Below are positions 1 to 15,840 of a DNA stretch of 15,840 nucleotides, one piece after another; position 1 is the first letter of the stretch, and each line of letters begins with the position of its first letter. Below the pieces are notes generated by a model. It was given only the letters and a program-made list of their open reading frames with translations. It was not told the DNA's origin and did no database searches. Both the position numbers and the translations under genes were made by a program. Source of the DNA: a virus (taxonomy: Duplodnaviria > Heunggongvirae > Uroviricota > Caudoviricetes); IMG/VR virus record IMGVR_UViG_3300023174_000136, positions 64,001-79,840 of that record. The stretch is one strand, 5' to 3'.

Positions 1-21
1 TTTTAATATCTAGGAATAACC

Positions 22-168
22 ATGGTTCTTAAAAGTAAGTTTTTAGAAGAATTATTTCAGGAAATTCCCGTTGAAAGTCCTTTAAGAGTCAGAGCGTTTC
101 TGCTGTTTGTTCTTCTGAAATCAGATAATCTTAATAAAGATGATCTGAAAGTTTGGATTTCAAGTTGA
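22..168 (+). CDS. small hypothetical protein (48 aa, MVLKSKFLEELF...KVWISS)
   Basis: Hand-translated open frame ATG22-TGA168 with AGGA at 12-15. Below the ORF-track length cutoff. Confidence 0.5.
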   Translation: MVLKSKFLEELFQEIPVESPLRVRAFLLFVLLKSDNLNKDDLKVWISS

Positions 169-193
169 CAGTCGCTAATTAATCTACTATAAT
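165..193 (+). promoter_or_regulatory. sigma70-type promoter for nadM-Nudix
   Basis: TTGACA (165-170), 17-bp spacer, TATAAT (188-193): perfect consensus. Confidence 0.9.
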
Positions 194-205
194 AAATAAA
201 CATGC

Positions 206-222
206 AGAGAGATAGACTCTCT
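206..222 (+). promoter_or_regulatory. 5' leader hairpin AGAGAG-ATAGA-CTCTCT
   Basis: Perfect 6-bp stem with ATAGA loop, between the promoter and the AAGGAG RBS (240-245). The same loop recurs upstream of nadV. Confidence 0.7.
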
Positions 223-254
223 ACACTAAAATCGCTTCAAAGGAGTTTTGAGCA

Positions 255-1331
255 ATGAATAAAGAATTTGACCTATTGGTCTTTGTTGGTAGATTCTCTC
301 CATTTCACAACGAGCACAAGCGAGTTATTGACATCGCGCTCGAAAAATCAAAAAATGTTCTAGTACTTATTGGCAGCTCGGGCAAAGCTCGGACCATCCG
401 AAATCCCTTCACCTTTGATGAACGGAAGGAGATGATTCGAAGTTCTTTTGATTCGTCTTTCTGTCCGCGTGGCGCCGCCGAAGGCGATGGTCCTCTAATC
501 ATCAAGCCTCTCTATGACAAGACTTATAACGATGCTGCCTGGATTAAACAGGTACAGGATGTTGTCAAGGATACTACGCTTGAAGTTATCAATACCGGTG
601 GCTTTATAGCTTCTGGTTATAATGACGCCAAGGTTGGACTAATTGGTGCAAGTAAGGATGGTACCAGTTACTACCTTAAATTGTTCCCACAATGGAATTC
701 GGTAAACGTTGCCATTGAAGCTGATGTACACGCTACTGCTATTCGCGAATCCTTTTATGAAGATGAAATTGTTTATAGCGATGCTCCACTTCCTGGAAAT
801 GTTATCAACTGGATGAACGAGTTCACTCTTACTGATGAGTGCGAGGCAATCCGCCGTGAGTATTGGTTTGTGAAATCATATAAGCAACAATGGGCAGTTT
901 CGCCATATCCGGTTAAACATGCCACAGTGGACTGTGTCGTGGAACAAAGCGGCCACATTCTACTGGTCAAGCGTCGGTCGGAACCGGGTAAGGGATTATG
1001 GGCATTGCCCGGTGGACACTTGAATGAGTTTGAAACGCAACTTGATGGTGCTATTCGTGAACTGCGTGAAGAAACCAAAATCAAGGTTCCGGAAGCTGTG
1101 CTTCGTGGCAACATTGTAGCAAATCGCACGTTTGACGATCCTTACCGCTCAACGATTGGTCGAGTAATTACTCAGGCATATCATATCAAGCTGCCAGACG
1201 CCGTTGAACTGCCTCGTGTCAAGGGTGCTGACGATGCTGAAAAGGCACGGTGGATTCCAATCAGCGATCTTCGCGAGGATCAGTTCTTTGACGATCACTT
1301 TTTCATCATCGGCTACTTCCTAGGACTTTGA
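255..1331 (+). CDS. nadM: bifunctional NMN adenylyltransferase / Nudix (ADP-ribose pyrophosphatase-type) hydrolase, NadM-Nudix (NatV-like)
   Basis: N-terminal VFVGRFSPFHNEH (HxGH-like), LIGSS, RNPFTFDER and HATAIR motifs. C-terminal Nudix box GGHLNEFETQLDGAIRELREET and GADDAEKARW. Strong RBS. Confidence 0.93.
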   Translation: MNKEFDLLVFVGRFSPFHNEHKRVIDIALEKSKNVLVLIGSSGKARTIRNPFTFDERKEMIRSSFDSSFCPRGAAEGDGPLIIKPLYDKTYNDAAWIKQVQDVVKDTTLEVINTGGFIASGYNDAKVGLIGASKDGTSYYLKLFPQWNSVNVAIEADVHATAIRESFYEDEIVYSDAPLPGNVINWMNEFTLTDECEAIRREYWFVKSYKQQWAVSPYPVKHATVDCVVEQSGHILLVKRRSEPGKGLWALPGGHLNEFETQLDGAIRELREETKIKVPEAVLRGNIVANRTFDDPYRSTIGRVITQAYHIKLPDAVELPRVKGADDAEKARWIPISDLREDQFFDDHFFIIGYFLGL

Positions 1332-1333
1332 TT

Positions 1334-1549
1334 ATGCGTATTCGTGCTGTTATTGAATTTGACATGAAGTTTGACGATGATCTTGTTAGTATTGAAGAAC
1401 TCATGCAGAATTGTAAAAAGTGGGGTTTTGTAAAAGACCCTACTCCCGAGAACTGTATCGCCATGGTTATTAAGGATCTACTTGAGGACGAACACCGTGG
1501 CACAGCGGAGTATGACAGTGCTGTTGTATCTATTCAGGAGATTGCATAA
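1334..1549 (+). CDS. hypothetical protein (71 aa)
   Basis: ORF directly after nadM with AGGA at 1322-1325. ATG1334 preferred over TTG1328. TAATG overlap with the next gene. Confidence 0.65.
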   Translation: MRIRAVIEFDMKFDDDLVSIEELMQNCKKWGFVKDPTPENCIAMVIKDLLEDEHRGTAEYDSAVVSIQEIA

Positions 1550-1755
1550 TGTTTGATCTTTACACGTTTCCTTCTTGTGATTGCAATACTATCGAAGTCT
1601 ATGTAGGCGGAGTTGATGATTATTTTGAGATCGAGGATTGGCTGACGGATAACTATTGTCGTTTCCTAGGTGATGCATCGCCCATGGCATTGTATCATAC
1701 TTTTAAGTTTCCTGATACGGAAACCAAGGCTCGGTTTTTGGAGAGGTTCTCATGA
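1549..1755 (+). CDS. hypothetical protein (68 aa)
   Basis: TAATG coupling to the previous gene, CAGGAG RBS, ATGA overlap with the next gene. Confidence 0.65.
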   Translation: MFDLYTFPSCDCNTIEVYVGGVDDYFEIEDWLTDNYCRFLGDASPMALYHTFKFPDTETKARFLERFS

Positions 1756-1862
1756 AAATCTCTAAAAAGATCCAAGAATTGACAGGTATGGATATGATGC
1801 AACTATTACTAGGTGCCGGACCGTTAATAGGTGTAATCGTGATTCTATTAGGGAGATGGTAA
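1752..1862 (+). CDS. small single-pass membrane peptide (36 aa, MKISKKIQELTGMDMMQLLLGAGPLIGVIVILLGRW)
   Basis: Hand-translated. ATGA overlap upstream, TAATG overlap downstream, GAGAGG RBS, hydrophobic C-terminal half. Confidence 0.6.
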   Translation: MKISKKIQELTGMDMMQLLLGAGPLIGVIVILLGRW

Positions 1863-2209
1863 TGACTAATTTTATGCGCAAGACTAAGAGTCGTTTAACA
1901 GACATCACCTATGGTCCCAACACTCAAGAAGTCGATGATCTACTAGTGTTTACCACCGCCGGTGAATTAGTTAAGCAAGGATATCGCGGCGTAAGTAATG
2001 CATACTGCCACATTGCCCGGCCTGATAAAGAAGATTGGGTGGTTGAACTTGCCCGCCAGCTGCGCCGGGCTCCTGCAGATTTTTATGTTCCTGGTGAAAT
2101 TAAAGTTGCAGAAAATTGGCAAGATCATTATAATCGTGTTTATACTAAAGATGTTCACACTGTACATCCTAGGGTATACGATGCTATGAAAAAGATGAGA
2201 GGATACTGA
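1862..2209 (+). CDS. hypothetical protein (115 aa)
   Basis: ORF-track frame. Start set at ATG1862 because of the TAATG overlap and GGGAG RBS. Confidence 0.65.
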   Translation: MTNFMRKTKSRLTDITYGPNTQEVDDLLVFTTAGELVKQGYRGVSNAYCHIARPDKEDWVVELARQLRRAPADFYVPGEIKVAENWQDHYNRVYTKDVHTVHPRVYDAMKKMRGY

Positions 2210-2210
2210 T

Positions 2211-2381
2211 ATGAGATACGAGTTAAGAAGGTGGACTGATGAAGAGCACATTGACTATGTTGTTCGCTATGCTTCGGATGATTTAGAATCATTAAAGGCA
2301 CAACTTGATCGTGTAAAAACTTCCTCGTCCGAGCCTAATATGAATTACATCGTAGATACGGTCGGTGAATACGATGACTAA
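2211..2381 (+). CDS. hypothetical protein (56 aa, MRYELRRWTDEEH...VGEYDD)
   Basis: Hand-translated. Fills the gap, has a GAGG RBS upstream and overlaps the macrodomain start by 8 nt. Confidence 0.6.
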   Translation: MRYELRRWTDEEHIDYVVRYASDDLESLKAQLDRVKTSSSEPNMNYIVDTVGEYDD

Positions 2382-2862
2382 GTTAATTCATGCCTCGGGT
2401 AATCTTATCGATATGGCAGAACAGGGTCTGTTCAATGTCATTGTTCATGGTTGTAACTGTCAGGTCACAATGGGATCAGGTATTGCGCGAGAGATTAGAG
2501 AACGTCATCCTTCTGCATATCAGGCTGATATTGACTTTGATAAGCCAAGTCATCATCGTATCAGTAAACTAGGTAACTATAGTAGCACGGTTATTGATAG
2601 TGATAGATACATGTTCACTATTATTAACGCTTATACTCAATACCAATTCTTTCCACGGGGCATTGATCATTTTGACTATGAATCATTTGCCTTAATACTT
2701 CGTAAATTCTCTCACGTCTATCCAGGCTATCGGTTTGGATTTCCATATATAGGCTGCGGTTTAGCTGGCGGTAACAAGGAACTCATTGTTGCTATGTTGG
2801 AAGACTTTGCTGAAACTGTATCTGCACAGCATGGTAAAGTTACTCTAGTGGAATTTAAATAG
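2374..2862 (+). CDS. macrodomain protein (Poa1p/TARG1/DarG-like class; ADP-ribose binding or hydrolysis)
   Basis: GNL, IVHGCNC-x3-MGSGIA, IINAYTQ and FPYIGCGLAGG motifs. ATG2374 preferred over GTG2365. Ends in TAG. Confidence 0.88.
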   Translation: MTKLIHASGNLIDMAEQGLFNVIVHGCNCQVTMGSGIAREIRERHPSAYQADIDFDKPSHHRISKLGNYSSTVIDSDRYMFTIINAYTQYQFFPRGIDHFDYESFALILRKFSHVYPGYRFGFPYIGCGLAGGNKELIVAMLEDFAETVSAQHGKVTLVEFK

Positions 2863-3479
2863 TGTCGGACAGTAGACAAGATTTTATTGACTCATGGCTG
2901 ACAGAGATGCCAGTCGGTGTTGGTAAAATTGGACATGGATTTTTTTCTGTAATCAAACACAATGTTTTAGATTTCATTGAAAACGGCATTACTCCTGAAC
3001 AATTGCCCAATGGCTATAAAAGAATCATTGGTTCACAAACGGCTTTTTACTGGCACGAGACTGATGGGGAAATTGATATTGCATGTGAACTTTCGGTTGC
3101 TCCCCAATCACTGACTGTTAATGCTATTGGAAAACCTGCAGAATCCAAGATGCATGCCAGTGATTTATATAACGTTGTTTTACAAAACACAAATGTTTCT
3201 ATTCGCTTTATGAGCGATAAGAAACTTTCTGATTCTGGATATGATCTGTGGAAACGTTTACTATCAATGGGCCACACTGTGTCAGTTTATGACAGTTCTG
3301 CGCCAGGAAATAGTCTTATAACTATGAAAACAGTGGACGATCTTGATAGATTTTATCGAGCAGGTGACAATTCATACGAACGATATCAATTTGTGTTATC
3401 TGAAAGTGGAATGATGTTAGCCGAAACAAGATCATTTTTCAACACAAGAAGAATGCGCGAGTTGTCTGGATTACTTTAA
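2862..3479 (+). CDS. hypothetical protein, possible GNAT-like fold
   Basis: 205-aa ORF. Segment FMSDKKLSDSGYDLWKRL resembles the distal strand-helix of GNAT-like phage proteins. The fold is inference only. Confidence 0.55.
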   Translation: MSDSRQDFIDSWLTEMPVGVGKIGHGFFSVIKHNVLDFIENGITPEQLPNGYKRIIGSQTAFYWHETDGEIDIACELSVAPQSLTVNAIGKPAESKMHASDLYNVVLQNTNVSIRFMSDKKLSDSGYDLWKRLLSMGHTVSVYDSSAPGNSLITMKTVDDLDRFYRAGDNSYERYQFVLSESGMMLAETRSFFNTRRMRELSGLL

Positions 3480-3488
3480 GGAGGTACA

Positions 3489-3752
3489 ATGATGAAGAAA
3501 TTTTTAGTAGAAACCATTTCAATGTTTAGGCACACCTATGTAATTGAATGTGAACATGAAGATCATGCAGCCGACACCGTAGTGATGAATGAAGTGGAAG
3601 AATTTTCACAGAACCATATTGATGAGAATATATTTTCCATTCGTGAAGTCACCGATGCAGAAATTATTCCACTATGTGATCGAGAAAATCCATATCTAAA
3701 AGAATGGACAGGTGAACAGAAAATGTCACTTGTTCATCGAGTAATCTATTAA
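3489..3752 (+). CDS. conserved-looking phage hypothetical protein (87 aa)
   Basis: Strong AAGGAGG RBS, clean ORF. The KFLVETISMFRHTYVIE pattern is reminiscent of large-phage hypotheticals. Confidence 0.75.
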   Translation: MMKKFLVETISMFRHTYVIECEHEDHAADTVVMNEVEEFSQNHIDENIFSIREVTDAEIIPLCDRENPYLKEWTGEQKMSLVHRVIY

Positions 3753-3767
3753 TTATTTTGGAATTGA

Positions 3768-4481
3768 ATGATGCAATATACGATGCCGACTACTCGGCAA
3801 ATTGCCGGAAGAGAGGCAAAACTATTTGGACATGTATTTGAACACCGGGTGTGTGATGTTTTATCGTCACGATTCAAGCAAGATTTTATACACGACGGAT
3901 CTTGCAACACAAAAGTTGATATACGAAGTGAAGATGATACTATGCGATTTAGTGTTAAGAAAACTCCAACTGATCTGCAGGTAGGCTTGATTACTCAACA
4001 AAATTTTATTGAGGCAATGAATATCACAGATAATAAAATTGAACAATTCATATCTGAATTTTTCGGAGGAGACACCGTTGCATCGTTTTCTCGCCACAGA
4101 AAAAAAATAGACGAAATTGATCAGACATTAGTAGACGCATTTGAACAGTTCCTTGATAGTTCAAAAGAAGACATATTCAGAGTTGCAATAACGCATGGCG
4201 GACTAAATCACTACGATAATGTGAACTACATGCTTTTTCCCGATGTTAGGCATGATATTAGCACAATGAAGAAAATCGATTTATCTTCACTATTGGATGA
4301 CATTAAAAAAAATAGCGTCTGGAGATTTAATCCAACTACAATAGATTTGTTAATTGACGGTGTCAAGGTTATAAACATACAAATGTTTGGCAGTGGCAGA
4401 AAATATTCTAATGGTTATCATAGTTTGCAATTTCGAATTGCGTGTGGAAAAATAAATAGCCGACATGTATCGTGGCTATAG
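3768..4481 (+). CDS. putative PD-(D/E)XK type II restriction endonuclease, HinP1I/MspI-like
   Basis: GHVFEHRV helix, KVD...SVK catalytic-type motif, and C-terminal INIQMFGSG...HSLQFRI resembling the IQRKGG...LQFK region of HinP1I-like enzymes. Adjacent to a methyltransferase. Ends in TAG. Confidence 0.6.
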   Translation: MMQYTMPTTRQIAGREAKLFGHVFEHRVCDVLSSRFKQDFIHDGSCNTKVDIRSEDDTMRFSVKKTPTDLQVGLITQQNFIEAMNITDNKIEQFISEFFGGDTVASFSRHRKKIDEIDQTLVDAFEQFLDSSKEDIFRVAITHGGLNHYDNVNYMLFPDVRHDISTMKKIDLSSLLDDIKKNSVWRFNPTTIDLLIDGVKVINIQMFGSGRKYSNGYHSLQFRIACGKINSRHVSWL

Positions 4482-4595
4482 GAGTATATTGTCATTTTGT
4501 ATGAACCGAGTGCAAAATTCCAGGACTGAAGATATCGCAGATATAAGAGAGTCAATGGCACTGCAAAATATTTTAAATTATTTTTAAAACAATAC

Positions 4596-4624
4596 TTGAT
4601 ATAAATCCTCAAGTGTTGTATAAT
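4596..4624 (+). promoter_or_regulatory. sigma70-type promoter upstream of the methyltransferase
   Basis: TTGATA (4596-4601), 17-bp spacer, TATAAT (4619-4624). Confidence 0.6.
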
Positions 4625-4752
4625 TGACATATGTTTTGTGGACTGTGTAATATATCTCACAATCAGTCCTCGGCAAGGCAGAAGTATATCTGATCTTTGT
4701 CCTTGCAGTATGTCACAAATAGGTGATCAATTAAATAACAAAAAGGAATAAC

Positions 4753-6033
4753 ATGTTACAATCGCATCCCACGATGAATCCTCTAATTTTTACTAAACAA
4801 GATTTTTATAATCAATTTACTTTGCCACAGGTATCCTTTGAGGAATTTTGTAGTCGGGTTAGTGTTTTAAATATTAGTGATAAGACTGGGTCTTTTGCAA
4901 TAAGAAGTGATTTAGATTCTTTTTTAGAAAAAGTATGCAAGAAAGATACAGACACCCGCAAAGATCGGATTGACATCTACAAACGGAATTTATATAAAAT
5001 TTTAGTAACTGATGTAAAAGAAACTCTTGCAGAATGGTTTAGGCGATATGGAGAATTAAAGGAACCGTTACATTACTATTTCAATTTGCCTGATTCTAAT
5101 ATCTTAAATGACGATGTGTTTTCAGGAAGAACTAAATCTAAATACGGTAAAATCTGTAAAAATATTAATTTTTCCAATTTTTATAACACGAAGAAGTTAT
5201 ATTTAAATGATAGTGAGTATACCTTTGGGTTGATGAAAGTTATGCTCGAAGAATTCAAATTGCGAAATAGTTTAGTGGGACCCGCATTCTTTGATCATAT
5301 CTGTAAATATGATGGCAATAGCGGCCAGTTTTGGTTAGATTTTATGATTGGTTCTAACCGTGCTAGTATTTTTAATCCCGTGACCTACAAAGGCATTCTG
5401 AAAGAAGTATTCACAGGAGAGACATTGTTTGCTCCAGTGATGGGATGGAATGCATACCAGTTAGGATTTTATGGTAGTAATTTCACTAATTTTATCTCTA
5501 CAGATGTTATTCCCGAAGTAGTTAATAATGGAAAATTGCTACATCAAGAATATTTACAATATCAAAATGACAGCTTATTTGATTCTCCTAAAAAAAATGT
5601 CGAGTTGTATCTGTGTCCCAGTGAATTGTTAGACAAAAATTATAACTTTTCTGAAAAACACGCCGAGTGCGTAGATGCAGTATTGCTTAGTCCTCCGTAT
5701 TTTGATTTAGAAATCTATCCCAGTGACGATCAAAGTATCACGAATTTTCCTGATTATCAATCTTGGTTAATTGGTTATTGGGAAGAAACCGTGAAAATAT
5801 GTGTTAAGGTGATGAAACCCGGTGCAAGGCTAGGATTTGTTATAAGCAACTACTGCAATTTTGATAAAAAAGAGGTCACTATCAGTCAAGACATGCGCGA
5901 TGTTGTAGCAAATCATTTAGAACTTTTTAAACATTACCGAATTCAATGGAGTTCTATATCAGGTACTCGGCAGGCCAAGAAAACTAGAAACGGAAACTAC
6001 GAGGATCTCTGGGTATTTGAAAAAACCGTTTGA
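4753..6033 (+). CDS. SAM-dependent DNA amino-methyltransferase (N4-C or N6-A), SPPY type
   Basis: Atypical motif I LFAPVMGWNAY (residue ~225), acidic motif ISTDV, catalytic VLLSPPYFDLEIY (S313), MKPGARLGFVIS. AAGGA RBS. Confidence 0.8.
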   Translation: MLQSHPTMNPLIFTKQDFYNQFTLPQVSFEEFCSRVSVLNISDKTGSFAIRSDLDSFLEKVCKKDTDTRKDRIDIYKRNLYKILVTDVKETLAEWFRRYGELKEPLHYYFNLPDSNILNDDVFSGRTKSKYGKICKNINFSNFYNTKKLYLNDSEYTFGLMKVMLEEFKLRNSLVGPAFFDHICKYDGNSGQFWLDFMIGSNRASIFNPVTYKGILKEVFTGETLFAPVMGWNAYQLGFYGSNFTNFISTDVIPEVVNNGKLLHQEYLQYQNDSLFDSPKKNVELYLCPSELLDKNYNFSEKHAECVDAVLLSPPYFDLEIYPSDDQSITNFPDYQSWLIGYWEETVKICVKVMKPGARLGFVISNYCNFDKKEVTISQDMRDVVANHLELFKHYRIQWSSISGTRQAKKTRNGNYEDLWVFEKTV

Positions 6034-6058
6034 CACATACTCGCAGAAATAGTAAAAT
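6030..6058 (+). promoter_or_regulatory. sigma70-type promoter for nadV
   Basis: TTGACA (6030-6035), 17-bp spacer, TAAAAT (6053-6058). Confidence 0.8.
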
Positions 6059-6070
6059 ACATGCATAAGT

Positions 6071-6089
6071 CCTACAGATAGACTGCAGG
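6071..6089 (+). promoter_or_regulatory. 5' leader hairpin CCTACAG-ATAGA-CTGCAGG
   Basis: 7-position stem with one A.C mismatch. ATAGA loop closed by G-C and A-T, identical to the nadM leader. Lies upstream of the AAGGAG RBS (6104-6109). Confidence 0.7.
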
Positions 6090-6115
6090 CAAACTACATG
6101 AATAAGGAGTTTATC

Positions 6116-7483
6116 ATGACACACAACCTAATTTTGAATTCAGATTCCTACAAGTTCAGTCAGTGGGTGCAATACCCTCCTAACACGACTGCGATTTACA
6201 GCTACATTGAAAGTCGCGGCGGTCATTATGACGAAACTGTGTTCTTTGGGCTCCAGGCATTCATCAAAGAATACCTGTTGCAGCCTATTACACAGGAAAT
6301 GATCGATGAAGCAGAAGAAATTATCCTTGCACACGGCGAGCCCTTCAATCGCGAAGGCTGGGAATACATCCTTCGTGAGCATGGTGGCTATCTGCCTGTC
6401 CGTATCAAAGCAGTTCCTGAAGGCACAGTTGTTCCTGTTAAGAACATTCTGGCTTCCATTGAGAACACGGATCCTAACTGCTACTGGTTGACTTCGTTCC
6501 TTGAAACCGCATTGCTTCGTGCAATTTGGTATCCTACAACCGTGGCTACTAATAGCCGCGAAATTAAGAAGGTAATTCTTGATGCACTTGAACGTACTGG
6601 TGATCCAAGCGCTATTGATTTTAAGCTTCATGACTTTGGTGCTCGTGGCGTCAGTAGTCTCGAATCTGCTGGAATCGGGGGTGCAGCGCACTTGGTCAAC
6701 TTTATGGGCACTGATACCGTGGAGGCGCTGCTTTTTGCTCGCCGCTATTATAACGCTGATATGGCTGGGTTTTCAGTTCCTGCAATGGAACACAGTACTG
6801 TAACCAGCTGGGGCCGTGAGGGTGAGGTTGCCTCTTACCGGAACATGGTCAAGAAGAATGGCAAGCCTGGTGGTATCGTTTCCGCAGTTTCGGACAGCTA
6901 TAACATCTACGAGGCCTGCCGTTTGTGGGGTACTGAACTCAAGCAGGATGTGCTAGATTCGGGCGCTACTCTTGTTGTTCGTCCTGACTCGGGTGATCCT
7001 GCAGAAGTGGTTTGCAAGTGCCTGAGGATTCTTGATCAGCACTTTGGTCACACCCTTAATGATAAGGGCTACAAGGTTCTGAACAATGTGCGTGTTCTGC
7101 AAGGCGACGGTATTACTCACCAGACTATTCGCAGCATTATCTTCACTATCACAATGGCTGGATACAGTGCTGACAATGTGGTTTTTGGCCAAGGCGGTGC
7201 CCTGCTCCAGATTGTAAACCGTGATGACCAAAAATTCGCCATGAAGTGCTCGGCTGCACTTGTTGATGGTACCTGGGTTGATGTATTCAAAGACCCTATT
7301 ACTGACAAGGGCAAGCAAAGCAAGAAGGGCCGCCTGCATCTTTATAATTCGCCCAATGCAGGATGGATCACTACTAATGTGGCTAGTGAAGGTTTAGAAG
7401 ATCAACTGGTCACTGTGTTTGAAAACGGCAAGCTCATTAAGGAATACACATTTGACGAAGTGCGCAAAAACGCAGCCATCTAA
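6116..7483 (+). CDS. nadV: nicotinamide phosphoribosyltransferase (NAMPT)
   Basis: DSYK, LHDFGARG, EHS, VSDSY, VRPDSGDP, QGDG, GGALLQ, RD-x3-FAMK and KDPITD-x-GK-x-SKKG motifs. Start set at ATG6116, 6 nt after AAGGAG. Confidence 0.95.
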   Translation: MTHNLILNSDSYKFSQWVQYPPNTTAIYSYIESRGGHYDETVFFGLQAFIKEYLLQPITQEMIDEAEEIILAHGEPFNREGWEYILREHGGYLPVRIKAVPEGTVVPVKNILASIENTDPNCYWLTSFLETALLRAIWYPTTVATNSREIKKVILDALERTGDPSAIDFKLHDFGARGVSSLESAGIGGAAHLVNFMGTDTVEALLFARRYYNADMAGFSVPAMEHSTVTSWGREGEVASYRNMVKKNGKPGGIVSAVSDSYNIYEACRLWGTELKQDVLDSGATLVVRPDSGDPAEVVCKCLRILDQHFGHTLNDKGYKVLNNVRVLQGDGITHQTIRSIIFTITMAGYSADNVVFGQGGALLQIVNRDDQKFAMKCSAALVDGTWVDVFKDPITDKGKQSKKGRLHLYNSPNAGWITTNVASEGLEDQLVTVFENGKLIKEYTFDEVRKNAAI

Positions 7484-7491
7484 AATAATCG

Positions 7492-7520
7492 TTGACATTG
7501 AACTAATTTAGTAATATAAT
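7492..7520 (+). promoter_or_regulatory. sigma70-type promoter driving the ncRNA elements / OMP unit
   Basis: TTGACA (7492-7497), 17-bp spacer, TATAAT (7515-7520): perfect consensus. Confidence 0.9.
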
Positions 7521-7534
7521 ACACAAGTTATTAA

Positions 7535-7710
7535 AGGATGATTTCAGCAACCCATTTTAGTATCTTCGGATACTTTCATGATAGGTAACACGGTCACTGA
7601 GCAACTACGGTTGTCTTATACTCTTTACCACCGACCTAGAGGAACTAGGAGTAGGTGTCTCCTCCGAAAGGGAGGCTAGGTTAGTCCACCAATAAAAAGG
7701 CGCATCCTGT
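7535..7710 (+). ncRNA. candidate structured RNA element 1 (closing stem AGGATG/CATCCT, TTTCAGCAAC motif, internal tetraloop hairpins)
   Basis: No ORF. Hairpins with C(TTCG)G at 7559-7574, C(TACG)G at 7602-7613 and C(GAAA)G at 7661-7675. Ends match element 2. Confidence 0.6.
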
Positions 7711-7722
7711 TATACAAGTTTT

Positions 7723-7777
7723 AGGATCCTTACCGCAACTAAAAATTTCAGCTATTATGAAAAAAAGCGGATCCTGT
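7723..7777 (+). ncRNA. candidate structured RNA element 2 (closing stem AGGATCC/GGATCCT, TTACCGCAAC motif)
   Basis: Short copy of the element 1 scaffold, with an internal 5-bp stem and 7-nt loop (7746-7762). Confidence 0.55.
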
Positions 7778-7809
7778 TTTTAACGTCTTAACAAAATGGA
7801 GAATATAAA

Positions 7810-8277
7810 ATGAAGAACGTACTTATCGCAGCAGCCGCTGCTGTTACACTCGCTGCTACTCCTGCTCTAGCAAATGACTTTACCGGTCCCCGTATTGAAG
7901 CAACTGCTGGTTATCAGGATGTAACTAATAACCGCACTAATCTTACTTACGGTGCCAATGCTGGCTACGACATCAAGGTCGTTGGTCCAGTTCGTGCTGG
8001 CGTTGAAGTTGGTGTAGACAATGTGTTTGATCGTCGCAATCTCAATGCAGGCGCCCGGTTGGGTCTTGTGTTGAGCAGCCATGCTCTTGCGTATGCAAAG
8101 ATCAGCTATTCTAACTATCGTGACATTAATCTTGTTAATCTTGACGGCGCTCGTTTTGGCGGCGGACTTGAATTGAAGATTGCAGGACCAGTTTACACCA
8201 AGGTTGAATACCGTCATGCAGACTTCGGTGGTACCAAGTCCAATGATGCAATTGCTGGCATCGGCGTAAGGTTTTAA
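7810..8277 (+). CDS. outer-membrane beta-barrel protein (porin-family/OMP, sphingomonad-like)
   Basis: Ala-rich signal peptide ending PALA, FTGPRIEATAG start, alternating beta-strands, KVEYR motif, C-terminal GIGVRF with terminal Phe. GGAG RBS. Confidence 0.85.
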   Translation: MKNVLIAAAAAVTLAATPALANDFTGPRIEATAGYQDVTNNRTNLTYGANAGYDIKVVGPVRAGVEVGVDNVFDRRNLNAGARLGLVLSSHALAYAKISYSNYRDINLVNLDGARFGGGLELKIAGPVYTKVEYRHADFGGTKSNDAIAGIGVRF

Positions 8278-8283
8278 TTAACG

Positions 8284-8649
8284 ATGACTATACTGTGGCT
8301 GCTAGTAGCATTTCAAATTAAACATTTTATTCTTGATTTCTATTGGCAGCCACCGTGGATGTGGCAACATAAAGGCACATTTGGACATTGGGGTGGCATA
8401 CTCCATTCTGGAATACATGCACTTGTTACTTACTATATTTTATTAACTTGTGTCCCAATCTCGCTCGCCGCACTCATAATGATTTTTGAATTCGTAGTTC
8501 ATTATTTGACAGATTATGCAAAAATGAATATAAACCGAATCAAAGAATGGAAATGCAACACTCATAACGAATTCTGGCAGTTAACAGGATTAGATCAACT
8601 AATTCATCAACTGACTTATGTTGCAATTATATATTTTATAACATATTAA
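8284..8649 (+). CDS. DUF3307-like membrane protein
   Basis: KHFILDF-x-x-Q, LHSGIH, HYLTD and LDQLIHQ His/Asp motifs in hydrophobic helices. Confidence 0.75.
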   Translation: MTILWLLVAFQIKHFILDFYWQPPWMWQHKGTFGHWGGILHSGIHALVTYYILLTCVPISLAALIMIFEFVVHYLTDYAKMNINRIKEWKCNTHNEFWQLTGLDQLIHQLTYVAIIYFITY

Positions 8650-8673
8650 ATAAATGGCATAGCCCAACCTTTC

Positions 8674-8702
8674 AAGCAGGCCTCAAAAGGGCCTGCTTTT
8701 TT
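8674..8702 (+). terminator. intrinsic (rho-independent) terminator
   Basis: GCAGGCC/GGCCTGC stem plus T.G pair, CAAAA loop, followed by a T6 run. Confidence 0.88.
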
Positions 8703-8704
8703 AT

Positions 8705-8732
8705 TTGATGCTGTGCAGTTTTGTGTTATACT
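8705..8732 (+). promoter_or_regulatory. probable extended -10 sigma70 promoter
   Basis: TTGATG (8705-8710), then TG-T-TATACT (8724-8732), just after the terminator. Confidence 0.5.
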
Positions 8733-8750
8733 AACGCAAAGGAGTTGTAT

Positions 8751-9065
8751 ATGATTAGTTTTAATTTTTGTATATCATGGCCACAAAAGCAGGTCGGAAG
8801 TGGTAAAGATTACTTCTATAAAGAAGGCAATCTTTGGAGAACAAAGCATTGGGAAATTCAATGCTCAAAGATAGGCAACGAATTACTAGGATTCCAATTT
8901 AGGTTGGATCCTGTTGGCTCAGACCACGGCGGGTTGCATATTGAGTTTAATTTCATGAGACGTATGTTAGCATTTGCCATCTACGATAGTCGCCACTGGA
9001 ACTATGAAGAAAATCGCTGGTATAAAGACGGCGAAGAAGATGATGGATATATTCCCTATGCTTAA
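8751..9065 (+). CDS. phage hypothetical protein (104 aa)
   Basis: AAGGAG RBS before ATG8751. Aromatic-rich DHGG...YDSRHWNYE pattern. Confidence 0.7.
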   Translation: MISFNFCISWPQKQVGSGKDYFYKEGNLWRTKHWEIQCSKIGNELLGFQFRLDPVGSDHGGLHIEFNFMRRMLAFAIYDSRHWNYEENRWYKDGEEDDGYIPYA

Positions 9066-9228
9066 TGAAGTTGAAAAATTCGTAGGCGAACTCAGAGACC
9101 TCCGCGAACGTGTTACACGCTACGAAGAGGCGTTGATGAAGATTGAAAAGTTTGGACACGGGTACGGTCACGGTCACGGTTATACCTGTGCAGATATTGC
9201 AAAAGAAGCACTCAACCACACATTATAG
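9058..9228 (+). CDS. small hypothetical protein with coiled coil and GHGYGHGHGY tract
   Basis: Open frame overlapping the previous stop. Start uncertain (9040/9043/9058). Ends in TAG. Confidence 0.55.
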   Translation: MLNEVEKFVGELRDLRERVTRYEEALMKIEKFGHGYGHGHGYTCADIAKEALNHTL

Positions 9229-9229
9229 G

Positions 9230-9236
9230 ATAAATA
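9230..9236 (+). promoter_or_regulatory. T4-like late promoter element ATAAATA
   Basis: ATAAATA ends 5 nt before ATG9242, with no SD between them. The same geometry occurs at 14621 and 15144. Confidence 0.55.
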
Positions 9237-9241
9237 TTCTT

Positions 9242-10510
9242 ATGTTAATGGCATTTTTAACACTACTATCTGGTCTTATGATCAGCGGTGTCGCAATTTA
9301 TTATTCTGTAGCAGGGCTTACTAGCATTTTTGCTGCTGCCGTAATTCCGATTATAGTAATGGGCGTCAGCCTGGAACTAGCAAAACTTGTAGTTACAGTA
9401 TGGCTTAAACAGAACTGGAGAAGTGCTCCCTGGCTTCTACGCACCTATTTGATTATCTCTGTAGTCGTATTGATGTTTATTACATCTATAGGAATTTTTG
9501 GATTCCTTAGTAAATCTCACAGTGATCATTCTCTGGTCAGTGGCGATGTGCAGGCAAAAGTTGCAATTTATGATCAAAAGATCCAAACTGCACAGGAAAA
9601 CATCAATGCCAATCGTAAGGCTTTGCAACAAATGGATGCAGCAGTTGATCAAACACTTGGTCGTACCACTGATGAACGCGGCGCTGCTAACGCTGTTTCA
9701 ATTCGTAGGTCACAAACCCGTGAGCGCACACGGCTTAACAATGAGATAGTAACTAATCAAGAAGTGATTGCCAAGCTCAATGATGAGTCAGCACCAATAA
9801 GAGCGGATATTCGCAAGGTAGAGGCAGAGGTCGGCCCAATCAAATATATTGCACAGATGATCTATGGTCCAAATCCCGACGAAAGTATTTTAGAAAAGGC
9901 GGTCAGTTGGATCATTATTCTTATTGTCATAGTTTTTGATCCTCTTGCAATTAGTTTGCTGCTTGCAAGTCAACATAGTTTCAATCTAGTCATGGAACAA
10001 CGCAGACGAGTTGAGGTAAATGATCCATTCGCCGATGAGTTATTGAATCAAACTGGCACGGTCAATCCGGATATTGATTTAGAGTATGATGATCATTGTG
10101 TAACTACAGGCGACATGTATTGTGATCATGATCAGGAATGCGATGTAGAGAAAGTTCTGTTTCCAGCATCCATTGAAGAAGTAGTAGCTGATGAAATGCA
10201 AGAAATTCCGGTTGATAATATCAGAGTTATGACCGCAGATGACATTGGTCTTTACAATGAAATGGTTGAAAAAACTCCTGAGTTCATTGAGCCAACGATT
10301 ACACACACAGCCGATAGTATTATCATTGAAGATGCTGACGGCAAGCAGGTAATTCCAGTAGAACATTCTCCTCCTTTAATTTCAGGAGACTATGTTCAAA
10401 ATGAAGAGCAAAAAGAGAGTAGCGCCTGGAGTAAGATTGCTAATTCAATCACTGAGGAAGAATATTTAACTGCTGCTAATAATAGGCGATATGAAAAAGA
10501 TCAATCATGA
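9242..10510 (+). CDS. multi-pass membrane protein with long coiled coil and acidic C-terminal tail (large-phage conserved type)
   Basis: Three N-terminal hydrophobic helices (ISGVAIYYSVAGL, LELAKL, ITSIGIFGFLSK), a ~120-aa coiled coil, then a further TM segment IVIVFDPLAISLL. Start moved from the track's 9143 to ATG9242. Confidence 0.75.
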   Translation: MLMAFLTLLSGLMISGVAIYYSVAGLTSIFAAAVIPIIVMGVSLELAKLVVTVWLKQNWRSAPWLLRTYLIISVVVLMFITSIGIFGFLSKSHSDHSLVSGDVQAKVAIYDQKIQTAQENINANRKALQQMDAAVDQTLGRTTDERGAANAVSIRRSQTRERTRLNNEIVTNQEVIAKLNDESAPIRADIRKVEAEVGPIKYIAQMIYGPNPDESILEKAVSWIIILIVIVFDPLAISLLLASQHSFNLVMEQRRRVEVNDPFADELLNQTGTVNPDIDLEYDDHCVTTGDMYCDHDQECDVEKVLFPASIEEVVADEMQEIPVDNIRVMTADDIGLYNEMVEKTPEFIEPTITHTADSIIIEDADGKQVIPVEHSPPLISGDYVQNEEQKESSAWSKIANSITEEEYLTAANNRRYEKDQS

Positions 10511-10902
10511 CATCAAAAATAACCTTAATTACCCCTCCTGATTTTTTTGAAAACGATAACTTTAGTATACTGTTGATGGGATTATCCGAAGAAGATCAAA
10601 TTGTGGCCAGCGAGTGGCTAGGAAATAATCCCATCCAAAAAAACATTAACGTTTATTTCTACAACGGAGAAACTGATGTTTCATGGCTTCTATATGCTGT
10701 TGCGAGGACCGATGTAAAGTTCCTAAGTTATAACAACAATCATGCTATATTAGATTTAATGGGTGGATATATTTTGAGTAAGCCTAATAGTTTTTATACT
10801 ACAGGCGATGTAAATCTAAAAATGTTAATAAACCACATAAATAATGGATTCGTGCATGATATTACTGAATTTTTAGAAAAGGTTTTCAATGAACAAGGAT
10901 GA
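10507..10902 (+). CDS. hypothetical protein (131 aa)
   Basis: ATGA overlap with the upstream gene and 14-nt overlap with clpX. Confidence 0.7.
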
Positions 10903-12133
10903 TAAGGACCGTGTCTGCAATTTTTGTGGTAAAGACAAACGTGATGTTGAAACACTAATTATAGGCACTGATGTAGGTATTTGCAGCGAGTGTGTCACTC
11001 TTTGTTCAAAAATTCTTAATGACGAGAAGGTCAAACAATTTCCAAATAATGATATCAGAAAAAAACTGAATCCCAGTAAGATCAAGGATTATCTTGATCA
11101 ATATATCATTGGTCAAGATAATGCAAAGATTGCATTATCGGTAGGAGTCGCTCAACATTATAAGAGAATATTTAATCCTGTTGATACTATAAAGTTGGAT
11201 AAAACCAATGTTCTGTTAATAGGACCCACAGGATGTGGCAAAACTGCGCTGGTTAAACATATTGCAGAATACCTAGATCTTCCAGTTGCAATCTGTGATG
11301 CTACTGGACTCACAGAATCCGGATATGTAGGCGATGATGTTGAAAGTGTCCTGTCAAGATTGCTCACAGTATCTAATGATGATGTTGATCGTGCTCAACG
11401 CGGAATTATTTACATCGACGAAATTGACAAGATTGCCAGAAAGGGAGAAAATGTTTCAATTACTCGCGATGTTTCTGGTGAGGGAGTTCAGCAGGCATTA
11501 TTGAAGATGATTGAAGGCACTATTGCAAGAGTTCCAATGGGCGGAAAGCGGAAGCATCCCAAAGGCGAAATGCAAGATATTGATACGACGAATATCTTGT
11601 TTATATGCAGCGGAGCATTCGTTGGTCTAGATAAAATAATTGAAAAACGTGACAATACCAGTTCTATGGGATTCAATAATCAAGTAATAGATCATTCAAA
11701 AAAGATAAATGTTTATGACGGACACACTACCAAGGATTTAATAAATTATGGAATGATTCCAGAGTTTGTAGGAAGATTTGGGCTCACTGTGAATGTTAAT
11801 GAACTTACTGTCGATGATCTAGTGTCAATTCTCAAGGATACAAAAAACAGTATCATCCAACAGTATCAATATATTTTCAAACTCGACGGCGTAGACCTAC
11901 AGTTTGAAGATGATGCATTGGTTGAAATTGCTGTTAAAGCCAAAGAACTAAAAACAAATGCTCGCGGCTTGAAACAGATCATTGAAAAAATATTAATTAA
12001 CTACCAATTTGAAGCCATGGACCTTGTTGAAAGAGGCTTGAAAAAAATTATGATAACTAAAGATACAGTCCTTAATAGCAAGGCCGTTTTAACATTTGAT
12101 AAAGAGAATGACGAAAAAATACAACAACTATAA
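10889..12133 (+). CDS. clpX: ATP-dependent Clp protease ATP-binding subunit ClpX
   Basis: C4 zinc domain (CNFC...CSEC), Walker A GPTGCGKT, pore-1 GYVG, Walker [12 protein letters not shown] loop, [17 protein letters not shown] docking loop, PEFVGRF, ARGLK. Confidence 0.95.
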
Positions 12134-12359
12134 TCGCGAGAATACTGTTTACTTCACTGGACTTAATGTAGAAGTAACGAATGATAATTTTAATGCCGCA
12201 CTACGAAAGTTTAAACGTAAAGTGGATGATTCAGGTGTATTAATTGAGTATGTAAAACGCAGACATTATGAAAAGCCTAGTGTTAAGCGCAGACGAGAAA
12301 AAGGTGCCGCGCGTTCTCGCTGGCTAAAAAAAGAAAGAAAGTTATCCTCTGATGGCTAA
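12108..12359 (+). CDS. rpsU: ribosomal protein bS21 (phage-encoded)
   Basis: VEV-x4[18 protein letters not shown] and [14 protein letters not shown] match the S21 signature. N-terminal extension. ATG12108 preferred. Confidence 0.88.
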
Positions 12360-12594
12360 AGAAATTCCCGAGCATAAAGATGCGCTCGGCCGATTGATTA
12401 CTATTGACAGTTGTGTTGCATATCCTGAAGGCAACCATCTTAAGATTGGTAAAGTTTTGAGACTCAATCCTAAAATGATCCGTGTCGCTGGACTAGGAAA
12501 TAGATACAAGTATGAATCAAACAAATATCCTCAAGATACTGTTGTACTGGATAGCTCCTATGTTACTATGTTCATGCTAAAAATTCCTTCTTGA
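12352..12594 (+). CDS. small hypothetical protein (possible SH3/KOW-like beta-barrel)
   Basis: 8-nt overlap with rpsU. HKDALGR...VAY...IGKV...KMIRV pattern. Confidence 0.65.
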   Translation: MAKEIPEHKDALGRLITIDSCVAYPEGNHLKIGKVLRLNPKMIRVAGLGNRYKYESNKYPQDTVVLDSSYVTMFMLKIPS

Positions 12595-12619
12595 CCATTG
12601 TTATACACTAAGCTATAAT
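12591..12619 (+). promoter_or_regulatory. sigma70-type promoter for the tRNA-containing unit
   Basis: TTGACC (12591-12596), 17-bp spacer, TATAAT (12614-12619). Confidence 0.85.
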
Positions 12620-12635
12620 AATCCTATAAACTAAT

Positions 12636-12710
12636 GCGCTCGAAACTGTATTGGTATAGAGAGGCCTCTAAAGCCTGAGGTAGCGGGTTCGAGTCCTGCC
12701 GAGCGCGCCA
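12636..12710 (+). tRNA. tRNA with CUA anticodon (amber suppressor-type), Arg-like body, weak D arm
   Basis: Acceptor GCGCTCG/CGAGCGC, discriminator G, encoded CCA. T arm GCGGG-TTCGAGT-CCTGC. Anticodon arm AGGC-[CT CTA AA]-GCCT, anticodon at 12668-12670. Confidence 0.82.
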
Positions 12711-12729
12711 TTTTTTAAAAGGAGTTCTT

Positions 12730-13137
12730 ATGACTAAGGTCGTGTACAATGATTGCTATGGTGGATTCGGCCTCTCGCATGAAGCTATCATGCGTTATGC
12801 TGAGATTAAGGGAATCACTCTGTATGTTAATGAGCAGAAGTTTGGCGGCAATTCCTACGCGACCGTTCCTTGGGATGAATATGATCGTATTCACGCTGAA
12901 TGCCTCGAGGAAGGCAACTATCGCCGTGCGAATGAGCTGTATTTCAGTGTCAGTGACATTGATCGCGCTGATCCTGCATTAGTTCAAGTCGTAGAGGAAC
13001 TTGGAGAAGCAGCTAATGACCAGTTTGCCAAGTTGAGGATCGAAGAGCTTTCGCCTGGTACTATGTATCGTATTGATGAGTACGACGGCAACGAGTCCGT
13101 CATGACACAAGATTCATATGACTGGCGAATTGCATAA
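12730..13137 (+). CDS. conserved phage hypothetical protein (KVV-N-CYGGFGLS ... R-DP-LVQVVEELG ... I-EYDG-ESV type)
   Basis: AAGGAG RBS and a motif pattern typical of a widespread uncharacterised phage family. Confidence 0.8.
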   Translation: MTKVVYNDCYGGFGLSHEAIMRYAEIKGITLYVNEQKFGGNSYATVPWDEYDRIHAECLEEGNYRRANELYFSVSDIDRADPALVQVVEELGEAANDQFAKLRIEELSPGTMYRIDEYDGNESVMTQDSYDWRIA

Positions 13138-13300
13138 TTATTGGGAACATGGAGTATGGAGTTGTATGCACTGTGGATGGATCCTAAAGTTTGGCCTTGG
13201 TCGGACTGATGTTGATACATGGTGTGACCGATGTCATGGACCACTAGATAAGATTAGAGAGTGCGCCTGTAGCTCAATTGGCCAGAGCAGGAAATTCTAA
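13118..13300 (+). CDS. small CxxC...CxxC zinc-ribbon-like protein overlapping tRNA 2
   Basis: CMHC and CDRC pairs. 20-nt overlap with the upstream gene. Stop TAA falls inside the tRNA anticodon loop. Confidence 0.5.
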   Translation: MTGELHNYWEHGVWSCMHCGWILKFGLGRTDVDTWCDRCHGPLDKIRECACSSIGQSRKF

Positions 13301-13339
13301 CCTTCCGGGTTGTGGGTTCGAGTCCCATCAGGCGCACCA
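13263..13339 (+). tRNA. tRNA with CUA anticodon in the best-pairing register (alternative: distorted Arg-UCU)
   Basis: Acceptor GCGCCTG/CAGGCGC, A73, CCA. D arm GCTC/GAGC. Anticodon arm GGAAA-[TT CTA AC]-CTTCC with an A.C pair at 31-39. T arm GTGGG-TTCGAGT-CCCAT. Confidence 0.85.
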
Positions 13340-13355
13340 TTTTTGGAAATAAAAA

Positions 13356-13634
13356 TTGAAACATATTAAGCACTGGCGTGTAATTGGTGAATTAACTGAA
13401 GATGAACTTCGTTGGTTGTACATTAATAAATTTGATGTTGAGGTAGAACGTGATGAAATACATTATACAGTATTTGGTGGACGAAAAGTAACTATGCCAG
13501 ACGTAACAAAAATTAATATACAATCATTTGGCAATACTGCTGAAACAATGTTGTGCTTAAAATTTGGTAATAGAATCGTGTTGTTTTTTGAACGCTGGGT
13601 AGATGAGTTTCACGGCTGCACTGTTCAATTTTAA
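13356..13634 (+). CDS. hypothetical protein (92 aa)
   Basis: TTG start after GGAAA. The ORF fills the space after the tRNA. Confidence 0.55.
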   Translation: MKHIKHWRVIGELTEDELRWLYINKFDVEVERDEIHYTVFGGRKVTMPDVTKINIQSFGNTAETMLCLKFGNRIVLFFERWVDEFHGCTVQF

Positions 13635-13697
13635 AATATGGACAAAGATTACATGATGTAACAGTTTTATATTTTCAATCAAAGCCTTTATTGAAAT

Positions 13698-13705
13698 TAT
13701 AAATA
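13698..13705 (+). promoter_or_regulatory. T4-type late promoter TATAAATA
   Basis: Exact TATAAATA octamer in an intergenic position about 80 nt upstream of ATG13787. Confidence 0.6.
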
Positions 13706-13786
13706 TAGTTGTAGTTAATTCGAACTACAAGCTGACAGACTTTAAACATTAAGCACTTAGTCTGTGTGCTGTATAAAGGAAGTAAA

Positions 13787-14581
13787 ATGATGTATTCTAA
13801 TAAGGCCGCCTGTGCGGTAAAAGTAAACGGCAAAGTCCTCCGTGAATTCAAGGACACAGTGTTCATCCCATTCGGGTCAGAGTACTCAATTTTAATTAAA
13901 AATTTAAATTCTAAGCGAGCAATTTTCAACATCTTCATTGATGGAGACAATATTGTTCCAAATGGTCTCGTTCTCAACGCAGGCCAAGAAATTGATCTAG
14001 AACGTGCCATTCGAAATAATAATCTAAACGAAGGCAATCGTTTCAAGTTTATTGAACGCACTGGTGATATTGAAGAACATCGCGGGGTTAAGTTAGAAGA
14101 TGGATTGATCCGAGTTGAATATCAGTTCGAAAGAGAATATCCAAAACCTTATTATCCGTATTACGGATTGAATTCCAGACCATATTGGGAATATTCCCCA
14201 TATCTTCAAAATTGTACTTATTCTGGAAATTATGTCAAAGGAATGACAGCTTCACAAGTCAGTGCATCTGACAACACGCTATTTGGTAGTGTTGCAAATG
14301 CAACTATGAATTCATTCAATGCTGTACCTCAAAATGACACCGGTATCACTGTACCAGGTAGCAAGAGTGAACAGAAGTTCTCGACTGTTAGTAACTTTGC
14401 GCTGGACCCTGAAAAGCACAGTATGATAATTAGACTACTAGGCGAAACAGCAGACAACAAGCCCGTTGTTGCTCCTGTCACGGTTAAAGCCAAACAAAAG
14501 TGTGGTACATGTGGTACAACAAACAAGGCAACTGCTAAATTTTGCCATAAATGCGGTACTGCTCTTGTAATTTACGCTTAA
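13787..14581 (+). CDS. conserved hypothetical protein with beta-rich N-terminal domain and C-terminal double-CxxC zinc ribbon
   Basis: AAGGAAG RBS before ATG13787. EYSILIKN...IDG...LER...FKFIE pattern. C-terminal CGTCG...KFCHKCG. Confidence 0.8.
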   Translation: MMYSNKAACAVKVNGKVLREFKDTVFIPFGSEYSILIKNLNSKRAIFNIFIDGDNIVPNGLVLNAGQEIDLERAIRNNNLNEGNRFKFIERTGDIEEHRGVKLEDGLIRVEYQFEREYPKPYYPYYGLNSRPYWEYSPYLQNCTYSGNYVKGMTASQVSASDNTLFGSVANATMNSFNAVPQNDTGITVPGSKSEQKFSTVSNFALDPEKHSMIIRLLGETADNKPVVAPVTVKAKQKCGTCGTTNKATAKFCHKCGTALVIYA

Positions 14582-14603
14582 CAATTCGTTAATGATGGTG
14601 CAA

Positions 14604-14648
14604 CGATAAAAGTCCATCACATAAATACAGTATGCGAATTAATGAACT
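14604..14648 (+). repeat. 45-bp direct repeat copy A (upstream element + ATAAATA + first codons)
   Basis: CGATAAAAGTCCATCACATAAATACAGTATGCGAATTAATGAACT, 40/45 identical to 15127-15171. Confidence 0.9.
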
Positions 14649-15132
14649 TATTACAGAAATTGCTGATTTGCCCTATGAATACAAACAGGGATCAGACAAC
14701 AGAAAGTATTATTTTACGACCAAGGCAGGTAATACTTACGTAGTTACCATAAATGGAAATAAAGAACTTTACATCGAGTTTGCTTGGAAAGACTCCTACG
14801 GCAGAGAAGTGAATACTGTAAGTAATACCGGTGATGCTTTTAGAGTTTTTGCAACCGTTGCTAAAATTATAAGAAACAAAATTAATCAAGCAAACCCAGA
14901 TTCTATTCAATTTAGCAGTTTTAAAGATGAACCGAGTCGGATAAAATTGTATAGTAGATTATTAGATAAACTTGATAATGAATTACCTGACTATCAAAAA
15001 GCACCCATATCTGATAAACTTGGTGTTACCTCCGTTGTATTTTCACTGTGGAGAAATGGTTATGATCCTAGAGGCACACTAAAGGCTCAAACATTGAAGA
15101 AATTACAAACTAAAAAGATCCTAGGTCGATAA
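14632..15132 (+). CDS. hypothetical protein, paralog A of a tandem pair (MRINEL... family)
   Basis: 166-aa ORF starting 4 nt after ATAAATA. Shares YYFTT, NGNK, GD-x-x-x-VF-x-TV and EPSR-x-x-LY with the downstream gene. Confidence 0.8.
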   Translation: MRINELITEIADLPYEYKQGSDNRKYYFTTKAGNTYVVTINGNKELYIEFAWKDSYGREVNTVSNTGDAFRVFATVAKIIRNKINQANPDSIQFSSFKDEPSRIKLYSRLLDKLDNELPDYQKAPISDKLGVTSVVFSLWRNGYDPRGTLKAQTLKKLQTKKILGR

Positions 15133-15171
15133 AAGTCCATCGCATAAATACAAGATGCGTATTAACGAACT
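15127..15171 (+). repeat. 45-bp direct repeat copy B
   Basis: CGATAAAAGTCCATCGCATAAATACAAGATGCGTATTAACGAACT. Contains the TAA stop of paralog A. Confidence 0.9.
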
Positions 15172-15840
15172 CTTTGAAGCACTTGACAGTTCATATCCAT
15201 ATGAACTTAAAAATAACAATTATTACTTTACTACCGATGCTGGAGAACAGTATAAGGTTACATTTAACGGTAATAAAAAAGTTGAAGTTCACTTTATGGC
15301 CAGGGGTGAAAATGATCAAATTAAAGATTATATAACAGGCTCTGGAGATTCGCGTAAAGTATTCGGTACAGTTATTAATATAGTCAAAGAGTATACAAGC
15401 CAGCACAATCCAGAAATTTTAGTATTCGCTGCTAATAATGCTGAACCCAGTCGTGTTAGATTATACAACGCATTAGCTTCACAAGCTAGTCGAGCATTGC
15501 CTGGTTATACTTTTGCAAAAACATTGAAACTTTCAATGTTCACTACATTCTACTTGACACGAGATAACATTAAAGTTCCCAAAATGGATGTTACAAAACA
15601 TGCAGTTCAAAAAACTTTGGACAAAGTTTTTGAAGAACCTCTAGATGAACTTACATTTCATGGCAGTCAATGTACTAAAGATTGCAGTGGACATAAAGCT
15701 GGGTATGAATGGAATAAAAAACGAGCAGGTGTTGCTCCGTGCGATGGATCTAGTCAAAGTTTCAATAATGGATGCAATATTGCCACGGATCCAAAAGTAA
15801 CTCGGCCTAAGATACGCAACTCTCAGGGAAAATTTGCAGC
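15155..15840 (+). CDS. hypothetical protein, paralog B with added Cys-rich domain (3' truncated by the window edge)
   Basis: Hand-translated, open for 228 codons to the window end: MRINELFEALDSSYPYEL...CTKDCSGHKAGYEW...C...SQSFNNGC. Absent from the ORF track, presumably because no stop lies in the window. Confidence 0.85.
   Translation, partial: MRINELFEALDSSYPYELKNNNYYFTTDAGEQYKVTFNGNKKVEVHFMARGENDQIKDYITGSGDSRKVFGTVINIVKEYTSQHNPEILVFAANNAEPSRVRLYNALASQASRALPGYTFAKTLKLSMFTTFYLTRDNIKVPKMDVTKHAVQKTLDKVFEEPLDELTFHGSQCTKDCSGHKAGYEWNKKRAGVAPCDGSSQSFNNGCNIATDPKVTRPKIRNSQGKFA

Follow-up and report, generated by a model that had tools for sequence, protein, structure and literature searches.

What is the leader that precedes both NAD-salvage genes of an uncultured jumbo phage, and does it serve to control them? 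The genes, nadM-Nudix and nadV, lie in a 15,840-nt stretch of IMG/VR record IMGVR_UViG_3300023174_000136 (positions 64,001 to 79,840), which was analysed as a whole and is referred to here as the window; megablast of its positions 1-8000 against GenBank phages gave no match. Together, nadV and nadM-Nudix constitute NARP2, the phage NAD+ reconstitution pathway 2 (Nampt and Nmnat), by which phages restore NAD+ after the action of NAD-depleting defences (Thoeris, DSR and SIR2-HerA among them) at the cost of draining PRPP and overproducing NAD+ (bioRxiv 10.1101/2024.02.11.579819). The paper describing NARP2 names no hairpin, UTR or promoter element (bioRxiv 10.1101/2024.02.11.579819).

Both NARP2 genes carry a two-hairpin leader

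A sequence-only reading of the window had described a layout of promoter, hairpin, ribosome-binding site and ATG common to nadM and nadV, and this layout can be read directly at both sites. On the plus strand, nadM-Nudix has a sigma-70-type promoter at 165-193 (TTGACA-17-TATAAT) with 12/12 consensus matches; the assignment rests on consensus only, and the transcription start was not mapped. A promoter of the same type and strand was found for nadV by promoter scan at 6030-6058 (TTGACA-17-TAAAAT, 11/12 consensus matches). Covariance model R1 detects a plus-strand leader at 197-254 for nadM (58.4 bits, E 8.6e-11) and at 6063-6118 for nadV (54.7 bits, E 6.9e-10), and both were recovered again in the whole-genome covariance-model search. 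The first hairpin of each leader, P1, had been seen in the earlier reading, but the view of a single hairpin has to be given up: the unit consists of two hairpins, of which the second, P2 (234-253 and 6097-6118), had been missed.

In the nadM leader, P1 (206-222, plus strand) has a 6-bp stem, AGAGAG/CTCTCT, capped by the pentaloop AUAGA at 212-216, and P2 (plus strand) has the stem GCU-U-CAAA/UUUG-AGC with the Shine-Dalgarno (SD) sequence GGAG at 242-245 in its loop; both hairpins are part of the minimum-energy fold. The SD lies within AAAGGAGTTTT at 239-249, and the AUG follows at 255, just 3' of P2. The gene spans 255-1331 (plus strand, 358 aa; Pfam CTP_transf_like 9.6e-09 and NUDIX 6.2e-19), and by its domain content the product is an NMN adenylyltransferase fused to a Nudix domain of the ADP-ribose pyrophosphatase type.

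Both hairpins of the nadV leader were read directly. P1 (6071-6089, plus strand) pairs CCUACAG with CUGCAGG around the pentaloop AUAGA at 6078-6082, and P2 (plus strand) pairs CAUG-A-AUAA with UUAU-CAUG around a loop that contains GGAGU at 6106-6110. The start codon, 6116-6118, falls within the 3' arm of P2, a layout that is also found in relatives, and the ribosome-binding stretch AAGGAGTTT occupies 6104-6112, upstream of the ATG at 6116. The nadV gene, encoding nicotinamide phosphoribosyltransferase, spans 6116-7483 on the plus strand (Pfam NAMPT_N 7.6e-30 and NAPRTase 1.3e-56). Although the longest open reading frame begins at 6098, the true start is probably the ATG at 6116, judging from the SD placed 6 nt before it and from homologues that align only from residues 3-10 of the longer frame onward. 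The core AG-ATAGA-CT that the earlier reading had attributed to both P1 hairpins is indeed shared, with AGATAGACT exact at 210-218 (nadM) and 6076-6084 (nadV). Its further statement, that the differing outer stems still pair, needs correction for nadV, where one A.C mismatch leaves 6/7 positions paired. The nadV P1 of the window is of marginal stability (pair probability 0.28), and this leader copy has competing folds.

Within the window alone, these motifs are not statistically remarkable. With up to one mismatch, AGATAGACT matches 5 times against 3.5 expected, and GATAGAC occurs 3 times against 1.5 expected; word counts in the window do not exceed chance. The third GATAGAC, which the eye scan of the earlier reading had not noticed, lies on the minus strand at 2716-2722 and is not in a hairpin. 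Sense-strand folding is likewise weak (z-scores of -1.3 and -0.5), and the minus strand of both copies folds better. The two window copies on their own prove little, and the significance of the leader rests on comparative data.

The leader is conserved as a structure in the sense RNA

For the comparative analysis, 78 distinct leaders from IMG/VR phages, Synechococcus phage B3, Xanthomonas phage RTH11 and gammaproteobacteria were aligned with MAFFT, and a smaller covariation set of 54 sequences was also analysed. Covariance models replaced hairpin detection by regular expressions, which had produced many false negatives. Across the 78 leaders, 80.1% of pairing cells were paired compared with 53.1% in shuffled alignments, and 0/500 shuffles reached the observed value. 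The covariation score was 0.651, far above both controls (0.197 when shuffled and 0.08-0.20 with partners slid), as would be required by the earlier proposal of a hairpin acting in cis as a regulatory RNA, its loop conserved and its stem variable but paired. All pairs (14/14) change on both sides, and helix 2 (P2) covaries too. Single-sequence partition functions predict P1 in 73/78 leaders and P2 in 68/78.

The whole leader measures ~56 nt. P1 consists of a 5-9 bp stem of free sequence, a closing pair that is almost always G-C (A-U in two leaders), and a loop with the consensus A-N-A-G-A, in which positions 3-5 (A, G, A) are invariant in 78/78 leaders while position 2 takes U, A, C or G. A linker of 4-13 nt follows that is single-stranded, unconserved in sequence and poor in G (5% compared with 22% overall). 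It leads to P2, a short hairpin with the SD sequence GGAG in its loop and the AUG within or just after its 3' arm. The distance from the centre of the P1 loop to the AUG is 33-43 nt in 78/78 leaders. Apart from the SD, conservation is limited to about six nucleotides, all in one pentaloop.

The SD is predicted to be unpaired, with a median paired probability of 0.13 across the family. No conserved anti-SD or alternative pairing was found across the family that would hide it, and it is exposed in the predicted ground state. Two candidate interactions were considered and rejected as general features. A pseudoknot between the P1 loop and the 3' arm of P2 (UUUAUC or UCUAU) can be drawn in several nadV leaders and is absent from nadM and bacterial leaders, and an AAGUCC flank that could act as an anti-SD is confined to a single subgroup of closely related nadV leaders.

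In the two stem pairs beside the P1 closing pair, 19 G.U and 0 A.C combinations were counted; since G.U is tolerated and A.C is not, the structure lies in the sense RNA. Moreover, all covariance-model matches lie on the gene strand. The same counts bear on the idea that it is the minus strand whose structure has a function, such as that of an intrinsic terminator against antisense transcription into the promoters. The greater stability of the window copies on that strand (-20.7 kcal/mol, z -4.5, and -16.5 kcal/mol, z -3.2) would be explained in this way, as would the calling of the nadM copy as a terminator with a T-rich tail. However, an A.C pair is a G.U pair on the minus strand, and it is A.C that is missing from the upper stem across the family while G.U is common; bacterial copies lack the T-rich tail, which is merely the -10 region in complement; minus-strand genes do not converge on the leader sites; and the fixed AUG distance and the SD hairpin make sense on the plus strand only. 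We regard a minus-strand function as barely conceivable.

The leader is confined to nadM and nadV

All of the 104 model matches, which come from 98 phage sources, are located directly upstream of nadM or nadV (104/104), so that the enrichment before NAD genes that the sequence-only reading had proposed as a check was borne out. Together with the covariation, this supports its cis-regulatory hairpin, with the reservation that regulation itself has not been shown and that the mechanism it suggested, autogenous control by NadM-Nudix or a NAD/ADPR-responsive factor, is a conjecture only. The matches to which the model was fitted came largely from loci seeded by nadM or nadV homology, and unbiased evidence is limited to six whole genomes. 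Two phage genomes, one complete (360 kb) and one 92% complete (333 kb), each gave exactly two significant matches, and in three whole bacterial genomes the model finds the nadM and nadV leaders only. A scan of IMG/VR for the pattern GATAGAC, 22-36 nt and AAGGAGTTT had little power: among the 80 matches listed, 74 had neither a stem nor a NAD-gene match, and 4 had either only a weak stem before unrelated open reading frames or no stem; a convincing stem was present in 2, both of which precede nadV.

The carriers comprise Synechococcus phage B3, Xanthomonas phage RTH11, Hahella, Microbulbifer, Alcanivorax and Methylomonas; the leader is not phage-specific, as gammaproteobacterial chromosomes carry it too. 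All carriers belong to one NadV clade (44/62 rows inside the clade, 0/50 outside), and the NadV tree requires 11 changes of carrier label compared with 35 in shuffles. The arms of P1 differ between the two copies within one genome. Structure, strand, specificity and distribution of the leader are matters of observation, and a deeply conserved leader on exactly the two NARP2 genes points to an undescribed layer of control.

Some phages with these enzymes lack the leader. The motif is absent from phage ACP17, a clade member with nadM-Nudix, and phage KVP40, the NARP2 model phage, gave no leader match; since some clade members and KVP40 do without it, the enzymes do not need the leader. Among other jumbo phages of enterobacteria, Escherichia coli phage 121Q and Klebsiella phage RaK2 gave sub-threshold matches only, none of them at NAD genes. 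In Cronobacter phage GAP32, a weak match (22 bits) precedes an NMNAT-like gene; its P1 loop differs and has 8 nt.

Comparison with known RNA and DNA elements

With Rfam 15 at the gathering threshold, the whole window yielded two tRNAs only. A search of five loci at E up to 1 returned nothing on the leaders, and the leaders alone at E up to 10 gave matches at chance level only, the best being DUF2815 RNA at 13.9 bits against a cut-off of 41.2. No matching element was found in the literature searched on nadV and nadM leaders and NAD riboswitches. The leader is not a catalogued RNA family, as far as Rfam 15 and the literature searched extend. The NAD+-I (nadA motif) and NAD+-II (pnuC motif) riboswitches are likewise cis-acting leaders of NAD-metabolism genes but differ from this leader in architecture, genes and taxa. 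Neither Rfam model matched at gathering or E-value thresholds, in agreement with the earlier reading, which had not recognised the hairpin as either of the two.

Other RNA elements resemble the leader in part. PyrR-binding loops of Bacillus pyr leaders have a purine-rich, AGAGA-like apical loop. They are also hairpins in leaders of nucleotide metabolism, and their reader descends from phosphoribosyltransferases, the enzyme class to which NadV also belongs. PyrR, however, acts through the choice between antiterminator and terminator, and the fold of NadV, a type II enzyme, is a different one. The PyrR site (RF00515) was rejected, as it gave no match on the leaders alone even at E up to 10 and no sense-strand terminator follows P1. 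The guanidine-II (mini-ykkC) riboswitch resembles the leader in being built of two small hairpins that have conserved loops and free stems and are joined by a variable linker, and in the overlap of the second hairpin with the SD; its two loops, in contrast, are identical (ACGR) and kiss upon ligand binding. A tandem arrangement of this type was dismissed for the leader, whose loops AUAGA and GGAGU are unlike and not complementary and whose P2 loop varies without a matching change in P1. CsrA/RsmA sites, which have GGA in the loops of two adjacent hairpins, were rejected as well: a GGA is present in the P2 loop, but position 3 of the P1 loop is A and never G in 78/78 leaders. An intrinsic terminator or attenuator is not supported either, as P1 is followed by no plus-strand U-tract and a terminator-like structure was called only on the minus strand (226-202).

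The NrtR operator deserves separate consideration, as it is an inverted repeat near the promoter through which an ADP-ribose-responsive repressor controls nadM-nadV in bacteria (PMC2330246). It is a palindrome of ~21 bp with conserved arms, a GT-N7-AC core and a free centre (PMC2330246), also given in the form GTTTTCGA-N7-TCGAAAAC (PMC6800001). A site acting in DNA, whether a hairpin extruded from the DNA or an operator for NrtR or another transcription factor immediately 3' of the promoter, might account for the leader, given an inverted repeat of ~19-21 bp near the promoter, which falls in the size class of NrtR operators (PMC2330246), and given that NrtR is encoded in Hahella and Alcanivorax, where nrtR adjoins nadM. 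The pattern of conservation, however, is the reverse of that of NrtR operators, with conserved arms and a free centre in the latter (PMC2330246, PMC6800001). In the leader, it is the asymmetric centre that does not vary while the arms are free, and arms that differ between two sites of one genome rule out co-evolution with a regulator. In addition, the bacterial carriers have separate palindromes with conserved arms, of the ATAGTGGC-N5-GCCACTAT type, at their promoters, 45-60 nt upstream of the hairpin; in Hahella and Alcanivorax, the NrtR operator is such a box and not the hairpin, in line with the sequence-only reading, which had not recognised the hairpin as an NrtR operator. No NrtR winged-helix domain (PF21906) was found in the window's record or its relatives G001 and G002, which are complete or near-complete; this search does not cover an NrtR encoded by the host. 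The G.U and A.C counts given above also indicate RNA. A DNA-level site is very improbable on this evidence, and in bacteria the leader would add a second, RNA-level layer atop NrtR.

A translational operator as the preferred reading

With moderate confidence, we propose that the leader is a translational operator whose P1 loop is recognised, probably by a protein and possibly by NadM-Nudix or NadV. That it acts on translation, that its reader is a protein and which protein this is are all inferences, made without regulation, binding or expression data; in the same sense, the leader probably controls how much of the NAD-rebuilding enzymes is made, and no regulation has been shown. Since the distance to the AUG is fixed and the element occurs nowhere else, it most likely acts on translation initiation of nadM-Nudix and nadV. 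A trans-acting reader is favoured because the SD is exposed in the unbound fold. Such a reader would recognise the invariant P1 loop and, once bound, would block the 30S subunit at the neighbouring P2; helping the 30S subunit is conceivable but less likely. Two features expected of an operator are present, namely an invariant loop on a covarying stem and a fixed position beside the ribosome-binding site, with P2 carrying the SD.

The reader is neither host-specific nor active at the DNA level, as follows from the range of carriers and from arms that differ within one genome. The simplest candidates would be the pair's own enzymes, NadM-Nudix or NadV, because the leader travels with the gene pair across cyanobacterial and proteobacterial phages and bacterial chromosomes. 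An enzyme acting as reader would place the PRPP-consuming pathway under feedback control. Pfam searches of NadM-Nudix and NadV revealed enzyme domains only and no RNA-binding domain, so that binding by either would be moonlighting. A macro-domain gene was also considered as a conserved third gene encoding the reader; it is widespread in phage loci, absent from the bacterial carrier loci and also present in phages without the motif, and was rejected. Co-inheritance with one NadV clade does not single out the operator, as it is no less compatible with a riboswitch inherited vertically or with a constitutive element.

It is possible, though on balance doubtful, that one of the pathway's metabolites (NAD+, NMN, nicotinamide, ADP-ribose or PRPP) is bound directly by the two small hairpins together and that this alters access to the SD. 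Guanidine-II offers a precedent with only two small conserved-loop hairpins, and maintenance from cyanobacterial to proteobacterial hosts, in phages and chromosomes, fits a ubiquitous reader such as a metabolite. The strict tie to two enzymes of one pathway and the holding of SD and AUG in P2 would also be expected, and where NrtR already gives bacterial carriers ADP-ribose-dependent control of transcription, the RNA could sense a second signal. However, the conserved nucleotides outside the SD are very few and sit in one pentaloop, with an unconserved linker; no conserved anti-SD or alternative pairing was found, and the SD is exposed in the predicted ground state; and the loops are not mutually complementary, the P2 loop varying on its own. 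Unlike most riboswitch classes, the leader is never found before other NAD genes, and the Rfam models of NAD+ riboswitches do not match it. We think it rather doubtful that the leader represents an unusually small new riboswitch class that senses a metabolite of the NAD pool and gates the NARP2 enzymes and their bacterial counterparts; if it did, no riboswitch controlling a phage counter-defence pathway would have been known before it.

An account without any regulator is also available, in which P1 protects the transcript or provides ribosome standby and P2 presents the SD, giving high and robust translation. An SD in a loop, preceded by a G-poor single-stranded linker, is arranged as in standby or enhancer elements, P1 in the phage copies starts only a few nucleotides away from where transcription is predicted to begin, and other leaders of the same genome also begin with hairpins. 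Yet a merely stabilising hairpin needs no invariant loop, and three loop positions have been kept in every leader across deep divergence. A generic enhancer would be expected at other highly expressed genes, whereas whole genomes show it at two NAD genes only. In the bacterial leaders, moreover, P1 lies some tens of nucleotides 3' of the promoter, so that it is the distance to the AUG that is conserved and not a 5'-terminal position. We consider a constitutive module unlikely.

The translational operator has parallels in known systems in which a loop is read by a trans-acting protein, as in the thrS operator, the T4 gene 43 operator and the iron-responsive element (IRE) with IRP1. The E. coli thrS (ThrRS), T4/RB69 gene 43 and MS2/PP7 coat-protein sites are, like P1, small hairpins with a specific loop and a free stem, located beside or inside the ribosome-binding region, and the gene specificity of the leader fits a reader from the regulated operon, as in those cases. 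The leader differs from them in its loop, A-N-A-G-A, in having no known binding protein, in serving two separately transcribed genes, and in its occurrence in both phages and bacterial chromosomes. The IRE, which is eukaryotic and has the loop CAGUGN plus a bulged C, is read by IRP1, an aconitase; it likewise combines an invariant apical loop with a covarying stem in 5' leaders. There, a metabolic enzyme with a second job provides feedback within its own pathway, while for the NAD leader an enzyme reader is a hypothesis only. The identity of the reader would mean either a new RNA-binding function for a NAD enzyme or a new minimal riboswitch. Among the carriers, Hahella ganghwensis, Microbulbifer taiwanensis, Methylomonas subterranea and Synechococcus phage B3 are culturable.

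Two-hairpin leaders of nadM-Nudix and nadV

The window covers the final 15.8 kb of an IMG/VR viral record of 79.8 kb, whose DNA is found repeatedly in lake and freshwater metagenome runs; the record's estimated completeness of 22% makes its source a jumbo phage with a genome of about 360 kb. Two plus-strand ORFs concern us here: nadM-Nudix (255–1331), encoding an NMN adenylyltransferase fused to a Nudix domain, and nadV (longest ORF 6098–7483), encoding a nicotinamide phosphoribosyltransferase. Their sigma-70-type promoters, at 165–193 (+, score 12/12) and 6030–6058 (+, score 11/12), are the best of that type in the region. Both leaders run in the order promoter, hairpin P1, AAGGAGTTT and ATG, with P1 at 206–222 (+) for nadM and 6071–6089 (+) for nadV. 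The sequence-only reading had reported the same AUAGA-loop hairpin between the promoter and the RBS and ATG of each gene, and it is readily traced in both leaders, where the loop is closed by G–C. That the stems differ and still pair holds without qualification only for nadM, which has a perfect 6-bp stem; the nadV stem pairs at 6 of 7 positions and contains one A·C mismatch. That reading also described a single hairpin per leader, but overlooked a second one, P2, at 234–253 (+) and 6097–6118 (+).

The two window copies by themselves are insufficient to support the claim. Words shared within the window are not significant versus chance, and folding of the sense strand gives nothing remarkable (z-scores −1.3 and −0.5). 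Of the four occurrences of AGATAGACT in the entire 80-kb record, just the two in the leaders lie in hairpins behind promoters.

Covariation and conservation of the leader

Protein-seeded IMG/VR searches yielded 18 nadM and 79 nadV loci. GATAGAC or a close variant lies within a hairpin at every nadM locus, and, among nadV loci of about 63% identity or more for which upstream sequence was available, at all except L052 and L100, with stem sequences wholly different case by case. Lack of covariation had been named beforehand as grounds for refuting the element. When 54 distinct phage leaders were aligned with MAFFT without structural guidance and scored against the two-helix structure, 80.3% of cells paired versus 53.4% in shuffles (0 of 500 shuffles reached this value), and the covariation score was 0.635 versus 0.171 for shuffled and 0.06–0.14 for slid partners, both measures thus being far above their controls. 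Extending the set to 78 leaders by including copies from bacteria and cultured phages gave corresponding values of 80.1% versus 53.1% and 0.651 versus 0.197, and double changes were seen at all 14 pairs. The pair adjoining the P1 closing pair never fails in the 78 sequences, and all four Watson–Crick types occur there; the closing G–C is replaced by A–U in two nadM leaders (L072 and Synechococcus phage B3). In the P1 loop, position 1 is A with a single G excepted, position 2 varies freely among U, A, C and G, and positions 3–5 are invariantly A, G and A, giving a consensus, as read from the aligned leaders, of A-N-A-G-A.

P2 holds the Shine–Dalgarno (SD) sequence GGAG within a 5-nt loop; its stems show covariation as well, and the AUG often lies within them. 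Single-sequence partition functions, which are independent of the alignment, predicted P1 in 73 and P2 in 68 of the 78 leaders, with the SD unpaired (median paired probability 0.13). The linker contains 5% G compared with 22% overall, and the centre of the P1 loop lies 33–43 nt from the AUG. In the window, ATG 6116 of nadV has an SD 6 nt upstream, while the in-frame ATG 6098 has none and lies inside the 5′ arm of P2; NadV homologues align only from residues 3–10 of the longer ORF, matching a start at 6116. The SD-preceded ATG 6116, rather than the first in-frame ATG, is thus probably the nadV start.

The window copies fold better on the minus strand than on the plus strand, and the nadM hairpin with the complement of the −10 region (226–202, −) is called as an intrinsic terminator, its stem having 10 pairs and its tail being rich in T. 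The family evidence nonetheless favours the plus strand over this terminator reading: the two stem pairs adjoining the closing pair show 19 G·U versus 0 A·C, a signature of plus-strand RNA, and all model matches fall on the gene strand.

Specificity and distribution

Enrichment upstream of NAD genes, the other point on which the sequence-only reading could have failed, was borne out: the covariance model R1 gave 104 matches across 98 phage sources, and each of them directly precedes nadM or nadV on the gene strand. Searches of a complete phage genome of 360 kb, of a 333-kb one that is 92% complete and of the window's own record each returned exactly two significant matches. A second model, R2, was run on three whole bacterial genomes (Hahella ganghwensis, an Alcanivorax MAG and Microbulbifer taiwanensis), where its sole matches were the leaders of nadM and nadV. 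Among cultured phages, Synechococcus phage B3 and Xanthomonas phage RTH11 have the leader at both genes (the RTH11 nadV loop being GUAGA); phages ACP17, Mx1 and KVP40 lack the motif. Phage GAP32 matched only weakly, and its P1 loop is a different one. On the NadV tree all carriers fall in one clade (44 of 62 rows there, 0 of 50 outside), requiring 11 label changes versus 35 in shuffles; some apparent absences are contig edges.

The leaders matched nothing in Rfam 15 at any threshold tried, and full-text literature searches found no description of the element. The paper on phage NAD+ reconstitution pathway 2 (NARP2), encoded by nadV and nadM-Nudix, makes no mention of a hairpin, UTR or promoter element (bioRxiv 10.1101/2024.02.11.579819).

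An NrtR operator, which the sequence-only reading had not recognised in the hairpin, can be rejected. In Hahella and Alcanivorax, nadM and nrtR (Nudix plus NrtR winged helix) are divergently oriented, and 21-bp palindromes with conserved arms (ATAGTGGC-N5-GCCACTAT type; L135:1168–1188, L135:2382–2402 and L170:1202–1222) occur in the same sequence at the nadM and nadV promoters, 45–60 nt upstream of the hairpins. These are probably the NrtR operators of that lineage. In published NrtR motifs the arms are conserved and the centre is free (PMC2330246; PMC6800001), whereas the leader hairpin shows the reverse pattern, and no NrtR winged helix is encoded in the complete phage genomes compared here.

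Proposed mode of action

What the comparisons establish is a two-hairpin unit, formed in the sense RNA, that keeps a constant spacing from the start codons of nadM and nadV specifically. Its spacing to the AUG is conserved, unlike its spacing to the promoter, so it would be expected to act on translation initiation. The invariant P1 loop points to a specific reader that may recognise it; a constitutive module is a doubtful alternative. Since the ground-state fold leaves the SD accessible and the leaders have no conserved anti-SD, occlusion of the start region by the bound reader seems likelier than ligand-induced refolding. A minimal riboswitch is a less likely alternative, though slightly more likely than the constitutive module. 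The simplest candidate readers of P1 would be the pair's own enzymes, NadM-Nudix and NadV, because the element travels with the gene pair across very different hosts and, among the carrier loci compared, no third gene is common to phage and bacterial carriers; this inference is made without binding data.

Neighbouring features

The ORF at 2365–2862 specifies a 165-aa protein with a macro domain of the Poa1p-like ADP-ribose 1′′-phosphate phosphatase type (+; PHROG 335, E 6.9e-39; PDB 6lfu, E 2.5e-4; Pfam Macro, weak). Homologues occur in 63 of the phage loci retrieved, most often in the interval from nadM to nadV, where they stop shortly before the nadV promoter, and are absent from the bacterial carrier loci; the gene appears to be a third component, so far unremarked, of many phage NARP2 clusters. 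In several relatives (L005, L007, L013 and L021), a GC-rich hairpin (GGGTGAAG ... CTTCACCC) spans the −35 TTGACT ~60–90 nt upstream of the nadM ATG and could be the upstream gene's terminator overlapping the nadM promoter. In another relative (L006:1510–1610), ~100 nt separate the nadM start codon, preceded by a normal leader, from the onset of NadM similarity, representing either an N-terminal insertion or an intervening element.

Downstream of nadV, a 12/12-consensus promoter (7492–7520) is followed by a ~290-nt leader with several GC-rich hairpins, one UUCG-capped, and then by an outer-membrane beta-barrel gene (7810–8277); the 7492–7809 (+) region may represent either a structured leader or a small RNA. 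The phage record also carries a permuted tmRNA gene shortly before the window begins (G000:C1 ~63301–63589; L003:592–880; Rfam RF04321, 87.5 bits, E 9e-16). Within the window lie two tRNA genes (12636–12707 and 13263–13336, +; Rfam RF00005, 39.5 and 60.5 bits) and a phage gene for a ClpX-like AAA+ ATPase that bears the C4 zinc finger of ClpX (10889–12133, +).

Follow-up and report, generated by a model that had tools for sequence, protein, structure and literature searches.

The two CUA tRNAs encoded near the end of this phage record are best understood as dedicated suppressors, "keys" for a few phage genes that are locked by an amber codon close to their start, and not as part of a rewritten genetic code. 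We put the probability of this reading at about 0.68. Orphan suppressor tRNAs in standard-code jumbo phages have already been published, as has full recoding, and a start-proximal gate combined with a CUA tRNA would be a variant of phage stop-codon recoding. In the literature searched, no paper was found that describes start-proximal amber gates paired with such tRNAs.

Two CUA tRNA genes that stand alone in the record

The window, by which we mean the whole 15,840-nt stretch of DNA that was analysed, is the last 15.8 kb of a 79,840-bp record. The window or close relatives of it are present in lake and freshwater metagenomes of 11 studies, and megablast of the region against GenBank phages gave no match. 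ARAGORN detected exactly two tRNA genes in the window, both with a CTA anticodon, and both scored above the gathering score of the Rfam tRNA model RF00005, which is 29 bits (Table 1). The two programs thus agree with the sequence-only reading, which had recognised two CUA tRNAs from a CTA at the centre of a 7-nt loop after U33. The loops are CT-CTA-AA in tRNA1 (CUCUAAA) and TT-CTA-AC in tRNA2 (UUCUAAC), with CUA at positions 34-36; reading the anticodon in the UCU register breaks the stem, and no alternative register read from the sequence pairs better. CCA is encoded by both genes. They are the only tRNAs in the whole record, and a CUA tRNA pair with no other tRNA beside it is far from chance.

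The two tRNAs are not alike in detail. tRNA1 has A8/A9, a short D arm, a G27.G43 mismatch and G73, and tRNA2, which has A73, is canonical except for an A31.C39 mismatch; because of these mismatches each has an anticodon stem of 4 bp. C38 in place of A38 in tRNA2 should lower its efficiency by classical context rules. The label "tRNA-Pyl" that ARAGORN attaches to such genes reflects the anticodon only. Hallmarks of tRNA-Pyl are a 3-nt variable loop, a 6-bp anticodon stem and a small D loop, and this identity was rejected for both tRNAs, which have 5-nt variable loops and 4-bp anticodon stems. A Lak-B1 look-alike of tRNA2 was also rejected, as it is not a CUA tRNA.

Both bodies had been taken to derive from tRNA-Arg(UCU) by a one-base slip of the loop. 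For tRNA2 an Arg(UCU)-like body was borne out: this tRNA shares 84% identity with the tRNA-Arg(UCU) of Xanthomonas phage Xoo-sp13, the loops (TTCTAAC versus CTTCTAC) are related by a one-base shift, and C stands in place of A20. For tRNA1 an Arg(UCU) origin found no support, as its nearest relatives are other CUA tRNAs at 66-68% identity and it has no clear parent; it falls into a G73 / CTCTAAAGCC subgroup together with L185, L200 and L201. A recent slip is unlikely for either, because the CUA family is old and diversified, comprising 43 distinct sequences with covarying stems (see below). The identity elements of tRNA-Arg(UCU) in E. coli are A20 and C35. The absence of A20 from both tRNAs was borne out: tRNA1 carries U20 and U35 and tRNA2 carries C20 and U35, and only the body of tRNA2 is Arg-like.

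The best promoter candidate between 12000 and 13800, by consensus match only, is a putative sigma-70-type site whose end lies 16 nt upstream of tRNA1. A strain about 2% diverged, recovered from other lake metagenomes, has an unchanged tRNA1 and carries T6C and C20T in tRNA2. Contigs of RNA run X13 lie on ORF 12787-12986 and on the zinc-ribbon gene and none lies over tRNA1 or tRNA2; since these are contigs of an RNA library, they speak neither for expression nor for silence of the tRNAs.

Table 1. Features of the window, the gated gene with its relatives, and the related phage genomes. Identities are to the gated protein of this phage.
Feature	Position or contig	Strand	Size	Identity	Remarks
Putative sigma-70-type promoter	12591..12619	+			TTGACC, 17 nt, TATAAT; 11/12 consensus positions
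tRNA1, anticodon CUA	12636-12710	+			ARAGORN; RF00005 39.5 bits
tRNA2, anticodon CUA	13263-13339	+			ARAGORN; RF00005 60.5 bits
Conserved zinc-ribbon protein (P0001/P0003 family)	13787..14581	+			usual neighbour of the CUA tRNA family
Gated gene, predicted PTH2 fold	L172:15230-15598		122 codons		UAG at codons 3 and 94
Relative of gated gene	L458 (second contig, same phage)			100%	MS-TAG
Relative of gated gene	L459			84%	MA-TAG
Relative of gated gene	L460			58%	MK-TAG
Relative of gated gene	L461			44%	MKS-TAG; CUA tRNA ~45 nt upstream, inside 25-tRNA array
Relative of gated gene	L462			39%	ungated; no tRNA in flank
Related phage genome	G001		158 kb		one CUA tRNA
Related phage genome	G003		328 kb		92% complete; no CUA tRNA
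Related phage genome	G004		353 kb		99% complete; 49 tRNAs including one CUA

A phage CUA tRNA family with an open anticodon stem

By sequence comparison, tRNA1 and tRNA2 belong to a large CUA tRNA family that is confined to phages. At least 120 IMG/VR contigs contain the family hallmark, GCCTCTAAAAC...GGTTCRA, and cultured members are found in XacN1, Xoo-sp13 and the Stenotrophomonas phage RAS14. Among 43 distinct sequences that were compared, pairing is maintained at all 7 acceptor and all 5 T-stem positions, most of which covary, with 2-5 standard pair types each. The CUA anticodon is invariant (43/43), and 41 members have A36-A37-A38; 30 have the loop CTCTAAA, 11 TTCTAAA and 2 TTCTAAC, and A serves as discriminator in 38, with G in the other 5. 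The carriers of the family are giant phages of freshwater and soil, whose code is otherwise the normal one.

The anticodon stem has fewer than five pairs in 38 of the 43 family members and 5 bp in the remaining 5, compared with 5 bp in 94.2% of bacterial tRNAs (PMC13092985). Opening occurs mainly at the bottom of the stem: 31.39 is unpaired in 33 of 43 CUA tRNAs (C.A in 23 and A.C in 9, together 32 with A and C) versus 8 of the 122 sense tRNAs that these phages also encode (Fisher p = 1.8e-18). An open top pair (27.43) has been reported to increase UAG reading by CUA tRNAs (PMC13092985), and no description of the effect of an open bottom A.C pair (31.39) was found in the literature searched. 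The weakened stem, with either an A.C at 31.39 or an open 27.43, probably helps these tRNAs to compete with release factor 1.

The two CUA copies of XacN1 have an identical body and different acceptor stems and discriminators (A73 and G73), which parallels the pairing of tRNA2 (A73) with tRNA1 (G73) in this phage. Judged by E. coli rules, such CUA tRNAs tend to be charged with Lys or Gln, and the 31-39 pair shifts the Lys/Gln balance (PMC1483225). All five related phages also encode a permuted tmRNA, which is present with or without a CUA tRNA.

This phage and its relatives use the standard code

The sequence-only reading had seen no sign of TAG recoding, and this conclusion extends beyond the window, as a code-15 signal is absent from the window, from the record and from near-complete relatives. 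TAG terminates two ORFs in the window (2860-2862 and 4479-4481) and also occurs at 9226-9228; these are the three sites listed earlier, and readthrough gives short tails only, as had been stated. The record, which CheckV estimates to be 22% complete, is 93% coding in code 11 across its 79,840 bp, and a comparison of codes 11 and 15 showed no TAG-specific gain. TAG ends 8 of its 111 ORFs; readthrough of these eight adds tails of 0-46 residues and creates no fusions. Its tail-fibre cluster consists of intact ORFs of 1138, 1814 and 1627 aa.

Three relatives, G001, G003 and G004 (Table 1), were found via the neighbouring ClpX-like gene, and each is ~90% coding in code 11. The standard code was seen in G000, G001, G003 and G004 and in 71 loci (at least 3 kb each) around CUA tRNAs. 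Long frames bridged by TAG were not in excess over those bridged by TGA or TAA, and the readthrough gain was no larger for TAG. A first screen of four genomes for conserved sequence beyond stop codons yielded an overwhelming number of antisense frames and was redone on called genes, where such extensions followed 3 of 40 TAG, 6 of 77 TGA and 31 of 251 TAA stops, with no TAG-specific signal. One TAG/Trp extension case proved to be the shifted C-terminus of a kinase-like gene, and a codon-score search yielded no hidden TAG-containing ORFs. TAG ends 7-11% of genes in CUA-tRNA carriers and in the non-carrier alike, and backup stops after TAG are neither nearer nor more numerous in carriers than in the non-carrier. 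Suppression must therefore be weak, or short tails must be tolerated.

Searches with PF00472, PF00749 and PF00579 found no release factor, GlnRS/GluRS or TrpRS/TyrRS gene in five genomes, so that the helpers which the sequence-only reading had suggested looking for did not turn up. Code 15 would be expected to leave an excess of in-frame TAG, above all in late genes, with a higher coding density once TAG is translated, to abandon TAG as a stop and often to be accompanied by RF2 or aaRS helpers; here there is no such excess, TAG is kept as a stop, and the helpers are missing. Within the sequence available, these results exclude a simple reassignment of TAG. These readthrough screens needed long open frames on both sides of a TAG, and because of this requirement they are blind to a TAG that lies close to a start codon.

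An amber-gated gene downstream of the tRNAs

A 334,494-bp ENA contig (L172) encodes an identical zinc-ribbon protein, matches the record with 100% identity over 12,054 nt and extends 8.7 kb further. On this contig, 5.7 kb downstream of tRNA2 and 3.2 kb past the end of the window, a gene begins with aaaggaaatgaaa ATG TCA TAG ATT GCA, that is, SD-ATG-TCA-TAG. Past the first TAG the frame runs for 90 codons, the first 84 of them devoid of a start codon, and gene calling had left the surrounding 520 nt without a gene. In the relatives, Ala, Met or Thr occupies the position of the second TAG, and the 28 residues that follow it are conserved; this TAG is therefore internal too, and the full frame has two UAG codons.

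The gate is kept in four of five relatives of this gene (Table 1), and the contig of the 84% identical relative carries a CUA tRNA and a zinc-ribbon gene in the same order as in this phage. Among more distant homologs that adjoin CUA tRNAs, 6 are gated (M-x-TAG) and 14 are ungated. Of the several explanations offered earlier, conditional readthrough of specific genes elsewhere is the one that this conserved gate supports. The PTH2-like gene is the one gated gene found in this phage, within 88.6 kb or about a quarter of the genome. No gated gene was found in the CUA-tRNA carriers G001 and G004, whose PTH2-like genes have ordinary starts; a search for SD-ATG-x-TAG gates found none in positions 1-50 kb of XacN1, and ~3-kb loci around the CUA tRNAs of Xoo-sp13 and RAS14 held none either.

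Structure prediction indicates that the gated product has a PTH2 (peptidyl-tRNA-hydrolase-like) fold. An AF2 model (pLDDT 76) was compared with the PDB by Foldseek, and the top 14 matches, among them 1xty, 3erj, 1q7s, 2zv3, 1rlk, 1wn2 and 2gax, are all of PTH2 type, with TM scores of 0.51-0.67 for 13 and 0.47 for the 14th and E values of about 0.01-0.08. The Pfam model PF01981 (PTH2) scores 19.2 bits (E = 0.0014), below its 23-bit cut-off, and two homologs score 18.2 and 18.3 bits. A PTH2 Pfam search of the five genomes gave no match, because that screen does not reach PTH2-like genes as divergent as theirs and because the record does not extend to the gated gene. The PTH2-like family also gives a profile that is too diverse for a scan of the collection.

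A second gated family adjoins CUA tRNAs

ORFs around 101 distinct CUA-tRNA contexts were clustered. The commonest neighbour is an unannotated protein of ~178 aa, encoded on the same strand a median of 434 nt downstream of the CUA tRNA, and 58 of its 66 distinct starts that adjoin CUA tRNAs are gated. The layout is an SD, ATG, 1-4 codons and TAG, followed by the conserved N-terminus IEYACKD.... When starts of this family were sampled by protein similarity alone, 56 of 60 were gated, an SD was present in all 56, and in 38 of these the locus contained a CUA tRNA 26 nt-2.3 kb upstream on the same strand. The corresponding distance is ~45 nt in L461 (Table 1) and 5.7 kb in this phage. Neither TAA nor TGA with an upstream ATG was found at the gate position in this family; a few of its starts are opened by TAA and have no such leader. 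In the translations that were compared, the gate is almost always followed by a codon for Ile, Lys, Asn or Thr, which therefore starts with A. An A after UAG favours suppression by classical context rules.

Searches of Pfam and PHROGs assigned no function to the ~178-aa family or to the other neighbour clusters. This phage has its own copy, which is 88 aa long and ungated, and the family is absent from XacN1, Xoo-sp13 and RAS14.

A zinc-ribbon gene as the usual neighbour

The zinc-ribbon protein encoded downstream of tRNA2 has 3717 homologs. Among 69 IMG/VR loci with the gene, 40 have a CUA tRNA within 3 kb on the same strand, and other tRNAs are almost never found there. The only cultured phages with a homolog are XacN1, Xoo-sp13, CM1 and RAS14, and all three that were checked (XacN1, Xoo-sp13 and RAS14) carry CUA tRNAs of the same type. 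Within the protein, only a Zn ribbon at the C-terminus is recognised; an AF2 model was unusable (pLDDT 41), and a protein atlas search returned hypothetical viral proteins only. In this phage the zinc-ribbon gene has no amber gate, and no gate lies directly after the tRNAs in the window, G001 or G004. A small ORF that follows tRNA2 (13356-13634) was considered and is unrelated to the ~178-aa family.

Proposed mechanism and alternative explanations

We infer that the tRNAs are transcribed, processed and charged, that they suppress amber codons, and that gating serves a purpose. On a gated gene, a ribosome would initiate at a normal Shine-Dalgarno sequence and ATG, translate 1-4 sense codons and then meet UAG ahead of the conserved protein. 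In an uninfected cell or early in infection it would stop there and release a peptide of two to five residues; after synthesis of the phage CUA tRNA and its charging by a host synthetase, the UAG would be read and the protein produced. Gating might serve to time expression, or to verify that the translation components of the phage itself are present. Both UAG codons occupy sites at which the relatives differ from one another, so that the identity of the inserted residue should not matter, and gates that are indifferent to the residue would explain both the missing identity elements and the coexistence of A73 and G73 forms. Several observations count against this reading: the 5.7 kb between tRNA2 and the gate, the single gated gene in 88.6 kb of this phage, its ungated 88-aa copy of the ~178-aa family, the lack of gates in searches of G001, G004 and the scanned parts of XacN1, Xoo-sp13 and RAS14, the continued use of TAG as a stop, and C38 in tRNA2. 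Whether, in standard-code jumbo phages generally, a private CUA tRNA with a loosened stem is the sole route to UAG-locked genes, one of them PTH-like, we regard as an even bet. If such a lock-and-key arrangement is real, it would explain the "orphan" suppressor tRNAs of XacN1-type phages and offer a simple evolutionary seed of full recoding, and it might act as a timer or as a self-check of the translation kit.

The tRNAs might instead be general suppressors that read all UAG codons at a low level, with gated genes as a by-product that was tolerated once the tRNA existed; the benefit would be to buffer amber mutations in a very large genome or to disturb host proteins. This would suit G001, G004 and XacN1 (PMC5852040), which keep a CUA tRNA and in which no gate was found, as well as the permuted tmRNA of all five related phages, which could clear run-off ribosomes, and the strong host-type candidate promoter of tRNA1. 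We nevertheless consider it unlikely. The design of the gate is fixed, uses TAG only and is kept across 44-100% protein identity, which argues for design and not drift; the tmRNA is also found in phages that lack a CUA tRNA; and carriers show neither a depletion of TAG stops nor extra backup stops. The idea of an ordinary code-15 phage, in which the remaining three quarters of the 334-kb genome would hold late genes rich in in-frame TAG, draws on the 22% completeness of the record and on known recoded phages in which the suppressor lies in a standard-code block (Borges et al., bioRxiv 10.1101/2021.08.26.457843). However, the record already includes the tail-fibre cluster with its three long ORFs intact, G004 and G001 are without TAG-bridged excess, conserved readthrough or hidden TAG genes, no RF gene was found in the five genomes, and XacN1 is a cultured phage with the standard code (PMC5852040), so that we give this idea hardly any credence.

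Alternatively, the tRNAs may not decode at all and may be decoys for, or substitutes against, host tRNA-cutting defences, or an early step in recoding without a present function. An anticodon stem that is odd yet conserved and the absence of synthetase identity elements are compatible with such a role. Phage tRNAs whose altered loops allow them to escape anticodon nucleases do exist, which also counts in its favour. However, a CUA tRNA is unable to replace any sense tRNA, an invariant anticodon with A36-A37-A38 in nearly the whole family is what would be expected of a decoder of U-starting codons, and the matching UAG gates supply a decoding job. The chance that the tRNAs are non-decoding thus seems slim, and the decoy and step-toward-recoding explanations, both of which the sequence-only reading had entertained, are not needed, although they keep a small probability.

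Implications

Suppressor tRNAs in standard-code phages have been reported for years without a target, XacN1 being the textbook case, and matching UAG gates at the starts of specific genes have now been found in the same phages. If dedicated suppression of gated genes is confirmed, it would represent translational control by one stop codon and a private tRNA, and possibly a first step toward the full recoding of crAss-like and Lak phages. Compact suppressor tRNAs of natural origin, whose stem features may make them more efficient, would be a further gain. Gene callers miss gated genes, as illustrated by the 520-nt gap in the calls for this phage.

Comparison with known systems

The closest known case is the Xanthomonas jumbo phage XacN1, for which two CUA suppressors and a standard code were reported and no target could be identified (Yoshikawa et al. 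2018, PMC5852040). XacN1, Xoo-sp13 and RAS14 all use the standard code and carry CUA tRNAs of the same family as this phage. The anticodon arm of XacN1, AGAGC-CTCTAAA-ACTCC with C31.A39, is identical to that of IMG/VR family members, and like this phage XacN1 has two copies, one with A73 and one with G73. The two differ in that a gated gene can be named in this phage and none was found in the first 50 kb of XacN1, and in that the XacN1 tRNAs lie inside a terminal-repeat tRNA array whereas those of this phage stand alone.

In code-15 phages, which include crAss-like and Lak phages, TAG is read as Gln (Borges et al., bioRxiv 10.1101/2021.08.26.457843). As is proposed here, a phage CUA tRNA reads UAG in phage genes while the host remains on the standard code, and recoding is thought to control when certain genes are translated, a logic that the two systems would share. 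Unlike code-15 phages, the phages described here would read UAG at only one or two positions, placed right after the start codon, in a single gene or a small number of genes; TAG still stops 7-11% of their genes, and they have no RF2 gene.

Anticodon stems of 4 bp, termed "unpinned", promote stop-codon reading (Fakih et al. 2026, PMC13092985; Komine and Inokuchi 1990, as cited there). In the published cases the top pair, 27.43, is open and the tRNAs are mostly near-cognate tRNA-Trp(CCA) reading UGA. tRNA1, with 27.43 open, and tRNA2, with 31.39 open, resemble these tRNAs, although their anticodon is fully cognate and their family opens preferentially at the bottom, with an A.C at 31.39.

A gate without its suppressor would also resemble the lambda bar minigenes, in that SD-ATG-x-stop amounts to a minigene of two to five codons. 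Such short minigenes release peptidyl-tRNA that Pth must recycle. As the gated product of this phage has a predicted PTH fold, a link between gate and hydrolase is suggested by analogy, as a lead only.

In Streptomyces, the bldA tRNA-Leu(UUA) limits translation of a few TTA-bearing genes, such as adpA. Like bldA, which is discussed in PMC10732093, the arrangement proposed here would use one dedicated tRNA as a switch for a handful of genes that are marked by a rare codon. Unlike bldA, which reads a rare sense codon, the mark here is a stop codon, and because of this the off state would be termination after a di- to pentapeptide and not a stall.

Translation-related genes around the tRNAs

The immediate upstream neighbours of tRNA1, the first of the two CUA-anticodon tRNAs, are genes for ribosomal protein bS21 and a ClpX-like AAA+ protein. 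IF-1 and tmRNA are encoded elsewhere in the record, and with these counted the phage encodes a sizeable translation kit. The tmRNA gene is permuted (two-piece), with a score of 87.5 bits (cut-off 47), and the end of its tag is read by ARAGORN as ...SVMEIAA. All five related phages keep it, also those lacking a CUA tRNA.

Immediately after the tmRNA gene lies a PTH2-like paralog that carries no amber gate (an in-frame TAG separated from the start codon by one to four codons). The phage's PTH2-like copies are therefore one ordinary and one amber-gated.

Coordinates of the features described in this part
Feature	Position	Remark
ClpX-like AAA+ gene	window 10889-12133	with ClpX zinc finger
bS21 gene	window 12096-12359	PF01165, 60.5 bits
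phrog_16527, small gene	window 12730-13137	between tRNA1 and tRNA2
Zinc-ribbon family member	window 13787-14581	
Permuted tmRNA gene	G000:63301-63589 = L242:402-690	Rfam RF04321; ~0.4-0.7 kb before window start
PTH2-like paralog, ungated	G000:63686-64006 = L242:787-1104	last bases are window 1-6
147-aa gene ending in TAG	G000:47298-47741	
178-aa family member	L172:15870-16136	~4 kb past window end
XacN1 tandem suppressor tRNAs	L146:36047-36122 and L146:36130-36205	
Annotated 'valyl-tRNA synthetase', 449 aa	L243:1182-2531	Stenotrophomonas phage RAS14
tRNA2-resembling sequence	L246:302-376	Prevotella phage Lak-B1; ARAGORN

Gating, stops and neighbouring genes

The phage's member of the 178-aa family, in which amber gates are otherwise the rule, is just 88 aa long. 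It has an ordinary SD-ATG start that shares bases with the stop codon of the gene before it (ATGA). The start of this family's gene is likewise ungated in L459, the 84%-identity relative. Among the four genomes compared, a TAG stop is conserved only in the 147-aa gene, where it is present in all four and the next stop follows 0-6 codons on.

The phrog_16527 gene shares 81-82% identity with copies in contigs L004 and L005, whose flanks are otherwise unrelated; it looks shuffled or mobile.

Comparison with other phages

The zinc-ribbon family has 3717 homologs, nearly all from large phages. In XacN1 and Xoo-sp13 the gene follows the tail-sheath gene, whereas in the lineage studied here the two are distant. 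In both XacN1 and Xoo-sp13 a small GatB/YqeY-like gene, labelled 'glutamyl-tRNA amidotransferase', also lies close by. In RAS14 the second gene upstream of the zinc-ribbon homolog is the one annotated 'valyl-tRNA synthetase', which has about half the usual length of that enzyme. For the Lak-B1 look-alike of tRNA2, ARAGORN predicts a tRNA whose anticodon has four bases (tttt). The two tandem suppressors of XacN1 show no differences over positions 8-65, yet their acceptor stems and discriminators (A73 versus G73) are completely different, as if the pair had been selected for two charging identities.
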